NCBI GenBank assembly: GCA_964291265.2
Contig: OZ219747.1
Coordinates: 2,528,001 to 2,592,000 of the forward strand
DNA from: Alphaproteobacteria bacterium
Lineage (GTDB): Bacteria; Pseudomonadota; Alphaproteobacteria; SP197
DNA length: 64,000 nucleotides
Direction of reading: 5' to 3'
This document shows, piece after piece, positions 1-64,000 of this stretch; positions within the stretch are counted from its first letter, which is position 1; each line of letters starts with the position of its first letter. Position numbers and translations under genes: made by a program. The notes beneath the pieces were generated by a model, which did no database searches, was not told the origin of the DNA, and saw nothing but the letters and a program-made list of their open reading frames with translations.

Positions 1-1
1 G

Positions 2-520
2 GCGGACTCCCTGGACCGAAACGACTTCATCGTCCGGCCCGGCGTACTCAACTACTTTGCCAACGGCGACTTGGGCGGCACCCTCAATGGCAGCGGCCGC
101 GGTGACGCGCTCTACGGCGGAGCTGGCGACGACATCCTCTACGCCGGGAACGGCAACGATTGGCTCAACGACTACGGCGGCGGCGACGACATCCTCCGAG
201 GCGGGAGCGGCGACGACACACTCTACGCCGGGGCCGGCGACGACACGCTGGTGGGCGGCAAGGGCACCGACACGCTGATGGGTGGCAAGGGCGCCGACCG
301 GTTCGTTTTCGACAACGAATCCGATACCGACCGCATCCGCGACTTCGAGGACGGGCAGGACATCATCGTTATCAGGGGTGGCCTGCAATTCTCCGATCTC
401 GATATCAAGCAAAGCGGCGACGACACCGTGATCGGTGACCCTGCCAACTCCTTCTCGATCGTGGTCGAGGGAATCCGGGCGGCGCAGCTGACCGAGGCCG
501 ATTTCGACTTCTTCGGCTGA
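2..520 (+). CDS. RTX/hemolysin-type Ca-binding repeat protein, 3' part (starts before window)
   Basis: GGxGxDxL nonapeptides (GGAGDDILY, GGSGDDTLY, GGKGADRF); C-terminus DRIRDFEDG...LTEADFDFFG typical of type I secretion substrates; frame open from base 2. Confidence 0.9.
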   Translation, partial: ADSLDRNDFIVRPGVLNYFANGDLGGTLNGSGRGDALYGGAGDDILYAGNGNDWLNDYGGGDDILRGGSGDDTLYAGAGDDTLVGGKGTDTLMGGKGADRFVFDNESDTDRIRDFEDGQDIIVIRGGLQFSDLDIKQSGDDTVIGDPANSFSIVVEGIRAAQLTEADFDFFG

Positions 521-589
521 GATGCATGGCCGCGAAGGCCGTCCTGCTGACGCGCCGTCCCGTCTTTCGGGGCATCGGCGAGGTTGCGC

Positions 590-745
590 CGCCGGCTGGA
601 GCGAGGGTCCTTGCCCTGCAGGACACCACGGCGCTGAATTCCAACGGAAACCGCAGGCCAGGAGGTTGGGGAATCTCGGCGGATAATGTGTTCGGTCACA
701 AGGTGATTGTTGGCGATTGTCATCGGTTGAGGATGTGTTTCCAGT
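590..745 (+). pseudogene. IS4 transposase remnant followed by a degenerate IS66 end
   Basis: RVLALQDTTALN matches the IS4 N2 motif (cf. VLAVQDTTMLNY near 33250); 684-740 resembles the IS66 end at 49263 (ggtgattgttgg...cggttgaggatg). Confidence 0.5.
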
Positions 746-790
746 GCTTGGCAGAGTGAGCTAAGGCTGCCTCGAGCTTCCTCGCTGACT

Positions 791-961
791 GAGCAAGTCC
801 CGTTCTCCATCAACCGGGCCGAGCGGGGCTGGGGAATCGGCGTCGCCGTCCATGGCTTCAGCGTGTTCGAGATCGTCAACCTGTTCGGCGACGAGTGGGA
901 AAGGCGGCAGGTCGCGAAGCGGCTCGCCAGGGCCCGTCCGGACCGCAACAGGGGCTCCTGA
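791..961 (+). pseudogene. 2TM-domain protein C-terminal fragment
   Basis: GWGIGVAVHGFSVF...GDEWERRQV resembles the 2TM family pattern; no start codon. Confidence 0.5.
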
Positions 962-1247
962 CCCGCAGGTTCCGGACGACAGCAGTGCGTCACCGACTCC
1001 GGTCCGATGGGCACCGATGGCCGTCTTCAGCCAGATGTCGTCAGCGTCCGTTGCAGACAGCGGGGCCCGGGCTCCGCCTGCGGCGGTGACGACGGCGAAG
1101 CGGGCGCGGAAGGCTCGGTGGACGCAGTCGGCGGGTTCGTGACCCTCGACTTCTCCGTGTCGGACACGAAGACCCGAACAATGGAACCCGGATCCGTCAT
1201 CTGCCTTGCTGCCGCGCCGACGTGATCACGCCGGAACGCTTGCTAGT

Positions 1248-3197
1248 CCGAAGTTCCGGACGATTTCAGCGGCAGAGTCACGATAACCGGTTGATTGTGT
1301 TGGCAAAATAGCGCGATGATGGCGCGAGAATGTTCCCATGTAACGGCGAAGTTTTCCCTTGACACGGTGGGCTTACGCCCCCATATACGTTGCCATGTAC
1401 GTAGACATCGTCCCCAACCGTAACTCACCCCCCGCCGTCCTCCTGCGAGAGGGATGGCGCGAGAACGGCAAGGTCAAGAAGCGCACCATCGCCAATCTCT
1501 CCTCCTGGCCCATGGAAAAGGTCGAGACCCTGCGGCGGTTCTTGAAGAACGAACCCCTCGTCGGTCGTGACGACGCCTTCGACATCGTCCGCTCCCTACC
1601 CCATGGGCATGTCGCCGCGGTGCTGGGAACCCTGAAGAAGCTGGGACTGGACAGGTTGATCGACCCGAAGCCCTCGCCTGAGCGCGATCAGGTCCTGGCC
1701 ATGATCGTGGCACGCATCCTCGAGCCCGCCTCGAAGCTGGCCACGGCCAGGGGGCTGGCCGAGGCCACGGCGGTCAGCACCCTGGGCGAGGTCCTCGATG
1801 CGGAGATGGACGAGGACGCCCTCTACGGCGCCATGGACTGGCTCCTGGAGCGTCAGGAGAGGATCGAGCGGTCCCTGGCGAAGCGGCGCCTCGAAGAGGG
1901 CTGCCTGGTGCTCTATGACCTGACCTCGGTATGGATGGAGGGGAGAGCGTGTCCCCTGGCCAGGAGGGGTCATTCCCGGGATGGCAAGAAGGGCAAGCTG
2001 CAGATCGAGTTCGGCCTTCTGTGCGATCGGGACGGCTGTCCAGTGTCGGTGGAAGTGTTCCCCGGCAACACGGCGGACCCCGGGACGGTGGCATCACAGA
2101 TCACCACGCTGCAGGAGCGCTTCTCCCTGGCGAAGGTGGTGCTGGTGGGAGACCGGGGGATGCTGACCGAGGCGCGCATACGCGAGGAGGTGAAGCCTGC
2201 GGGCCTGGACTGGATCAGCGCCTTGAGGGGACCGGCCATCCGCGCCCTTGTGGAGGCCGGCGACGTCGAGATGTCGCTCTTCGACGAGAGGGACCTGGTG
2301 GAGATCACCAGCGATGCGTATCCCGGCGAACGCCTCATGGTCTGCCGCAACCCCCTGCTGGCCGAGGACCGGGCCCGCAAGCGCCAGGAACTGCTCGAGG
2401 CCACCGAGGCCCTGCTTGAACCGATCGCAGCAGCGACACGGCGCGACAAGCGCCGTCTCAAGGGTGCCGACAAGATCGGGGAGCGGGTCGGCAAGGTCAT
2501 CGGTAAATACAAGATGGCGAAGCACTTCACGTGGTCCATCGACGACGAGGGTGTCTTCACCTATGGGCGCGATGAGGCTGCCATCGCCGCCGAGGCCAGG
2601 CTCGACGGCCTCTACGTGATCCGCACCAGCCTGCCGCAGAGCGAGCTCGACGGTCCCGGCACGGTGCGCGCCTACAAGCGGTTGAGTTCGGTGGAACGGG
2701 CCTTCCGCAGCCTGAAGACCGTGGATCTGAAGGTCCGTCCCGTCTACCACCGCACCGAACCCCGGGTCCGCGCCCATGTCTTCCTGTGCATGCTCGCCTA
2801 CTACGTGGAATGGCACATGCGCCAGAAACTGAAGCCCATGCTGTTCGACGACGAGGATGCCGAAGGCGCCGAGGCCCGGCGGCCGTCCGTCGTGGCGCCG
2901 GCAGAAGTCTCGGCGAGCGCCCGGGCCAAGGCGGCAACGAAGAGGACGCCCGGGGGTGATCCGGTGCACAGTTTCCGCACCCTCCTCGATGATCTCGCGA
3001 CCATCACCCGCAACACCGTGGCGCCCCGCCTTGCGGGCGCCCAACCCTTCCAGGTCACCACGCGGCCCACGCCGCTCCAGAAAAAGGCCCTGGACTACCT
3101 CGGCATACGCCTGCAGCGTTCCCAGTAGCAACACACCCGATTTTTTCAAACGTCAATACATTCATAACGATACGTCTGATCGGTTCTGGAACTTCGG
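1248..3197 (+). mobile_element. IS1634-family element, copy 1
   Basis: IRs CCGAAGTTCC...GGAACTTCGG; 6-bp TSD GCTAGT at 1242-1247 and 3198-3203. Confidence 0.93.
1395..3128 (+). CDS. IS1634-family DDE transposase
   Basis: LYDLTS, GHSRDGK, VGDRGM, VERAFRSLK, RVRAHVFLCMLAY motifs. Confidence 0.93.
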   Translation: MYVDIVPNRNSPPAVLLREGWRENGKVKKRTIANLSSWPMEKVETLRRFLKNEPLVGRDDAFDIVRSLPHGHVAAVLGTLKKLGLDRLIDPKPSPERDQVLAMIVARILEPASKLATARGLAEATAVSTLGEVLDAEMDEDALYGAMDWLLERQERIERSLAKRRLEEGCLVLYDLTSVWMEGRACPLARRGHSRDGKKGKLQIEFGLLCDRDGCPVSVEVFPGNTADPGTVASQITTLQERFSLAKVVLVGDRGMLTEARIREEVKPAGLDWISALRGPAIRALVEAGDVEMSLFDERDLVEITSDAYPGERLMVCRNPLLAEDRARKRQELLEATEALLEPIAAATRRDKRRLKGADKIGERVGKVIGKYKMAKHFTWSIDDEGVFTYGRDEAAIAAEARLDGLYVIRTSLPQSELDGPGTVRAYKRLSSVERAFRSLKTVDLKVRPVYHRTEPRVRAHVFLCMLAYYVEWHMRQKLKPMLFDDEDAEGAEARRPSVVAPAEVSASARAKAATKRTPGGDPVHSFRTLLDDLATITRNTVAPRLAGAQPFQVTTRPTPLQKKALDYLGIRLQRSQ

Positions 3198-3198
3198 G

Positions 3199-4035
3199 CT
3201 AGTCGATTCCGAAAGCCTTGAGGATCGCGGCCGCATCCGGTCCGGCGAGGGCCGACCACTCGGCGGACATGGTGGCGCCGATGGCGGCGAGATCGGCAGC
3301 GAGTTGCTGGCCGGGGGCACGAACGACCATGCCGTTGGCCGCGAGTTGCGCCCGGTACCAGTCGGTCAGCTCCCGCGCTCTTGCGGTGCCAGCCACTTCC
3401 GCCAGCAGCGTGGCGGCACGCAGGCAGTTTCGGGCATGGTCACCCAGGGCATCGAACCCGTCCTGGTTCACGAGCATGTAGTTGCGCGGTAACCAGCCCT
3501 GAACATCGTAGAAATAACTCAGGTGTTCCCAGACCTTCCGACAGTCGAAACCGGTTGCGGCGGACGAGACGAAGGCTTCCGCCCTTCCGGTCGTCAGCGC
3601 CTGGATGAGTTCGGTTGCTTCGATCCGCACCGGCACCATGCCTGCCAGTTCGGCCAGTTGCGAGGTGGCGGCGTTGTACGTGCGGAACCTGATCCCTGCC
3701 ATGTCAGGGATACCGGTGACTTCCCTGTTGAAATAGAGACCCTGTGGCGGCCACGGCACCGCATAGAGCAGGATCATGTTCTGCTCGGAGAGAACCTCTT
3801 CAAGCTTGTCCCTGGCAGCCCTCCACAGCCGATCGGATGCCTCGAACGACGAGGCCAGGAATGGCACCGAATCGAATCCGAACAGCGGATTCTCGTCCTG
3901 GTGGGCGCTCAGCAGGCGTTCGCCGATGGGCACCTGGCCGGTCTGCACGGCCTGCTTGATCTCGTTGCCCTTGAAGAGCGAACCGCCGCCGTGAACGACG
4001 ATCTCGAGTTCGCCGCCTGTGCACACACCCACGGC
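3199..4035 (-). pseudogene. dctP: TRAP substrate-binding protein, 3' part (5' part at 22370-22505)
   Basis: GGELEIVVHGGGSLF, VPWPPQGLY, FRTYN motifs; cut by the IS4 nest. Confidence 0.85.
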
Positions 4036-4060
4036 CTGCCCATCGGACACATTTCGCGCT

Positions 4061-6154
4061 CAGGGCTTTTCTTTTGTCGTCCCGGCGCTCGGCGCACGCA
4101 GGATTCTGGGGGTGGACATCCCGTTTTCGCTGTGGCAGTGTGCCGGCATGACGACGCTTGCGACCCCGGATTCCCCTATCGACCTTCGCGAGGTGACGGT
4201 GCGCCCGACCCGTGGCGCACGTGAGCACCGGCTCTGGGATCGTCTGGTCAAGGAGCATCACTACCTGCGGTTTCACGGCATCATCGGCAAGGGCCTGCGC
4301 CATGTCGCCCTGCACGGCGAGACCTGGGTGGCGCTGGTTGGCTGGCAGCCGGGCTCGTTCAAGCTTGCTGCACGCGACCGCTGGATTGGCTGGACTGCGG
4401 AGCAGCAGTTCCGCCGCCTGCATCTGATCGCGAACAATTCCCGGTTCGTCATTCTTGGCCCGAGAGGGGTGCCGAACCTGGCGTCCCGCGTGCTCGGCCT
4501 GAGCCTTCGGCGGCTGTCCGCCGACATCGAGGCCGCGCACGGATACCCAGTGTTCCTCGCGGAGACGTTCGTCGACATCAAGCGCTTCGCCGGAACCTGC
4601 TATCGCGCGGCGAACTGGCGCTCGCTGGGATTGACGCGCGGCTTCGGTCGCAAGCCCGGCGGCGCCGCACGCTTCCGTCACCACGGCCAGCCCAAGGAGA
4701 TCTTCATGTACGAACTGACCGACGGCGCCGCCGAGGCGCTGAGCCGGGACGCGATCCCGGAGAGCTGGAACGCGGAGCAGCACGACCAAGCCGGACCGAT
4801 GGCCGCGTCCGGGCTGCGCAGTCTGTTCGCCTGCCTGGGCGAGGTGCCCGAGTGCCGCAAGCCCCGGGGCAAGCGCTATCCGCTGAGAACCATTCTCGCG
4901 ATCGCCGTCGCAGCCCGGCTCGCCGGCTACCGCGGCGTGAGCGCATTCGCTCAGTTCGCCGCCCTGCTCACCCAGGAACAGCTGGCGGCGGTGGGTGCGT
5001 TCTACAGCCCGTCGAAGAAGCGCTACACGGCGCCCACGTCCACAACCTTCCACAGCATCCTCGCCAACCTGCCGCCCGAGACCCTGGACCACGCCATCGG
5101 CCTGTGGACGGCCCAGCAGGCCGGTGCAGACACACCGCTCGCCATGGACGGCAAGGACATCCGCGGCGCCTCCAAGCAGACCAAAAACGGGCGGCGGATG
5201 ATGGTCGCAGCGGTCGAGCACGGAACCGGCATGGTCCTCGGCCAGGTCGAGGTCGACGCGAAGAGCAACGAGATCCCCGCCGTGCGGGACCTCGCCAGCA
5301 GCATCGACGTCACGGGCCGCATCGTCACCCTGGACGCGATGCACGCTCAGCACGAGACCGCGCAACGGCTTCTCGAGCGCCGCGCCGACTATGTCATCAC
5401 GGCGATCAAGGATAACCAGGAGACCATGCTCGACGACCTCAAGGCCATCGACTTCAAGGGCGCGGCTTCGTTCGAGACACTCGACAAGGGGCACGGACGC
5501 ATCGAGCGCCGCCGCTGTGCCGTGGTCGACATCTCCGGCGCCGAGTGGGACGGCTACGCCGCTCTCCACGGTCGCCACCAAGCCATCCGCATCGAGCGCG
5601 AACGCGAGATCTGCAAGACCAAAGAACGCAGTGTCGAGACCACCTGGTGCCTCACCTCGCTCGCTCCCGAACGCGCCGGACCCGAGATGCTTCTGGCCCT
5701 CGTGCGCGACCACTGGGTCATCGAAAATCGACTCCACTACGTACGCGACTTCACCTACGACGAGGACCGCTGCAGGGTCCATGTGCGCCATCTGCCACGC
5801 AACCTCTCCTGCCTGACAAACGCCGCCATCGCCATCGTGCGCTGCGGCGGACATTTCGACTATATGCCCGAAGCCAACCGGCACTACGCCGCTCGCGCCC
5901 AGGACGCGCTCGACGCTATCCTCATCCCGCCCGGCGGATGAACCTTCGCTCCTGACCCCGCGCCACAAGCCGGGAACGCGCCGCCTGACGGCGCAACAGG
6001 ACAGTTCTGCTCGCACACTCGAAAAAACGTGCCTGCGAGCCCTGATGCACCAGCAGTGCCCACTGAAACCAGCCCACAGTGAACCCGGGCGCCTCAGTCA
6101 TGCCAGGTCCCTGTCACATCAACAATCCACAGGACTGAAAAAAGAATGGTCCTG
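4061..6154 (+). mobile_element. ISAs1-family element, copy 1
   Basis: Ends CAGGGCTTTTCTTTT / AAAAAGAATGGTCCTG; 10-bp TSD ATTTCGCGCT at 4051-4060 and 6155-6164. Confidence 0.93.
4148..5941 (+). CDS. DUF4338 (DruA-like) domain fused to ISAs1 transposase
   Basis: N-term HHYL, NNSRF, NLASRVL, GTCYRAANW; C-term AMDGK, KSNEIPA, TLDAMH, GHGRIERR, HWVIENRLHYVRD. Confidence 0.9.
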   Translation: MTTLATPDSPIDLREVTVRPTRGAREHRLWDRLVKEHHYLRFHGIIGKGLRHVALHGETWVALVGWQPGSFKLAARDRWIGWTAEQQFRRLHLIANNSRFVILGPRGVPNLASRVLGLSLRRLSADIEAAHGYPVFLAETFVDIKRFAGTCYRAANWRSLGLTRGFGRKPGGAARFRHHGQPKEIFMYELTDGAAEALSRDAIPESWNAEQHDQAGPMAASGLRSLFACLGEVPECRKPRGKRYPLRTILAIAVAARLAGYRGVSAFAQFAALLTQEQLAAVGAFYSPSKKRYTAPTSTTFHSILANLPPETLDHAIGLWTAQQAGADTPLAMDGKDIRGASKQTKNGRRMMVAAVEHGTGMVLGQVEVDAKSNEIPAVRDLASSIDVTGRIVTLDAMHAQHETAQRLLERRADYVITAIKDNQETMLDDLKAIDFKGAASFETLDKGHGRIERRRCAVVDISGAEWDGYAALHGRHQAIRIEREREICKTKERSVETTWCLTSLAPERAGPEMLLALVRDHWVIENRLHYVRDFTYDEDRCRVHVRHLPRNLSCLTNAAIAIVRCGGHFDYMPEANRHYAARAQDALDAILIPPGG

Positions 6155-6187
6155 ATTTCGCGCTCGACTCGCTGATTCCTTCGCGCT

Positions 6188-6784
6188 ATGGTCGGCCGCA
6201 TGGACGACCCTGTTTCGATTCCCAGCGCGCTTTCCTCGCCACAAGGCATGGCGAAGTTGTCGCGGATTCTGGCGCAGCCGGAGGTCTCACGTGCCGAGAT
6301 CGGCCGCAGGGTATGCGACGCTTTCGGCTTTGTTGACTTTCGCGGGTGACCGCAGGTCACGAGTTGCCTTTGTTGCCCTTCGCCGTCTTGAGCGGGCGGG
6401 CAGGATCGTTCTTCCTTCGCCCCGCCGTGGCGGCGGCCGGGGTGCCGTGGCTCGCAGGGAGGTGGCGGTTGCCGAGCCTGTGGGCCTTCCGGCGAGTGCC
6501 GGTGCGGCCTGAGGGCCTTGAGCTTGTCCGGGTCGAGGGATCGGAGCTTCGTCTGATCTTCAACGAGCTGATGGCGTCGGAGCATCCGCGCAGCGCCCGT
6601 CTTCACGTCGGCCGTCAGCTGCGCTACCTGATCGGATCGTCGCATGGCTGGCTCGGCGGGTTCCTGTTTGCTCCGGCGACGCGGGTCCTGGCGGCGCGGG
6701 ATGCCTGGCTTGGCTGGGACGATGCGAGCCGCGAGCGGCATCTCGACGAGGTGATCGGTCTGGCGCGATTCCTGATCCGTCCGT
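6188..6784 (+). pseudogene. IS4 transposase 5' part (DUF4338-like domain), frameshifted
   Basis: GRQLRYLIGS, AARDAWLGW, RFLIRP; continues at about 20600. Confidence 0.75.
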
Positions 6785-7039
6785 AGATGCCATCATAACA
6801 CCCCATCTCGCTTCAGGGTTGATTTATAACGATTTTCCATTTCGCCTCCTGTGTCAACGGCGTTTTGCCCCGCGTTTTTGCCCCGGTTCGCGGAAGATCG
6901 TCCTTCCCGATGTCTGCCGGCCCCCATGTCTGGCAAGGTTTTTGCGGGTATTCGGGGTGATGTGTTCTGTGGTTGTCCACGTGCGGTCCGAGGTTCCGCC
7001 TTGCCCTGCGAGCGAGGCGACATGCAGCCTGTGGTTCCG

Positions 7040-7258
7040 GCGGCATGAGCGGGTTGCCGTCCATTGACCACGGTAACGTTACCGATGAGTGCGGCCACCT
7101 TGCCGCCAGCGTTCCCGGGCATGGTAACGTTACCGTGGTCAAGGGGGTTCCAGGTGTCATGTGTCCCGGCGGCATGAGCGGGGCCACCTTGCCGCCCAGC
7201 GTCCCCGGGCATGGTAACGTTACCGTGGTCAAGGTGGTCCCAGGTGCCATGGGTCCCG
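7040..7258. repeat. 90-bp direct repeat with three GGTAACGTTACC palindromes
   Basis: Palindrome at 7072, 7123 and 7213; cccgggcatggtaacgttaccgtggtcaagg duplicated at 90-bp spacing. Confidence 0.85.
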
Positions 7259-7262
7259 TCCA

Positions 7263-7529
7263 CTAGCCGCGCGGCGGTTCGATGTCCTCAAGGGCCTCGA
7301 TGTCGGCCTCGACGATGATCTGCAGACGTTCTCCGCCAGCCGTGTCGCGCAGGGAGTCGGGGAGACTGTCGAGACAGTCCTGATCATGCTCCTGCCATGC
7401 ACCGAGCTCGGCCACCGCATCGCGCCAGCGTTGCGCACGGGAGCGGCACTCGCAGGACTTTCGCTGGTGGACGGCAGGGATGCCGTATCTCTCGGCCTGC
7501 TCCGGATCACGGGGATGGAACCCGGTCAT
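7263..7529 (-). pseudogene. Small MGE accessory protein (homologue of 36319-36639), degenerate N-terminus
   Basis: QRWRDAVAEL...LDSLPDSLRDT...ERLQ...ADIEALEDIEPPRG aligns with the small ORF of the IS21-like element. Confidence 0.7.
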
Positions 7530-7570
7530 GCAAGCCGTTGCACGGGCGGCCATGCAGCCTCGCAGGGCGG

Positions 7571-8587
7571 TCACAACTCGAACTCGCCCTGGTTCGGGTC
7601 CGCGTCGGCGACGCTCCGGCAGCCGGACAGCGCCGCGACGACCCGAGGGGCCTCGAGATCCGCCGCTGCGATGGCCCAGGGCGCCCCGGTGCAGACCTGC
7701 CGTGCGGGCAGGATGCCCGTCCGGATCAGCCGGCGCACGACCGAGGGATCGACGCCGAGCTGCGCCGAGGCCTCGCCGAGGGACAGTTCGCCGCGCTCCT
7801 GGCGTTCGCCCTCGCGGTATCCCGGAATGCCGCGACGGGAACGGAAGACGCGCACCCGAACCCGGTTCCAGCCGTTGCCCTTGGTCGTCTTGCGGCCCAT
7901 GAGGTTGAGAAGCCGGGCCATCTGCTCGTCGGGCAGCTGCCGGGCCAGTCCGGCGACCAGGTCCTCGACCTCCTTGTCGGACGTATAGCGATGCTCGCCG
8001 GTACGGAAGCGCTTCACCTCGATCTCGGTATGGTCGCCGCCGCGCCAGTGCAGAAGCAGGTGCACCGTGTCCTGTCGCATGCTGGCGGTGATCTCCACCA
8101 GGGCCGCGCGCAGGATGTTCTTGCGCAGCTGCGGCGTTGCGGCCTCATGGGACCATGCGCGCTCCAGGTCGGCCCCCAGAGCCAGAAAGGCGTCACGGTC
8201 TGCGCACCCCGCTTCTCGCGCCTCGCGGGTCGCCTCGAGCGCCCGAAGCTGCTCCTCGCGCTCGCAGACCTCGGCCAGGCAGGCCTCCCACCGCGCCGCC
8301 AGGTTGTGGAGAATGTTGTGGTTGCCGGGATCAACCGCGTCGAACTGTGCCTGCGCACGACCGGCCTTGTACCGGGCTTCCTCCAGCGCCGAGGCGGCGA
8401 GTCTGATCCGTGCCGACGTATCGTCGCCGCGCCGCTCGAACGCCTCCAGCGCGGCAGCCACGCCAAGGGGCTGCGCCGCAGCGAGAACGGCCGCGCTCAC
8501 GGCCCCGTCGACCCGTACGCCGCCGAAGCCAATGCAGGTGCTGCCCCCCGTGACGACGTCACCCGGACATTGGTAGCGGTGCGACGT
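7571..8587 (-). pseudogene. Large serine recombinase, 3' half
   Basis: YQC...C zinc ribbon, coiled coil, VDPGNH, LHWRGGDHT, C-terminal HTH; joins 19097-20139 in frame (685 codons). Confidence 0.85.
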
Positions 8588-8732
8588 TAAGCGTTTGCGC
8601 GATTTTTGACGTGGATTCCGTCGGTTTTGCTTGAATTGTCTGCTGGTCTGGGGTGATTGCCCCTCGACCGACTTGCAAGAAGTCGGCCGAGGGGCTTGTC
8701 TCCGTGACGGTGAGATCACCGGAGGCCAGTCA

Positions 8733-8838
8733 ATGTCGCACGTTTCCTTCCCGGGTCCCATACTTTCCTGCGCTCATGTCTGGCCTCTCCTTGAGAGGAT
8801 TGATGCGGCCGAGGCGGAGCGCTGCCGCCTGGAGGGAT
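8733..8838 (+). pseudogene. Zn-finger accessory protein of the transposon, 5' part
   Basis: LLERIDAAEAERCRLEG continues in frame as CPHCGGRLH after the IS21-like element (205 codons joined). Confidence 0.8.
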
Positions 8839-9262
8839 TGTTGATGGCTGCATAGAACGGCGGGATTTCGGCGATTTGCCGCGCTTTGTCAGGGTCGTGT
8901 TTCTTCCCTGTTGTCAGGTCCTATTGTCACGTCCTGTTGTCGTGGTTTGAGTGTTCGGCTGGTTGTCTCCCCGAGCGCCGCCGTCTTTTCCTATTGTCGT
9001 TTTGGTCCGGTTCGGGTTCCGTCGACCTCTGCTTCGGTCTTGGTGACGGTTGCCGGGAGGGTTCCGGTTCCGAGGCACTCGCGGGATTGTTTGTCTTCCC
9101 TGTGGGCGGGTCGCGTTGTCCGGTCCCGGGGCGGCGTTTTTGCCGCCGCCCCGGGTGGATGCTAGATCGGCATCAAGAGAAAGAGCGATGCGATGCCGGG
9201 CGGAGTTGTGACGCCCCCCGGCGCAGCACCCGGACGAGCCGGTCACGGGGGACCGAACTCCC

Positions 9263-9793
9263 GTGTATTGTCGAGCCATTTTGCGTCCGGGTCCACCCCC
9301 GCTCTCGAGACGGATCGTGTGCACGACGGGACGACTGTTCAACTGCAAGCGGTGTCAGCGGCAGGTTGTTCTCTGCCGGTCGTGTGACCGGGGGCATGTG
9401 TATTGCTCCAAGGAGTGCAGGGAATCGTCCCGGATCGAGCGGCGCCGCGCGTCGCGTCGTCGCTACCAGAGCACGCTGAAGGGCCGTGAGACGGGCCGTC
9501 ACCGCCAGCGGCGTTATCGGCTCCGCAAGGCGGAGGAGGCGCGTGCGTTGAAGGCCAGGGCGGCGATGGTTGCCGAGATCATGGGCACGCAGACGTCTGC
9601 TGTGGTGCTGCTTGGCGACGTTCCGGCGGTGTCTGGAGACGCCGGTTCTGAAGAAATCGTTACGGACCACCCTTCCCGACTGCTGCCGACCTCCCTACCT
9701 GCGGTTGTGAAGGCGCGAGAGCGGCGCGAATCGCCGCTTCGGTGCGCCCGGTGCGGACGGGTCGTGACGCATGTGGTGCTGAGGGACCTGTGA
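9263..9793 (+). CDS. Cys-rich, basic accessory protein upstream of istA
   Basis: CxxC...CxxCDRGHVYCSxxC, RRRYQ...RQRRYR, C-terminal CARC; start uncertain. Confidence 0.7.
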   Translation: MYCRAILRPGPPPLSRRIVCTTGRLFNCKRCQRQVVLCRSCDRGHVYCSKECRESSRIERRRASRRRYQSTLKGRETGRHRQRRYRLRKAEEARALKARAAMVAEIMGTQTSAVVLLGDVPAVSGDAGSEEIVTDHPSRLLPTSLPAVVKARERRESPLRCARCGRVVTHVVLRDL

Positions 9794-9825
9794 TGCGGCG
9801 TTGAGGAACCAAAGGGAGGGAGTTC

Positions 9826-11319
9826 ATGGCGATCGACGAGGACACGCGGGCGACGATCGTGCGGCTGTCGCGGGCCGAGGGCTGGGCTGTGGGGACGATT
9901 GCCCGGCATCTCGGCGTGCACCACGGCACGGTGACGCGGGCGCTCAAGGCGTCGGGGCAGGAGCGGCGGCCGCGGGCCAAGCTCATCGACCCCTTCGTTG
10001 CCTTCCTCGGGGAGCGTCTTGAGGCGTCGCCGGACCTTCCGGCCAGCACGCTCTGGCGACAGGTCGTGGCTCTGGGCTACCGCGGCGGCGAGGATCACTT
10101 CCGTCACGACCTGCGCCGCCTCGGGCTGAGGCCGGTGAAGAGGCCCGAGCCGTCGCTGCGGCTGAGCTTCCTTCCGGGCGAGCAGGCGCAGGTTGACTGG
10201 GCCGAGTTCGGGAAGGTCCGCATTGGCCGGGCGGAGCGCAGGCTCATGGGGCTTCTCGTCACCCTCAGCTACTCGCGCCAGACTGTCCTGAGCCTGTTCC
10301 ACGACGCGCGGATGGCCAGCTTCCTGCAAGGCCATGTCGAGGCTTTCGCGGCATTCGGGGGTGTGCCGCGGAGGCTTCTGTACGACAACCTGAAGAGTGC
10401 CGTGGTGACGCGCCGCGGCAAGGCGGTCACCTATCATCCGATGCTGCTCGGCCTCGCGGCCCACTATGCCTTCGAACCGAGCGCCGCCTGGCCCAGGAGC
10501 CCGCAGGAGAAGGGCCGCGTGGAACGCCGTGTGCGCTTCGCGCGCACCGGGTTCTTCGCCGGGCGCGACATCACGGTCCCGCTCGGCGAGCTCAACGCCG
10601 CAGTTCGGGAGTGGTGCTTCGGCGCCGCCGCGGAGCGGCCCTGGCCGGACGACGACAGTCTCCTGGTGCGGGACGCCTTCGCCCGGGAGAGGGAGCACCT
10701 GATCGTCCTTCCCGCCGATCCCTTCCCGCATCACGAGGTCCGCCCGGTGCGCATCGACAAGACCTGCCACGCCCGCTTCGACACCAACGACTACAGCGTT
10801 CCGGGTAGCTTCTCCAAGGCCCTGCTGACGCTGGTCGCCGACCGCGACGAGGTTCGCATCCTCGACGGCGCCGACGAGGTCGCGCGCCACCGACGCTCCT
10901 ACGACAGGAAGCAGGCCGTCACCGATCCGGAGCATGCCAGGGCGATCGCCGCGGGCAAGCGGCGGGCCCGCTCCATGAGCGTCCGCGACCGGGTCCTGCG
11001 CACCGTGCCGCGGGCCGAGGAGATGCTGGCGCGCGCCGGGACCAACGGGCGCAACGTGGCCTCCTGCGCCCGGATGCTGGAGACGCTTCTCAACGCGCAC
11101 GGCGCCGACGCTCTCGACCGGGCTGTCGCCACGGCGCTGGAGCGCGGCTCGTGCCACCCCGAAACCGTGCGCGTCATCATCGAGGAGCGCCGCCGGGAGC
11201 AGGGCCTGCCGCCCCTCAGCATCGCCGACGACGGCCGCGGCGGCCGTGGCACGACGCCGCGGGGGACCGCTCTCGACGCCTACGACAGGCCCGAAGCCAG
11301 CGCCAGGAACAAGACATGA
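9826..11319 (+). CDS. istA: IS21 transposase
   Basis: PGEQAQVDW, FGGVPRRLLYDNLKSAV, EKGRVER; RBS GGAGGGAG. Confidence 0.95.
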   Translation: MAIDEDTRATIVRLSRAEGWAVGTIARHLGVHHGTVTRALKASGQERRPRAKLIDPFVAFLGERLEASPDLPASTLWRQVVALGYRGGEDHFRHDLRRLGLRPVKRPEPSLRLSFLPGEQAQVDWAEFGKVRIGRAERRLMGLLVTLSYSRQTVLSLFHDARMASFLQGHVEAFAAFGGVPRRLLYDNLKSAVVTRRGKAVTYHPMLLGLAAHYAFEPSAAWPRSPQEKGRVERRVRFARTGFFAGRDITVPLGELNAAVREWCFGAAAERPWPDDDSLLVRDAFAREREHLIVLPADPFPHHEVRPVRIDKTCHARFDTNDYSVPGSFSKALLTLVADRDEVRILDGADEVARHRRSYDRKQAVTDPEHARAIAAGKRRARSMSVRDRVLRTVPRAEEMLARAGTNGRNVASCARMLETLLNAHGADALDRAVATALERGSCHPETVRVIIEERRREQGLPPLSIADDGRGGRGTTPRGTALDAYDRPEASARNKT

Positions 11320-12017
11320 GCGAGCTCAGGGAGCGTGCCCGGGCGCTCGGCCTCCACGGGCTCGTCGAACGCTGGGACGAGGTCGCCGGGACCGCATGGA
11401 TCGAGGAGGTGGTCAGCGGCGAGGAACAGGCCCGCAGGGCCCGCAGCCACGAGCGCCGCCGCGCCGCGGCGCGGCTGCCCGCCTTCAAGCCCCTGGCGGA
11501 CTTCGACTGGACATGGCCGCGCGACATCAGCCGGGCTCATGTCGAAGCGCTCCTCGGCCTCGGCTTCGTCGACCGTGCGGACAACGCCGTGCTCGTCGGC
11601 GGGCAGGGCACCGGAAAGACCATGATCGCCGCCAACGTGGCTCACCAGGCCCTGCTGCACGGCCACACCGTCCGCTTCGAGAAGGCGCCGGAACTGCTCG
11701 AGGCACTCGCCGAGACCGTCTCGCGCAGCGAGCTGCGCCGCCGCCTCGCGATCCTCGCCAGGCCCCGCCTGCTCGTCCTCGACGAAATCGGCTACGTGAC
11801 CCTCGAAAGCCACCATGCCGACATCCTCTACGCCATCGTCTCGCGGCGCTATCAGCGCCGCTCGACCATGGTCACGACAAGCCTCGCCTTCGCCCAGTGG
11901 GACCGCGTCTTCCCCAGCGCCTCCGGCATCGCCGGCACCGTCGACCGGCTCATGCACGACGCAACCCTCATCTCCATCGACAGCGACTCCTGGCGGCTCA
12001 GGCGTGAAACCCGATAA
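11316..12017 (+). CDS. istB: IS21 helper ATPase
   Basis: LADFDW, GGQGTGKT, LLVLDEIGY, VDRLMH; ATGA overlap. Confidence 0.93.
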   Translation: MSELRERARALGLHGLVERWDEVAGTAWIEEVVSGEEQARRARSHERRRAAARLPAFKPLADFDWTWPRDISRAHVEALLGLGFVDRADNAVLVGGQGTGKTMIAANVAHQALLHGHTVRFEKAPELLEALAETVSRSELRRRLAILARPRLLVLDEIGYVTLESHHADILYAIVSRRYQRRSTMVTTSLAFAQWDRVFPSASGIAGTVDRLMHDATLISIDSDSWRLRRETR

Positions 12018-12897
12018 ACCCCGCCGCGTCGACTTCGACGCCGTCAAGCGCATGCCGTTCGAACGCATCGCCGCCGACTGGGGATACGTCCGCGACGAAC
12101 AGGCCTCGACACGCGCCAACCCCGTCCTGTGCGCACCCGGCCTGCCGAAGCTCGTCACGAAGTGCCTCAACAACGGACACTGGGTCTACTTCAACACCCA
12201 GAACGATGAAGACAACGGAACCGTCATCGACTTCATGCTCAACCGCGGACTGGCCTTCGCCGACATCTGCACCCGCTTCGCAGCACCCGACGCCGCGCCA
12301 CGCGACTTCCGCAGCCTCTGGGCCGCGGCAACGCCCGATGCGGCCCCGGACTGGCTCACCGGGCGCGGCATCCTCCCGGAGACCCTCGACACCTGCCGCC
12401 CCCTGGTCCGCCGCGACCACAACGGACGCGTCCTCTTCGCCCATCGCAACAGGAAGCGAAAGCTCACCGGCTTCGAGATCGGTCCCCCCGACGGACCGAA
12501 ACGCTTCGCCACCGGTGGAACCCGAAGCCTGTTCGCCGTCCGCGCCGGAACCGCCGCGGACCTCGAGGCCCTCGTCATCACCGAAAGCGCCGTCGACGCC
12601 CTCAGCCTGGCCCAGATCGACCAATGTCCCCCCAGCCACGCCTTCCTCTCCACCGCCGGGGCACCCTCGCGAAGACAGCACGAACAGATCAGCCTCGCCG
12701 CAAGCAGCCTGCCCAACGTCAGGACCATCGTCCTCGCCCAGGACCACGACGAGGCCGGAGAGCGACAGGCCGAAACCCTGCGCAAAAAGATGAAGCTCCC
12801 CTCCCACGTCTCGTTCCACAGACGCAGACCGCCGGAAAACGCCGACTGGAACGACGTCGTCAACGCCAGGACCAAAGAACCACAAGCGAGATCATGA
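12004..12897 (+). CDS. Toprim (primase-like, DUF3991-type) protein
   Basis: GTVIDF, WLTGRGI, VITESAVDALS, AQDHDEAG, DWND. Confidence 0.85.
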   Translation: MKPDKPRRVDFDAVKRMPFERIAADWGYVRDEQASTRANPVLCAPGLPKLVTKCLNNGHWVYFNTQNDEDNGTVIDFMLNRGLAFADICTRFAAPDAAPRDFRSLWAAATPDAAPDWLTGRGILPETLDTCRPLVRRDHNGRVLFAHRNRKRKLTGFEIGPPDGPKRFATGGTRSLFAVRAGTAADLEALVITESAVDALSLAQIDQCPPSHAFLSTAGAPSRRQHEQISLAASSLPNVRTIVLAQDHDEAGERQAETLRKKMKLPSHVSFHRRRPPENADWNDVVNARTKEPQARS

Positions 12898-13214
12898 CCA
12901 CGTCCGTCACAAGGAGACCACTCATGCCCCTCACGCCCGCCGAAAAGCAGCGGTGATACCGGGAACGGCGCAAGGCCGGCATCCCTCCCGTCCACACCCC
13001 AAAGCACCGTGACCGGCGCTCGCGACCGCAACGCTGGAACGACGCCGTGGCCGAACTGCGCTCCCTGCAGGACGAATGGCGTGACCACCTCGACAGCATC
13101 CCCGAAAGCCTCCGTGACACGCCTTACGGAGAACGCCTGCAGAGCGTCGCCGATGCCGACATCGAGGCCCTCGAGGACATCGAACCGCCACGCGGCTACG
13201 GAAGGGATACGTGA
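12894..13214 (+). pseudogene. Small accessory protein with nonsense codon
   Basis: TGA at 12954-12956 is CGA in copy 2, where the ORF is intact. Confidence 0.75.
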
Positions 13215-13808
13215 TCCCGCAAGACCCTTGAACGCGGTCACGCGTTACCATCCAGGAATGAGAACGTCTCACCCCGACGCGCCGCTCAGCCTCCCCGGGA
13301 AACACCCGGGCCGTCCAAACGACACCGCATCACGAGACTGCCGCAGCCTCTGAGCCGCAGCGACGCCCGATCCGCCGCCGGGCTGGCTCACAGGTCGCAG
13401 CATCCGCCCGAAAACACTCGACGCCTGCCGCACCCTGCAGGACGAATGGCGTGACCGCCTCGACAGCATCCCCGAAACCCTCCGTGACACGCCTTACGGA
13501 GAACGCCTGCAGAGCGTCGCCGATGCCGACATCGAGGCTCTCGAGGACATCGAACCGCCACGCGGCTACGGAAGGGACACGTAATCTCGCAAGACCCTTG
13601 AACGCGGTCACGCGTTACCATCCAGGAATGAGAACGTCTCACCCCGACGCGCCGCTCAGCCTCCCCGGGAAACCCCCGGGCCGTCCAAACGACACCACAT
13701 CACGAGACTGCCGCAGCCGCTGAGCCGCAGCAACGCCCGATCCGCCGCCGGACTGGCTCACAGGTCGCAGCATCCGCCCGAAAACACTCGACGCCTGCCG
13801 CACCCTGC
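13063..13808 (+). repeat. 370-bp tandem duplication overlapping a decayed toprim copy
   Basis: ccctgc anchors at 13063, 13433, 13803; about 13705-14020 is a deleted, diverged copy of 12300-12870. Confidence 0.85.
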
Positions 13809-14182
13809 GCCGCCGCAACCGCAACGCACGCAGCCTCTTCGCCCAGCGCAACAGAAACCGTCAGCTCTCCAGCCTCGAGATCGTCCCGCCCGACGAACCA
13901 CGACGAGGACGGAGAACGCCAGAACGAAACCACGCGCAAAAGCCTGAAGCTCCCCTCCCACATCACGTTCCACAAACGCCGAACGCCAGAAAACGCCGAC
14001 CGGAACGACATCGTCAACGTCAATGCAAGACCAATGGGATCCAACAATAGGCAGAAAACAAAGACCGGGCGGACCTTCGTCCAATGCCGCACGTTCTCCT
14101 GTCGTGGTCACCCACTCACACGATCAGCGCCCAAAAGAGCGGTTCTCCGCCAATATCCCGCCGTTCTAAATCGCCGCCGACA

Positions 14183-14696
14183 GGGATGCCCGCATTGCGG
14201 CGGTCGTCTTCACAGCGCGCGGTATCCGCGCAAGCCGCACGCGCTTGCGCCTGCTCTTCGCGGCGACAACCGCCGTTTCAGCTTCTGCTGTGCTGAGTGC
14301 AGGAGCCGGACGACTCCGCCCTCGGTGCGCTTCTTCGGCCGGAGGTTCCGTGCGGCGCCGGTATACCTGGCTGCGAGCCTCCTGGTTCTGTGCGGCAGTG
14401 TTCCCCTGGCGAAGGCGAGCCGCATGTCTGGCATCCCGGAGAGGACGCTTGGCCGGTGGCGTCGATGGTGGCGGGAGAGGTTCCCGGCGACGGCGGCGTG
14501 GCGCTGGAAGCGTGGCGATCTGGCGGTGGAGGCGGACGAGCCTCCGCTTGTGGCCCTGGTGCGCTTGATGCGCGGCGGATCGTTTCGATCGCGCCTTCTG
14601 CGGAGCCTGGTCTGGCTCATGCCGTGGACCGGCTTCTGCAGGATCGTCGATGGTCTGTCGCCGCCCGCAGAGAGTGCCTGTAGTGCGATGACATAG
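14183..14696 (+). pseudogene. Zn-finger/HTH accessory protein, 3' part
   Basis: CPHCGGRLHSARYPRKP, RFSFCCAECRSRTTPPSVRF, RTLGRWRRWW. Confidence 0.8.
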
Positions 14697-14718
14697 GACC
14701 GTATAGGGCCTTCCTCCC

Positions 14719-16236
14719 ATGGGACGACGAGGGAGGAAGGCCGTCGTGGTGACGAAGGACGAAGCGGACGCCGGGGACGCCTGGACGCGGCTGCGCTTTG
14801 CGGTGGTTGGCCCGCTGCTGGCGTCGCCGCCGCCGAAGGGGGGTCTGCGGGCCGAGCTTCAACGGCTGTCGCGGCGGGACTGGGAGCATCCCGTCAGGGG
14901 CGGCACGATCCGCTTCTCGGTGTCGACGATCGAGCGCTGGTACTACAAGGCGCGGTCGGCCGACCGGGATCCGGTGCGGGCGCTGCGCCGTCGGGTGCGC
15001 TGCGACGCCGGTCGTGCGCGGAGCGTCTCGCCCCTGCTGATGGCGGCCTTGCGCGACCAGTACAGGGCGCACCCCACGTGGTCGGTTCAGCTCCACCACG
15101 ACAACCTTTGCGCGCTGGTCGAGGCCGACCCTTCGCTCGGGCCGATGCCGTCCTATGCGACGCTGACCCGGGTCATGCGTTCGGCGGGCCTGGAGCGGCG
15201 GCGGCGGCAGCGGAAGTTCGGTGGTGAAGCGGAGCGGCCTGCGGTCGAGGGGCGCGAGGTGCTGAGCTACGAGGTCTCGCGCAGCCATGCCCTGTGGCAC
15301 GCCGACTTCCACCATGCGCGGACCTGTCGCGTGCTGACGCCGTCCGGGGAGTGGAGGACGCCGATCCTGCTCAGCTTCATCGACGACCACTCGCGTCTCG
15401 TCTGCCACATGCAGTGGTATCTCGGGGAGACCACGGAGATCTTCGTTCACGGCATCAGCCAGGCCTTCATGAAGCGAGGGCTGCCGCGGTCCCTTCTGAC
15501 CGACAACGGATCGGCGATGACGGCCGGGGAGGTGCAGGAGGGACTGCACGCCCTCGGCGTGCTGCACCACCACACGCTTGTCCGCAGCCCGTACCAGAAC
15601 GGCAAGCAGGAGGTGCTGTTCGCCCAGGTCGAGGGCCGCCTGATGGCGATGCTCGAGAACGTCGAGACCCTGACCCTGCAGGACCTGAACGACGCCACCG
15701 TCATCTGGGTCGAGCGCGAGTATCACCGCCGCGTACACCGCGAGACGGGGGTCACGCCGCTCAGGCGCGTGATCGACAGCGAGGACGCCTCGCGGACATG
15801 CCCGGACAGCAGCGAACTCCGGGCCGCCTTCCGCATCAAGGTGCGTCGCAAGGTGCGACGCTCCGACGCCACGGTGACGGTGGCGAGTGTCCGCTATCAA
15901 CTGCCGGCGCCGTGGCGCCACCTGCGCGAGATCGACCTGCGCGTCGCCCGCTGGGACCTCTCCGGCATCGACATGGTCGACGGCCGCACCGGGGACCGCA
16001 TCTCGACCCTGCGTCCGGTGGACAAGTCTCGCAACGCCGAGGGGCTCCGCCGCCGGACCGGGCGCCGGAGAGAAGACGACGAGGTGAAGCCACAGACCGG
16101 GCCGGCGCCGCTGCTCAAGCGCCTGCGCGACGAGCAGGACGCCACCGGCCTGCCCCCGGCATGGTTGCCCTTCGGCAAGGATGCCGGCCCGAACGACGAA
16201 GGCAAGGACAACAACGATCAGGGAGACATGTCATGA
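14719..16236 (+). CDS. DDE integrase-type (Mu/IS481/TnsB-like) transposase
   Basis: STIERWY, LWHADFH, FIDDHSR, LTDNGS, YQNGKQE; Mu-like C-terminal region. Confidence 0.9.
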   Translation: MGRRGRKAVVVTKDEADAGDAWTRLRFAVVGPLLASPPPKGGLRAELQRLSRRDWEHPVRGGTIRFSVSTIERWYYKARSADRDPVRALRRRVRCDAGRARSVSPLLMAALRDQYRAHPTWSVQLHHDNLCALVEADPSLGPMPSYATLTRVMRSAGLERRRRQRKFGGEAERPAVEGREVLSYEVSRSHALWHADFHHARTCRVLTPSGEWRTPILLSFIDDHSRLVCHMQWYLGETTEIFVHGISQAFMKRGLPRSLLTDNGSAMTAGEVQEGLHALGVLHHHTLVRSPYQNGKQEVLFAQVEGRLMAMLENVETLTLQDLNDATVIWVEREYHRRVHRETGVTPLRRVIDSEDASRTCPDSSELRAAFRIKVRRKVRRSDATVTVASVRYQLPAPWRHLREIDLRVARWDLSGIDMVDGRTGDRISTLRPVDKSRNAEGLRRRTGRRREDDEVKPQTGPAPLLKRLRDEQDATGLPPAWLPFGKDAGPNDEGKDNNDQGDMS

Positions 16237-17063
16237 ACCGCCAACACCTCACCCATTACGGCCTCAAGTGGAACCCCTTCGCCGCCGACCTGCCGGTCGA
16301 GGGCCTTCTCGCAACGCCCGCGATCGACAGCTTCTGCCGCAGGATCGAGCGTCAGCTCGTGCGCCAGGGCGGCTTCGCCGTGGTGGCCGGCGAGCATGGC
16401 ACCGGCAAGAGCGTCGCCCTGCGCCTGCTCGACGAGCGTCTCGAGACCGCGGAGGGCCTCGACGTCGCCGTGCTCGCCCATCCCTCGTCGAGCACCGCAG
16501 ACTTCTACCGCGAGATGACCGACCTCTTCGGCATCACGACACTGCGCCGGAACCTCTGGGCCGGCTTCAAGGCCCTGCGCGAGTGCTGGCTCACCCATCT
16601 CGAGGACACCCGCATGCGCCCGGTCCTGCTCGTCGACGAGGCCCAGGAGATGCCGCAGGCCGTGCTCACCGAACTGCGCCTGCTCGCCTCCACGGAGTTC
16701 GACTCGCGCGCCATCCTCAGCGTCGTCCTGGCCGGCGACAGCCGCCTGCTCGCCAAGCTGCACAGCCCCGACCTGCAAGCCGTCGCCTCGCGGGTCCGTC
16801 AACGCCTCGTCATGACGCGCTGCGAACCCGACGAACTGCTCCGCCTGCTCGACCACCTGCTCGACGCCGCCGGCAATCCAGGCCTCATGACCCCCGGCCT
16901 CAAGGAGACCCTCGTCGTCCATGCAGACGGCAATCCGCGCTCCCTGACCATCCTCGCCGACAACCTCCTCGCTGTCGCCCTCGACACCGACCGCGAGGTG
17001 CTCGACGAAAAGCTCTTCCTCGAAACCTGGGGCGAACCCATCCCGCCGAGGCGCACACGATGA
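16233..17063 (+). CDS. ExeA/TnsC-like AAA ATPase
   Basis: YGLKWNPF, GEHGTGKS, LLVDEAQ, GNPRSL; ATGA overlap. Confidence 0.88.
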   Translation: MNRQHLTHYGLKWNPFAADLPVEGLLATPAIDSFCRRIERQLVRQGGFAVVAGEHGTGKSVALRLLDERLETAEGLDVAVLAHPSSSTADFYREMTDLFGITTLRRNLWAGFKALRECWLTHLEDTRMRPVLLVDEAQEMPQAVLTELRLLASTEFDSRAILSVVLAGDSRLLAKLHSPDLQAVASRVRQRLVMTRCEPDELLRLLDHLLDAAGNPGLMTPGLKETLVVHADGNPRSLTILADNLLAVALDTDREVLDEKLFLETWGEPIPPRRTR

Positions 17064-18007
17064 TCGGCCTGCCAACCCGCAGCCCGGCCGAACTCGAGGA
17101 CCGGCCAACCGAGGGGCAGTGGCTCGTCGACAGCCTGTGGGGCCGCGAGGCCGTCGGCATCATCGGCGGCGAACCCAAGTGCGGAAAGTCCTTCCTCGCC
17201 CTCGATCTCGCCGTCGCCGTCGCCGCCGGCGTCCCCTGCCTGCGCCGCTTCCCGGCCATGCACCCCGGACCGGTGCTCATGTTCGCCGCCGAGGACGCCG
17301 GCCACATCGTGCGACGCCGCCTCCAGGGCATCGCCGCCGCAGCCGGCGCCGACTTCGACACCCTCGACATCGCCGTCATCGACGTCCCCGCACTGCGCCT
17401 CGACCACCCAACCGACCGCCAGCGCCTGCTCGAGACCGTCGAGCGTCACGGCTCCCGCCTGCTCATCCTCGACCCCCTCGTCCGCCTGCACGGCGTCGAT
17501 GAAAACGCCGTCGCCGAGATCGCGCCGATCCTCGGCTTCCTGCGCGACGTGCAGCGACACTCCGGCGCCGCCGTGCTGCTCGTCCACCACGCACGCAAGA
17601 GCGCCGCCAGCCGGCCCGGACAGGCCCTGCGCGGAAGCAGCGAGCTGCACGCATGGGGCGACAGCAACCTCTACCTGCGGCGCCGCCACGAAACCATCCT
17701 CATGACCGTCGAACACCGCGCCGCACCCGGACTCGCCGATCTCGACATCGAACTCACCGACAGCGGCAACGGAGCCGCCCTGCAGCTGCGGCAACAGGAA
17801 CCCGACGGCGCCAGGCCGCAGCCGCCAACCCCCGAACAGCGCATCGTCCAGGTCCTCGCCGACGCCGATGCCCCGCTCTCGCTGCGCCAGGTCCGGGACC
17901 GCGTCCCAACACGGAACACGACCGTCGCCACGCTTCTAGCCAAGCTCGTCCAGGAAGGACGTGTCGCACAGGACGGTCCCGGTGCCTATCGCGTCGCCAA
18001 AGCCTGA
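17060..18007 (+). CDS. RecA-fold RepA/AAA_25-type helicase with C-terminal HTH
   Basis: QWLVDSLW, GGEPKCGKS, AAED, LILDPL, LVHHARK, LRGSSELHAW. Confidence 0.88.
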   Translation: MIGLPTRSPAELEDRPTEGQWLVDSLWGREAVGIIGGEPKCGKSFLALDLAVAVAAGVPCLRRFPAMHPGPVLMFAAEDAGHIVRRRLQGIAAAAGADFDTLDIAVIDVPALRLDHPTDRQRLLETVERHGSRLLILDPLVRLHGVDENAVAEIAPILGFLRDVQRHSGAAVLLVHHARKSAASRPGQALRGSSELHAWGDSNLYLRRRHETILMTVEHRAAPGLADLDIELTDSGNGAALQLRQQEPDGARPQPPTPEQRIVQVLADADAPLSLRQVRDRVPTRNTTVATLLAKLVQEGRVAQDGPGAYRVAKA

Positions 18008-18044
18008 CCGCAACAACCAGGCGCAAAACGCCCCGACGCCAGGC

Positions 18045-18106
18045 GGTTCCCGGTTCCCGGTTCCCGTTCACCCTGGGAGTTCAGGTGGGAACCGCCAACG
18101 GGAACC
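18045..18106. repeat. Inverted iteron-like cluster
   Basis: GGTTCCC at 18045, 18052, 18059 facing GGGAACC at 18087, 18100. Confidence 0.7.
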
Positions 18107-18141
18107 ACCCCCCGTCCACCACGCAGGAGGCTCGACAGACC

Positions 18142-19005
18142 ATGATCCGGTCCTGGGACAATCAGCATCTCGATGACATCCGCAACCAGCCCCTCGAACC
18201 ACTCGCCCTGCGGCTCGGCTACCGAAGAGACCCGCGCGACCCGCGACGCTTCAAGCGCCACGGATCCGTCATCAGCGTCAACCGACAACGCTGGTTCGAC
18301 CACATCACCCAGTCCGGCGGTGGCGGCGCCATCGATCTCGTCATGCATGCACACCGCTGCAGCTTCAACGACGCCGTCGCACTCCTCACCGCACGCTCCG
18401 GCGGCAAGGGGCCGAGAACACCAACGCACTGCGAGGAAACCTGGCACGCCGTACGCCACTACCTCGCCCATGACCGCCGCCTGCCAGACCGTTGCCTGGA
18501 CGCTTGCCGACAGCACGGCCTCGTCGCCGCCGACGAACGCAGAAACGCCGTCTTCACATGCACCAACGCACGAAGAGACGTCTCCGGCGCCGAGATCGTC
18601 GGTACCGTCCCCAACGCAGACGGAAAGCAGTACAGAGCCATGGCGCGTGGATCACGCAAGGCCGCCGGCAGCTTCTGGATCCCCGTGGACCGCTCCATGC
18701 CACGCACCATCATCATCACCGAAAGCGCCATCGACGCCCTCTCCGCATGGTGCCTCAAGGAATGTCGGCAATCCGCTACCGTGATCCTGTCAACCGCCGG
18801 CATCGCTTACCGTCTCCCAACATGGGCCGAAGCCTGGACGCCAAAGCGCATCCTCGTCGCCTTCGACGCCGATCCCGTCGGAGAACAGGCCGCCGAGCGC
18901 CTCGTCAGCCAAGACCCAAGAGCTCTCCGCATGAGACCCCCAGACGGACACAAAGACTGGAACGACGTCCTCAAGGCACGAACACCAGCCTTCCCTTCCA
19001 AGTAG
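18142..19005 (+). CDS. Toprim (DnaG-like primase, DUF3991-type) protein
   Basis: WFDH...GGGAIDLVMH, ITESAIDALS, AFDADPVG, KDWND; RBS AGGAGG. Confidence 0.88.
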   Translation: MIRSWDNQHLDDIRNQPLEPLALRLGYRRDPRDPRRFKRHGSVISVNRQRWFDHITQSGGGGAIDLVMHAHRCSFNDAVALLTARSGGKGPRTPTHCEETWHAVRHYLAHDRRLPDRCLDACRQHGLVAADERRNAVFTCTNARRDVSGAEIVGTVPNADGKQYRAMARGSRKAAGSFWIPVDRSMPRTIIITESAIDALSAWCLKECRQSATVILSTAGIAYRLPTWAEAWTPKRILVAFDADPVGEQAAERLVSQDPRALRMRPPDGHKDWNDVLKARTPAFPSK

Positions 19006-19096
19006 CCTTCAAGAACCGCAAACCAAGCGCAGCGCGAAAGCTCATGTCCACTAAATTGCCCGATCAACGCATCATCAATCTGCCTGAAGGCGCTCA

Positions 19097-20139
19097 GACG
19101 TGCCGTTGTCCGCAATCTGCATCCGCCGGCCGCAGCAGCCGCAGCGCAGAAGGCCGGCCAGAAGCGCCTTGCCGGCCCGCGGCGCCCCCCGGTTCCCCAC
19201 GGTGTTCGCCTCGATCACCCTCCGGTTCCTCTCGTACTCGTCCCAGCCGATGTAGCCCTCGTGGCGGTCGCGCAACAGAACCGACCATGCGGCCTCGGGC
19301 TTCATGATCCCTCGGCGTACCTTCCTGGTCCCGCCAGCGTCAACCGTCACCTCCTGGCGCCGGCGCCCGTACACATAGGCGCCGGCGTAGAGCGGGTTGC
19401 TGAGCATCAAGGCCAGCGTCGAGTTCTGCGGCACCCGCCACGCGATCCCGCCACCCTTGGGGTCGCGAACCGGGATCCTGATGTCGCGCTTGCGGAACCA
19501 GAGATGGACCTGACGGATGCTGCGCAGTTCGCGGAACTTCCGGAACACCAGGTCGATCGCGTCGCGCTGGTGCTGGTCCGGCGTCTTCTCGATGCCGTGA
19601 CGGTCGACCTTCTCGAAGCCGGCCGGCAGGTGCAGGAACAACTCCCCGCGCTCGGCCAGCGCCTGGCGGCTCTCCAGGGACCGCTGGCGGAACACCGCAA
19701 GCTCCATGTCCGCAAACTGGCCCTTGAGACCCAGAAAGGCCCGGTCGTCGACCATCGCCGGATCGTGGATCCGCTCGCGGTCGCCGACCAGGCAGCCGAC
19801 GACGGCGCAGATCTCCAGAAGCGCGTGCCAGTCCCGACCATTGCGCGCCAGACGCGAGGCCTCAAGGGCCAGGACAAGGCCGACCGTGCCGCTGCACACG
19901 GCCTGCAGAAGGCGCTCGAAGCCCGGACGCCTCACCCCGCCGCCCGAAACGCCAAGATCGTCGTCGATCACCTCGACCTTCGCAAAGCCCAGCCCCCGGG
20001 CATGATCCTCGAGGGCGTACTGCAGCTTGCGCCGCTCGACGTGGTTGCGCACCTGCATCTCGCTCGACTGACGGATGTACACGATCGCCGAGCGCGCCAG
20101 GTGGCCGGCGGTCAGCCGCGCGTCACGCATCACCGTCAT
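19097..20139 (-). pseudogene. Large serine recombinase, 5' half
   Basis: AIVYIRQSS, DDDLGVSG, RPGFERLL, EASRLARN, NPLYAG, LLAGLLRCGCCG. Confidence 0.9.
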
Positions 20140-20211
20140 CGCCCGCCCCCTCCCGCAACGCCGCCATCACATGTTCGATCAGCGCCGCGACTGCCGGCTG
20201 CAGGGCCCGCC

Positions 20212-20595
20212 TCAGGTGCGGCCTGTGCCAGGCCAGTGGCGTCTCCTGGAACAGGTCCGTCCGGAACACCAGCGAGATTGTCCTTCATCGAGTTCCTCCT
20301 CTGTCTTCCGCAAGGAACCCAGGAAGGATGTCGCGAGATCATGCAGGTCCGCCAGCGCCTCCAGGGACAGCCTCGGTGCCGCGCGAAGCTCGTAGCGCGC
20401 GGACTCCGGCGACGTCATCCATTCCGCAATCCGGTGCCGCGTACCCTGGGAATCAACGACTACGAGAACCGGACGACCGTGAAGCGACCGCCTCACCCGG
20501 CATGTCACGCGCTGCCCGGCCAGAGGATGAAAGCGGTAATGCACCGTGATCTCCGCGCCAGGCGCAATGTGGGGATTCGCCAGGTAGCCAGCCAT
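20212..20595 (-). CDS. Small recombinase-associated protein (DUF5372/Y4bD-like)
   Basis: VHYRFHPLAG...IAEWMT...RLSLEAL, directly upstream of the recombinase. Confidence 0.6.
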   Translation of the reverse strand: MAGYLANPHIAPGAEITVHYRFHPLAGQRVTCRVRRSLHGRPVLVVVDSQGTRHRIAEWMTSPESARYELRAAPRLSLEALADLHDLATSFLGSLRKTEEELDEGQSRWCSGRTCSRRRHWPGTGRT

Positions 20596-20599
20596 CCGT

Positions 20600-22341
20600 C
20601 TGTGTACGTTATCTTGCGTCGCGGGTCCTGGGCATGGCGGCCCGGCGCTTAGGTGGTGACTTTGCGGCGGCCTATGGCATCCGTCCGGTTCTGGCCCTTG
20701 ACCTTTGTCGCGCCGGAGTATCGGGGCAGTTGCTTCCTGGCGGCCGGCTGGCGCTGTGTCGGTGAGACCACCGGGCGCCGGCTTCGTGACGGCGTGGCGG
20801 AACCGGCGAAGCGCATCCTTCTGCTGCCTCTGGCCTCGGACTGGGACACCTGCCTGGAGGCGCGGCGCGTCCTGGCGCCCGGGGACGGCCTTGACAGCGC
20901 GGCTTGGGCAGAGAACGAATTCGGCGCCGCGCCCTCAGGAGACGCCCGCCTGACGCAGCGGCTTGTGCGCAGTGCCGAGGTTCAGGCCCGGTCACCGACG
21001 AAGACATTCTTCGCTGCGGCGGCTGGCTGCGGAGCGACGGTGAAGGGATACGACAGGATGATCGAGCATCCGGACTACGACGCGGTCTGTGCGTCCACCA
21101 TCATCGGGGGGCATCGCGAACGGACCCTGCGGCGGATGCAGGGCCAGGCGCTGTCGCTTCTGGTGCAGGACGGCACGGACCTCAACTTCGCGACCCGCCA
21201 GGGTTGCGAAGGCCTCGGGATGATCGGCCGCAACACGGGGTCTTCGGGGACGTCGGGCCTGCACCTGCACACGACCTTTGCCGTGAGCGGCGACGGGGTT
21301 CCCCTCGGCGTTGTCAACCTTGAGTTCGACGCCCCGGACGGCGGGGACGACCGGGATCGTCCGGTGGAGGAGCGCAAGACCGGACGGTGGCTGCGCGGCC
21401 TTCGCCACAGCATCGCGGCGGCGAAGGAACTGGACGGGGTGAAGGCCGTGGCGGTGATGGACCGCGAAGGGGACGCGTTCGATGTGCTCCACGAACACCG
21501 TGCGGCGGGCTGCCGCCGTCTGGCGCTGCTGGTGCGGGCGCGTCATGACCGCAGCTTCGGCCGCGGCCGGCCCAAGCTGTTCGAGCGTGTGCGCACGGCG
21601 CCGGAAGGCGGACAGTTCTCCCTCACGGTGGAGCGGCTGTCGGGGCGACGTTCGACAGGGGCGCAGAAGGCCTCCGTCGGGCGGGCGAGGCGCCAGGCGC
21701 AGGTGAGCCTGCGCTGGCTGACACTCGAGATCCCGCCGCCTGCACACACAAGGGCGCGCTTCGGAGCGCAGCCGGTGGTGCTGACCGCGATCCATGCCGG
21801 GGAGGTGGACAGGCCCGACGACGGGTCACAACCGGTGTCGTGGACCCTGCTCACGACCCTGCCTGTCACGAGCCTGCACCAAGCCCGCGAGGTGGTGCGG
21901 TTCTACGGGTTGAGGTGGTGGATCGAGGACTGGCACAGGATCCTCAAGTCGGGCTGCAAGGTGGAGACGATCGCGCATCGAACCGGGGGACGCATCGAAC
22001 GGGCCGTGGCCATCAACGCGGTGATTGCCTGGCGCATCGCCGCTCTCACCCACCTGGCGCGAACGGAACCGGAGCTTCCGGCAAGGACCGCATTCACCGA
22101 CATCGAACTGGCGCTGCTGAAAGACTTCGCGCATGTCCGCAAGCTGCCGCCGCCTGAGGATCTCTCAGCGGCATTCCGCCTCGTGGCGACGATGGGCGGA
22201 GACCTGAACCGCAGCAAGGACGGCCCGCCCGGCGCGGAGATCACCTGGAACGGCCAGGCTGCGCTGTCGTTCACGGCGTGGATGCTGGGTCACAGTGTCG
22301 ATGCCGGGGACGACAGCGCCGTGCGGCAACACATCAGCTAG
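20600..22341 (+). pseudogene. IS4 (IS50/Tn5-like) transposase 3' part
   Basis: WAENEFG, DARLTQRL, VQDGTDLNF, MDREGD, YGLRWWIEDWHRILKSGC. Confidence 0.88.
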
Positions 22342-22369
22342 CCAGACGGTATTTGTGGGCAATGGGCAG

Positions 22370-22505
22370 CCCACGGCCTCGGCGAACCGATTGCCGTGTG
22401 ATAGTTCGAATCCGCGTAAGCCATCGGCAGGTCCCATTGTTCCGCTGCCAAGGTCGGGACGGCCGAGAGCATCGACAACGCGGCGACCCCGATCGACAAA
22501 CGCAT
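22370..22505 (-). pseudogene. dctP: TRAP substrate-binding protein 5' part
   Basis: Signal peptide then AEQWDLPMAYADSNYHT; an extra frameshift lies before FAEAVG. Confidence 0.8.
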
Positions 22506-22827
22506 GGTCCTGTCTCCCATCCATGAGGTCCGCACCGTCGCGGCAAACGATCCGGTCAACGCAAGCGCGAGTCAACCTGCTGGCCATCCCCGGTGACCCG
22601 TGAAATCGACGTCATCGGCTCGCGGTACGCCATCGGCAGCGTTCCACCGACGGCCCGGGAAGCGACCGACGCCATTGACGGTCCCAACTCGCCAACGCTC
22701 GCAAAGACGATCTTCCGCAGGTCTCTCTCGTCGTGGTATAGGATTGCCCCGACGTGCTGCATGGGCAGCACATGATTCAACCACAAGTCGCAGCCAGGTC
22801 AGTCAGGATGACCGGAGGATCCTCGTG

Positions 22828-24300
22828 ATGCGTGTCGAATTTGCCCCGTCCATTCCCGATGATACCGATACCATCGTCGTGGCGACCCAGGAGGATGGTC
22901 AGCTCTTTGCCTCGGCGGAAGCCATTGACCGTGCCTCCGGCGGAGCCATCACCCGCGCCATGGAGGTCTCGGCGCGGTTTTCCGGCAAGAAGGGCCAGAT
23001 CCTCGACATCGTCGCCCCGGAGACCATGGATGCCAGTCACATCGTCGTGGTCGGCACCGGTGACTACGCGACCTTCACCCCCCTTGATCGCCAGAACCTC
23101 GGTGGTGGCGCCTACCGCCATCTCGACAGGCTGGGGGCGCGAAACGTCGCCATTCCGTCAGGACACCCCCTGAACGTCTGCGAGTTCGTTCACGGCATGA
23201 CGTTGCGCAGCTATCGCTTCGACAGCTACCGCACGGTGGTGAAGGAGGAGGCCAGACCGACCGTCGAGAGGGTCACCGTGGTTACCCAAGACGCCGTGGC
23301 GAGCGAGGAGAAGGCGACGCGCCTGAAGTGCGTGGCCGACGGCGTCTTCCTGACCCGGGATCTAGTGAGCGAACCGGCCAACACGCTTCATCCCGAAGAG
23401 TTTGCCCGCCGTGCCACGGCGTTGCGAGATCTTGGCGTCAGCGTCACCGTTCTTGGCGAGGACGAGATGGCGGAACTCGGCATGGGGGCGCTCCTCGGTG
23501 TCGGTCAGGGCAGCGAGCGCGAGAGCCAGCTGGTTGTCATGAGGTGGAAGGGAGCCGGCGACGATGATCCGTGGCTCGCCGTGGTCGGCAAGGGCGTGTG
23601 TTTCGACACCGGCGGCATTTCGCTCAAGCCCGGCGCCGGTATGGAGGACATGAAGTTCGACATGGCCGGAGCGGGCTGCGTCACCGGGCTCATGCATGCA
23701 CTGGCCTCGCGCGGGGCCCGCGCCAACGTTGCCGGTGTCATCGGCTGCGTCGAGAACATGCCTTCCCACAACGCGCAGCGCCCTGGCGATGTGGTGAAGA
23801 CCATGTCGGGCCAGACCATAGAGGTGATCAACACCGACGCCGAGGGGCGTCTCGTGCTTGCCGATGCGCTCTACTGGACCGTGCAGAACATCAAGCCGGA
23901 CCAGGTGATCGACCTGGCGACGCTGACCGGCGCCATCATCATCGCCCTCGGCACCTACCGGGCGGGATTGTTCAGCAACGATGACGATCTCGCAAGGGCC
24001 CTGGAGGCCGCCGGCCAGGCGACCGGTGAGGAACTGTGGCGCATGCCGCTTGGCGAGCGTTACAGCGAGGACATCAATTCGCACATCGCCGACATGAAGA
24101 ATGTCGGCAAGAAGCGCGAGGCGGGGTCCACCGCCGGGGCGGTACTTCTCCAGAGATTCGTCGGCGACACCCCCTGGGCCCATCTCGACATCGCCGGCAC
24201 GGCGTGGGCCCATTCGGACGAGGCTCTGACGCCGCGGGGAGCCACCGGATTCGGCGTCCGCCTGCTCGACCGCTTCGTTGCCGACACCAGGGAAACATGA
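22828..24300 (+). CDS. pepA: Leucyl aminopeptidase (M17)
   Basis: VGKGVCFDTGG, MKFDMAG, NTDAEGRL, ATLTGA, WAHLDIAG. Confidence 0.96.
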   Translation: MRVEFAPSIPDDTDTIVVATQEDGQLFASAEAIDRASGGAITRAMEVSARFSGKKGQILDIVAPETMDASHIVVVGTGDYATFTPLDRQNLGGGAYRHLDRLGARNVAIPSGHPLNVCEFVHGMTLRSYRFDSYRTVVKEEARPTVERVTVVTQDAVASEEKATRLKCVADGVFLTRDLVSEPANTLHPEEFARRATALRDLGVSVTVLGEDEMAELGMGALLGVGQGSERESQLVVMRWKGAGDDDPWLAVVGKGVCFDTGGISLKPGAGMEDMKFDMAGAGCVTGLMHALASRGARANVAGVIGCVENMPSHNAQRPGDVVKTMSGQTIEVINTDAEGRLVLADALYWTVQNIKPDQVIDLATLTGAIIIALGTYRAGLFSNDDDLARALEAAGQATGEELWRMPLGERYSEDINSHIADMKNVGKKREAGSTAGAVLLQRFVGDTPWAHLDIAGTAWAHSDEALTPRGATGFGVRLLDRFVADTRET

Positions 24301-24761
24301 CCCGGGTCGACTTCTATCACCTGCTCTCGTCCCCTCTCGAGACCGCACTTCCCCAGCTCCTGGAGAAGGCGCTGGAGAAAGACATGCGGGCCGTCGTGAT
24401 GACGGTCTCGCGTGAACGGGCCGTCCACCTCGACAGCGCCCTGTGGACCTATAGGAACGAGAGTTTCCTGCCCCATGGCTGTGTCGGGCAGGCCCGGAAT
24501 GCGGAACATCAGCCTGTCTGGATTACCGACACCGACGAAAACCCGAACGACGCCAACCTCCTGGTGCTGGTCGATCGTGCCGATTGCGCCGATGTCAACG
24601 TCTTCGAGCGTGTTGTCGACATGTTTGATGGCCATGATAGCGAGGCCGTCGCCGCGGCGCGCCGCCGCTGGAAGGCGCGCCGCGATGCCGGACACGTCCT
24701 GAATTACTGGAAGCAGACGCCGCGAGGGATGTGGGAGAAAAAGGCGTCGACCGCCGCGTGA
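24297..24761 (+). CDS. holC: DNA polymerase III chi subunit
   Basis: MTRVDFYHL, LWTY..ESFLPH, ARRRWK; conserved pepA-holC order. Confidence 0.95.
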   Translation: MTRVDFYHLLSSPLETALPQLLEKALEKDMRAVVMTVSRERAVHLDSALWTYRNESFLPHGCVGQARNAEHQPVWITDTDENPNDANLLVLVDRADCADVNVFERVVDMFDGHDSEAVAAARRRWKARRDAGHVLNYWKQTPRGMWEKKASTAA

Positions 24762-24765
24762 CACG

Positions 24766-25173
24766 ATGGCGCGAATCGTTCCCTGGGATGTGGATCGGCT
24801 GGCCCTGGCCGGCGGACATGCTCCGGAACTGGCGACGCTGGAACGTCTGCGGCGCGACCTCGGTCCGGACCTGACCGTCTTCCACTCCGTCCACTGGACG
24901 CGTGAGTCGGGTGATCGAACATCCTGGGGCGAAGCCGACTTCATCATCGTCAACCGCGCCGGCAGGATTCTCGTGATCGAACAGAAGAACGGTTCCCTGG
25001 ATGAGACGGCCGCCGGACTTGTCAAGCGGTACCGTGACGGCGCATCCGACCCCGTCTTCCAGGTGCGGCGCTCGGTCGACAACATCAAGGGCAAGTTCCG
25101 CAGGGTGCACGGGCGCGAGGCCGCTCTTGCACAAACGGTGGGCGTACCGCCGCGCCGCTCTGCGTCCTCATGA
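24766..25173 (+). pseudogene. NERD nuclease/UvrD-like helicase, 5' fragment
   Basis: VFHSVHW, GEADF, VIEQKNG (PD-D/ExK), PVFQV; resemblance ends near 25120. Confidence 0.75.
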
Positions 25174-25382
25174 CATCAGACTGTCGTCCACAGCCCTCCA
25201 GAACCCCATGCCAGGGCGACCGCACGCGTCCCGCAGGCCCGACATCCTTCGTCATATAAGGCCGAACATCACGCTCCGACGTCGGACAACACGCATCCTC
25301 GCGCGTCCGTAAACAACACCTCCTTCACACTTTCTGCATGTCGACACCGGGGCGGCGCGGCCTTCGTCCAAACCCGCTTAGT

Positions 25383-27332
25383 CCGAAGTTCCAGAACCGA
25401 TCAGACGTATCGTTATGAATGTATTGACGTTTGAAAAAATCGGGTGTGTCGCTACTGGGAACGCTGCAGGCGTATGCCGAGGTAGTCCAGGGCCTTTTTC
25501 TGGAGCGGCGTGGGCCGCGTGGTGACCTGGAAGGGTTGGGCGCCCGCAAGGCGGGGCGCCACGGTGTTGCGGGTGATGGTCGCGAGATCATCGAGGAGGG
25601 TGCGGAAACTGTGCACCGGATCACCCCCGGGCGTCCTCTTCGTTGCCGCCTTGGCCCGGGCGCTCGCCGAGACTTCTGCCGGCGCCACGACGGACGGCCG
25701 CCGGGCCTCGGCGCCTTCGGCATCCTCGTCGTCGAACAGCATGGGCTTCAGTTTCTGGCGCATGTGCCATTCCACGTAGTAGGCGAGCATGCACAGGAAG
25801 ACATGGGCGCGGACCCGGGGTTCGGTGCGGTGGTAGACGGGACGGACCTTCAGATCCACGGTCTTCAGGCTGCGGAAGGCCCGTTCCACCGAACTCAACC
25901 GCTTGTAGGCGCGCACCGTGCCGGGACCGTCGAGTGCGCTTTGCGGCAGGCTGGTGCGGATCACGCAGAGGCCGTCGAGCCTGGCCTCGGCGGCGATGGC
26001 AGCCTCATCGCGCCCATAGGTGAAGACACCGTCGTCGTCGATGGACCACGTGAAGTGCTTCGCCATCTTGTACTTGCCGATGACCTTGCCGACCCGCTCC
26101 CCGATCTTGTCGGCACCCTTGAGACGGCGCTTGTCGCGCCGTGTCGCTGCTGCGATCGGTTCAAGCAGGGCCTCGGTGGCCTCGAGCAGTTCCTGGCGCT
26201 TGCGGGCCCGGTCCTCGGCCAGCAGGGGGTTGCGGCAGACCATGAGGCGTTCGCCGGGATACGCATCGCTGGTGATCTCCACCAGGTCCCTCTCGTCGAA
26301 GAGCGACATCTCGACGTCGCCGGCCTCCACAAGGGCGCGGATGGCCGGTCCCCTCAAGGCGCTGATCCAGTCCAGGCCCGCAGGCTTCACCTCCTCGCGT
26401 ATGCGCGCCTCGGTCAGCATCCCCCGGTCTCCCACCAGCACCACCTTCGCCAGGGAGAAGCGCTCCTGCAGCGTGGTGATCTGTGATGCCACCGTCCCGG
26501 GGTCCGCCGTGTTGCCGGGGAACACTTCCACCGACACTGGACAGCCGTCCCGATCGCACAGAAGGCCGAACTCGATCTGCAGCTTGCCCTTCTTGCCATC
26601 CCGGGAATGACCCCTCCTGGCCAGGGGACACGCTCTCCCCTCCATCCATACCGAGGTCAGGTCATAGAGCACCAGGCAGCCCTCTTCGAGGCGCCGCTTC
26701 GCCAGGGACCGCTCGATCCTCTCCTGACGCTCCAGGAGCCAGTCCATGGCGCCATAGAGGGCGTCCTCGTCCATCTCCGCATCGAGGACCTCGCCCAGGG
26801 TGCTGACCGCCGTGGCCTCGGCCAGCCCCCTGGCCGTGGCCAGCTTCGAGGCGGGCTCGAGGATGCGTGCCACGATCATGGCCAGGACCTGATCGCGCTC
26901 AGGCGAGGGCTTCGGGTCGATCAACCTGTCCAGTCCCAGCTTCTTCAGGGTTCCCAGCACTGCGGCGACATGCCCATGGGGTAGGGAGCGGACGATGTCG
27001 AAGGCGTCGTCACGACCGACGAGGGGTTCGTTCTTCAAGAACCGCCGCAGGGTCTCGACCTTTTCCATGGGCCAGGAGGAGAGATTGGCGATGGTGCGCT
27101 TCTTGACCTTGCCGTTCTCGCGCCATCCCTCTCGCAGGAGGACGGCGGGGGGTGAGTTACGGTTGGGGACGATGTCTACGTACATGGCAACGTATATGGG
27201 GGCGTAAGCCCACCGTGTCAAGGGAAAACTTCGCCGTTACATGGGAACCTTCTCGCGCCATCATCGCGCTATTTTGCCAACACAATCAACCGGTTATCGT
27301 GACTCTGCCGCTGAAATCGTCCGGAACTTCGG
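25383..27332 (-). mobile_element. IS1634-family element, copy 2
   Basis: Near-identical reverse complement of 1248-3197; flanks CTTAGT / TTTAGG do not match. Confidence 0.93.
25452..27185 (-). CDS. IS1634-family transposase
   Basis: Differs from copy 1 by a few residues. Confidence 0.93.
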   Translation of the reverse strand: MYVDIVPNRNSPPAVLLREGWRENGKVKKRTIANLSSWPMEKVETLRRFLKNEPLVGRDDAFDIVRSLPHGHVAAVLGTLKKLGLDRLIDPKPSPERDQVLAMIVARILEPASKLATARGLAEATAVSTLGEVLDAEMDEDALYGAMDWLLERQERIERSLAKRRLEEGCLVLYDLTSVWMEGRACPLARRGHSRDGKKGKLQIEFGLLCDRDGCPVSVEVFPGNTADPGTVASQITTLQERFSLAKVVLVGDRGMLTEARIREEVKPAGLDWISALRGPAIRALVEAGDVEMSLFDERDLVEITSDAYPGERLMVCRNPLLAEDRARKRQELLEATEALLEPIAAATRRDKRRLKGADKIGERVGKVIGKYKMAKHFTWSIDDDGVFTYGRDEAAIAAEARLDGLCVIRTSLPQSALDGPGTVRAYKRLSSVERAFRSLKTVDLKVRPVYHRTEPRVRAHVFLCMLAYYVEWHMRQKLKPMLFDDEDAEGAEARRPSVVAPAEVSASARAKAATKRTPGGDPVHSFRTLLDDLATITRNTVAPRLAGAQPFQVTTRPTPLQKKALDYLGIRLQRSQ

Positions 27333-28577
27333 TTTAGGACTCTAGCCAAAATAAGTTGATTATTATGCCCGTGGCGTAAGGGTGTAGTTCCACTCGCCGT
27401 GGAACGGGTCTCTGCGGATAGCGAGGCCGTCCATCTGATCGTCGCTGACCTTGACCCCGAGCGGATAGCTGTTCTCGTCGAGGTCCGAGCGTATGGTGAG
27501 GCCGGCGCCGGTGGTGGTCGCGGCGATCAGCTCGACGATCACCTGGTGGCTGACGAGAGGCCGGCCGCGCCAGTTCTGGGTGATATGACAGAACATCCGG
27601 TGCTCGATCTTGTTCCACTTGCTGGTTCCGGGCGGGAAGTGGGCCACCGACACCTGCAACCCGAGTTCGTCGGCGAGGCGCTGCAGTTCCAGTTTCCACA
27701 GCCGGTTGCGGCTGCTGTTGGAGCCGCCGCCGTCGGCGGTGATCAGCAGGCGCCTGGCATCGGGATAGAGTAGCTGGCCCATCTGTCGCCACCAACGGCG
27801 CAGGGTCTCGACCGCAAACGCCGCCGTGTCGTGATCAATCCCGACGCTGACCCAGTCAGCATTGGCGGTGAGATCGTAGACCCCATAGGGGATCGCCTTG
27901 CCGAGCTCCGGATCGGGGAAGTCATGCACGTTGACGGCTTCAGGGTCGCCCTTGGGGCGCCATTCCCGGCCGCCATTGCGGTACTGGCCAACGATTTCCT
28001 TCTTCTTGGTGTCGACCGACACCACAGGCTGGCCCAGCCTCTGGAACGCGCGCACCCGGCGGTCAATGCGTCGGAACTGCGCATCCCGATCCGGATGCTG
28101 GCGGCCTTCCAACGTCTTGCGATTGGCCTGAAGGCTCATACCCCAGATCGTGGAGCAGCCGGTTCACCGTGCGCTCGCTGACACGATGGCCCTTGACCGC
28201 AAGACGGTCCGCCAGCCGTGCGGCACTGTGACACGTCCAGCGCAGCGGACTCTCCGGATCGCCGCGCGTCATCGGTTCAAGCTCGCACTCCAGCGCCGCC
28301 ACCAAACCAGGATCCACATCCGTCACCCGCTTGCGCCCGCCGCCGGGGCGACGCAAACGCCCTGAAGGAATCTCACTCGAAGACCCCGAGACCGCGTCCG
28401 ATCCGAGCTCCTTCAGCCCGGCGCGAACGGTGCTACGCGACATCCCCGTCGCCTCGGCCACTCGCTCAATGCCTCCGCGCCCGATGGCACGGGCCTCCGT
28501 CGCCGCCCACAGGCGCCGCGCACGTTCGTTCAGAAACGGACGCAACACCACAAATTTGGATCGTAGCGTATTGACAA

Positions 28578-30670
28578 CAGGGCTTTTCTTTTGTCGTCCC
28601 GGCGCTCGGCGCACGCAGGATTCTGGGGGTGGACATCCCGTTTTCGCTGTGGCAGTGTGCCGGCATGACGACGCTTGCGACCCCAGATTCCCCTATCGAC
28701 CTTCGCGAGGTGACGGTGCGCCCGACCCGTGGCGCACGTGAGCACCGGCTCTGGGATCGTCTGGTCAAGGAGCATCACTACCTGCGGTTTCACGGCATCA
28801 TCGGCAAGGGCCTGCGCCATGTCGCCCTGCACGGCGAGACCTGGGTGGCGCTGGTCGGCTGGCAGCCGGGCGCGTTCAAGCTTGCTGCACGCGACCGCTG
28901 GATCGGCTGGACTGCGGAGCAGCAGTTCCGCCGCCTGCATCTGATCGCGAACAATTCCCGGTTCGTCATTCTTGGCCCGAGAGGGGTGCCGAACCTGGCG
29001 TCCCGCGTGCTCGGCCTGAGCCTTCGGCGGCTGTCCGCCGACATTGAGGCTGCGCACGGATACCCAGTGTTCCTCGCGGAGACGTTCGTCGACATCAAGC
29101 GCTTCGCCGGAACCTGCTATCGCGCGGCGAACTGGCGCTCGCTGGGCTTGACGCGCGGCTTCGGTCGCAAGCCCGGCGGCACCGCACGCTTCCGTCACCA
29201 CGGCCAGCCCAAGGAGATCTTCATGTACGAACTGACCGACGGCGCCGCCGAGGCGCTGAGCCGGGACGCGATCCCGGAGAGCTGGAACGCGGAGCAGCAC
29301 GACCAAGCCGGACCGATGGCCGCATCCGGGCTGCGCAGTCTGTTCGCCTGCCTGGGCGAGGTGCTCGAGTGCCGCAAGGCCCGGGGCAAGCGCTATCCGC
29401 TGAGAACCATTCTCGCGATCGCCGTCGCAGCCCGGCTCGCCGGCTACCGCGGCGTGAGCGCATTCGCTCAGTTCGCCGCCCTGCTCACCCAGGAACAGCT
29501 GGCGGCGGTGGGTGCGTTCTACAGCCCGTCGAAGAAGCGCTACACGGCGCCCACGTCCACAACCTTCCACAGCATCCTCGCCAACCTGCCGCCCGAGACC
29601 CTGGACCACGCCATCGGCCTGTGGACGGCCCAGCAGGCCGGTGCAGACACACCGCTCGCCATGGACGGCAAGGACATCCGCGGCGCCTCCAAGCAGACCA
29701 AAAACGGGCGGCGGATGATGGTCGCAGCGGTCGAGCACGGAACCGGCATGGTCCTCGGCCAGGTCGAGGTCGACGCGAAGAGCAACGAGATCCCCGCCGT
29801 GCGGGACCTCGCCAGCAGCATCGACGTCACGGGCCGCATCGTCACCCTGGACGCGATGCACGCTCAGCACGAGACCGCGCAACGGCTTCTCGAGCGCCGC
29901 GCCGATTATGTCATCACGGCGATCAAGGATAACCAGGAGACCATGCTCGACGACCTCAAGGCCATCGACTTCAAGGGCGCGGCTTCGTTCGAGACGCTCG
30001 ACAAGGGGCACGGACGCATCGAGCGCCGCCGCTGTGCCGTGGTCGACATCTCCGGCGCCGAGTGGGACGGCTACGCCGCTCTCCACGGTCGCCACCAAGC
30101 CATCCGCATCGAGCGCGAACGCGAGATCTGCAAGACCAAAGAACGCAGTGTCGAGACCACCTGGTGCCTCACCTCGCTCGCTCCCGAACGCGCCGGACCC
30201 GAGATGCTTCTGGCCCTCGTGCGCGACCACTGGGTCATCGAAAATCGACTCCACTACGTACGCGACTTCACCTACGACGAGGACCGCTGCAGGGTCCATG
30301 TGCGCCATCTGCCACGCAACCTCTCCTGCCTGACAAACGCCGCCATCGCCATCGTGCGCTGCGGCGGACATTTCGACTATATGCCCGAAGCCAACCGGCA
30401 CTACGCCGCTCGCGCCCAGGACGCGCTCGACGCTATCCTCATCCCGCCCGGCGGATGAACCTTCGCTCCTGACCCCGCGCCACAAGCCGGGAACGCGCCG
30501 CCTGACGGCGCAACAGGACAGTTCTGCTCGCACACTCGAAAAAACGTGCCTGCGAGCCCTGATGCACCAGCAGTGCCCACTGAAACCAGCCCACAGTGAA
30601 CCCGGGCGCCTCAACCATGCCGGTCCCTGTCACATCAACAATCCACAGGACTGAAAAAAGAATGGTCCTG
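28578..30670 (+). mobile_element. ISAs1-family element, copy 2
   Basis: Same ends as copy 1; 10-bp TSD GTATTGACAA at 28568-28577 and 30671-30680. Confidence 0.93.
28665..30458 (+). CDS. DUF4338-ISAs1 transposase fusion
   Basis: Near-identical to 4148-5941. Confidence 0.9.
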   Translation: MTTLATPDSPIDLREVTVRPTRGAREHRLWDRLVKEHHYLRFHGIIGKGLRHVALHGETWVALVGWQPGAFKLAARDRWIGWTAEQQFRRLHLIANNSRFVILGPRGVPNLASRVLGLSLRRLSADIEAAHGYPVFLAETFVDIKRFAGTCYRAANWRSLGLTRGFGRKPGGTARFRHHGQPKEIFMYELTDGAAEALSRDAIPESWNAEQHDQAGPMAASGLRSLFACLGEVLECRKARGKRYPLRTILAIAVAARLAGYRGVSAFAQFAALLTQEQLAAVGAFYSPSKKRYTAPTSTTFHSILANLPPETLDHAIGLWTAQQAGADTPLAMDGKDIRGASKQTKNGRRMMVAAVEHGTGMVLGQVEVDAKSNEIPAVRDLASSIDVTGRIVTLDAMHAQHETAQRLLERRADYVITAIKDNQETMLDDLKAIDFKGAASFETLDKGHGRIERRRCAVVDISGAEWDGYAALHGRHQAIRIEREREICKTKERSVETTWCLTSLAPERAGPEMLLALVRDHWVIENRLHYVRDFTYDEDRCRVHVRHLPRNLSCLTNAAIAIVRCGGHFDYMPEANRHYAARAQDALDAILIPPGG

Positions 30671-30728
30671 GTATTGACAATCGCTTCCATGACGTCATTG
30701 ATAGCAGATTCTGAGAGGACACCTCGAC

Positions 30729-31928
30729 ATGGGCACACGCAGAGGAAACGACGGCAACAACCATCTCCACGGCGGCGGCGGCAACGACAAGCTCTACGGC
30801 GGCGGCGGCGGCGACCATCTCTACGGCGGCGGCGGCAACAACAAGCTCTACGGCGGCGGCGGCCGCGACCATCTCTACGGCGGCGGCGGCAACAACAAGC
30901 TCTACGGCGGCGGCGGCCGCGACCATCTCTACGGCGGCGGCGGCAACAACAAGCTCTACGGCGGCGGCGGCGTTGACCACCTCTACGCCGGCGCCGGCGA
31001 CGACACGCTCGACGGCGGCGACGGCGATGACACGCTCTACGGCGGCGACGGCAACGACACGCTCTACGGCGGCGCTGGCAACGACGGGCTTTCTGGCGGC
31101 GCTGGCGACGACAGACTTTACGGCGGCGCTGGCAACGACGGGCTTTCTGGCGGCGCTGGCGACGACAGACTTTACGGCGGCGCTGGCAACGACGGGCTTT
31201 CTGGCGGCGCTGGCGACGACGGGCTTTCTGGCGGCGCTGGCGACGACAGACTTTACGGCGGCGCTGGCGACGACACGCTCCGGGGCGGCGACGGCAACGA
31301 CACGCTCCGGGGCGACGACGACTTCTTCGTGCGGATCTTCGGCGACGACAAGCTCTACGGCGGCGCTGGCGACGACAAGCTCTACGGCGGCGCTGGCGAC
31401 GACAAGCTCTACGGCGGCGCTGGCGACGACACGCTCTACGGCGACTACTTCTTCTTCGGCATTGTCAACGTGCGGATCTTCGGCGACGACAAGCTCTACG
31501 GCGGCGATGGCGACGACAAGCTCTACGGCGGCGCTGGCAACGACAGGCTCTACGGCGGCGCTGGCAACGACAGGCTCTACGGCGGCGACGGCAACGACAG
31601 GCTCTGGGGCGGCACGGACAACGACACGCTCTACGGCACCGACGGCCACGACCAGCTCCACGGCGGGAAGGGCAACGACACGCTCCGGGGCGGCACCGGC
31701 AACGACCGCTTCATCTTCAACGCCGAAAGCGACCACGACACCATCGAGGACTTCGGCGACGGCGACGATACCATCGTGTTCAAGCAGAAGCTGGCCTACG
31801 CCGACATCATCATCAAGGACCGCGCCGGCAACGCCGTCATCACCGGCCCGAACGATGACTGGTCCATCACGCTTGAAGGCGTGACCGCCTCGGATCTCAC
31901 CGAAAGCGACTTTGAGTTTCTGGGATAG
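30729..31928 (+). CDS. RTX Ca-binding repeat protein
   Basis: More than 30 GGxGxDxL nonapeptides in 27/54-bp DNA repeats; C-terminus DTIEDFGDG...LTESDFEFLG. Confidence 0.9.
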   Translation: MGTRRGNDGNNHLHGGGGNDKLYGGGGGDHLYGGGGNNKLYGGGGRDHLYGGGGNNKLYGGGGRDHLYGGGGNNKLYGGGGVDHLYAGAGDDTLDGGDGDDTLYGGDGNDTLYGGAGNDGLSGGAGDDRLYGGAGNDGLSGGAGDDRLYGGAGNDGLSGGAGDDGLSGGAGDDRLYGGAGDDTLRGGDGNDTLRGDDDFFVRIFGDDKLYGGAGDDKLYGGAGDDKLYGGAGDDTLYGDYFFFGIVNVRIFGDDKLYGGDGDDKLYGGAGNDRLYGGAGNDRLYGGDGNDRLWGGTDNDTLYGTDGHDQLHGGKGNDTLRGGTGNDRFIFNAESDHDTIEDFGDGDDTIVFKQKLAYADIIIKDRAGNAVITGPNDDWSITLEGVTASDLTESDFEFLG

Positions 31929-32079
31929 CTCGCGGCGTAGTCCTCGCTCGCAAGCTCGCATTGTCCCACCCCGCGAGCACCCTAACGAACCGGGCGAGAG
32001 GCTTATGTAAGCATGAGAGAGCGGCGCGGGTGTCGTCGCCGGGGCGCGGTCGCACGCGCAAGCGCGCACGTCGACCCTT

Positions 32080-33268
32080 TCAATGGCGCACTGACGACTC
32101 GATGTTGGCGTAGTCACGCATGACCCGGTAGTTTACGGTGAAGAGTGACAGGATCAGGTATCCTTCCCAGAGCTTGTGAGTGCCCGGCATGGGCTGGCGC
32201 TTCGACGGGATGAATCCGGCGAGGCGAACGGTGTTGACGGCGAACTCCGCGATCGCCTGATCCGGGTCGGGTGGGCCGCGTTGCTTGCGGTGGTTCGGCT
32301 TCGACATGTGGACGGCGAGGACATGGATCTCGTCCTCGTGGACGACCGTGCGCGCCGGCGTCGCCGGTACGCTCCACGCGAGGCGCTCAGGCGGACATGA
32401 CGGTGCATGCGGTGATGGCGTCGAAGGCGAGGCACTTCTTCAGGTCGTCGGCGGCGTTGAGCCTGCGGTCCTTGATCCGCGTCCCGGTCTTGACGGTGAG
32501 CGAACCACTCCTCGATCAGCCAGCGTTTCTCGTACCAAGTGACGATGCGGAGCGCGTTCTCCTGCGTGGGCTCGCCTTCGGTGGTCAGGAGCAGCCAGTC
32601 GAGCCGGTCCCTGCCCGTCGGCGGCGTCTTCTCCAGGACGCGCACTGCGAGCATGGCGAGTGGGGCCGTGCCCTTTGGCAGGTCAGCCGGCGGGACGAGG
32701 TCGACGAGACCGGCCCGCAGCTCCAGCTTGACGTCCTTGCGCCCCTTGCGCGTCCGGGGGCCGCCACAGGCCGCGATGTCGATCGTCTTCTCCGCGACGA
32801 CATCCAGTTCGGCCGCGTGCGCGAACAGGTCCTTGACCCTGCCGTCCGCCGTGATGGCCCGTCGCCGGCTCGAACGGCTGGCGCGGACCAGGAGGCCTGC
32901 GCCGCCGGGCGCGGCAGCGCAGGCCTCCGACAAGAGAGACCACATGTCGCCTTCACGGTCGCACACGGTCACCACGCGGGTTCGCGGGCAGGCCGCCGCC
33001 AGCTCGGCGGACTTGGCGAAGGCCTCCGTCCAGCGTCCGCTTTCCTCGCCCTCCACCGCCGTCGCCTTGTCCTCCGCGCGAAAGCCGGCATCAAGGCTGA
33101 ATACCCCCAGTGCGCAACCGCCCTCGCTGAACGCAACGCCGGCATGAGCCGCGATCCCCTTGCTTCCAGAGCCGCCGCCGCCGATGTCGACAAGGCCCTG
33201 CGTCGCCTTCAGGCCGCTGTAGTTCAGCATCGTCGTGTCCTGAACCGCAAGCACGACAGACTGCCCGG
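32080..33268 (-). pseudogene. IS4 transposase b, 3' part, frameshifted
   Basis: VLAVQDTT, CDREGD, WLLLTT, YEKRWLIEEW, RLAGFIPSKRQPMPG. Confidence 0.85.
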
Positions 33269-33385
33269 CAAGGCCTTCCCACGCTGGAATTCGCTTGATT
33301 TCACTTGACGTCAGGCGTTCGTATGTTGCACGCGCGCGGACATTTTCCGCTGGCCATCCCGCTTGGGATGTGCGACGGTCCGGTC

Positions 33386-35333
33386 ATGTCGATTCGCAAG
33401 CTCATGGAAGCTGTCCCGATCCATCAGGAAGCACCTGAGGGTTTTTCCCTGTCTGAGGTCGATGTTCGCCTGGCGAGGCCGGAGGAGCGTCCGCTGTGGG
33501 ACGCGCTGATGAACAAGCACCACTATCTCGGCTTCCGTCGCCTGGCGGGTCGCGGTCTGCGCTACCTTGCGACCTTCAGGGGCCATTGGCTGGGGCTGGC
33601 GGCGTGGCAGAACGGCGCCTTCAAGTGCGCTCCCCGCGACCAGTGGACCGGCTGGAAGCCGGAGCAGCAGTTCCAGCGGCTCTCGATGGTAGCCAACAAC
33701 ACGCGGTTCTTGATCCTCTCCAAGCCCGGGGTGTTTGCGAACCTTGCTTCTGAGTTTCCTTGCGTGCATGACGCGCCGGCTCTGTGACGATTGGCTGCAG
33801 GTGCACGGCCACGGGGTGCTGCTGGCGGAGACGTTCTGCGATCCGGAGATCTTTGCCGGCACGATGTTGAAGGCTGCGGGCTGGACGTGTCTGGGTGAGA
33901 CCAAGGGGTTTGCCCGCTCCAACGGGCGTTACACCGATCCTCACGGCAAGCCCAAGGATATCTACGTTACGGCACTGAGGCGCGATGCCCGGGCGCTGCT
34001 GTCGAGCCCGCTGCCGCTTCCCCCCGACGTGGCGCCGCCCTCATGCCCCGAACTGGCGCCCCGGGACCCCAAGGTGCTGCGCTCGCTCTACGCCGAGCTC
34101 GCGGCCATTCCCGACTTCCGCCGGGCGCAGGGAAGGAAGCATACCGCGGCATCGGTGCTCACCGTGCACGTGCTCGCCGAGTTCGCCAACATGAAGGGCT
34201 GTGTCGCCGCCGCGCAGTTCGCGCGGTCCCTGTCCCAGGAGGAGTTGGAGGCCATCGGCGCGTGGCTTAACCCGAAGACGGGGCTTCGCGAGCCCGTCTC
34301 CAAGTCCACCATCCACCGGGTTATCCAGTCGATCGACCCCGAGGCTCTGGAGGATGTGCTCACCCGCTGGTCCCGGCCTCGGCTTCACCTCGCCCGTGCA
34401 CTCGCCGCCGACGGCAAGCGCATCCGCGGCGCCAACCGCAACGGCGATGGCCGTCACGAGACCGTGGCCCTTGTCGACCATGAGACCGGCGCGCCCTTTT
34501 CCCTCCTGAACTTCAACGACGAAGGCGGCGAACTGGCGGCCATGCACGATCTCCTGGAGCGCAGCGACATCGGCGGCAAGGTGATCACCCTCGACGCGCT
34601 GCATACGACACGCCATACCGCGAAGCTGATCACACAACGCGCGGATTACGTCTTCGTCGTCAAGGGCAACGCTCCGGAGACCTTCGCCATCCTCGACAGC
34701 ATCAATTGGCAAAAAGACGCTACCGGCCACTTCACGGAGCCGTTCGACAAGGCGCACGGTCGACTGGAACAGCGTTCGATCAGCGTCCTCGTCCCGTTGG
34801 ACGGTCTGATCAACTATCCGGGCGTCCGTCAGGTCGCCCGCATCACCCGCTATCGGGAGCCGTGGAAGAAAGGCTCCGGCGATGCCGGGAAGGAAGGCTC
34901 CGGCGATGCCGGGAAGGAAGGCCCCGGCGATGCCGGGAAGGAAGGCTCCGGCGATGCCGGGAAGAAAGGCCCCGGCGATGCCGGGAAGAAAGGCTCCGGC
35001 GATGCCGGGAAGCAAGAAGAGAAGGATTACACGGAAACCGATTACATCATCACCTCTCTCGATACGGGGGCCACGTCGCCGGAAGAGTTGCTGCGACTGA
35101 ACCGCCGCCACTGGGCCGTGGAAAATCTGAACCATCGACAAAGGGATTGCGTCTTCGGCGAAGACGCCTGCCTGACCCGCACCGACAACGGCCCGGCGAA
35201 CCGGGCCAGCCTCAACAACATCGCGCTCGCGGTGATCTTCGCCAACCGCCGCGAGGCCGAAAGCCTCGCCGAAACCCGGCGCCGCCTACAACTGGACCGT
35301 CGCGAGGCCATCAACGCCCTGACCCGGCCCTGA
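33386..35333 (+). pseudogene. DUF4338-ISAs1 transposase, frameshift near 33750
   Basis: HHYLG, NNTRFL, NLAS; ADGK, TLDALH, AHGRLEQR, HWAVEN. Confidence 0.85.
34866..35012 (+). repeat. In-frame 24-bp tandem repeat x6
   Basis: aag(a/g)aaggc(t/c)ccggcgatgccggg encoding K(K/E)G(S/P)GDAG. Confidence 0.95.
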
Positions 35334-36318
35334 GACGCCTTGAGCGTCCGGGGACCCCGGAACGCTGCTAGAACTGTCGGCGGCGATTTAGAACGGCGGG
35401 ATATTGGCGGAGAACCGCTCTTTTGGGCGCTGATCGTGTGAGTGGGTGACCACGACAGGAGAACGTGCGGCATTGGACGAAGGTCCGCCCGGTCTTTGTT
35501 TTCTGCCTATTGTTGGATCCCATTGGTCTTGCATTGACGTTGACGATGTCGTTCCGGTCGGCGTTTTCTGGCGTTCGGCGTTTGTGGAACGTGATGTGGG
35601 AGGGGAGCTTCAGGCTTTTGCGCGTGGTTTCGTTCTGGCGTTCTCCGGCCTCGTCGTGGTTCGTCGGGCGGGACGATCTCGAGGCTGGAGAGCTGACGGT
35701 TTCTGTTGCGCTGGGCGAAGAGGCTGCGTGCGTTGCGGTTGCGGCGGCGCAGGGTGCGGCAGGCGTCGAGTGTTTTCGGGCGGATGCTGCGACCTGTGAG
35801 CCAGTCCGGCGGCGGATCGGGCGTTGCTGCGGCTCAGCGGCTGCGGCAGTCTCGTGATGTGGTGTCGTTTGGACGGCCCGGGGGTTTCCCGGGGAGGCTG
35901 AGAGGCGCGTCGGGGTGAGACGTTCTCATTCCTGGATGGTAACGCGTGACCGCGTTCAAGGGTCTTGCGAGATTACGTGTCCCTTCCGTAGCCGCGTGGC
36001 GGTTCGATGTCCTCGAGAGCCTCGATGTCGGCATCGGCGACGCTCTGCAGGCGTTCTCCGTAAGGCGTGTCACGGAGGGTTTCGGGGATGCTGTCGAGGC
36101 GGTCACGCCATTCGTCCTGCAGGGTGCGGCAGGCGTCGAGTGTTTTCGGGCGGATGCTGCGACCTGTAAGCCAGTCCGGCCAGCGGCTGCGGCAGTCTCG
36201 TGATGCGGTGTCGTTTGGACGGCCCGGGAGTTTCCCGGGGAGGCTGAGCGGCGCGTCGGGGTGAGACGTTCTCATTCCTGGATGGTAACGCGTGACCGCG
36301 TTCAAGGGTCTTGCGGGA

Positions 36319-36639
36319 TCACGTATCCCTTCCGTAGCCGCGTGGCGGTTCGATGTCCTCGAGGGCCTCGATGTCGGCATCGGCGACGCTCTGCAGGCGT
36401 TCTCCGTAAGGCGTGTCACGGAGGCTTTCGGGGATGCTGTCGAGGTGGTCACGCCATTCGTCCTGCAGGGCGCGCAGTTCGGCCACGGCGTCGTTCCAGC
36501 GTTGCGGTCGCGAGCGCCGGTCACGGTGCTTTGGGGTGTGGACGGGAGGGATGCCGGCCTTGCGCCGTTCCCGGTATCGCCGCTGCTTTTCGGCGGGCGT
36601 GAGGGGCATGAGTGGTCTCCTTGTGACGGACGTGGTCAT
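36319..36639 (-). CDS. Small accessory protein (intact copy)
   Basis: MPLTPAEKQRRYRERRK...RWNDAVAELRALQDEW...IEPPRGYGRD; coupled to the toprim stop. Confidence 0.75.
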   Translation of the reverse strand: MTTSVTRRPLMPLTPAEKQRRYRERRKAGIPPVHTPKHRDRRSRPQRWNDAVAELRALQDEWRDHLDSIPESLRDTPYGERLQSVADADIEALEDIEPPRGYGRDT

Positions 36640-37529
36640 GATCTCGCTTGTGGTTCTTTGGTCCTGGCGTTGACGACGTCGTTCCAGTCGGCGTTTTCCG
36701 GCGGTCTGCGTCTGTGGAACGAGACGTGGGAGGGGAGCTTCATCTTTTTGCGCAGGGTTTCGGCCTGTCGCTCTCCGGCCTCGTCGTGGTCCTGGGCGAG
36801 GACGATGGTCCTGACGTTGGGCAGGCTGCTTGCGGCGAGGCTGATCTGTTCGTGCTGTCTTCGCGAGGGTGCCCCGGCGGTGGAGAGGAAGGCGTGGCTG
36901 GGGGGACATTGGTCGATCTGGGCCAGGCTGAGGGCGTCGACGGCGCTTTCGGTGATGACGAGGGCCTCGAGGTCCGCGGCGGTTCCGGCGCGGACGGCGA
37001 ACAGGCTTCGGGTTCCACCGGTGGCGAAGCGTTTCGGTCCGTCGGGGGGACCGATCTCGAAGCCGGTGAGCTTTCGCTTCCTGTTGCGATGGGCGAAGAG
37101 GACGCGTCCGTTGTGGTCGCGGCGGACCAGGGGGCGGCAGGTGTCGAGGGTCTCCGGGAGGATGCCGCGCCCGGTGAGCCAGTCCGGGGCCGCATCGGGC
37201 GTTGCCGCGGCCCAGAGGCTGCGGAAGTCGCGTGGCGCGGTGTCGGGTGCTGTGAAGCGGGTGCAGATGTCGGCGAAGGCCAGTCCGCGGTTGAGCATGA
37301 AGTCGATGACGGTTCCGTTGTCTTCATCGTTCTGGGTGTTGAAGTAGACCCAGTGTCCGTTGTTGAGGCACTTCGTGACGAGCTTCGGCAGGCCGGGTGC
37401 GCACAGGACGGGGTTGGCGCGTGTCGAGGCCTGTTCGTCGCGGACGTATCCCCAGTCGGCGGCGATGCGTTCGAACGGCATGCGCTTGACGGCGTCGAAG
37501 TCGACGCGGCGGGGTTTATCGGGTTTCAC
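36636..37529 (-). CDS. Toprim (primase-like) protein
   Basis: Copy of 12004-12897. Confidence 0.85.
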   Translation of the reverse strand: MKPDKPRRVDFDAVKRMPFERIAADWGYVRDEQASTRANPVLCAPGLPKLVTKCLNNGHWVYFNTQNDEDNGTVIDFMLNRGLAFADICTRFTAPDTAPRDFRSLWAAATPDAAPDWLTGRGILPETLDTCRPLVRRDHNGRVLFAHRNRKRKLTGFEIGPPDGPKRFATGGTRSLFAVRAGTAADLEALVITESAVDALSLAQIDQCPPSHAFLSTAGAPSRRQHEQISLAASSLPNVRTIVLAQDHDEAGERQAETLRKKMKLPSHVSFHRRRPPENADWNDVVNARTKEPQARS

Positions 37530-38217
37530 GCCTGAGCCGCCAGGAGTCGCTGTCGATGGAGATGAGGGTTGCGTCGTGCATGAGCCGGTCGACGGTGCCG
37601 GCGATGCCGGAGGCGCTGGGGAAGACGCGGTCCCACTGGGCGAAGGCGAGGCTTGTCGTGACCATGGTCGAGCGGCGCTGATAGCGCCGCGAGACGATGG
37701 CGTAGAGGATGTCGGCATGGTGGCTTTCGAGGGTCACGTAGCCGATTTCGTCGAGGATGAGCAGGCGGGGCCTGGCGAGGATCGCGAGGCGGCGGCGCAG
37801 CTCGCTGCGCGAGACGGTCTCGGCGAGTGCCTCGAGCAGTTCCGGCGCCTTCTCGAAGCGGACGGTGTGGCCGTGCAGCAGGGCCTGGTGCGCCACGTTG
37901 GCGGCGATCATGGTCTTTCCGGTGCCCTGCCCGCCGACGAGCACGGCGTTGTCCGCACGGTCGACGAAGCCGAGGCCGAGGAGCGCTTCGACATGAGCCC
38001 GGCTGATGTCGCGCGGCCATGTCCAGTCGAAGTCCGCCAGGGGCTTGAAGGCGGGCAGCCGCGCCGCGGCGCGGCGGCGCTCGTGGCTGCGGGCCCTGCG
38101 GGCCTGTTCCTCGCCGCTGACCACCTCCTCGATCCATGCGGTCCCGGCGACCTCGTCCCAGCGTTCGACGAGCCCGTGGAGGCCGAGCGCCCGGGCACGC
38201 TCCCTGAGCTCGCTCAT
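37516..38217 (-). CDS. istB: IS21 helper ATPase
   Basis: Copy of 11316-12017. Confidence 0.93.
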   Translation of the reverse strand: MSELRERARALGLHGLVERWDEVAGTAWIEEVVSGEEQARRARSHERRRAAARLPAFKPLADFDWTWPRDISRAHVEALLGLGFVDRADNAVLVGGQGTGKTMIAANVAHQALLHGHTVRFEKAPELLEALAETVSRSELRRRLAILARPRLLILDEIGYVTLESHHADILYAIVSRRYQRRSTMVTTSLAFAQWDRVFPSASGIAGTVDRLMHDATLISIDSDSWRLRRETR

Positions 38218-39707
38218 GTCTTGTTCCTGGCGCTGGCTTCGGGCCTGTCGTAGGCGTCGAGAGCGGTCCCCCGCGGCGTCGTGCCACGGCCGCCGCGGCC
38301 GTCGTCGGCGATGCTGAGGGGCGGCAGGCCCTGCTCCCGGCGGCGCTCCTCGATGATGACGCGCACGGTTTCGGGGTGGCACGAGCCGCGCTCCAGCGCC
38401 GTGGCGACAGCCCGGTCGAGAGCGTCGGCGCCGTGCGCGTTGAGAAGCGTCTCCAGCATCCGGGCGCAGGAGGCCACGTTGCGCCCGTTGGTCCCGGCGC
38501 GCGCCAGCATCTCCTCGGCCCGCGGCACGGTGCGCAGGACCCGGTCGCGGACGCTCATGGAGCGGGCCCGCCGCTTGCCCGCGGCGATCGCCCTGGCATG
38601 CTCCGGATCGGTGACGGCCTGCTTCCTGTCGTAGGAGCGTCGGTGGCGCGCGACCTCGTCGGCGCCGTCGAGGATGCGGACCTCGTCGCGGTCGGCGACC
38701 AGCGTCAGCAGGGCCTTGGAGAAGCTACCCGGAACGCTGTAGTCGTTGGTGTCGAAGCGGGCGTGGCAGGTCTTGTCGATGCGCACCGGGCGGACCTCGT
38801 GATGCGGGAAGGGGTCGACGGGAAGGACGATCAGGTGCTCCCTCTCCCGGGCGAAGGCGTCCCGCACCAGGAGACTGTCGTCGTCCGGCCAGGGCCGCTC
38901 CGCGGCGGCGCCGAAGCACCACTCCCGAACTGCGGCGTTGAGCTCGCCGAGCGGGACCGTGATGTCGCGCCCGGCGAAGAACCCGGTGCGCGCGAAGCGC
39001 ACACGGCGTTCCACGCGGCCCTTCTCCTGCGGGCTCCTGGGCCAGGCGGCGCTCGGTTCGAAGGCATAGTGGGCCGCGAGGCCGAGCAGCATCGGATGAT
39101 AGGTGACCGCCTTGCCGCGGCGCGTCACCACGGCACTCTTCAGGTTGTCGTACAGAAGCCTCCGCGGCACACCCCCGAATGCCGCGAAAGCCTCGACATG
39201 GCCTTGCAGGAAGCTGGCCATCCGCGCGTCGTGGAACAGGCTCAGGACAGTCTGGCGCGAGTAGCTGAGGGTGACGAGAAGCCCCATGAGCCTGCGCTCC
39301 GCCCGGCCGATGCGGACCTTCCCGAACTCGGCCCAGTCAACCTGCGCCTGCTCGCCCGGAAGGAAGCTCAGCCGCAGCGACGGCTCGGGCCTCTTCACCG
39401 GCCTCAGCCCAAGGCGGCGCAGGTCGTGACGGAAGTGATCCTCGCCGCCGCGGTAGCCCAGAGCCACGACCTGTCGCCAGAGCGTGCTGGCCGGAAGGTC
39501 CGGCGACGCCTCAAGACGCTCCCCGAGGAAGGCAACGAAGGGGTCGATGAGCTTGGCCCGCGGCCGCCGCTCCTGCCCCGACGCCTTGAGCGCCCGCGTC
39601 ACCGTGCCGTGGTGCACGCCGAGATGCCGGGCAATCGTCCCCACAGCCCAGCCCTCGGCCCGCGACAGCCGCACGATCGTCGCCCGCGTGTCCTCGTCGA
39701 TCGCCAT
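38214..39707 (-). CDS. istA: IS21 transposase
   Basis: Copy of 9826-11319. Confidence 0.95.
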   Translation of the reverse strand: MAIDEDTRATIVRLSRAEGWAVGTIARHLGVHHGTVTRALKASGQERRPRAKLIDPFVAFLGERLEASPDLPASTLWRQVVALGYRGGEDHFRHDLRRLGLRPVKRPEPSLRLSFLPGEQAQVDWAEFGKVRIGRAERRLMGLLVTLSYSRQTVLSLFHDARMASFLQGHVEAFAAFGGVPRRLLYDNLKSAVVTRRGKAVTYHPMLLGLAAHYAFEPSAAWPRSPQEKGRVERRVRFARTGFFAGRDITVPLGELNAAVREWCFGAAAERPWPDDDSLLVRDAFAREREHLIVLPVDPFPHHEVRPVRIDKTCHARFDTNDYSVPGSFSKALLTLVADRDEVRILDGADEVARHRRSYDRKQAVTDPEHARAIAAGKRRARSMSVRDRVLRTVPRAEEMLARAGTNGRNVASCARMLETLLNAHGADALDRAVATALERGSCHPETVRVIIEERRREQGLPPLSIADDGRGGRGTTPRGTALDAYDRPEASARNKT

Positions 39708-39739
39708 GAACTCCCTCCCTTTGGTTCCTCAACGCCGCA

Positions 39740-40270
39740 TCACGGGTCCCTCAGCACCACATGCGTCACGACCCGTCCGCATCTGGCGCACCGAAGCGGC
39801 GATTCGCGCCGCTCTTGCGCCTTCACAACCGCAGGTAGGGAGGTCGGCAGCAGTCGGGAAGGGTGGTCCGTAACGATTTCTTCAGAACCGGCGTCTCCAG
39901 ACACCGCCGGAACGTCGCCAAGCAGCACCACAGCAGACGTCTGCGTGCCCATGATCTCGGCAACCATCGCCGCCCTGGCCTTCAACGCACGCGCCTCCTC
40001 CGCCTTGCGGAGCCGGTAACGCCGCTGGCGGTGACGGCCCGTCTCACGGCCCTTCAGCGTGCTCTGGTAGCGACGACGCGACGCGCGGCGCCGCTCGATC
40101 CGGGACCGCTCCCTGCACTCCTTGGAGCAATACACATGTCCCCGGTCACACGACCGGCAGAGAACAACCTGCCGCTGACACCGCCTGCAGTTGAACAGTC
40201 GTCCTGTCGTGCACACCGTCCGTCTCGAGAGCGGGGGTGGACCCGGACGCAAAATGGCTCGACAATACAC
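39740..40270 (-). CDS. Cys-rich accessory protein
   Basis: Copy of 9263-9793. Confidence 0.7.
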   Translation of the reverse strand: MYCRAILRPGPPPLSRRTVCTTGRLFNCRRCQRQVVLCRSCDRGHVYCSKECRERSRIERRRASRRRYQSTLKGRETGRHRQRRYRLRKAEEARALKARAAMVAEIMGTQTSAVVLLGDVPAVSGDAGSEEIVTDHPSRLLPTSLPAVVKAQERRESPLRCARCGRVVTHVVLRDP

Positions 40271-40887
40271 GGGAGTTCGGTCCCCCGTGACCGGCTCGTC
40301 CGGGTGCTGCGCCGGGGGGCGTCACAACTCCGCCCGGCATCGCATCGCTCTTTCTCTTGATGCCGATCTAGCATCCACCCGGGGCGGCGGCAAAGACGCC
40401 GCCCCGGGACCGGACAACGCGACCCGCCCACAGGGAAGACAAACAATCCCGCGAGTGCCTCGGAACCGGAACCCTCCCGGCAACCGTCACCAAGACCGAA
40501 GCAGAGGTCGACGGAACCCGAACCGGACCAAAACGACAATAGGAAAAGACGGCGGCGCTCGGGGAGACAACCAGCCGAACACTCAAACCACGACAACAGG
40601 ACGTGACAATAGGACCTGACAACAGGGAAGAAACACGACCCTGACAAAGCGCGGCAAATCGCCGAAATCCCGCCGTTCTATGCAGCCATCAACAAGAACA
40701 TCAAGAACCAAGCATCCGGGCCGAAAACGCTGCCGGTGTCGCCATGCGGACGGCACTGAAGCCACGGAATCCGTCCAGGACATCCCGATTCGGCCTCGAT
40801 TCGTCGGCCTCGCGAAAGATCAGATGGCCGATTCGGGCGCGATTCATCGGCTTCCCGAAAAATCAGCCGTAGCGTAGGAAAGTCCTG

Positions 40888-41254
40888 ACTGGCTGCGGCA
40901 ACGCTCAACCATCGCCTCCTGATGCGGTTCAAGGATGTCTTGCATGCCGATCCTCGGGTTCGACAGGAACCTGTAAGCCGCCTGCTGCTCCGCCTCGCCG
41001 GGAAAGATCACCGGCAGCGGCGCACCCGGACGACCGCACCAGGCATCGCCCATCGTGACAAGGCGCTTGCGCACGCGCGCGTCGCTGTGCGCGCTCCGTC
41101 CGTACTCCGCCTCGGCCCATGTTGCATCCTCCCCCAAGGCGAGATGCGGGCCTGAACCGATCACCCGGTCCGGCGCCCGCCCGAGAGACTCCCGCCAGTC
41201 CGCCGACAGCGGCTTCACGTACACCCGCAACCGAGGCCCAGCTCCCGACAGCAC
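40888..41254 (-). pseudogene. IS4 transposase b, upstream part (5'-truncated)
   Basis: WAEAEYG, DARVRKRL, AAYRFLSN, ILEPH. Confidence 0.8.
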
Positions 41255-41259
41255 GTCCA

Positions 41260-41514
41260 GTCAGTCAGATCAACGGTCTCCGGTGTGACCTTGTGGGCCA
41301 CACCCCGGGGCAGATCCTTCTCGAGAGCGTCTACCGCTTCAAGGGGCAGCAGGCGCCGGCGATCATCGCGATCGACATCGAGAGCGGTGGTGATGACGAG
41401 GAGCACCTTCAATGCCTCCTCTACACGATGTTCATCCGCGCCACCGTGCGTCTCGACGTCCTGGTGAAGTCCGGCGATCCGCTCGAGACGCGTCTGGTCG
41501 AGGCAGCCGGGTGA
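41260..41514 (+). pseudogene. UvrD-like helicase C-terminal fragment
   Basis: ESVYRFKGQ and LLYTMFIRA resemble SF1 motifs V/VI; probable 3' end of the NERD gene at 24766. Confidence 0.7.
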
Positions 41515-41525
41515 ACGCCGGGACC

Positions 41526-43586
41526 TCAGACAAGAGGGGCGAGTTCGACGATCTCGTGTTTCCAGGGAACATCGTCGCCGATCGCTTCGCCGAGTTCGCG
41601 GGCGTAACGGTATCCGCCAAAGACCGCGGCAGCGATCGGCCCCGGACCATAGCAATCGCCGATGCGTGACACGCGGCGGATGCCCGCCTCTCGGTTGGCC
41701 GCTTCATCAGCCATGAGCGCGTGGTAGAGATCGTCGACCGGATCCTGGGCCGTCACCATGACGAGGCTGCGGCAGGCGATCCACTGGCACGCTCCCGTGT
41801 AGACATCCTCGACCTCGACCCTGCTCCATTCGATGGTCTTCACGGCGAAGCCGAGATGCCGCTCGACGCCGAGCGTGCGCATGCGGGCCTGGATGCGCTC
41901 GTATTCCAGCGTGTAGGCAGTCCACGCCGATACCGCACTTTCCGGCGTCACGATACTGACTGCGTGGCCCTCCTGCACCAGCTTTTCGGCGATCACGCCA
42001 CCCATGTAGTAGTGATCGTCGTCGAACACGACGACGGGCCCTTCGAGCGTGGCGCCTTCCATGATGTCATCGGGGGTGAAGATATTCCCCGACCCGCAGG
42101 CAAGGGGAAAGTCGTGATAGCGTCCGCTGCCATCACGTCTCCACCGGGCGCCGGTAGCCACGGCGACGAGTTCGGCGCCCGTCTCGCGTACGCTGTCGGC
42201 GGTCATCGCCGAATCCATGTAGATCTCGACGTTGGGCAGCTTGTGAAGCTGGGTCATGCGCCAGTCGCGCACGCGGGACCAGACTGCGAGACCCGGCAGA
42301 CGGCATTCCCGGGCGACCCGACCGCCCGTTTCGCGGCCGGCTTCGGCAAGCATGACTTCGTAGCCACGCTGACCCAGTCCCCGCGCTGCCTCGAGGCCGG
42401 CCGGGCCGGCTCCGACCACGAGAACACGTTCGTCCGTTTCTCGTGCAGGCATCACTTCGGGATGCCATCCCCGGCGCCACTCCTCGCCCTGGGTCGGGTT
42501 CTGCGTGCACCTGAGATAGGTCGGCTGGTTGGAGATGCCAACGCACATGTTGCAGCCGATACACTCGCGGATGTCCTCGGGCCGCCCTTCCTCGATCTTC
42601 TTCGGCAGGAAGGGGTCGGCGATGGACGGTCGGGCGGCGCCGATCATGTCGAGTACGCGGTTCTTCACCAGGGAGGCCATGCGGTCCGGGCTGGTGTAGC
42701 GCCCGACACCCACCACGGGCTTGCTGGTCAGGGACTTGACGAAGGAGATGTGCTTTTCCTGGAAGCCCTCGTCCGCGAACCTCGAGGTCTCGCTGTCATT
42801 CTCCCATTCGCTGACATTGACATCCCACAGGTCCGGCAGTTCACCGAGCATCTCGATGACGGCACGGCCGTCCTCTTCGGGGGTGATTCCCTTCGGTCCG
42901 ACGAGTTCGTTGACGGCAAGGCGCACTGCGACCCCGCATGTGTCTCCGACGGCATCCTTGGTGTCCTCTATGACCTCGCGCAGCAGGCGCGCCCTGTTCT
43001 CGATGGATCCGCCGTATTCATCCGTGCGCTGGTTGTGGCGCGCCGACAGGAAATGCATGCACAGGGAAAGGCTGTGTCCGGCATAGACATAGACGATGTC
43101 GAAACCGGCCCGCCTGCCGCGCAAGGCTGCATTGCGGTGCCATCGCCGGTAGTCGGCGATATCGGTCCTGTCCATGGTTCGCGCATGGAACGGGTCGATA
43201 CCGTGGACCGGTCTCGCCGTGGGCGCCATCGGGATCTCTCGGCCGATGTAGTTCGAGGTGTAGTAACCCATGTGCGTGAGTTCGAGGCCGGCCAGGGCGC
43301 CGTGCTGGTGGACCTGGTCCGCCATGCGCGCGAGGTAGGGAATGTCCCGGTCGTCCCACAGTCGGATTTCCCGTTCCGTGTCGGTGGTCACGTGGATATC
43401 GCACTGTTCCGTGCACACCACGGCCCAGCCGCCTTCCGCCTTGATGCCGCGCATGACCGCCATGGCCGTGGGATGGGCGCGTCCCATGCCATTGCAGTGA
43501 GGCACCTGGTAGAAGCGATTCCTCGCCGTGACGGGTCCGATGGCGACGGGCTCGAACAGGACATCATGGTGCTGATCTCGTGGCAT
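41526..43586 (-). CDS. Histamine/trimethylamine dehydrogenase-family flavoprotein
   Basis: KN/RNRFYQVPHCNGMG (FMN-linked Cys), CIGCNMC...C 4Fe-4S, GEEWRRGWHPE, GAGPAG, DDDHYY. Confidence 0.9.
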   Translation of the reverse strand: MPRDQHHDVLFEPVAIGPVTARNRFYQVPHCNGMGRAHPTAMAVMRGIKAEGGWAVVCTEQCDIHVTTDTEREIRLWDDRDIPYLARMADQVHQHGALAGLELTHMGYYTSNYIGREIPMAPTARPVHGIDPFHARTMDRTDIADYRRWHRNAALRGRRAGFDIVYVYAGHSLSLCMHFLSARHNQRTDEYGGSIENRARLLREVIEDTKDAVGDTCGVAVRLAVNELVGPKGITPEEDGRAVIEMLGELPDLWDVNVSEWENDSETSRFADEGFQEKHISFVKSLTSKPVVGVGRYTSPDRMASLVKNRVLDMIGAARPSIADPFLPKKIEEGRPEDIRECIGCNMCVGISNQPTYLRCTQNPTQGEEWRRGWHPEVMPARETDERVLVVGAGPAGLEAARGLGQRGYEVMLAEAGRETGGRVARECRLPGLAVWSRVRDWRMTQLHKLPNVEIYMDSAMTADSVRETGAELVAVATGARWRRDGSGRYHDFPLACGSGNIFTPDDIMEGATLEGPVVVFDDDHYYMGGVIAEKLVQEGHAVSIVTPESAVSAWTAYTLEYERIQARMRTLGVERHLGFAVKTIEWSRVEVEDVYTGACQWIACRSLVMVTAQDPVDDLYHALMADEAANREAGIRRVSRIGDCYGPGPIAAAVFGGYRYARELGEAIGDDVPWKHEIVELAPLV

Positions 43587-43732
43587 CGGGTTCCGGTTCT
43601 CCTGCTGACACGTCGATTGTGGCACCACAGGACCGGCAGTGTCGACAAGCGGCGCCGACCGCACTAACGTCCCGCACCGTGACAACCGGATATCGTCCCC
43701 GTCGCGGCGACGGAAACCCAGGGAGAATCGGC

Positions 43733-45058
43733 ATGTCAGTTCCATCGAAGGGGTCATCACGGCGCGCATTCATGGGCGCCGCACTGGCGGCGCCGGCCGC
43801 GGCAGCGCTGACACCGGCGCAACTCCTGGCCCAGGCCAACGACGGCATGGAGGCAACCGGCGAGCCCATTCCGGTTGGTCAGGCCTCGGCGCAGACCAGC
43901 TGGGGCGCCCCGGACGGAATCGAATTCATGCGTGGCCTGACCCTCGCCTGTGAGGAAATCAACGCCATCGGCGGTATCCTGGGGCGGCCTCTCGAGCCCC
44001 ACATCGAGGATACCGGAGAGATGGGAGATGACCGGAACGTGCAGGCAGTCCAGCGGCTCATCGACCGTCATGGCGTCCATGCCGTCGTCAACGGTTACAA
44101 CGTGGGCACGGGCATAGCGATTCAGGACGTCATCGCCGATGCAGGCATCATCTACATGCACTACGATACGGTGATCGCGCACAACGAGCTTGTCGCTTCC
44201 GACCCCGACTACTACTTCGGGAGTTTCATGGGTGATCCCCCCGAGTACTGGTACGGCGCCGGCTTTCTCGACTACATCAACACGCTGGAAATGAACGGCG
44301 AATTCACGCGAAGCAACAACCGCATCGTCATCATCACCGGACCGGGGCCCTACTCGACCAACATTGCCAACTCGATCCGCGAAGGCGCCGGTGACTACGG
44401 CTACGAGACAAGCCTCTTCGAATCGGTGACGGTGCCGATTTCGGAGTGGGGTCCGACCCTCGCCAAGATTCGCCAGGATCCTCCCGCGGTGATTGCCATC
44501 ACCCATTTCTATCCGCAGGATCTCGCCCAGTTCATGCTGCAGTTCGTGCCCGACCCGACACCGAGTCTCGTCTACATGCAGTATGGTCCGTCCCTTGCCG
44601 CCTTCCGCGATATCGGCAAGGAGTCGACCAACGGTGTCCTCTACGCCACGGTGATCGCAGCCCTGCCCGACGAGATCGGGACGGCCTTCGAACGGCGCTA
44701 CAAGGACCGCTGGGGCGAGGATGCGACGCATCTCACCGGGTCCCAACCCTACGACGGCTGTTATGTCTGGGCGACGGCCTGTGCTCTTGCCGGGGGTTCA
44801 GGCGCTCCCGGAGACGAAGGACAGAACCGCAAGGTGGCGGCCCACATCCGGCGCATGATCCACCGCGGCATGAACGGCACCACGCGGTTCATTCCCGGCG
44901 AGCAGGCGGCGTATCACTATCCGGCGCAGACCAACGATCCATCGCTCGGCATGCCGCACCAGTTCCTGCAGATCCAGGACCACATGCAGACTCCCGTCCT
45001 GGTGGCGCCGCAACCCTACAGCGCTGCTCCGTTCGTCACGCCTCCGTGGATGAGCTGA
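43733..45058 (+). CDS. Liv-type ABC transporter substrate-binding protein
   Basis: Tat signal SRRAFMG; EINAIGGILGRPL. Confidence 0.9.
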   Translation: MSVPSKGSSRRAFMGAALAAPAAAALTPAQLLAQANDGMEATGEPIPVGQASAQTSWGAPDGIEFMRGLTLACEEINAIGGILGRPLEPHIEDTGEMGDDRNVQAVQRLIDRHGVHAVVNGYNVGTGIAIQDVIADAGIIYMHYDTVIAHNELVASDPDYYFGSFMGDPPEYWYGAGFLDYINTLEMNGEFTRSNNRIVIITGPGPYSTNIANSIREGAGDYGYETSLFESVTVPISEWGPTLAKIRQDPPAVIAITHFYPQDLAQFMLQFVPDPTPSLVYMQYGPSLAAFRDIGKESTNGVLYATVIAALPDEIGTAFERRYKDRWGEDATHLTGSQPYDGCYVWATACALAGGSGAPGDEGQNRKVAAHIRRMIHRGMNGTTRFIPGEQAAYHYPAQTNDPSLGMPHQFLQIQDHMQTPVLVAPQPYSAAPFVTPPWMS

Positions 45059-45864
45059 GTCAGGACACCGCACGCTCACCCCGTCCCCTCCTGGTGGTGG
45101 ACGGGGTGAGCAAGCACTTCGGTGCGCTGGCGGCGGTCGACAACCTCAGTTTCGAGGTGATGCCGGGAGAGGTTCTCGGCATCGGAGGTCCCAACGGGGC
45201 CGGCAAGACGACGCTCTTTGATGTCATAACCGGGCTCGATCGTGCCTCATCGGGGCGTATTCTCTTCTCTGGTGATGACATCACGCGTGCCGGGCCCGAG
45301 AGGATCTGCCATGCGGGCATCGCCCGCACCTTCCAGCTCAACGCCGGCTTCGAAACGCTGAGTGTGCGGGAGAACATCGAGGTCGCAGCCATCTATGGGC
45401 ACGAGGCGCCGGTGTTCCCGGGGTTTCACATCCGGCCCGTCGTCCGCCGCAGGGTCGATGCCGCCATCGAACTTTCCGGCCTCGCCGGCCGCGCCACGGT
45501 ACCGGCCGGAGAACTGGCGGTGCTCGAACGCAAGTTCCTCATGGTGGCCACGGCGATCGTGACGCAGCCGCGTCTTCTCATGCTCGACGAACCGGTGGGC
45601 GGTCTGACCCAGGCGGAGATGGACGCCTTCGTCGCCATGCTGGCGCGGATCAGGGGAGAGGGCATGGCCATCATGCTCATCGAGCATGTCATGCGTTTTC
45701 TTGTCACGCTTGCCGACCGGGTTCTCATCATGCACCACGGCGAGAGAATCTACGAAGGCCGGCCCGATGACCTTGCAGACGACAGGCGTGTCGTGGACGT
45801 CTATCTTGGCGATGGCGCGGCGGATCTGATCCGCGCCGCCCTCGGTGCCGGCGCAGTCCCGTGA
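45046..45864 (+). CDS. LivG-like ABC ATPase
   Basis: GPNGAGKT, ARTFQ, LDEP, IEH; start uncertain. Confidence 0.9.
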   Translation: MDELSQDTARSPRPLLVVDGVSKHFGALAAVDNLSFEVMPGEVLGIGGPNGAGKTTLFDVITGLDRASSGRILFSGDDITRAGPERICHAGIARTFQLNAGFETLSVRENIEVAAIYGHEAPVFPGFHIRPVVRRRVDAAIELSGLAGRATVPAGELAVLERKFLMVATAIVTQPRLLMLDEPVGGLTQAEMDAFVAMLARIRGEGMAIMLIEHVMRFLVTLADRVLIMHHGERIYEGRPDDLADDRRVVDVYLGDGAADLIRAALGAGAVP

Positions 45865-46577
45865 ACGATCCCTTGCTGAGTGTGCGCCAGGTCTTTGCCG
45901 GGTACGCCGGCAGGGATGTTCTGCGCGACATCTCGCTGGATGTCCACCCGGGCGCCTTCCTCTCGGTCATAGGGCCCAACGGTCACGGCAAGAGCACGTT
46001 GCTGAAGTGCATCAGCGGTCTCGTGAGGACCGGCAGCGGCTCGATCCGCTTCTCCGGCGACGATGTCACCGGTCTGGCGGCGCCGGCGATGGCGGCGCGG
46101 GGCCTTGTCCATGTTCCCCAGGGCGACATGCTCTTTGCCGACATGACGGTGCACGAGAACCTGATGATGGGCGCCTACCTGACGTCCGACAAGGCGGTCG
46201 TCCGGCGCCGCCTCGACGAGGTTCATACGATTCTTCCGCGACTTGCCGATCGCCGCCGGCAGCTCGCAAGAACACTGTCGGGAGGCGAACGCCGCATGGT
46301 GGCGATCGGTCGCGGGCTGATGGCCGGTGGACGGCTCACCATGTTCGATGAACCTTCACTTGGCCTGGCGCCGGTGATCATCGACCAGATCTACGAGGTC
46401 ATGGAGCGGCTGCGGGCAAGCGGCAGGACCATCGTGCTTGTCGAGGAAAACGCGATGCGGGCGGCGAGGCAGTCGGACCGCATGTGTCTTCTCGACAACG
46501 GGGCCATGGTCTGGCAGGGCAACGGCGAGGAGTTCCTCGCCCGTCCCGAGGTGATCCGCAGCTACCTCGGAGGATAG
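45861..46577 (+). CDS. LivF-like ABC ATPase
   Basis: GPNGHGKS, LSGGE, DEPSLGLAP. Confidence 0.92.
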   Translation: MNDPLLSVRQVFAGYAGRDVLRDISLDVHPGAFLSVIGPNGHGKSTLLKCISGLVRTGSGSIRFSGDDVTGLAAPAMAARGLVHVPQGDMLFADMTVHENLMMGAYLTSDKAVVRRRLDEVHTILPRLADRRRQLARTLSGGERRMVAIGRGLMAGGRLTMFDEPSLGLAPVIIDQIYEVMERLRASGRTIVLVEENAMRAARQSDRMCLLDNGAMVWQGNGEEFLARPEVIRSYLGG

Positions 46578-46580
46578 GCA

Positions 46581-47462
46581 GTGATGGAGGTTGTCGTTCA
46601 GGTGATTGCTTCCGGCCTCACGCTGGGAGCCATGTACGCTGTCGCCGCCGTCGGCCTGGCCCTGGTCTACGGAGCCCTCGGCATGCTCAACCTCGCCCAT
46701 GGCGCGGTCCTCACGTTTGGCGGCTACGCCGCCTTCTGGGTGATCACGTCGCTGGGTATGCCGATGGCAGCCGGGGTCGTCGCCGCCATCGTGACGGGTG
46801 CGTTGCTGGGTCTGGCGATCTATGTCGTCCTTGTCCATGGCATGTTGACGGCGCCGGCCTTCGAGACCAACATCTTCATCGCCACGTTCGGTATCGGCAT
46901 GGCCCTGGAGAATGTCGTGCTCAAGCTCTTCGGAGCCTATCCGGCGGCACAGCCTCTTGCGGTCGACGGCGCCGTCGCCGTCTTCGATGTCTTCATTCCC
47001 GCGCGCAACATCGTCATCCTCGTTGCCGGCGTCCTCCTCATGGTGGCGACGGCCTGGCTGCTGACACGCACGCGGACCGGCAACGCCATCCGGGCGACGG
47101 CACAGAACCGGGCTGCCGCGGAGCTGATGGGCGTGAGGGTGCGGTGGATCTACGCCCGGGTTCTGGCGATCTCGGGCGCACTCGCCGGTGTCTCGGGAAT
47201 CATGGTGAGTTCACTCACCAATCTCTCCCCCACCATGGGCGGTGACCCCATGCTCAAGGCCTTTATCGTCTGTGTCGTCGCCGGCCTCGGCAACGTTTAC
47301 GGCGCCATGATGGCCGCCATCGCGCTGGGCCTCGTCGAATCCACGGCACAGTACCTCCTCGGTGTGCGCTTCGGACTGGCGACATTGCTGGTGCTCGTCA
47401 TCCTGACCCTGATCTGGCGGCCGCACGGCCTGTTCGGCCGGACCCAGGTGCAGCGCCTGTGA
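46581..47462 (+). CDS. LivH-like permease
   Basis: NLAHG, GNAIRATAQN, AGLGN, RPHGLFG. Confidence 0.92.
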   Translation: MMEVVVQVIASGLTLGAMYAVAAVGLALVYGALGMLNLAHGAVLTFGGYAAFWVITSLGMPMAAGVVAAIVTGALLGLAIYVVLVHGMLTAPAFETNIFIATFGIGMALENVVLKLFGAYPAAQPLAVDGAVAVFDVFIPARNIVILVAGVLLMVATAWLLTRTRTGNAIRATAQNRAAAELMGVRVRWIYARVLAISGALAGVSGIMVSSLTNLSPTMGGDPMLKAFIVCVVAGLGNVYGAMMAAIALGLVESTAQYLLGVRFGLATLLVLVILTLIWRPHGLFGRTQVQRL

Positions 47463-48463
47463 CCGCTCCCGGGAAGGACCTGATGATCGGCGTCATCCTT
47501 GTCGCCATGGCCGCCACGGTGCCGTTCCTGTTTCCGGTGCGCTACGTCATCACGCAGATGACGCTGCTCTTCATCTACGCCATCGTGGTGACCCAGTGGA
47601 ATCTCGTCCTCGGTGTCGCCGGCATCTTCTCCCTGGCGCAGATGGCGCTGTTTGCCTGCGGCGCCTATGCCACCGCGATGCTCGGCCTCTATCTCGACTG
47701 GTCGCTGTGGGCAGCGATGCCGGCGGGAGCCGTGATCGCAGCTGTCGCCGGGCTCCTGGTCGGTCTTGCCTGCCTGAGACTCAAGGGACCCTATGTCGCC
47801 CTGCTGACCCTGGCGCTCGCCCAGGTCGCCTATCTCGTCATCATCACCGACACCGATTGTTTCATCAGGACGGAAACGCGTTGCGAACCCTTGACCGGCG
47901 GCGCCAGCGGGCTGCGGCGCTTCGGGGACCTCGGTCTGAAGGAGTGGCTCGGCCGCGACTGGGTCATCGGCAACTACTTCGTCGGTCTTGGTCTTCTGGT
48001 GGCGGCCATGACGTTCTCCGTGGCCGTTGCGAGGGGGCCGCTGGGCCTCGCCTTCAGGGCGCTCAGGGACAACCCGGGCTATGCCCGCTCGCGCGGCATC
48101 AGCCAGTTCAAGTACCAGCTCGTCGTCTTCGCCCTGTCGGCCTTCTTCACCGGCCTCGCCGGCGCCTTCTACGCGGCGCACTTCAAGAGTGTCGGTCCGA
48201 CGATCTTCTCGTTCAGCCTGCTCCTGCTGCTTCTTGCCATGATCGTCGTCGGCGGGCTGGGAACCATCTGGGGACCCGTCGTCGGCGCCACGCTGGTGAT
48301 GTTCGCCGACGAGGGACTGAGGGAGTTCCAGGACTTTCGCACCCTCGGACTCGGCCTCACGCTTGCCCTCTTCGTGCTGCTGCTTCCCGATGGTCTCACC
48401 GGCACCGCATCCCGTCTCCTCGCCCGATGGCGCGGCTCCGGCAACTGCCCCGGTGCTCCCTGA
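47459..48463 (+). CDS. LivM-like permease
   Basis: LRLKGPYVALLTL, RALRDN, VGGLGTIWGP. Confidence 0.92.
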   Translation: MTAPGKDLMIGVILVAMAATVPFLFPVRYVITQMTLLFIYAIVVTQWNLVLGVAGIFSLAQMALFACGAYATAMLGLYLDWSLWAAMPAGAVIAAVAGLLVGLACLRLKGPYVALLTLALAQVAYLVIITDTDCFIRTETRCEPLTGGASGLRRFGDLGLKEWLGRDWVIGNYFVGLGLLVAAMTFSVAVARGPLGLAFRALRDNPGYARSRGISQFKYQLVVFALSAFFTGLAGAFYAAHFKSVGPTIFSFSLLLLLLAMIVVGGLGTIWGPVVGATLVMFADEGLREFQDFRTLGLGLTLALFVLLLPDGLTGTASRLLARWRGSGNCPGAP

Positions 48464-49299
48464 CGAACCACCTGAAGACACCTCGCCGTTTGCAGGGTGC
48501 ACCGGGCGAGACCGAGGAGCCGGTCGGATTGCGGCATGATGCCTGCGCAACAGGAACGCCGCCTGGCTCGGACCGAGGCGTTCGAGGGCTGCCGGATGGC
48601 CGCTCACCGACCGGGGTGGATGGCGCAGCAATAGCACTCGGCCACGCGCGTCGAGGTGACGGCGGTTGGAATCCCAGGCTGCCATGTGGTCGTATGGCGC
48701 CACCATCGGGCACGGCGCGTTCATCGTGTCTTCGCGAAGCGTTGCCGTACCGCAAGATACGAGGATTGACCGAAGGCTCGGAACCCACCACAATCAACCA
48801 TCATTGCGTGACCGAACCGAACGCAAACGCTTGCGACTGTTCAACTTGAGCCATGATGTAGTATCTATGCCTCATTGGTACTTCGGGTGGTGGACACGGG
48901 CCGAAGAGGCGGCGAGAAAGGGGCGTTCAACAACATGTTCGGCCGGAACCAGAAACAGGATCACCGGGCCCCTTTGCCGGGTGAGATATTCCCTTCGATC
49001 GACTTCAACGCCCTCGGAAAACAACTCCGTCTGGAAGTGCGTGGGCTGAAGAACGGCAGGGCCGGCCATCCCGACAGCGGAGCCACCGAGTTCGACCCGG
49101 TTGAGAACGAGATCGTCAATACTGTCGACGCAATCCGAAGGCAGGGTCTCGCGCGAGCCGCCGATTACGAGAAGGTTTATCGAGATCGAATTACCGACGG
49201 CGGTGCTTTCGGACCGGGAATTCGGGAAATCGCCAACAACGCCGACACCGACTTCCGCAGGGGTAAGCGTTCGGCCACGCGGTGATTGTTGGTGATATT

Positions 49300-49606
49300 C
49301 ACCGGTTGAGGATGCGTTTGGGAGGCGCACCACGTGGCGGTTCGCTGTTGGGTCCGAAGACGATGGGTCCGGGTCGGGTTGCTCGTCGTTGGGGTGGCGG
49401 CAGGGTGATGAGGCCGTCGCGGTGCATGGCCAGAAAGGCGACATTCGCCATCATGTTCTTGAGGCCCCGTCGGGCTTGTATCAGCCGGTCTCGCGGCAGA
49501 AGGCGCGGGCGATGGCCGCACGGGTGGGGTGCTGGGTGATCAGGGAGCGCAACAGCGCCATCTCGTGCGCGGTGAAGTCACGGCCGTCGTAACGGCACTC
49601 GATCAC
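49300..49606 (-). pseudogene. DUF4338-associated N-terminal remnant inside IS66
   Basis: RYDGRDFT...TRAAIARAFCRETG*YKPDG...LAMHRDGLITLPPP, with stop and frameshift. Confidence 0.6.
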
Positions 49607-52059
49607 CCCGGTTCCATGAGGTCCCTTCGACGCTCCGGGGGCATCGACCATGGCAGCCACGGGTCGAGGTCATCCGGCGGCTTGCCGCCGTTCTGCGCGC
49701 AGGCCTCAAGCCACTCATGAAGCCAGCGCCGAACATTGATGTTGTTCATGGCAAGGGTGCCGATGACCGAGTACATGATGGCGGTGAAGGCGGCGCCTTC
49801 CTCGCTGTCGGAGCCGAAGCTCAGCTTTCTCGCGGTCACCGCACCCCGGAGGGCTCTCTCGGCAAAGTTGTTGTCCATGGGCACCTGGGGATGGTCGACA
49901 AAGACGCACAGTCCCTCGCGGTGACGGATCAGGGAACGCAAGGGCTTCGCTTCGCGTGCACCCTCGGGCAAGGCGTCGAGTTCCTCCTGAGCCTGCCTGA
50001 ACAGCGCCTCGACAGCCGCACGAAGGTCCTTCTGCAGGGCATTGAACCTCGCTGACTGACGCTTGCGTGCGGGATCGTAGTGCTTCAGCCGTTGCCCATT
50101 CAGTGTGTAGATCAGCGCGATCCTGTCGAGCCACTTGTCGCACCACTCTTCCAGCCCCTCCTGGCCTGCCGCAGCCTCGATCACATCGCGCCTGGAGTGC
50201 GCCCAGCAAAGGCAGAGGATCACCTTGCCATCAAGCTCACGCTCCAGTTTCCTGTAGACCACGTAGCGGTCGCAAACAAGGAAGACGACACCTTCGGTGG
50301 AGGCGAACAGCACCATGGCCACCCGGGCGCTGCGTGACGGGTCGATAAGGAAGAAGACGGAGTCGGCGCTGACCGCGGTCCACAGCCAGGCCTTCTGCGA
50401 GCGCCCCGAGGCCTTGAGGGACTGGATGCGCCAGCTGGTCTCGTCGCCGTGGCGCACCGTCAGCCGGTTCTGATGATCGAGGATGGCCTGAGCGAGAGGC
50501 GCGAACATCGGCGTCATCTTCTTCATGCCGCCAGCGATCGTTCCCGGCGCCATCGGCAGTCCCTGGTCTTCCAGCCATCGCGAGACCCGGCGCAGGGGAC
50601 GCAAGCAGGCGAAGCGCTCATAGAGCACGCATTCCCAGACACTGATGCCGAAGGGGGTATTCGCAAGCAAGCGCAAAGGTGGCGGCGCGATGATCTCCGC
50701 AGGCGCCGACGAACACTGACAACCACGGCGCCAACGCCCACGTTCAATCCGCCGGATATGAGCCTTGACATGGACCTCCATGATCGAGGTCTCGTGGCTG
50801 CCGTTGGCCACATAGGGCTCGCCGCAACACGGGCACGTGCGCTGCGATGCCGGTGGATCATGGCGTTCGTGCTTCTCCTTGAGCTTCGGACGCGGAGTGC
50901 GCCCGTGGCCGCTCTTGCCGGGTTGCTGACCCCGCTTGTTCCCGGTGCCTTCCTTCTTCTTCCGTTTCTCGCTCTTCGACCCGAAGCGCGCCGTCGCGTG
51001 CTTGGCACGCGTCCCGCGGAGATTCCTCAGCTCGCTCGCCTGTTCAGCGTTCTTGAGCTTCAGAGCGTCCCTTTCCTGCTCCAGCGCCTCCGCTCGGACC
51101 TGTCCACGCTTCACCTCCCGGCGAGCCTCCTTGAGCTGATCACGAGTGCGGTCGAGATGAAACTTGAATGTGCCCGCACGGGCACGGGCAGAATTCTTCG
51201 CACGGCGCAGGTCAGACGCGGTAGGGATGCGCATTGCTGCGCACCCCCCGCGCAGATCCGGACGTGGACGTTAATCCATCCGGCTCCTACCTCGGGTACT
51301 GGACGGCAAACCACTGGACTAGCCTGCGGCTTCCCGTATCCGATCCGCCGCCTGTGGCACGCTTGCCCGACACTGCGTTCGGTGCGTGCTTTAGCGTCCC
51401 GGATTCCCCTTGGTTGAGGCCCTTTCCTCCAGCGACTCCGCAGAAGCTAACGCTTCCTTGTTCGCCGCCTTCACAGGTACTACGGCCTCATCCGACTTCT
51501 TCAAACCGTACATCATAGGCTTCGGTTTTCTCCTTCCCCATGCGGTCCCGCCACAACCGGCGGGACGGTTTGAAGATCTCCCAGGGTCCCAACAGAAGGC
51601 GTGCGGACGTGCATGGGTTCTCTGACACCGCGGGGCTCGCCGACATCTCACCAAATCGATGCCTGCGATGTTGCCTTCGACCAATGCGAAAGCCTCGGCA
51701 CCCCGGATGATAGCTTTTTCGGTGCTCATTAGCCCTGCCCATCCGTACCGCTACCGACGCTTCGCCTGCCCCCTCGCGGGAACCGACGCACGGCTCGCGG
51801 AGAAACGTGGTTTGGTTACTCCTTCGTTCCAGGGGACTTTCACCCCCTACCTTCCGCCAGTTCGCCTGGCACACCGCATACGCGCTTCCGCCGCATCCGC
51901 ACGAACCCGCTCCGCCTCATAGAGCGCACGCCAGTCAGGCGCCTCGCATGACAAGGCCACTGACGCCCGACATAGGCCGTCACCACCTCCCGTCAGCTGC
52001 TGTGTCGCTCCGCGCGTCTCGGCAAAAGTCTTCATGGCCTCGACCATAATCGAGACCAA
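49603..52059 (-). CDS. tnpC: IS66 transposase split by a group II intron (exons about 52059-51875 and 51214-49603)
   Basis: GQQPGKSGHGR, CPCCG, HGDETSW, CWAHSRR, DNNFAERALR; exons join as AEARMR-DLRRAK; start uncertain. Confidence 0.85.
51215..51874 (-). ncRNA. ORF-less group II intron (660 nt)
   Basis: 5' GUGUG; domain V GAGCCGGAUGG...CCACGUCCGGAUC; domain VI GGGGGGUGCGCAGCAAUGCGCAUCCCUACC; candidate EBS1 CGCAU complementary to exon end AUGCG. Confidence 0.9.
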
Positions 52060-53186
52060 ACGAGTTTACCAGCTCTTTCTCAGACGATAGTCAGCAAGAC
52101 CCAAACCAACCAAAATCAGCCATCACCGAACGGCCGAACGCTTACCCGCAGGGAAGTGGACGCACGGCACAGCCGACTGAAGGACGCCATCGAGGATCGA
52201 CACAGGAGCGAAGCCGACCTTGCGCAATTCAAACAGGACAATAATCTGAACAGGGAGGCTCATGAGACAGGAGGCTTGTTGAAATGGTTTGCCATCTGTG
52301 TCATCATCGTTCTTGTAGAATCGGTGATGAATGGGGTTTTCTTCGCCGATGCGAATGTCGCCGGGCTGGCGGGAGGCACGATGACCGCCTTGGCTATTTC
52401 AGTCATGAATGTCGGAGCAGCGAGCCTTGCTGGACACGCCTTCCGACAAAAAAATCATGTCAAGGTTTCGCGTCGACTTACAGGATGGCTTGCACTGATT
52501 GTCGCAACCGGTCTTGCGGCGTTCATCAATTTTCTGGTAGGACATTTTCGTGATTTGGCGTCCACGATTCCCTGGAGTGAGGCCGCCGGTGCGGCGTTTG
52601 GGCGCGTGGTCGCAGGGCACATTCAGATGCAAAGTCTGGATGCTTGGCTCCTGACCGGCTTCGGACTGCTGATTGCCGCCATCGCCGTCTGGAAAGCATA
52701 TGGGGCCCTCGATCCTTATCCCGGTTACAGTCGTGTATTGGATAACTTCACCAGGAGACGGAACGAGTGGCAGGATTTGAAGGAGGAAACACTCGATGTC
52801 TTGATCGAAACTCGGGACAAGGCGATCACCGATCTGAAGGACGAGTGCGACGTACGCCGGAACCGTTTCGACGCCGCTCAGAAAGCCTGGACGGGATTCC
52901 TTGACCTTATGAGCCGACGGCGCGATTTCCTGAAGGAGTGCGACAGGGCGGCCAGCAATCTTCTCACCGTTTATCGGGACGCCAACCGAAAGGCGCGCTC
53001 CACGCCGGAGCCGGGTTACTTTCGGCTACCGTTCGGTTTCTCCCCAGAAGAGGAACCTGTCAAGCCGCCGCCGCCAGGTCCAGCGAACCCGGACCCCACT
53101 GACCTTGTGAAGGAAGCGGTGGAGCGTATCCATCAGGCGTGCCAGAGCGCCATGGATGCAATCGGTGATGATCGGAATAACCGAGC

Positions 53187-54008
53187 ATGAGCTTTCGGTC
53201 TCGACAACGTCGACCGTTGCGCGGGCGGAGCCAGGCGCCGAATTGGGTATGGATCCTCGCTATGGCTGTGGCCATTGCCGTCGCAGTCGTTTTAGCCGTC
53301 CTTGTGCAGTCATTCAAGGAAGAGGAAGTTGACGAAAGGCTGTGCCCCAAGGCCTCCGGCCCGGTTTCAGGAATGGCGGTACTTCTGGACCTGACCGACA
53401 CGCTGCAACCGGTTCAATACCAGAGGCTCCGGGACCTTCTCGACGATAGGATCAGGGATGCAAGTCGGGGCGCCATTATCTCAGTTGGCGCAGTGCGTGC
53501 GGATGCCTCGGAGCGGAACGCCGATTTCGTGCTCTGTAAGCCGGCGACGGGCGAAAAGGCGAACGAGTTCTACCAGAATCCGCGCCTGATCGAAGAACGC
53601 TACCGGGAGGAGTTTCTGGTGCCATTCAAGACCATCGTTTCGGCGATGCTGAACAGCCCTGAAGCGGACCGTTCTCCGATCATGGAATCGTTGCAAGCGT
53701 TGCTTGTCTCGACGCCAGGCTTTGTCGATGCGACCTATCCCCGGCGCGTCATCGTCGTCTCCGACCTGATCCAGAACAGCGAGACGTTCAGCTTCTATCG
53801 CAGCGACACCTGGCAGCGGTTTGTCCGCTCACAGGATGCGGAGCGACTTGCGGGCCGCCTGCAAGGCGTCGTGGTCGAGATATGTCGTATTCCGCGGTCC
53901 GGCGCCAGGGTCGACAAGGCGGTAGTGGACGATTTCTGGGCCAACTATTTCGACAGAGCAGGCGCAAGCGATGTTCTCACGTCCACTTGCTCGCTCGGTG
54001 ATCTCTGA
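53187..54008 (+). CDS. Membrane-anchored VWA-like protein
   Basis: Basic N-term and one TM; VLLDLTDT (MIDAS-like), SPIMESL, VIVVSDLIQNS; ATGA overlap. Confidence 0.7.
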   Translation: MSFRSRQRRPLRGRSQAPNWVWILAMAVAIAVAVVLAVLVQSFKEEEVDERLCPKASGPVSGMAVLLDLTDTLQPVQYQRLRDLLDDRIRDASRGAIISVGAVRADASERNADFVLCKPATGEKANEFYQNPRLIEERYREEFLVPFKTIVSAMLNSPEADRSPIMESLQALLVSTPGFVDATYPRRVIVVSDLIQNSETFSFYRSDTWQRFVRSQDAERLAGRLQGVVVEICRIPRSGARVDKAVVDDFWANYFDRAGASDVLTSTCSLGDL

Positions 54009-54041
54009 AGTCGGCAGCATCTCCAAAGAGGGTCTTCTGTC

Positions 54042-55421
54042 ATGCGCATCGGCTGGGTATCCGTGAACAAGGTTGCCCTTCTGGTCGCCTTTGTTATCGG
54101 GATCTGTGGCGTTGCATTGTTGAAGTGGGAAGGCTATCCGATCCATTGGACTATCGGATGGCCGATCTGCACCATCATTCTTTACTGGCTGATCATGCTG
54201 GCCAGGAACGATAGTGGTGTTTACGAAATCATCGGAGACAATTGCTATTATCTCGGTTTTGTATTCACGCTTACGAGCTTGGCGGTCACACTTTATCTGC
54301 TTCACAGGATCGGCGATGTGGAGACACAGGACCAACTGCCGATCCGGGAGGTGATTTCAGGTTTCGGCGTCGCGTTGTCGTCCACGATCGTGGGCATCGT
54401 GCTGCGGGTGTTGATGCTTCGCATGACCCCCGATCTGGCGCAGCAGGAGGGCGAGACGCGCGTCGATCTCGACCTCGCGGTACGCGACTTCCGCACTCAT
54501 CTCAGCATGAGCATCGGCGAGTTGAAACGCTATTCGATCGAAACAAGCCAAGTGCTGGCGGAACAGCGAGACGCAATCCGGAAAACGCTGGTGCAGGACG
54601 TGGATACGCACCGCCAAGCCCTGGAGTCCGGCACAACGGCGATGACCCGTTTCTCGGAAGAGACCGAAAGCAGGCTGTCGGAGCATTGGGTGGCCCTGGA
54701 AGAAGGCGTGAGCCGAGACGCCAAGGCGTATCGTGAAGCTGCGCAGGAAAGCGTTTCGACCTTTCGCGAGGCCTTGGAGGGGATTGCGGATACCGTTTCG
54801 GAGCGGCACGGCTTGGTTCGGGAAGCGTTGCAACGCAGCGGTGACGAGTACCACCAGGCACTCGAAACCGGCACGGCCGACCTGCGCCGTGTCCTTGGTG
54901 AAGCGATGCAGGCGTTCGCGGATTACCGCGAGGAGGCGGACCGGCTGGCGAGCCTAAGCCGGCAGATTTTCGAACAGACGGGAAAGAGCGCTGAAGCTGC
55001 CCGTAGTGAACTGGAACGCATGAATGCGTTGACCGGAAGCATGGCCGCACTGTCGAGCGAAGGCCGTTCCCTCGATGCGGCGCTGTCCAGCGTTGTCGGC
55101 AAGCTAGCAGTGGTCGAGGACGGCATTGCAACGAAGCTCGAACCCGCCGTTACGCGCATAAGCGAGGGCGCGACCGCTATTTCCGCGGTGCTGGCGGAGT
55201 CTTCCGGAAAACTCAAATGGGCGGCGGAGCGCTTCGAGGTGGCGGCGGAACGCACGGCTGCGGCCGACATGCAAACGAATATCGCGGGCGCAGCCGAACG
55301 CATCGCCGACGCGGCGGGAAGGCTGGAAACGGCGAACACCGCGCTGTCCGGGGCCGTAGAGAAACTCTGCGCACTGGCGGAGAGAAGAGCGCGGGGCATC
55401 GGCAGTATCTTCAACCGCTAG
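54042..55421 (+). CDS. MotA/TolQ/ZorA-like membrane protein with long helical tail
   Basis: YYLGFVFTLTSL and GFGVALSSTIVG helices; about 330-aa helical tail with roughly 40-aa periodicity. Confidence 0.75.
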   Translation: MRIGWVSVNKVALLVAFVIGICGVALLKWEGYPIHWTIGWPICTIILYWLIMLARNDSGVYEIIGDNCYYLGFVFTLTSLAVTLYLLHRIGDVETQDQLPIREVISGFGVALSSTIVGIVLRVLMLRMTPDLAQQEGETRVDLDLAVRDFRTHLSMSIGELKRYSIETSQVLAEQRDAIRKTLVQDVDTHRQALESGTTAMTRFSEETESRLSEHWVALEEGVSRDAKAYREAAQESVSTFREALEGIADTVSERHGLVREALQRSGDEYHQALETGTADLRRVLGEAMQAFADYREEADRLASLSRQIFEQTGKSAEAARSELERMNALTGSMAALSSEGRSLDAALSSVVGKLAVVEDGIATKLEPAVTRISEGATAISAVLAESSGKLKWAAERFEVAAERTAAADMQTNIAGAAERIADAAGRLETANTALSGAVEKLCALAERRARGIGSIFNR

Positions 55422-55441
55422 TCGAAGCAAGGAGTAGAGCG

Positions 55442-57193
55442 GTGCGCAGGTATTTCCGCGAGGGGACTTCCGGCAGCCAGTACCGCCGAGGCGCGATCAT
55501 GGGACTGACGGTCGCCGAGGCGTTCATGCTCGTCGCTTTCGTGTTGCTGATGCTGCTCCTGTTCTGGCGCCATCAGGTACAGGATGACATCGAACTGGTA
55601 TCTGAGCTTTCGTCAGAGGACAGGCGTGCGCTGTCGGAAGGCGCGGTTCCGGTGCCAGAAGAACGCCTGACGGTGTTGCAGGTACAGGCCCGGCTGGTCG
55701 AGGACCCGGCGAGGCGTGAACTAGCAGAAGCGGCTGCGGCTCTGGAGCCGTACGAGTTGAGAAAGCTGACGGACCTGGCGCGCGACCCGGATGCGCTTTC
55801 AACGGATGCGGTCCCGGTGCCGGAAGAACGGCTGGCGGCATTGGAGGAACGGGCAGGGTTGGTGGAAGACCCGAAACGGCGTGCATTGGCGGAAACGGCT
55901 GCGACCCTGGAGCCGGACGCGTTGCAAAGGCTGACGGACCTGGCGCGCGACCCGGATGCGCTTTCAACGGATGCGGTCCCGGTGTCGCCGGAGCGTCTGG
56001 CGGCGTTGGAGGATCATGAGCAATGGGTCGAGGAGAACGGGGACGAGATCGCTGAAGCGCTGAATTTGCGTCGGGCACTCGATCCAGAGGGAGAAGACAG
56101 CAATGAGGTGTTGCTGGACCGGATTCGGGACTTGCTGACCAAGGAAAGCGACGGCGACAGTCGGCTTGCGGCAGTCAAGGACCGGCTTGCCGAAGACGCG
56201 GCGGCGCGCGGAGAATTCATCGACAATCTGAAACGCGAACTTGCGGCGGACGTGGGGAAGGCGGGCGGCCAGATCGATCCGTCCGGCCGGGTCGTGTTTC
56301 CCGAGACAGTGGTTTTCGAGACCGGCAGTGCCGTTATTCCACTGAGTTTCAAGGCTGTGCTGGATGACATCTGCCCCCGATGGCTGGCGGAGCTCAGGGA
56401 CTCGGCGGATCGGTTCGATATTGCCGAGATCCGCATCGAGGGCCATTCTTCGCCGGAATGGGCCAGTGCGCAAACGAAACGGGACGCATGGGTGGCGAAT
56501 CTCGGCCTGTCGCAGCGCCGGGCGCAATCGGTGCTGGCGCACTGCCTGGATCATGCGGCAGGAACGCCGCTCGGTGAGTGGGCGCGCGGCAAGCTCACGG
56601 CGGTCGGTTACTCGTCGTCCAGACCCGTAACGGTGGACGGAAAGGAAGATCCTGGCGCATCGCGGCGCGTCGTGCTCGGCCATGAATTCAACCGGGACAG
56701 GCTGATCGCTGATCTCGGAGACGTCGGGCGGATGGAAACCGGTAGCGGCGCGACCCGGCCCCTCGGCGGCAAGGCCCTCGTCATCGACGCTGACACGATA
56801 AAGATCGGGGAGGCCGCGACCCGGATCCGGCTTGACGGCATTGACGCGCCTGAACTCCAACAGACCTGTATCGCGGCGGACGGGTCCGAATGGCCCTGCG
56901 GCCGAGAGGCGGGCCGGGCACTGGAAGCGCACATTGCTGGCCGCAATGTGGTCTGCGAGCGCCTGCGTCCCGGTCTGATGCGGCTCTGGGGCGTGTGTCG
57001 GATCGACGGCGAGGAAGTCGAGTTGAATCGTTGGGTGGTGGAGGCGGGGTGGGCCTTCGCGTTCGTCGAGTTCTCAAGGGACTATGCCGGCGATGAAGCC
57101 ACCGCCCGCATGGCGCATCGGGGAATCTGGTCCGGTCAGGTGCCCGTACCACCTTGGGAGTGGCGGCGGAATCGGAAACGCGCCGCGCCGTGA
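55442..57193 (+). CDS. MotB/ZorB-like OmpA-domain protein fused to a thermonuclease (SNase) domain
   Basis: TM GLTVAEAFMLVAFVLLMLLLFW; OmpA FETGSA, IRIEGHSS, NLGLSQRRAQSV, GYSSSRP, SRRV; SNase VIDADTI, RIRLDGIDAPE, WVVEAGWA, RGIWSG, PWEWR. Confidence 0.85.
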   Translation: MRRYFREGTSGSQYRRGAIMGLTVAEAFMLVAFVLLMLLLFWRHQVQDDIELVSELSSEDRRALSEGAVPVPEERLTVLQVQARLVEDPARRELAEAAAALEPYELRKLTDLARDPDALSTDAVPVPEERLAALEERAGLVEDPKRRALAETAATLEPDALQRLTDLARDPDALSTDAVPVSPERLAALEDHEQWVEENGDEIAEALNLRRALDPEGEDSNEVLLDRIRDLLTKESDGDSRLAAVKDRLAEDAAARGEFIDNLKRELAADVGKAGGQIDPSGRVVFPETVVFETGSAVIPLSFKAVLDDICPRWLAELRDSADRFDIAEIRIEGHSSPEWASAQTKRDAWVANLGLSQRRAQSVLAHCLDHAAGTPLGEWARGKLTAVGYSSSRPVTVDGKEDPGASRRVVLGHEFNRDRLIADLGDVGRMETGSGATRPLGGKALVIDADTIKIGEAATRIRLDGIDAPELQQTCIAADGSEWPCGREAGRALEAHIAGRNVVCERLRPGLMRLWGVCRIDGEEVELNRWVVEAGWAFAFVEFSRDYAGDEATARMAHRGIWSGQVPVPPWEWRRNRKRAAP

Positions 57194-57379
57194 TAGTCCG
57201 TGCCTTCTCCATCGTCGCGCGCGAGGATGAGGAGGCGTGTGGGGCCGGCACCGCTCTGCGGAGCCTCTGCCTTGCGCTGCCATGTCATGATGAATTCAGA
57301 CATCCTGACCTCTTCCATCGCCATCTGCGGGATGAGTGGTGATGAGCAACACTTGGCGGCCGCTGTCCAGGAAACGGCG

Positions 57380-57495
57380 GATCCGGCGGCAGCACCGGAA
57401 ACGCCGCCTTGGGCGAGGTGTGACGGGCCGTCCGGGGTCGTGGGAACGCTGCAAAGGCGCAAGCATGGACCACCAGGGAACCTGGGAGACCCGGT
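57380..57495 (+). other. Possible group II intron domain I remnant
   Basis: ccggggtc...gcatg...gggaacctgggagaccc resembles conserved domain I blocks; no domain V found nearby. Confidence 0.35.
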
Positions 57496-57559
57496 TTGTC
57501 GACGTGGGTGATGACTAGAGAAGGGAAGGCCAGTACTGAACAATCCAGACCCTGGCCCG

Positions 57560-58098
57560 GTCCCGGGCCTGCACGGTGCCGGGTGTGTTTGGTGAGCGCG
57601 TACAAAAGCGCAGGATGCACGTGGTACCGAACGTTGCGGTGATCACGCGACGCCGTGTCGAGCGCCTGACACGTACCAGCAGACCTGCCCCGTGCTCAGT
57701 GCTCCGGGCCAGCAGGTCCCGGATGTCGCCTTCACGGTCACAGATCACCAGCACCCTTGTCGAGGGACAGGCAGCGGCCAGTTTCACGGCCTTGTCGTAC
57801 CCGTCGAGCCAGCGTCAGCTCTCCTTGTGTAAGCGTTCGGCCAAGGGGTGACGAAATGAGGGTGACGGTGGCAACTGCGCATGGCTCAGGGACTCGCCTG
57901 AATTCGCTCAGTGCTGTCATCGACCCAATCACCGCTGGACCGAACGCTTACCTCCTTGTCGTCCGCCTTCGTCCTTCTTCTGATCCAACACCCGAGACGG
58001 AAGTCGGCGTCGAGATGGAACAGTCCGAGGGATGAGCCGCTTTCGGTGAAGGTAATCCCGGCATGGGCCGCCATGCCAAGGGCGCCCGAGCCGCCGCC
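57560..58098 (-). pseudogene. IS4 transposase remnant
   Basis: GMAAHAGITF, CPSTRVLVICDREGD, GLLVRV; resembles 32800-33200. Confidence 0.7.
57829..57951. mobile_element. IS66-derived MITE (123 bp)
   Basis: GTAAGCGTTCGG...CCGAACGCTTAC; 8-bp TSD CTCCTTGT at 57821-57828 and 57952-57959. Confidence 0.88.
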
Positions 58099-58222
58099 GC
58101 AAGCATTGGTTCAAAGGGTTATGATGATGAAAATCACAGTGACAACTACGTATGCCCCGGGACTCGCCTGCATTCGGCTCCGCGCTGTCATCGCCCCAAT
58201 CACCGCTGGACCGAACGCTTAC
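58099..58222. mobile_element. Degenerate second IS66 MITE
   Basis: Colinear with 57829-57951; right IR intact, left IR and TSD decayed. Confidence 0.7.
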
Positions 58223-58228
58223 CCCCCA

Positions 58229-59686
58229 CTAGCTGGCCACTTTTAATCCGCCTTTCCTACCAAGGCGGTACCCGACCCTGAAGACATCCGGGATGTTGAC
58301 ACGGCCGTCGCGCATGCGAAGGAAAATTCCCAAAGATTCAAGGTCCAGACGAACACCCGGGGCCCGTTCACGAATATGTTTAGGCGGTAGTTTCAACGCA
58401 TTCTGTTCCACGTCTTCGGCAAGGTGGTCGAGAACGCGATTGTCGCTCCACCGCGCCTCAATCTCTTCGAATCTGCAAGGCACTGTCAAGCCGACAAGGC
58501 TCTTCAGAACCTCATCCACCCAAGGATAATCTTCTTTGACCTCCGCCACCTGAATCTCAGATGCCACCTGCACCCCGCGCTTAATGCTCTCATAGTGGAG
58601 AGTGTACTTATGCTCCGGATAACGCTCCGCCGTGTCCTCCGCAGCTGTGCGCAGTGCTCGAAGAAATGAACGCGGACTTACCCTTCCTGCAGTATCTCCA
58701 AGATGGCTAGAAATCCAAGTATAGGGAAAACCTCTTCTCCTATTTCGGCCCATGAAAGGACCGGATATGTCATGGAATTTCTCTCTTTGAACGTCGACAT
58801 TCGAAATCAGGCGTCGGGACACTTGGAACAGTTTTTTATCCCCAACGTCGATGGAGCCCAAGTTCCCACATCCGACAAACTTGCGAAACTCCTCTGCGTG
58901 GTTCCCATTGACGAGGCTATGCCAGAAAAGACCATACAGCTCAGAAGTCGGCCAACTCAATTCAACAGAGGAGGAAAGGATCTTTGACGCGTCCGGAAAA
59001 TTGGCGATCTGGGTTTCGTCGACCTGATCGGGTCGCAAGAACATCTTGACACGGAGCCGACGGTAGAATCGCATATCAAGCGCCGTCTGCATCAAACCAC
59101 GAATTAGCCGATACATATCCTCCCAATCGTCCGAGCAGCGGTCCAGGGCATCGAACAGAAACAAAAAATGGGTGTTTTTATCGTTAAATTCGTTATCGCG
59201 TTCAAGGAAGAGGTTTGCAATCTCTTCCGGTTCCTGATCGACATAGTTCAGGCGTGCTTCCCAGGACTCCTGGTCCCGGATTGGGTGGTCGGTGCTAGCG
59301 AGCTGCCAAGCCTGTACCGTACGCCAGATGGTCCTTGGCTCCGCCCTAGCATGCAAGAGCCGCCTGATTACATCCTTGCCCGGATAACCATCCGGTGCTG
59401 GTCTGACACCGAATCCTGTCCGCACCTCGGTATCTTCGCTCAGCATTGATCCACGGCTGGTTTGATAGACAAGATGACGAATTTTCCGTTCCTGAAGTGC
59501 GGTCCACCAGAATGTTTTGCCGGCACCGCGCATACCGGTGACAAGCATGTTGTCCGGGTTCATCGCCTTCACATGAGATGGGGGAAGGTACACATGGGCG
59601 ATGTCGGGGTATTCGGCATGACTTGTCTCTTCCGGCAACTGGGCTAGCGCAGTTCGCGCTCCTTCAACATTGATCAGTCCGCTCAC
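58229..59686 (-). CDS. P-loop NTPase (STAND-like)
   Basis: TGMRGAGKT, FLFDALD, MFLRPD, VSPRSFL, NIPDVFRVG; lower GC than flanks. Confidence 0.8.
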   Translation of the reverse strand: MSGLINVEGARTALAQLPEETSHAEYPDIAHVYLPPSHVKAMNPDNMLVTGMRGAGKTFWWTALQERKIRHLVYQTSRGSMLSEDTEVRTGFGVRPAPDGYPGKDVIRRLLHARAEPRTIWRTVQAWQLASTDHPIRDQESWEARLNYVDQEPEEIANLFLERDNEFNDKNTHFLFLFDALDRCSDDWEDMYRLIRGLMQTALDMRFYRRLRVKMFLRPDQVDETQIANFPDASKILSSSVELSWPTSELYGLFWHSLVNGNHAEEFRKFVGCGNLGSIDVGDKKLFQVSRRLISNVDVQREKFHDISGPFMGRNRRRGFPYTWISSHLGDTAGRVSPRSFLRALRTAAEDTAERYPEHKYTLHYESIKRGVQVASEIQVAEVKEDYPWVDEVLKSLVGLTVPCRFEEIEARWSDNRVLDHLAEDVEQNALKLPPKHIRERAPGVRLDLESLGIFLRMRDGRVNIPDVFRVGYRLGRKGGLKVAS

Positions 59687-60984
59687 ACCTGACTCCCTTC
59701 ACCGCCAGCATTAACACGTTGGTCAAACGACTTCAGGAATCTTCCATACGCAGAGTTAACGGTTTCCTCGTCAAGGTCTTGAAGCAATGAGCCCGCTGCG
59801 AAGCCAAGAGTCCAAGCTATTTCCAAAGGATCGTGGGGCGCGTTTTCTTCGTACAAATCAAACGAAAACTCACTGATTGAGTCGTTTGTTGGATTCACTT
59901 CGTCATAGAGATGGTCCCGAAATAGATCCCATGACCGCGTTCGGAACCCCTCAACATACTCTTCCCTATTGGGTGCAGGTGTCAGTGCTGATACGACCCA
60001 CACTCGCTCCCTGATGCGTTCCGCCAGGTTTCTCTCGCGCCAGTGGCGGAACAAAATCCCATAGTCCGTCCAAGTGCTTTCCGAATCGGTAGCGAATAAC
60101 AACGCTTGCGCTCGCAAGTCGGTAACAGATGCCGCCGCGATGTCGTGCAGGCCATTGCGGCTCTCCAGCAACACCACCGTTGGCTTGAAGACAGTTTCCA
60201 AATTGACCAGGACGCGTTCGAGGCGGTCCGTCCACGGTTCGTGCACCTTGTCCATGTACACACGCCCTAGCTTAGCCAAATACTCCCCAGGATCGTGGCC
60301 GTGCGCGGGCACAACGCGGACATCGCCATCGAAGTTCTGAGCCCAGGACGGAGTAGCAAGCATATCTTCAATTATCCGATTTCCTTGCCCAACAAGATCC
60401 TCGACGAACCAGTCGGTCAAGCCGAACTTCGGCCACCGTTCTTTCTCCAGCATCGCTGAGGAAAGACCGGGTGATTCAAGATCCATGTCAACTGCCAGCA
60501 CTCGTTCCCCCTTGCGTGCAAGGTGCCACGCAAGCACTGCGGCTGTCGTGCTGCGTCCCATACCACCCTTGACGGAATAGAGGGTGACACGTACGGACCC
60601 GGAGTCTTCCGCGGGGTCTCCAACGGTCCACCAGCCACGCCCCGTCACCAGACGGTCGACTAGGAACACGCCCGAACTGATCTCCTGAGCCGTATCGTCT
60701 AGACTCCTCAGCAACGCATCACCGATGAACAGTACGCCCTCTTTCTCAGGGTAGCCACGAACACCTAAAGCCTTGTTTAGAGAGATGGCAAGCCGCTCCA
60801 GCGCGTTACGCACAACCAGATTTTCCTCGAGTGTATCCGATGCCGATATGCGCACCTTACCGAGCAAGTCACGCACCAGATAGAGGTGATCGATCCCGTC
60901 AGGGACGCCCCCCTCTCCCAAATCTGCGATCGCGTTTTTGACGCGGCTCCGCATGTCGTCGAAAGGGATGAAGTCGTCTCTCAC
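59683..60984 (-). CDS. ParA/MinD-like ATPase (KGGxGR variant)
   Basis: YSVKGGMGRST, AVDMDLESPGL, LLESRNG; overlaps the next gene. Confidence 0.85.
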   Translation of the reverse strand: MRDDFIPFDDMRSRVKNAIADLGEGGVPDGIDHLYLVRDLLGKVRISASDTLEENLVVRNALERLAISLNKALGVRGYPEKEGVLFIGDALLRSLDDTAQEISSGVFLVDRLVTGRGWWTVGDPAEDSGSVRVTLYSVKGGMGRSTTAAVLAWHLARKGERVLAVDMDLESPGLSSAMLEKERWPKFGLTDWFVEDLVGQGNRIIEDMLATPSWAQNFDGDVRVVPAHGHDPGEYLAKLGRVYMDKVHEPWTDRLERVLVNLETVFKPTVVLLESRNGLHDIAAASVTDLRAQALLFATDSESTWTDYGILFRHWRERNLAERIRERVWVVSALTPAPNREEYVEGFRTRSWDLFRDHLYDEVNPTNDSISEFSFDLYEENAPHDPLEIAWTLGFAAGSLLQDLDEETVNSAYGRFLKSFDQRVNAGGEGSQV

Positions 60985-61034
60985 GGCTTGCCCCCCTGGA
61001 TCGCGGACTTAAGCATAGCACGAGCTGCCCAGGC
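60981..61034 (-). pseudogene. 3' stub of a gene coupled to the ParA-like gene, cut by IS66
   Basis: AWAARAMLKSAIQGGKP* whose stop overlaps the GTG start at 60984. Confidence 0.4.
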
Positions 61035-61387
61035 GTAAGCGTTCGGCCACGCGGTGATTGTTGGTGATATTCACCGGTTGAGGATGCGTTTGGGAGGCGC
61101 ACCACGTGGCGGTTCGCTGTTGGGTCCGAAGACGATGGGTCCGGGTCGGGTTGCTCGTCGTTGGGGTGGCGGCAGGGTGATGAGGCCGTCGCGGTGCATG
61201 GCCAGAAAGGCGACATTCGCCATCATGTTCTTGAGGCCGCCGTCGGGCTTGTATCAGCCGGTCTCGCGGCAGAAGGCGCGGGCGATGGCCGCACGGGTGG
61301 GGTGCTGGGTGGTCAGGGAGCGCAACAGCGCTATCTCGTGCGCGGTGAAGTCACGGCCGTCGTAACGGCACTCGATCACCCCGGTTC
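61035..61387 (-). mobile_element. End of a second copy of the 49263 IS66
   Basis: Near-identical to about 49263-49615, then replaced by another element. Confidence 0.9.
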
Positions 61388-61395
61388 GTAACTAC

Positions 61396-62874
61396 TCACC
61401 CCTTGTTAGGGTCTGGTTGTCCGTAGTGTTGGTTGAGGATGTCTACGGCCTTTCCGTCGAGGGCGATGTGGATGGCGACGTGAGGGTTGTAGCCGAGTGC
61501 GTCCATGGTGGTGAGGTAGCTTGAGCCGCGGCACCATGCTTTGGCGTGGGGCATGGTGCGGAAACATCCGGACACCTTGATCTTGACCTTTGTCATCCTG
61601 ATCTTCTGCTCTCCGGTATTGTTGGTGAAACTGACGTTGGGGTCCTTCATGAAGCGCAGGACGGACTTCTCGTGTTTCACGAGACGTTCATGCAGGTTGT
61701 GCGCGTCGGACTTTGCGATGCGTCCACGTTTTCCTTTCGTCCGTGGCGGGATGTCGGGCAGTTCCTTGGCGCCCTGGGTGAGGATGGTGCGGTAGCGCTT
61801 GCGCACGGCCCGGCGGTCGGCCTCGTTCAAGGTCTTGGATGCGCTCTTGTTGACCCTGCGGGAGACCTCGCGCAGCAGGCTTTTCATCAGTCGCGCCCAG
61901 CGGTAGCCGTTGGACTCGACGACGAAGGTCAGTTCGCGCAGGAGATGGCTGCCGCACAGTTGGTGGCGGCATTGATCGTAGCCCATGTAGGCAGCCCAGC
62001 AGTCGTGGATCAGGACGCCCTTGTAGCGCGGGATGATGCCGATCTCTTCGATCGCCTCCCGGCCGCGCTTGGGGTGCGGGAACTTGCACGTCAGGGTGCC
62101 GTCGGTGACGACATGGAGCCATTGGGTCTTGCCGGCGACCCGGAAGCCGGTCTCGTCGACATGCAGGGCCGGTTGTTGCAGGAGATGGGCCACGGCGGCC
62201 TCCTCCCATGATGCGAGGGCATCGTGAAAGCGCCGGACATAGCCGAGGCAGGTCGCCTCGGAGAGCTTGATGCCGGAGATCGCGTGCACGAGCGAGACGG
62301 CACGACGCAGGGACAGCATCTGGGCGATCAGCAGGTTGATGACGAGGGCCTGGATGCTGACGCCGTACTGCAGGGGGCCCGGCATGTTGTCTGGGAACCG
62401 GCCCTTGGTCCGGGCCCGGCACTTCGGGCATTCCTTGATCTCGGCTTCGACGCGGCGCTCGACGACTTCGAACACGATGTCGTAGAGGACGCGGCACTCC
62501 CGGTCGACGGGGTCGACATCGTGGAGGTCGGCGCCGCAGGCGTCGCAGGCATCGACGACGATCGTCTCCTCGATGGTGGTCGTGCGCAGGTTGTCGCCCG
62601 TCTGCTGGTTCGGTTTCGGGCCCTTGCCGTTGCTCCCGGTGCGCCTCGCGCTCTCGTCCTTGTCAGTCTGCGATGGCGGCAGACCGGAGTTCCGGCTTGT
62701 CTTACGTGTGATCTTCTCCATGAGCACGGTCAGCAACAGCTTTATCAGCATCAGCATGCCGCGGAAGAGCTCCTCGCACTCCTGGCTGACCTTGCCCTGC
62801 TTGCGGAGATCCTGGAACTGCTTCTGGAAGATGTCGGCCTCCTGGCGCACAGACGTGCCGTTCACGCTCGCCAT
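61396..62874 (-). CDS. tnpC: IS66-family transposase
   Basis: KTSRNSGLPPSQ, CDACG, HVDETG, QLCGSHLLREL, TNNTGEQKIR, KVSGCFR. Confidence 0.9.
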   Translation of the reverse strand: MASVNGTSVRQEADIFQKQFQDLRKQGKVSQECEELFRGMLMLIKLLLTVLMEKITRKTSRNSGLPPSQTDKDESARRTGSNGKGPKPNQQTGDNLRTTTIEETIVVDACDACGADLHDVDPVDRECRVLYDIVFEVVERRVEAEIKECPKCRARTKGRFPDNMPGPLQYGVSIQALVINLLIAQMLSLRRAVSLVHAISGIKLSEATCLGYVRRFHDALASWEEAAVAHLLQQPALHVDETGFRVAGKTQWLHVVTDGTLTCKFPHPKRGREAIEEIGIIPRYKGVLIHDCWAAYMGYDQCRHQLCGSHLLRELTFVVESNGYRWARLMKSLLREVSRRVNKSASKTLNEADRRAVRKRYRTILTQGAKELPDIPPRTKGKRGRIAKSDAHNLHERLVKHEKSVLRFMKDPNVSFTNNTGEQKIRMTKVKIKVSGCFRTMPHAKAWCRGSSYLTTMDALGYNPHVAIHIALDGKAVDILNQHYGQPDPNKG

Positions 62875-63493
62875 GACGACGCCTCCACCGCCATGACTGC
62901 CGCCAGCACGGCGAGCCGCTCGCCTTCGGGCATCGTCCGGTAGCGCCGCGCCCAGCTCTCTGCGAGGCGCTTGATGCGCTGGCGGTCGATCGAGTTCCTG
63001 CCCGCACACGTATGCCAGTGCGGTCGGCCCGGTGCGAAGTTGAACCACAGCTTCTCGGTGACAACGCAGGCCTGGTTGTTGACCTGGACCTCGGCCGAGC
63101 GCCAGCCGGCGAGGTGCGTGTCGTAGAGCCGCGAGGGATAGCCGGAGATCATCACCTGGCAGGGCAGCGACGTCAGGATGTCGAGGAGCGCAACATGGTC
63201 ATCGTCCGTGCAGTCGAAGCGGTAGCGGCGCTGCGACCGGCGCGTCGACTGCACGTAAGGCGGGTCGCAGTAGACCAGCTCGCGGCCCTGGAAGGCGAAG
63301 GTCTCGAGAAAACGCAGGGCGCAGCCTTGGTGAAGCTCCACCGGATAGTCACAGCGGAAGGTGTCGATCGCCCGGCGGTTGAGGTCAATGCCGATGCTGC
63401 GCAGCGCCGGTGGCTTGCGCTTCATGATCGCGCCGCCCCCAAGGAACGCCTCGATGTACACGTCATGCGGCGGCATGGCCGCGACGATCGCCT
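62862..63493 (-). pseudogene. Dam-like N6-adenine methyltransferase, 5' end cut by IS110
   Basis: MPPHDVYIEAFLGGG (motif I), YCDPPY (motif IV), MISGY, EKLWFNF; overlaps the transposase start. Confidence 0.88.
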
Positions 63494-63604
63494 TATATGA
63501 CCAGGTTTTGTCCCCGTGATGATGCAATCATCCACAGCGGTTGGCGGCGGGAAAATGTGGACAACCCCGACTGTGGGAGAGGGCCCGGTCTATGGTTGCA
63601 GAGA

Positions 63605-63808
63605 GATTCCGCTCCCCTGCGCGATCAAGCACAGGGGAGCGGGGTGCGGGGATCAAACGATCTCCGCGGAGGTTGGTCGGACCGTTTTCGCCTTGGCCTT
63701 ACGGAGCCGTGTGCCAGCTTGGTCGGCCAACCTCCCTTGGCGTCCCTTGCGTCCTGAATGGATGCCTGGGTTTGAACCGAATCATCATAAGGCGAGGAGC
63801 AAGGGACG
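63605..63808 (+). ncRNA. Predicted IS110 bridge RNA
   Basis: Hairpin 63609-63642, then two stems with internal loops (63668-63735, 63741-63808); loop sequences match the junction. Confidence 0.75.
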
Positions 63809-64000
63809 ATGGGCAAGGTAGTAGCAGGGATTGATGTCAGCAAGGCCAGTCTGGACATCTGTGCGGAGGGCCAGACGCATTGTCTTGCGAACGACGCCAC
63901 GAGCTGGCGGGCGCTGAACACATGGCTTCGCAGCCTCAAGGTGACCCGTGTGGTGATGGAGGCGACAGGTCGCTATCACCGCAAGGTTCACCAGTGTCTT
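63809..64000 (+). CDS. IS110 DEDD recombinase (runs off window)
   Basis: MGKVVAGIDVSKASLD...VVMEATGRYH. Confidence 0.92.
   Translation, partial: MGKVVAGIDVSKASLDICAEGQTHCLANDATSWRALNTWLRSLKVTRVVMEATGRYHRKVHQCL

Follow-up and report, generated by a model that had tools for sequence, protein, structure and literature searches.

Within the window, the 64,000-nucleotide stretch of an Alphaproteobacteria bacterium genome that we analyzed (GCA_964291265.2, contig OZ219747.1, positions 2,528,001-2,592,000), positions 8588-19096 hold a 5,160-bp (~5.2 kb) Tn6049-type transposon split by a nested 5.3-kb IS21-family element. Behind its transposition genes, the transposon carries a RepA-type helicase gene, a palindrome, and a primase gene. 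Our preferred reading, which we regard as an even call, is that these constitute an optional rep-ori-primase module, which multiplies a transposon of the copy-out/paste-in kind making simple insertions flanked by 5-bp target-site duplications (TSDs). The outer element and its target are laid out as follows.

7571-8587, minus strand: target large serine recombinase gene, 3′ half
8583-8587, no strand: left TSD, GACGT
8588-8732, plus strand: left end TAAGCG and leader, with a TGAC/TGAT-GG-type subterminal site near position 19; the ends were set against those of five related elements
8733-8838, plus strand: Zn-ribbon/HTH gene, 5′ part (204 aa in uninterrupted copies; split by the nested element)
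14188-14696, plus strand: Zn-ribbon/HTH gene, 3′ part
14719-16236, plus strand: DDE transposase, 505 aa, D196-D262-E298 conserved; 47.5% identical to the Tn6049 transposase
16233-17063, plus strand: ExeA/GspA-like AAA+ helper ATPase, 276 aa; 52% identical to Tn6049 GspA
17060-18007, plus strand: RepA (RSF1010)-type SF4 helicase, 315 aa, with a C-terminal winged helix (approximately residues 255-315)
18045-18106, no strand: palindrome of three GGTTCCC, a CCCTGGG core, and two GGGAACC; candidate origin or helicase loading site
18142-19005, plus strand: DUF3991+Toprim primase, 287 aa, DnaG/T7-type fold; E194, D198, D242, and D244 invariant in 95 homologues
19006-19096, plus strand: right end, TGAGCG read from outside, with repeated TGAT-GA/TGAT-CG/TAGT-GG subterminal sites
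19097-19101, no strand: right TSD, GACGT
19102-20139, minus strand: target large serine recombinase gene, 5′ half

A preliminary description of this DNA had recognized an element bounded by a 5-bp TSD, and GACGT indeed stands on both sides; the ends are TAAGCG and TGAGCG rather than TGT..ACA, and relatives have TGAGCG at the left end as well. With the insert excised in silico, the flanks join into a serine recombinase frame of 684 aa that has no internal stop; an allele lacking the insert, 99.0% identical, lies at C2:3295931-3297985. The source genome holds six full copies of the element (99.4-100% identity), each at a different site and each with a perfect 5-bp TSD. Together with the copies in two other genomes (6/6 and 2/2), matching TSDs flank all 14 delimited copies in three genomes. 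The co-directional five-gene set was also borne out, with Pfam matches to rve, AAA_22, AAA_25, and DUF3991+Toprim and with ATGA overlaps at the DDE-ATPase and ATPase-helicase junctions. Rfam gave no match anywhere on the element.

The nested element, which disrupts the Zn-ribbon/HTH gene of the window copy, has its own gene set.

8839-14182, plus strand: nested IS21-family element (Zn protein, IstA, IstB, primase, then duplicated gene relics); TGTT..GACA ends, TSD GGGAT
9263-9793, plus strand: Cys-rich Zn protein, without family match
9826-11319, plus strand: IstA, IS21 transposase (NF033546, 222.8 bits; cut-off 160)
11316-12017, plus strand: IstB helper ATPase (PF01695, E 3.6e-50)
12004-12897, plus strand: DUF3991+Toprim primase, ~33% identical to the outer primase

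Its assignment to IS21 rests on IstA scoring above the cut-off, on IstB, and on TG..CA ends. The source genome contains 30 near-full copies, and matching TSDs were found on 26 of 29. Because the nested element brings its own Zn protein and primase, the earlier remark that the transposon has no other cargo holds for the de-nested 5,160-bp element and not for the whole span. Apparent internal stops in the IS21 primases of two other genomes (G404 and G408) proved to be natural stops near residue 290.

The core of the outer element, comprising the Zn/HTH, DDE transposase, and ExeA-like ATPase genes, is homologous to that of Tn6049 from Cupriavidus metallidurans CH34 (also found on Pseudomonas aeruginosa pHS87a), which has the same three genes in the same order. 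Gene 1 is 46% identical over 137 aa, alongside the transposase and ATPase identities listed above. Like Tn6049, the element has Zn/HTH, IS481-like DDE, and GspA/ExeA ATPase genes in tandem, short imperfect TG.G-type terminal repeats with subterminal TGAT-G sites, and multiple copies. It is a relative of Tn6049 and not Tn6049 itself: the latter is 3.5 kb long, its fourth gene encodes 71 aa, and its TSD on pHS87a is 4 bp, whereas the element, at 5.16 kb, has a 5-bp TSD and contains the helicase, the palindrome, and the primase. Atlas neighbors of the Zn-ribbon/HTH protein include DUF6431 clusters, which we note as a lead only.

Other family assignments were set aside. Tn7-like transposons are defined by TGT..ACA ends, which this element lacks. 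No element gene had a Pfam or NCBIfam match to TniQ/TnsD, TnsA, or a resolvase, nor was a Mu C-terminal match found among them, so the original Mu/Tn7-like label gives way to a Tn6049-type core. The transposase reached 110 bits against the IS481 model NF033577 (cut-off 224), and the element has five genes, unlike a single-gene IS. The outer element shares with the IS21 family a DDE transposase plus AAA+ helper, and the same helicase, or a related primase, also occurs in IS21 elements; however, its transposase has no match to the IS21 model NF033546, and its ATPase is ExeA-like rather than IstB. The IS21 family is listed among those with circular intermediates in the part of the source available to us. 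Searches of solved structures with the transposase and ATPase gave no match below E 0.07.

The helicase profile had a sole match among solved structures, RSF1010 RepA (E 2.2e-15), and in the VIA structure search the helicase model matched 1g8y best (Z 22.9, rmsd 2.7 over 217 residues; next match, Z 19.0). Residues K43, E78, D138, and H176-H177 are conserved in 78 homologues. The RepA-type fold is thus common to the element and the IncQ plasmid RSF1010. RSF1010 RepA, however, lacks the winged-helix tail, which the model and HTH fold matches place over residues 253-315 of the element's helicase, and the alignment between the two covers residues 3-244 only. IncQ RepC and RepB′ are also absent from the element (no Pfam match among its genes), and its primase is of the DnaG/Toprim type: Foldseek ranked Aquifex DnaG (E 1e-7) and T7 primase (E 3e-7) highest. 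The toprim gene reported earlier is present, with its start corrected to 18142. In related elements, the same 3′ slot is filled by an RSF1010-like RepB-type primase (three loci), by CHC2+Toprim (one), or by CHC2 only. At E 1e-15, a primase match was present in 7 of 22 same-genus genomes and in none of a class-wide draw of 400. Prediction of a helicase-primase complex returned no verdict (score 0.00).

Ratios of dN/dS were 0.26-0.48 for the helicase (16 pairs), 0.35-0.59 for the primase (6 pairs), and 0.21-0.45 for the transposase (16 pairs). Both accessory proteins are under purifying selection, like the transposase, and retain their catalytic residues, which upholds the description of a compact transposon carrying helicase and primase-like genes.

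The palindrome at 18045-18106, overlooked in the preliminary description, lies between these two genes. A hidden Markov model trained on 35 distant instances and applied at a threshold of 10 bits found it in 23 of 28 held-out helicase loci but in 0 of 30 helicase-less element stretches and 0 of 560 shuffles; across the source genome, it matched at the six element copies only. Counting the 35 training loci, 69 of 82 helicase loci have the palindrome. Its arms co-change (GTTCCC/GGGAAC, GTTACC/GGTAAC, TTTCC/GGAAA), and the linkage of helicase and palindrome is tight. One helicase-less IS21-primase element (three copies) retains a degenerate palindrome (15.4 bits). Winged-helix residue 286 is N with GGAAC repeats in 14 of 16 cases and P with GTAAC in 6 of 6; once the tree was taken into account, this co-variation did not reach significance (p 0.25 from 4 independent pairs), and residue and repeat are physically linked.

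This arrangement resembles the pri-rep-ori region of SaPI/PICI satellites, in which, according to the accessible portions of PMC9371898 and PMC6092414, a helicase with a C-terminal winged helix has opposed penta- or hexamer iterons just 3′ of it; a primase lies alongside in both systems. The two differ in that SaPI Reps are SF3/SF6 and the element's helicase is SF4 RepA-type. The satellite primase precedes an origin with an AT-rich center, whereas the element's primase follows a palindrome whose center is short (~20 bp) and GC-rich. SaPI/PICI are integrase-based phage satellites, and the element is a DDE transposon.

In metagenomes, 74 of 77 scorable helicase relatives immediately follow a transposon helper ATPase, across three transposon chassis; outside transposons, we found just two distant matches (34-35%), in viral contigs. 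AU tests on the helicase tree reject monophyly for every one of the chassis (p 1e-6, 4e-4, and 1e-8), showing that the three have exchanged the module. Both genes are optional in the wider family. The preliminary description had taken homologues mostly lacking them as a sign against a role; that pattern was found for the outer primase, absent from 55 of 57 scorable related genomes (present in 2), and not for the helicase, absent from 24 of 57, although helicase-less relatives are multicopy. Copy maxima were 6 for helicase-only and 15 for primase-only elements, and Tn6049, with neither gene, reaches 12 copies (PMC2864759), so a copy-number gain is not visible. The host genome encodes PriA, DnaG, and DnaB, leaving no missing function for the module to replace.

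In the preferred amplification reading, we infer palindrome binding, origin firing, a circular intermediate, and a gain in copy number. Through its winged helix, the RepA-type helicase probably contacts the hexamer palindrome next to its gene, and it is likely to load and begin unwinding at that site; priming of DNA synthesis would then fall to the primase. Synthesis is predicted to yield extra element copies for the transposase to insert, made either in place at the donor during copy-out or on a circle that has been excised. Alternatively, the helicase, palindrome, and in some elements the primase could be a self-perpetuating mini-replicon occupying the 3′ slot, aiding circle persistence or passage between cells with no role in the transposition reaction. 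We consider this unlikely. It would suit the swapping of the module among three chassis, a chimera caught in genome G408 (locus L244), the multiplication also of elements with neither gene, and a rep-ori layout like that of autonomous satellites; yet the module was almost never found outside these transposons, the helicase gene is translationally coupled to the ATPase gene, and no free circle was seen in contigs or among the joints listed.

The preliminary description had proposed that the element supplies its own fork loading and priming or replicates as an excised form. The candidate origin fits the excised form; Mu-type replicative transposition, with element-encoded helicase and primase loading forks at the strand-transfer intermediate to give cointegrates, seems distinctly improbable. 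A DDE transposase with an AAA+ helper, the 5-bp TSD, repeated subterminal sites, and a weak PHROG match to a DNA transposition protein speak for it, but there is no resolvase, the helicase's candidate site is internal rather than at the ends, and the 14 delimited copies, all with matching TSDs, argue against Mu-type cointegrates, with the limit that intermolecular cointegrates resolved by RecA would look alike. Intramolecular replicative transposition leaves inversions or deletions with unmatched flanks. Nor do we think it at all probable that the helicase is a non-replicative motor (taking apart the transpososome, driving branch migration, or promoting IEE-like excision) or a palindrome-bound autoregulator, with the primase aiding gap repair. 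Its RecA-like fold also fits RadA, KaiC, and RAD51 paralogues (Z ~19), and IEE (IS-excision enhancer), like the element, ties primase and helicase activities to copy-out transposition, being in the accessible part of its description a primase-helicase whose targets are copy-out intermediates and which shows no unwinding activity. The RepA match is nevertheless well ahead of these folds, primases of three unrelated types turn up repeatedly in the 3′ slot, and a dedicated two-armed iteron site downstream of the gene is an origin rather than an operator pattern. IEE, moreover, is a host-island AEP-SF2 fusion that excises IS in trans, whereas the element's genes are internal and belong to other families.

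Inward forks would leave a left-GT/right-CA skew, and skew at four-fold sites does run from +0.32 to -0.68 along the element and from +0.41 to -0.64 along the nested IS21 element, beyond every one of 1,747 single-copy genes from a crude gene call (minimum -0.52). Most other repeated genes of the source genome, however, show the same direction, among them a group II intron and three IS4 transposases out of five; base skew is therefore not diagnostic of inward forks. Of the end-joined circles and excess depth that the preliminary description would look for, no sign was seen in the assemblies and contigs covered. Circle or tandem junctions were absent from the assembly and loci, where pattern matches lay in genes or unrelated DNA, and from the 15 of 18 joints listed in the contigs of four runs, contigs being apt to drop rare forms. 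In run X1, contig depth, which is not a copy number, was ~300-360 for the element and 46-60 for single-variant joints, fitting six chromosomal copies.

A broader and more doubtful proposal is that such elements form a widespread class of "replicon transposons", in which DDE/AAA+ elements from three or more lineages (IS21 and two Tn6049-type chassis) exchange a satellite-like helicase-origin and primase cassette. The excised circle might be a self-replicating mini-plasmid amplified before paste-back, and winged helix and repeats might evolve as a lock-and-key pair. We found no description of such elements in the literature searched, whose reach ended short of most subscription journals, supplements, and ISfinder/TnCentral. 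In bacterial transposons, replication at the copy-out step is ordinarily the task of host restart proteins; an element with its own helicase, candidate loading site, and primase within 2 kb makes that step testable with defined mutants and would make insertion sequences, satellites, and plasmids harder to tell apart. The natural variants (helicase only, primase only, both, and neither) provide ready controls.

The insert at 8588-19096 is flanked by the 5-bp TSD GACGT (8583-8587 and 19097-19101) and interrupts a large serine recombinase gene. Removal of the insert yields a 684-aa frame free of internal stops; elsewhere, the same genome has an allele of this gene that lacks the insertion. Two features inside the insert are:

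8839-14182, nested IS21-family element with TG..CA ends and TSD GGGAT, located inside the outer element
18045-18106, palindrome in which a short core separates three GGTTCCC repeats from two GGGAACC repeats, directly after the helicase stop codon

Subtracting the nested element leaves an outer element of 5,160 bp. Six full copies (99.4-100% identity; four uninterrupted, two broken by IS21) occupy different sites in the genome, each with a perfect 5-bp TSD, and in all six the DDE transposase, ATPase, primase and helicase frames lie at the same positions without internal stops. The bounded element of the preliminary description is thus confirmed. The nested element encodes, in this order, a Cys-rich (Zn) protein, IstA, IstB and a DUF3991+Toprim primase, a layout that parallels that of the outer element. 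The genome contains 30 near-full copies; matching 5-7-bp TSDs flank 26 of the 29 that have both exact end words. Similar multicopy IS21-primase elements are present in two other genomes (G404 and G408). Comparison of 12977-13728 with 7264-7485 revealed, in the nested IS21, a 370-bp tandem duplication holding relics of the primase gene and of a small gene that neighbors the serine recombinase (similarity 75-84%).

A search of plasmids with the outer transposase returned 22 records, 18 of them from Cupriavidus. The pMOL28 match (47.5%) is located in a 3.5-kb element with the published ends of Tn6049. Identity to the Tn6049 counterparts is 46% (137 aa) for gene 1 and 52% for the ATPase. The core is of the Tn6049 type. 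Published accounts describe Tn6049 as present in 12 copies, with a gspA-like ATPase and with a 4-bp TSD; their accessible portions give no mechanism for it (PMC2864759, PMC4739549). Conservation of the catalytic residues D196-D262-E298 reaches at least 95% across 96 transposases. Related ends have TG(A/T)G(C/T)G in common and, ∼19 bases inward, sites of the TGAT-G type. The outer genes matched no TnsA, TniQ or IstA/IstB family model, and the earlier label "Mu/Tn7-like" does not fit them; assignment to IS481 was rejected, its model scoring under the cut-off. Tn6049 and some relatives carry a fourth gene of 57-80 aa with an acidic-Phe tail (L161:5309-5524, L162:6263-6478, L011 and L043), which we take to resemble SSB C-termini.

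Profiles and structural models both bear out the presence of helicase and primase-like genes. Among solved structures, the AAA_25 protein profile matched RSF1010 RepA only, and RepA is also the best superposition of its model (pLDDT 86.6; Z 22.9, rmsd 2.7 over 217 residues), which is predicted to terminate in a winged-helix domain. The Toprim protein model (pLDDT 92) matched DnaG and T7 primases, to which the sequence-level match is weak (E 0.007); E194, D198, D242 and D244 are invariant across 95 homologues. By the Nei-Gojobori method, dN/dS ranges from 0.26 to 0.48 in the helicase, from 0.35 to 0.59 in the primase and from 0.21 to 0.45 in the transposase.

The palindrome design is shared by relatives, the two arms varying in concert. 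An HMM built from 35 of 54 distant loci (pass, at least 10 bits) recognized 23/28 held-out helicase loci, 0/30 helicase-less stretches and 0/560 shuffles, and over 4.8 Mb it matched the six element copies only. Two additional helicase loci, L200 and L201, scored 4.4 and 6.7 bits. Of the 82 helicase loci in total, 61 have a passing palindrome within 200 bp and another 8 have one farther downstream; several of the remainder have a variant palindrome by eye. Among 13 later loci, 2 of the 7 bearing a helicase pass and 5 carry the variant at 3-5 bits; in the same set, a helicase-less IS21-primase element (3 copies) retains a degenerate palindrome (15.4 bits). The layout resembles the SaPI and PICI phage-satellite origins as described in the accessible parts of PMC9371898 and PMC6092414; unlike those, its center is short and not AT-rich. 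Of 309 helicase columns, residues 284 and 286, on either side of the invariant R285, have the highest and third-highest mutual information with repeat type, and because this association comprises only 4 independent pairs (p 0.25), we treat winged-helix co-variation as a lead. In a host-related clade (L081-L097, L232, L238-L244), a second recurring motif of the GATCGGCC-CATGGCCGAAAG type lies 3′ of the palindrome.

The best 80 of 142 transposase matches in species genomes came from 68 genomes, of which 57 were scorable and 11 too short; 33 of the 57 have the helicase, 2 of those 33 also have this primase, and 24 have neither. Homologues mostly lacking both genes, which had been named as evidence against the original reading, are thus the case for the primase and not for the helicase. 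In helicase-less relatives, the corresponding slot is occupied by a RepB-type primase in 3 loci and by CHC2 plus Toprim in 1; elsewhere it has CHC2, alone or truncated, or a small protein, or is empty. From the helicase side, the best 80 of 321 metagenome matches include 77 loci with >200 bp upstream, and at 74 of these the gene sits directly behind a helper ATPase; these ATPases belong to this chassis (57), a distant chassis (9), IstB (7) or a mixed type (1). The helicase tree requires seven changes of chassis; on a 43-row subset, AU tests rejected each chassis as a single clade. Ten of 13 same-genus primase loci likewise lie behind such an ATPase or the helicase, among them a primase-only element of 4.0 kb that has 15 matches in G405. 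At L244 (G408:C2:255000-262000), IstA, IstB and a partial primase are fused to a Tn6049-type ATPase followed by helicase and palindrome; this locus is an IS21/Tn6049-type chimera, with module exchange caught mid-event. IS21-helicase-palindrome elements also occur in metagenomes (L108, L125, L132, L140). Viral contigs searched for the helicase gave two distant matches only. In many Desulfobacterota elements, a conserved stem-loop-like motif of ∼60-70 nt occupies the fourth slot, immediately 3′ of the ATPase or helicase gene (L052, L057, L062, L065-L067, L075-L078, L080); an Rfam scan of five such loci gave no match.

Each of the 14 copies delimited across three genomes is flanked by matching TSDs, and the element contains no resolvase; simple insertion fits this better than Mu-type cointegration, and the Mu-type replicative transposition proposed earlier is the less likely reading. 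These two observations, together with the listing of IS21 and IS1202 among users of circular intermediates in the accessible part of bioRxiv 2023.06.07.543989, lead us to favor a scheme in which an optional rep-ori-primase module would copy the transposon, either at its donor site or in circular form. We give this scheme about an even chance; several observations count against it. The contigs, examined for the end-joined circles or depth excess that the preliminary description had suggested seeking, displayed neither; elements that have only one of the two genes, or none, are equally multicopy; and the host genome encodes its own PriA, DnaG and DnaB.

We found no account of such helicase/primase-bearing transposons in the literature covered, which excluded ISfinder, TnCentral and most subscription journals. 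New here are a live six-copy element in which helicase and primase genes occur together, another primase-bearing chassis nested within the first, and tests that address the palindrome and module exchange.

A strong base-skew gradient was dropped as support because many repeats of this genome share it. At four-fold sites, the genes of most multicopy elements of many families favor G/T in their first half and C/A in their second, a trend seen in IS66, ISKra4, IS1380, ISAs1, several IS4 elements and a group II intron; single-copy genes lack it (mean difference 0.01). Repeats make up ∼23% of the chromosome (contig C2).

Follow-up and report, generated by a model that had tools for sequence, protein, structure and literature searches.

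What might an ion-driven membrane motor do with a nuclease carried on one of its own subunits? The question is raised by four forward-strand genes in a 64,000-nucleotide stretch of an alphaproteobacterial contig (OZ219747.1; the window), which lie where the first-pass annotation had placed them and encode, as it had described, a multi-transmembrane (TM) coiled-coil protein (g1), a TM-anchored VWA-like protein (g2), a ZorA/TolQ-like protein (g3) and a ZorB-like protein with a TM glutamate, an OmpA domain and a thermonuclease (SNase) domain (g4) (Table 1). The reading that we favour, with a probability of about one half and from sequence evidence, is that this cassette would form a 5:2 ion motor, anchored to peptidoglycan, whose nuclease faces the periplasm and meets DNA on its way in.

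Table 1. Features of the cassette and of the element inserted in it (window positions).
Feature	Position	Strand	Basis or remark
g1, 5' part (helical N-terminal region, truncated by IS)	48935..49262	+	g1 N and C parts form one ORF in intact relatives
8-bp target duplication of the IS66-type element	49255-49262 and 52146-52153		
IS66-type element, 2883 bp, terminal inverted repeats	49263..52145	-	inserted in g1; junctions backed by contigs of sequencing run X1
Transposase ORF of the IS66-type element	49603-51234		
Group II intron D1-D4 fragment inside the IS66-type element	51616-51840		
g1, 3' part (3-4 TM helices and C-terminal coiled coil)	52154..53190	+	
g2 (single N-terminal TM, predicted periplasmic VWA-like alpha/beta domain)	53187..54008	+	
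g3 (ZorA/TolQ/ExbB-like A subunit, 4 TM, long helical tail)	54042..55421	+	
g4 (ZorB/MotB-like B subunit, 583 aa)	55442..57193	+	
Pair of tandem repeats in the g4 stalk, 165 nt (55 aa) each, at 78% identity	55627..55956	+	
OmpA-like domain of g4, predicted to bind peptidoglycan; nearest relative type II ZorB	56234..56713	+	PADLOC ZorB2 E 1e-31; Foldseek best match 8vvi E 1.6e-10
SNase (thermonuclease) domain of g4	56744..57190	+	Foldseek, profile search, residue alignment

The tight spacing first ascribed to the genes does not apply to g1 as it stands, which fits only without the IS66-type element that interrupts it at 49262/52154; seven further full-length copies of this element lie elsewhere in the genome at 99.4-99.9% identity. 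The two halves of g1 sum to 455 codons, and intact relatives have 454-457 aa. Because g1 is split, the cassette in the present genome is probably impaired, and in the present population it is decaying, as seen from the insertion and from a 5155-bp deletion at the cassette in sequencing run X3. The description of g1 as a 4-TM protein stood for three segments, which a hydropathy scan recovers in its 3' part; the fourth, glycine-rich, falls below threshold. No family for g1 was found in Pfam, NCBIfam, PADLOC, PDB or Atlas.

The proposed ZorAB-like motor pair is supported, with g3 as a candidate A subunit. g4 matches ZorB2 models and the solved type II ZorB, and for the TM model of g3 the closest alignments to natural membrane proteins are with ZorA/ExbB/TolQ (Z 10.0, rmsd 2.5 and 96 aligned residues against ZorA 8vvi_C, tied with designed helical bundles; Z 8-9 against many ExbB/TolQ/MotA chains). 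At the sequence level, g3 shows no match to ZorA or MotA outside the coiled coil (Pfam MotA_ExbB E 0.05), its PADLOC ZorA matches are confined to the tail (E 4e-5 or weaker), and its profile returned coiled-coil matches only from the PDB. A predicted complex of four copies of g3 (residues 1-165) with two of g4 (1-70) scored 0.08 and has no bearing either way. The most likely start of g4 is the GTG at 55442, with AGGAG upstream, giving the same length as the database copy P0125, and a single frame runs from there through TM, stalk, OmpA and SNase. The OmpA domain is recognised by Pfam at E 9.8e-7, PADLOC ZorB1 matches g4 at E 1.9e-22, and NCBIfam ZorB2 scores 85 bits, under its cut-off of 400; the stalk varies from 79 to 409 aa among 70 homologues. 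As first described, the TM (residues 22-40) carries a glutamate (Glu26, in GLTVAE) where MotB and ZorB have aspartate, and it recurs in 90/90 g4 TM matches (87 by pattern, 3 read from printed sequences).

The cassette shares with ZorAB, especially type II (PDB 8vvi; PMC11890865, PMC11946911), a predicted A subunit with a TM core and a long helical tail, conserved polar S/T residues in the TM helices of that subunit (T76, S79, T83, S114 and T115 in g3) and a B subunit that combines a single TM with an OmpA-like domain. The TM Asp of ZorB is described as critical (PMC11890865), and Glu, a conservative change, may work alike. The cassette differs from Zorya in having four TMs in A, a long variable stalk in B and two extra membrane genes, in lacking ZorC/D/E/F/G, and in fusing its nuclease on the predicted periplasmic side, whereas Zorya recruits a nuclease in the cytoplasm. 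Zorya I, II and III were rejected as assignments for want of ZorC-G, none of which occurs at the locus, and among 403 neighbours of 79 loci there was no Zor match at E 1e-25. A flagellar stator MotAB was likewise rejected, the genome (100% complete) having no match to PF13677 or PF00669, models that match in 4/14 control genomes. The earlier statement that no ZorC/D/E or flagellar genes adjoin is borne out, with no match to flagellin or the MotB plug anywhere in the genome.

The C-terminal domain of g4 belongs to the staphylococcal nuclease family (PF00565), an OB-fold. Foldseek matches it to staphylococcal nuclease at E about 5e-6 (target TM 0.64-0.70) and a profile of the domain (A8) reaches E 1e-11 against the PDB; a single-sequence search of the PDB returned nothing, the match appearing only with the profile, and Pfam gives E 0.0025 and 18.7 bits (cut-off 21). 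Residues D449, D451, R463, D468, E471 and R514 correspond to D19, D21, R35, D40, E43 and R87 of the S. aureus nuclease, which we take to be its active-site residues. All six are kept in the window copy and in 41/47 of its clade, where the active site is intact. The earlier description of the motifs was accurate, with DADT, R and IDAPE kept and DxYGR reading PGLMR; D83 and Y85 are lost in the window copy, and its clade is without the D-x-Y part of the substrate loop. Three other SNase-like genes are present in the genome.

All four genes occur in 76/80 GTDB loci with unrelated flanks, 79 of the 80 loci being distinct (L022 was dropped as a duplicate of L021). The worry that the fusion might be a one-off read-through is answered by its recurrence: g4 ends in a nuclease in 31/79 distinct loci (25 SNase, 6 GmrSD_C-type HNH), endonuclease I (EndA) occupies the same C-terminal slot in the database protein P0205, and a close SNase is found on 52/88 database homologues of g4. 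Because the three families have no relationship to one another and occupy separate branches of the carrier tree, and because the fused SNases fall into several clades (read from a quick tree), the fusion of a nuclease to g4 appears, by sequence, to have arisen several times. Of the 48 unfused loci, 11 carry a separate nuclease gene no more than 3 kb away, as against 1/40 10-kb windows taken at random (Fisher p 0.005; related loci are not independent); on 3/3 plasmids inspected such a gene directly adjoins the cassette. Most of the free nucleases bear an N-terminal export-type leader, as judged by eye, and at locus L147 a PLD-family nuclease-like gene with an export-type leader precedes g1.

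In the reading that we favour, a ring of g3 around a pair of g4 would constitute an inner-membrane, ion-driven 5:2 motor, with ion flow presumably passing through Glu26 and the OmpA domain predicted to anchor the motor to peptidoglycan. A probable N-in/C-out topology of g4 would put OmpA and nuclease in the periplasm, where the VWA-like g2, with g1, may act as a sensor or scaffold module. Motor action might bring the nuclease onto DNA otherwise shielded in an entry channel; injected phage DNA, gene-transfer-agent (GTA) DNA and conjugated or transforming DNA would be the targets, destroyed while crossing the envelope, and cassettes without a nuclease of their own would use exported nucleases encoded elsewhere. 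The periplasmic placement, originally deduced from topology, gains strength from the filling of one g4 slot by unrelated nucleases of export type. The presence of three unrelated nuclease families on the predicted wall-bound end of a motor subunit suggests that destroying DNA in the periplasm is a function that recurs and is under selection. Patchy spread, plasmid carriage and the precedents named below also favour this reading. Against it stand the dispensability of the nuclease, the lack of defence-island enrichment and the g1-g2 pairs without motor genes (all below), as well as the weak sequence signal of g3, the lost D-x-Y part of the substrate loop and the decay in the present population. 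A bolder claim, which we advance only tentatively, is that the cassette represents a novel kind of machine for restriction in the envelope: a 5:2 ion motor of the Glu type on the cell wall with an exchangeable SNase/HNH/EndA slot at its periplasmic tip, in which ion flow would drive the exposure and cutting of DNA from phages, GTAs or plasmids while it is still outside the cytoplasm.

DNA destruction in the periplasm would be a new output for 5:2 ion motors. The nucleases of Zorya and SNIPE operate from the cytoplasmic side, and what HXS places in the periplasm is described as an effector that binds DNA. SNIPE (PD-lambda-1; PMC13190303) also has an inner-membrane-anchored nuclease that cuts DNA on entry, but is a single protein with a cytoplasmic GIY-YIG domain and no motor, unlike the predicted periplasmic nuclease on a motor subunit. 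The HXS system (PMC13128918) resembles the predicted cassette in that a periplasmic, peptidoglycan-binding effector acts on incoming phage DNA and blocks its entry, whereas HxsA depends on radical-SAM maturation and is proposed to act through electrostatic DNA binding, the abstract naming neither a nuclease nor a motor. The mobile-element DNases IdeA, SxnA and Dns (PMC12378983) are similarly exported and destroy incoming transforming DNA, yet are described as single enzymes without tether or motor. Effects of the cassette could extend to gene flow through plasmids and gene transfer agents; a point against the favoured reading is that type I Zorya stops neither conjugation nor transformation (PMC11946911). 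A description of such a cassette was not found in the literature searched.

An unlikely alternative is a Zorya-like sensor with a membrane effector, in which the motor would sense phage envelope damage and the g3 tail would signal to g1 as a pore or abortive-infection effector, the nuclease being an optional add-on. It gains from the ZorA-like tail of g3 (86-452 aa among homologues), ZorA tails relaying the signal in Zorya (PMC11946911), from the lack of a conserved fifth gene or soluble partner beside the cassette across loci, and from the constancy of g1 and g2 (in those same 76 loci) against a nuclease missing in 37/79, where no SNase, HNH or EndA lies within 3 kb (some loci being cut by contig ends). 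Because of these absences, and because three database homologues of g4 retain only a 64-aa SNase stump, the nuclease is dispensable, an optional module that may not be the core effector. This alternative offers no reason for the periplasmic fusion of three nuclease families that are unrelated; g1 has no match among known pore effectors (Atlas TM 0.25 to SLATT_2), no PADLOC model matching g1 or g2 at E 0.1. The defence-island enrichment proposed at first pass as a check did not materialise, which counts against this alternative and the favoured reading alike. PADLOC defence genes lie within three genes of 8/79 loci versus 2/40 controls (p=0.49; a small control, PADLOC 2.0 only), or 11/79 versus 5/40 by a loose count (p 1.0; control 6/40 if the helicase of control L192 is counted). 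Dropped beforehand were ABC-type mad3 matches (L013, L025, L039, L061; controls L170, L194), RmuC (L014), an ankyrin (L038), a cysteine desulfurase (L069) and that control helicase. None of the 14 closest loci (L002-L015) has a credible defence neighbour, the neighbours in general being mostly housekeeping, metabolic or mobile genes. tRNA genes are not enriched either (13/79 for 20-kb loci, 7/40 for 10-kb windows).

We give equally little credence to DNA scavenging or processing, whereby an energised envelope machine would digest imported DNA for phosphate, nitrogen or nucleosides, or trim it for uptake. The SNase, EndA and GmrSD_C-like HNH families do include broad, export-type nucleases, the mostly metabolic or mobile surroundings would suit such a role, and in one plasmid locus comEC lies ~5 kb from the cassette; against this, no outer-membrane receptor, nucleotidase, or nucleoside or phosphate transporter recurs among the neighbours of 80 loci, and the distribution is patchy and fast-decaying. 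g2 was found in 25/400 other genomes of the class and the cassette in 1/23 genomes of the genus, where 13 other 'matches' were rejected as weak, none being better than E 8.6e-7 and almost all falling within the coiled coil covered by the profile. Cassette GC is below that of the flanks in 40/66 cases, a weak signal (median -1.6 points).

No more convincing is a force transducer of the Ton/Tol type that would serve envelope maintenance, adhesion or secretion. The VWA-like g2 would be its working part, and the nucleases would either be cargo of plasmids or islands or act on biofilm DNA. The TM anchor of g2 (residues 21-39, preceded by basic residues) is confirmed, and its VWA-like character is weakly supported: none of 62 g2 proteins has a Pfam VWA match, one profile (A9) has collagen VI (E 0.0012), CACHD1 (E 0.04) and ITIH4 (E 0.28) as top PDB matches, an hhalign comparison gives 26% over the first 48 columns only, another profile (A4) gives 1% against VWA in hhalign and nothing from the PDB, and Atlas gives 0.84 to a VWA_2 cluster. 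Conserved are the motifs D-x-T-D, SPI(M)E and SD and two Cys; Pfam finds an OmpA domain inserted in the g2 homologues of L041 and L051, and L060 shows the same split pattern. TolQ-like motors beside TM-tethered vWA proteins of unknown function have been described (PMC12204202), and the likeness extends to a motor A-subunit gene next to a membrane-anchored vWA-type gene; in many g4 variants OmpA is replaced by another periplasmic domain, and distant g1-g2 relatives without motor genes sit behind a lipoprotein-like gene in 7/7 loci from other classes. (Within the class draw, g1 and g2 lack motor genes in 12/26 loci.) But g2 shows neither of the motifs, SHLS or a TM Asp, that mark the vWA transducers in the literature, the part of that description available to us includes neither an OmpA-nuclease B subunit nor a g1-like gene, the g4 OmpA domain is closest to ZorB rather than ExbD, TolR or MotB, and co-location of cargo cannot yield 31 in-frame fusions from unrelated folds.

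A read-through or assembly artefact with a dead SNase, to which the sub-threshold Pfam score, the altered DxYGR loop and a stop between OmpA and SNase in L005 and L038 might be held to point, is very improbable: as an artefact it is refuted by the recurrence given above, and against it also stand the active-site conservation and a contig of run X1 that crosses the OmpA-SNase junction with zero differences.

Cassettes are scattered across bacteria and occur on 24 plasmid records; because named isolates of Paracoccus, Ruegeria, Thalassovita and Marivivens carry intact copies, the question is directly testable. The candidate pair PDC-M28B/C of PADLOC lies 1 kb downstream of the cassette on the opposite strand. 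A search of a phage collection with g3 gave no match, and 1677 clusters at 50% identity match its TM region, making the g3-type family a large, unannotated one.

All four genes that the first-pass annotation had grouped as an operon are present in the window (g1-g4, here the cassette, with g3 and g4 as its motor genes; see table). The g4 gene, most likely starting with GTG at 55442, encodes in a single frame a product of 583 aa: one transmembrane helix (TM; residues 22-40, with Glu26) leads into a helical stalk containing two 55-aa repeats, followed by OmpA-like and SNase domains. Its AlphaFold model (mean pLDDT 84) has type II ZorB as top match (8vvi, E 1.6e-10), with further matches to staphylococcal nuclease alongside other OmpA-type domains. 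The g1 gene is interrupted by a 2883-bp IS66-type element flanked by an 8-bp target duplication and present in seven more full-length copies elsewhere in the genome; the junctions are contig ends in sequencing run X1. Because of this break and a 5155-bp deletion reaching from g1 into g3 in run X3 of the same study, we conclude that the cassette is decaying in this host population. The IS66-type element contains the 5' fragment of a group II intron, and the two spread as a composite, with at least eight near-identical full-length copies in the genome.

Locations of the cassette and of associated features in the window and in related loci (L-numbers)
Feature	Sequence	Coordinates	Strand
g1, multi-TM coiled-coil gene	window	48935-49262 + 52154-53190	+
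g2, TM and VWA-like gene	window	53187-54008	+
g3, ZorA/TolQ/ExbB-like A subunit	window	54042-55421	+
g4, ZorB/MotB-like B subunit	window	55442-57193	+
IS66-type element	window	49263-52145	-
Group II intron 5' fragment (Rfam RF02005)	window	51616-51840	
PDC-M28B/PDC-M28C candidate pair	window	58229-60984	-
IS66 end	window	61021	
Glycine-rich RTX-like repeat ORF	window	2-517	
Glycine-rich RTX-like repeat ORF	window	30729-31925	
g2 homologue with inserted OmpA domain	L041	8790-9944	
g2 homologue with inserted OmpA domain	L051	8787-9941	
g2 homologue with inserted OmpA domain	L060		
PD-Lambda-1 (SNIPE-type) gene	L049	5946-7373	
g1-g2 without motor genes	L157	6556-10635	

The best-supported result of our survey is that unrelated nucleases have repeatedly been fused to the wall-binding motor subunit. 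A nuclease follows the OmpA domain in 31 of 79 distinct loci (25 SNase and 6 GmrSD_C-type HNH), and a close SNase domain occurs in 52 of 88 database homologues of g4, so that the fusion is not a single read-through. Endonuclease I occupies the nuclease position in homologue P0205 (Pfam E 2e-29), and in L141 an SNase is joined to a more distant OmpA subtype. In a FastTree phylogeny of g2 and g3 (92 loci), the types of effector occupy separate branches, each of which also includes nuclease-less members. Fused SNases fall into several clades when 83 SNase domains are compared in a quick tree. Since the SNase, HNH and endonuclease I families are unrelated, we infer at least three independent fusions. 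Free nuclease genes lie within 3 kb of 11 of 48 unfused loci versus 1 of 40 random 10-kb windows (p 0.005). In this comparison the controls come from 13 genomes, related loci are non-independent, and fused tails served to build the profiles; L074 was itself part of the EndA profile, its EndA being confirmed by Pfam. Of the 11, L005 and L038 look like split fusions and L041 holds a fragment; the nucleases of the remaining eight have export-type leaders, as judged by eye. A thermonuclease gene directly adjoins the cassette in all three plasmid loci inspected (of 24), and a nuclease is fused or adjacent in 5 of 14 motor loci from a draw of 400 other genomes of the host's class, including a PLD-family gene in L147. 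The neighbours attracted by the cassette are exported nucleases. Against reading this position as a nuclease slot stand 37 of the 79 loci, in which no nuclease was seen, and three homologues (P0163, P0164 and P0172) whose SNase is reduced to a stump. In each of the sister pairs L031/L035 and L023/L050, the SNase is fused in one locus, and the sister locus lost this fusion and carries an adjacent free exported SNase of a different clade, as if compensated.

Aligned to S. aureus nuclease through a profile of 31 SNase domains (E 1e-11), the window SNase retains D19, D21, R35, D40, E43 and R87, all six of which are kept in 41 of the 47 SNases in its clade (SH-aLRT 100), and is predicted to be catalytically active. 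The DxYGR loop is altered, as initially read, with D-x-Y replaced by hydrophobic residues across the whole clade, a change that may affect substrate binding. The reported TM glutamate likewise held, in 90 of 90 g4 matches, whereas the critical residue of ZorB at this site is an Asp, which packs against a Ser/Thr ring (excerpt of PMC11890865). The last two TM helices of g3 contain Thr76 and Thr115 in 144 of 144 sequences, Ser79 in 142 and Ser/Thr114 in 144. For the g3 TM model (pLDDT 90), Foldseek ranks TolQ chains first, but with E 0.05 or weaker; the match to ZorA 8vvi (Z 10.0, rmsd 2.5, 96 residues) is equalled by designed helical bundles. Because these scores are weak or tied, the motor reading depends on gene order, g4 identity and the g3 and g4 residues more than on any single score. 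In both g2 and g4, basic residues precede the single TM (for g4 by a margin of only 2 versus 1), which would fit an N-in/C-out orientation, and OmpA-like domains bind peptidoglycan (excerpt of PMC11946911). Some g2 homologues have an OmpA domain of their own, inserted mid VWA-like domain in L041, L051 and L060; the assignment of g2 as a VWA protein is a lead only.

By analogy, the cassette likely works like ZorAB. Judged from gene content and residues, it is not Zorya, because the soluble partners are absent, as the first-pass annotation had noted of ZorC/D/E, and the TM residue differs; nor does the host genome contain a flagellin or MotB-plug match, in line with the reported lack of adjacent flagellar genes. 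A Zorya-like sensor whose true effector is g1, which matches no known family, seems unlikely. The most economical reading, to which we assign a probability of about 0.5, is a wall-anchored ion motor that positions a nuclease in the space between the membranes to counter incoming DNA: the anchored motor would hold the nuclease there, where it would act on DNA as it enters. A channel normally shields DNA that is being injected, and the gene transfer agents of Rhodobacter bring their DNA into the periplasm. DNA scavenging is an unlikely alternative, and so is a Ton/Tol-like role in the envelope or in adhesion. According to excerpts of the respective papers, the SNIPE nuclease is, by contrast, cytoplasmic (PMC13190303), HXS has a periplasmic effector that binds DNA (PMC13128918), and IdeA, SxnA and Dns are DNases of mobile elements that block transformation (PMC12378983). 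Operons of vWA and motor genes appear in PMC12204202, with no function assigned, and an excerpt of PMC12505986 mentions neither nuclease nor VWA. A full-text literature search, judged by titles and abstract starts, returned no account of the cassette or of a nuclease-fused ZorB/MotB, and supplementary tables of candidate systems may list it. Measured against this literature, the cassette encodes a putative Zorya-like 5:2 motor of an undescribed form.

A defence role is putative and the weakest point of the reading; genomic context does not back it. The defence-island enrichment expected of an anti-phage system did not materialize: among up to three genes per side (79 loci, 403 proteins, simple gene caller, PADLOC at E 1e-25), credible defence systems adjoin eight loci (L023, L043, L045, L049, L052, L063, L066 and L081) versus 2 of 40 control windows (L183 and L193; 236 proteins; p 0.49), and a looser count gives 11/79 versus 5/40 (p 1.0). 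As PADLOC systems are not significantly commoner at cassettes than in controls, the guilt-by-association case for phage defence fails. Pfam searches covered 30 of the 81 neighbours of class-draw motor loci. They placed a type I restriction subunit, an OLD-family gene and an AbiEii at three of these loci and also identified integrases and transposases. In L049, an HNH-fused cassette lies directly downstream of a PD-Lambda-1 gene and upstream of a Lamassu LmuA gene. In the window, a candidate PDC-M28B/PDC-M28C pair (PADLOC E 1e-132 and 1e-169; KGGVGR-type and Sll1717-type ATPases) lies 1 kb downstream of the cassette; its A gene may have been displaced, given the IS66 end directly upstream. The PDC names reportedly stem from one earlier study (10.1101/2024.01.29.577857).

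The cassette is real, conserved and apparently undescribed in print within the literature searched, and an artefact is highly improbable. A GTDB scan with a g3 alignment confirmed 144 relatives; among the best 80, g1-g4 are complete in 76, three of the other four being truncated by contig ends and L054 lacking g1-g2 in the 1.7 kb available. Flanks vary, with transposases and ABC-type ATPases as the chief repeated neighbours. Clusters matching the g3 TM region number 1677 at 50% identity. Distribution is patchy: this region occurs in 1 of 23 genomes of the host genus (that of the window), g3 is on 24 plasmid records and in none of the phage records searched, and g2 is present in 25 of the 400 class-draw genomes, accompanied by motor genes in 14 of 26 loci and without them in 12. 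Many class-draw g4 proteins retain the TM motif but finish in another periplasmic domain. Variants with the TM Glu motif and a non-OmpA periplasmic domain, ExbD/TolR-like by eye (L072, L079, L080, L138-L140, L142, L146, L147 and L149-L153), share a PPCW ... CRF motif, with no Pfam match in the eight tested. Distant relatives of g1-g2 from other classes in the phylum (L239-L245) belong to an operon of another kind, which has three genes and lacks the motor genes: a lipoprotein-like gene (N-terminus glycine-zipper-type in most, by eye) is accompanied by genes for a g1-like membrane protein and for a g2-like protein with a signal peptide. The motor-less g1-g2 pair of L157 is followed directly by a VirD4-type coupling protein-like gene (by eye), which suggests carriage on a conjugative element. 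The RTX-like repeat ORFs of the window lie amid many transposase genes, distant from the cassette and without linkage to it in relatives. In L081, L082 and L083, ArdC-type zincin genes, markers of plasmid leading regions, are no more than a few kb away from the cassette.

Follow-up and report, generated by a model that had tools for sequence, protein, structure and literature searches.

The start of a group II intron is the likely cognate target of an IS110-family bridge-RNA element that also interrupts an IS66-borne methylase gene

Introduction

What is the guide RNA of a mobile element aimed at, when that element is found inside a gene carried by another mobile element? The question is raised by an IS110-family element at the end of the window, the 64,000-nucleotide stretch of contig OZ219747.1 that was analysed (G000:C2:2528001-2592000); coordinates above 64000 are window-equivalent, i.e. 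C2 coordinates minus 2,528,000. The initial annotation recognized an IS621-type bridge RNA in the upstream end of this element and proposed that its guide is programmed against the adenine methylase gene of the surrounding IS66-family element. I argue here that this IS621-type element likely has as its cognate target the start of a multicopy group II intron, which its guide matches, and that the copy in the methylase gene is likely a near-cognate insertion. The probability that I assign to this reading is about 85%; the evidence for it consists of genome sequence, the intact copies in G000 numbering four, one of them outside introns.

Results

The element and its IS66 host

The locus comprises the following features:
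61380-61387, plus strand: 8-bp target duplication CCCGGTTC of the IS66 host (partner at 65810-65817)
61388-63491, minus strand: in-window part of the IS66-family host element (PF03050), which as a whole runs from 61388 to 65809
62862-63491, minus strand: 3' part of the interrupted adenine methylase gene (PF02086), with the near-cognate site ATCGC-CT-GGCTC (8/10)
63492-63493, plus strand: left core dinucleotide CT of the IS110 element, with the same junctions in four copies
63494-63808, plus strand: left non-coding end, with the right donor sequence TATATGA at its start and the bridge RNA in its 3' half
63809-64000, plus strand: start of the IS110 recombinase gene (ATG at 63809; 315 aa, continuing to 64756)

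The host displays features of the IS66 family, namely a transposase with a PF03050 match (frame 61396-63048), 15-bp terminal inverted repeats at its ends and the 8-bp duplication. Its methylase gene, which encodes 224 aa when intact, is split at Gln15 by the IS110 element, the 5' part lying at 65460-65502. By eye, the methylase gene of these IS66-family elements (61388-63491 in the window) has a sigma-70-like promoter of its own. A fossil IS110 left end of about 57 bp is present in 13 of the 18 methylase-bearing IS66 copies (65592-65650 and 12 others in G000), while the other five contain other sequence; it begins exactly at a CT core (TTCCGGC-CT), comes in three sequence variants and is likely the remnant of an old insertion that lost the sequence between two GTTGGC words by deletion and was afterwards amplified along with the IS66 host. 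The minus strand at 58229-60984 contains two adjacent long frames (433 and 485 aa); by eye, both have a P-loop-like motif.

The IS110 element itself spans 63492-65459 (1,968 bp). Its left junction, GATCGC-CT-TATATGA with the core at 63492-63493, is where the initial annotation had placed it. The right end reads ATGGATG-CT (65451-65459, with the right CT at 65458-65459); the element thus ends with ACATGGATG-CT, one base away from the GGATGC-CT that had been predicted, the reason being that the left donor guide extends over no more than the first core base, as it does in IS621 according to the accessible part of PMC11208158. Reading beyond the window for the right junction, the check proposed with the annotation, gave CT-GGCTCAG instead of CT-GGCA on the target side, a mismatch that counts against the methylase gene as the programmed target. 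Likewise, the restored codons do not read CQAI: the 16 empty methylase copies in G000 have ATCGC-CT-GGCTC, coding SQAI.

BLAST and tblastn searches detected four copies of the element in G000, identical internally. CT is found at both ends of all four, and the empty methylase and intron sites correspond to the occupied ones minus the element and one core. The recombinase has the domain composition of the IS110 family, a RuvC-like DEDD domain (PF01548) and a Tnp domain with a catalytic serine (PF02371), and its residues D9, E51, D93, D96 and S232 align with D11, E60, D102, D105 and S241 of IS621 (8wt6, E 2e-28), whose catalytic roles are described in the accessible part of PMC11208158. A sigma-70 promoter and terminator scan across the element yielded nothing clearly above chance. 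The element also contains a 96-aa frame without Pfam match (64786-65076; L001:3787-4077), and DNA resembling it (~79%) occurs at more than 40 other places in G000.

Two truncated left ends accompany the intact copies. The one at C2:4177077-4177126 (L005) is identical in sequence, has the same left flank, TTCGATCGC, as the methylase copy, lies outside introns and is cut off by another insertion sequence; the one at C2:4158458-4158673 (L004) is 87% alike and is cut within the target loop. When contigs of four sequencing runs were compared with the element and with the empty intron start described below, neither a circle joint nor an element end at that start was among the matches listed, although contigs cannot show absence.

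The bridge RNA and its four guide segments

The predicted bridge RNA and its parts are as follows:
63646-63808, plus strand: predicted bridge RNA, from fold and alignment (ends approximate)
63646-63667, plus strand: 5' hairpin, from the fold
about 63668-63735, plus strand: target-binding loop, from the fold
63685-63693, plus strand: left target guide TTTTCGCCT, i.e. the variable part TTCGC (63687-63691) plus core
63709-63717, plus strand: right target guide GTGTGCCAG, equal to nt 1-9 of the group II intron
about 63741-63808, plus strand: donor-binding loop, from the fold
63758-63765, plus strand: left donor guide ATGGATGC, equal to the element right end ATGGATG plus the first core base
63782-63791, plus strand: right donor guide TCATCATAAG, in which ATAAG pairs with CTTAT

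The region 63640-63812 is predicted to fold into a 5' hairpin and two large stem-loops that bear the guides, and none of 200 shuffled sequences was as stable (z = -3.92). As in IS621, the element has a long upstream non-coding end that is predicted to hold a two-loop RNA. The motifs on which the initial annotation relied, TCGCCT (63688-63693) and GTGTGCCAG (63709-63717) in loop 1, GGATGCCT (63760-63767) and ATAAG (63787-63791) in loop 2, are all in place, and the assignment of four guide segments to a target and a donor loop proved right. Alignment of 17 related sequences shows a conserved scaffold, with a mean column identity of 82%; the hypervariable columns are those of both target guides. 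Of the 51 predicted pairs, 5 display a change on both sides.

Since the element ends with ACATGGATG-CT, ATGGATGC is the left donor guide, and it includes one core base. Both donor guides match the joined element ends, another trait shared with IS621. Pairing of the right donor guide is predicted to extend over CTTATATGA with one base bulged, and relatives whose end starts with TGTATG have ACAAG or GCAAG in this guide. As for the handshake bases, donor G7 is matched by the C that follows the right target guide, and target C7 by the G that follows the right donor guide; among relatives, L064 and L086 change the donor-loop and target base together, and L075 and L117/L133 misfit. Handshake bases aside, the element is, by every feature that its sequence allows to be tested, a member of the IS621-like IS110 group.

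In the right target guide, the first G is a scaffold base, invariant in all 17 aligned sequences, and the second base is a pyrimidine. Guide-site matches were therefore scored over the 10 variable positions only.

The target guides match the start of a group II intron

The intron copy nearest to the methylase locus is arranged as follows:
66634-66642 and 68609-70518: nearest intron copy, split by element copy B
66641-68608, minus strand: element copy B, 1.2 kb from the methylase copy

Mapping of the other copies, a second check suggested with the annotation, placed three of the four at AGTTCGC-CT-GGCACAC, so that the predicted right flank CT-GGCA, wrong at the methylase locus, occurs exactly at these three sites. 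Their sequence is the reverse complement of a group II intron start. The opposite strand reads GTGTGCC-AG-GCGAAC and continues into an RF02005 match of 170 bits; the intron has a domain I model match, a GUGYG start, an AY end (GAC), a reverse transcriptase/maturase frame (PF00078; PF08388 below cut-off) and precise insertion sites. Its first nucleotide is set at GTGTGCC by 16 empty exon junctions that leave no room to slide, so the right guide corresponds to intron nt 1-9 and the 12-bp core target to nt 3-14.

The guide matches the intron start at 10 of the 10 variable positions and the methylase site at 8, and the match to the intron extends two bases further, to nt 1. Empty sites in G000 number 28 at 10/10, 50 at 9/10 and about 606-607 at 8/10; intron starts account for 27 of the 28 perfect 12-mers and for all 27 exact 14-mers. 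The probability that a random guide would fit the intron perfectly is 2e-4 to 4e-4, and the 16 other guide types known from relatives (see below) score 6-7 of 10 on the intron start. A pattern search of 33 family genomes retrieved the exact right guide from G000 only, plus four one-mismatch matches elsewhere in which the scaffold bases differ. Because the guide matches the intron start, where three of the four copies sit, the methylase-gene copy is likely an off-target insertion. The proposal of an RNA-guided element aimed at another element's cargo thus survives as regards another mobile element, the intron (10/10), and fails as regards the methylase gene (8/10).

The 40 intron 5' regions of G000 comprise 27 intact ones, 3 with the element, 1 with a relic, 8 altered ones and 1 distant paralogue; the relic is that of a variant element at the same intron position, of which 12 bases of the left end persist after the core. 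The intron start is also present unbroken in 3 of the 5 congeners searched. Copy C lies in a short intron variant at a different exon site. Copies B and D are in identical full-length introns, whose hosts, repeated transposase-like genes that are IS66-type by eye, show 37 differences in the 2.8 kb that they share; on the exon side they part after 144 bp, and the exon side of B is identical to that of two empty copies. The simplest reading is that B, C and D are separate insertions, making, with the relic, three to four events at one position. Since the B and D introns are identical, these two could also stem from one insertion, followed by gene conversion or by movement of the interrupted intron.

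Other peculiarities of the intron family were noted. Eight of the 35 uninterrupted copies are altered in nt 3-14 (C2:2242646, 1430313, 1455008, 1456226, 1375045, 1565535; C1:28495, 226547), with four to five distinct small deletions there versus four indels in nt 15-350; recombination scars, escape variants and faulty 5' junctions are all conceivable, and most of the copies are truncated, with an end alignment that is less constrained. G000 also contains about 14 short (~650 nt) intron derivatives without a reading frame (e.g. C2:377420-376772), at an exon site of their own, which apparently moved in trans. The possibility that the guide arose when the intron reverse-spliced into the bridge RNA was considered and rejected, since the sequence shared at the intron start is no longer than the 9-mer, and the bases before the 9-mer (GAGCC) are unlike the usual exon ends (TGCG).

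Guides and sites in related elements

Judged by left-end DNA, 8 of the 22 other genomes from the genus contain close elements, as against none of 10 from elsewhere in the family; such elements also occur in one further alphaproteobacterial assembly, as many decayed copies, and at two close metagenome loci. The metagenome scan gave five loci, with one close locus bearing both junctions, and a plasmid search returned distant recombinases (~47% among the best matches listed). From 63 parsed rows, 39 with both junctions and a readable loop were kept, 17 of them from the single other alphaproteobacterial assembly; duplicates, rows without junctions and unparsed loops were dropped. For the 17 guide types, the match averages 7.5 of 10 positions at their own sites versus 3.5 at the sites of others (0 of 20,000 permutations, with kin that are not independent), and two types are probably undercounted through a one-base register shift. 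Judging from these sequences, the lineage is one that has often been re-aimed, its scaffold being kept while both target guides were rewritten, in step with the sites. As many as 22 of the 36 sites outside G000 match at 8/10 or less, relatives tolerating two to four mismatches, so the methylase site would be an ordinary near-cognate insertion.

The rebuilt empty sites of the relatives were aligned to the G000 intron. G010 (L066) has a different guide, which maps at 10/10 to intron nt 1847, a position that I take to be the foot of domain V, and all seven empty perfect sites in that genome are intron copies. In G004, type a elements lie at intron nt 384 in two of three copies (9/10, with no empty site left) and type b elements at nt 55 in one of five. 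At L111 (G004:C1:1143000-1150500), one intron is interrupted twice, by a type a and a type b IS110 element with different guides. G005 has one copy, located about 230 bp beyond an RF02005 match; its guide fits the site at only 6/10 (9 if G-U pairs are counted) and does so in the opposite relative orientation. None of the 17 scored sites of the other alphaproteobacterial assembly mapped across the intron, in a test that sees only G000-like introns. A reverse nesting is seen at L009:853-1074 and L117:981-1205, where an IS110 recombinase gene has an intron domain I match at or within its 5' part.

Is the whole lineage specialized on introns? Of the nine genus guide types for which there is a complete site, five are represented by a copy inside a group II intron, at positions that differ, though the intron family makes up only about 5% of the repeated DNA of G000; and G004, which has only three RF02005 matches, has two of them interrupted, one twice. 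One could see here a recurrent group II intron parasite, re-aimed several times (at the 5' end, domain I, the region before the reading frame and the foot of domain V), to which introns respond by small deletions in the target window or by carrying the passenger along; I regard this picture as rather doubtful. Somewhat better than even are the odds of an account limited to the lineage-wide pattern, according to which guides drift or arrive by transfer regardless of introns, those that fit any harmless multicopy DNA persist, and there is no intron specialization. Three of the five intron-hitting guide types match at only 9, 9 and 6 of 10, the genomes concerned are kin and repeat-rich, and other guides have settled elsewhere: three of seven complete G009 sites are in an IS5-type transposase gene (one by scanning, two by like flanks), the G015 site is in tnpB, and others are beside DUF772 or Mu-type transposase frames or in host genes (SRAP, MttB). 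For G009 and G004 type b, no empty perfect site was detected in their genomes. This account is compatible with the intron start being the target of the G000 element.

Discussion

By analogy with IS621, the G000 element would form a circle joining its ends as ATGGATG-CT-TATATGA; the donor loop would hold this junction, the target loop would hold TTCGC-CT-GGCAC, and the DEDD/Ser recombinase would insert the circle at CT. In the intron, the core corresponds to nt 8-9, within the predicted basal stem of domain I (nt 6-10), and the insert would lie antisense to the intron. The insert, landing in that stem, likely abolishes or weakens splicing, but since the 5' fragment keeps four of the five basal-stem pairs, splicing may survive. 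The predicted fold of the whole intron is not more stable than those of shuffled sequences (z = -0.6). The cost to the host is likely small, since the introns with copies B and D are themselves located in repeated transposase-like genes. The intron would thus offer a conserved, self-renewing landing site, mostly inside other insertion sequences, on which several guides of an often re-aimed lineage may have settled.

Two other explanations of the G000 sites have to be weighed. All four intact sites share TCGC-CT-GGC and relatives tolerate two to four mismatches, which would be expected if the element read only this relaxed 9-bp consensus, both kinds of site being equally on target and introns being hit because they are many. 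That is improbable, as G000 contains 285 such 9-mers, 27 of which are intact intron starts, and yet three of four copies are in introns. Selection against insertion into host genes would raise the intron share, but three-copy repeats make up 18.4% of the genome and the intron family 0.95%.

The idea of a guide programmed for the IS66-borne methylase gene is hardly credible: an intact copy does lie in that gene, the IS66 element contains a fossil IS110 left end in 13 of 18 copies, and of the two methylase families (17 and 9 copies) the 9-copy paralogues read CQA and pair fully with the variable right guide, but both families match at 8/10 against 10/10 for the intron, their sites are occupied in 1 of 17 and 0 of 9 cases against 3 of 30 for the intron, and the fossil sits at a different site with the left flank TTCCGGC. 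It is true that methylase sites are only 17 of the ~607 at 8/10, so that an insertion there is not the expected one; copy B being only 1.2 kb away, a local hop would be the plain explanation. The intron start as cognate target, with a near-cognate insertion in the methylase gene, accordingly remains the preferred reading.

That IS110 elements target other mobile elements is already known. IS4321 and IS5075 reportedly insert in the inverted repeats of Tn21. These two, like ISKpn4 and ISPst6, which target attC sites (PMC11187229, accessible part), resemble the present element in that they hit another mobile element at a functional end or at a recombination site, but belong to the IS1111 group with a downstream guide RNA, and their sites are DNA sites, not a splice junction. 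ISEc21 and ISMch6, as presented in the accessible part of the same paper, are closer: there too an IS110-group guide picks a conserved stretch of another mobile element, and a close relative is naturally redirected. ISEc21, however, targets codons of the IS3 DDE motif, whereas the G000 element targets ribozyme sequence and its lineage bears 17 guide types on one scaffold.

With IS621, to go by the accessible parts of PMC11208160 and PMC11208158, the element shares an upstream non-coding end with target and donor loops, a CT core, a 9-nt left target guide, an 8-nt left donor guide covering one core base (PMC11208158), a discontinuous right donor pairing and a DEDD plus Ser recombinase of similar size (E 2e-28). 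IS621 targets REP elements, whereas the G000 element targets a group II intron start. Other differences are the right target pairing, 7 bp including the core in the G000 lineage and 9 in the G000 element, as in the longer-RTG orthologues mentioned there, an effective left match of about 5 bp plus core, the length of 1,968 bp and the extra 96-aa frame. IS621 off-targets with one or two mismatches are frequent (PMC11208160, accessible part).

Intron targeting, by contrast, was not found in print. No paper listed by the literature search reports an IS110 guide directed at a group II intron, a case that ISfinder notes, subscription papers or closed supplements may hold: the word intron is absent from the main text of PMC11208160, PMC11187229 and 10.64898/2026.08.14.744561; target motifs in the accessible part of the PMC11208160 supplements were not found as intron targets; and the accessible parts of PMC6053426, PMC3205602, PMC6052338, 10.64898/2026.10.21.760802 and 10.1101/2025.05.14.653916 contain no intron-directed guide. 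Group II introns are therefore likely a so far undescribed natural target of bridge-RNA elements.

Self-splicing introns would thus be a further natural target of RNA-guided recombinases, the right arm of the guide being identical to the intron's first nine bases. The 17 guide types on one scaffold, together with their sites, constitute a natural series that bears on how bridge RNAs are re-aimed and on how many mismatches they tolerate. If the proposed reading is true, a retroelement put out of action at its splice junction by an RNA-guided element would provide a clean and testable case of conflict between mobile elements.
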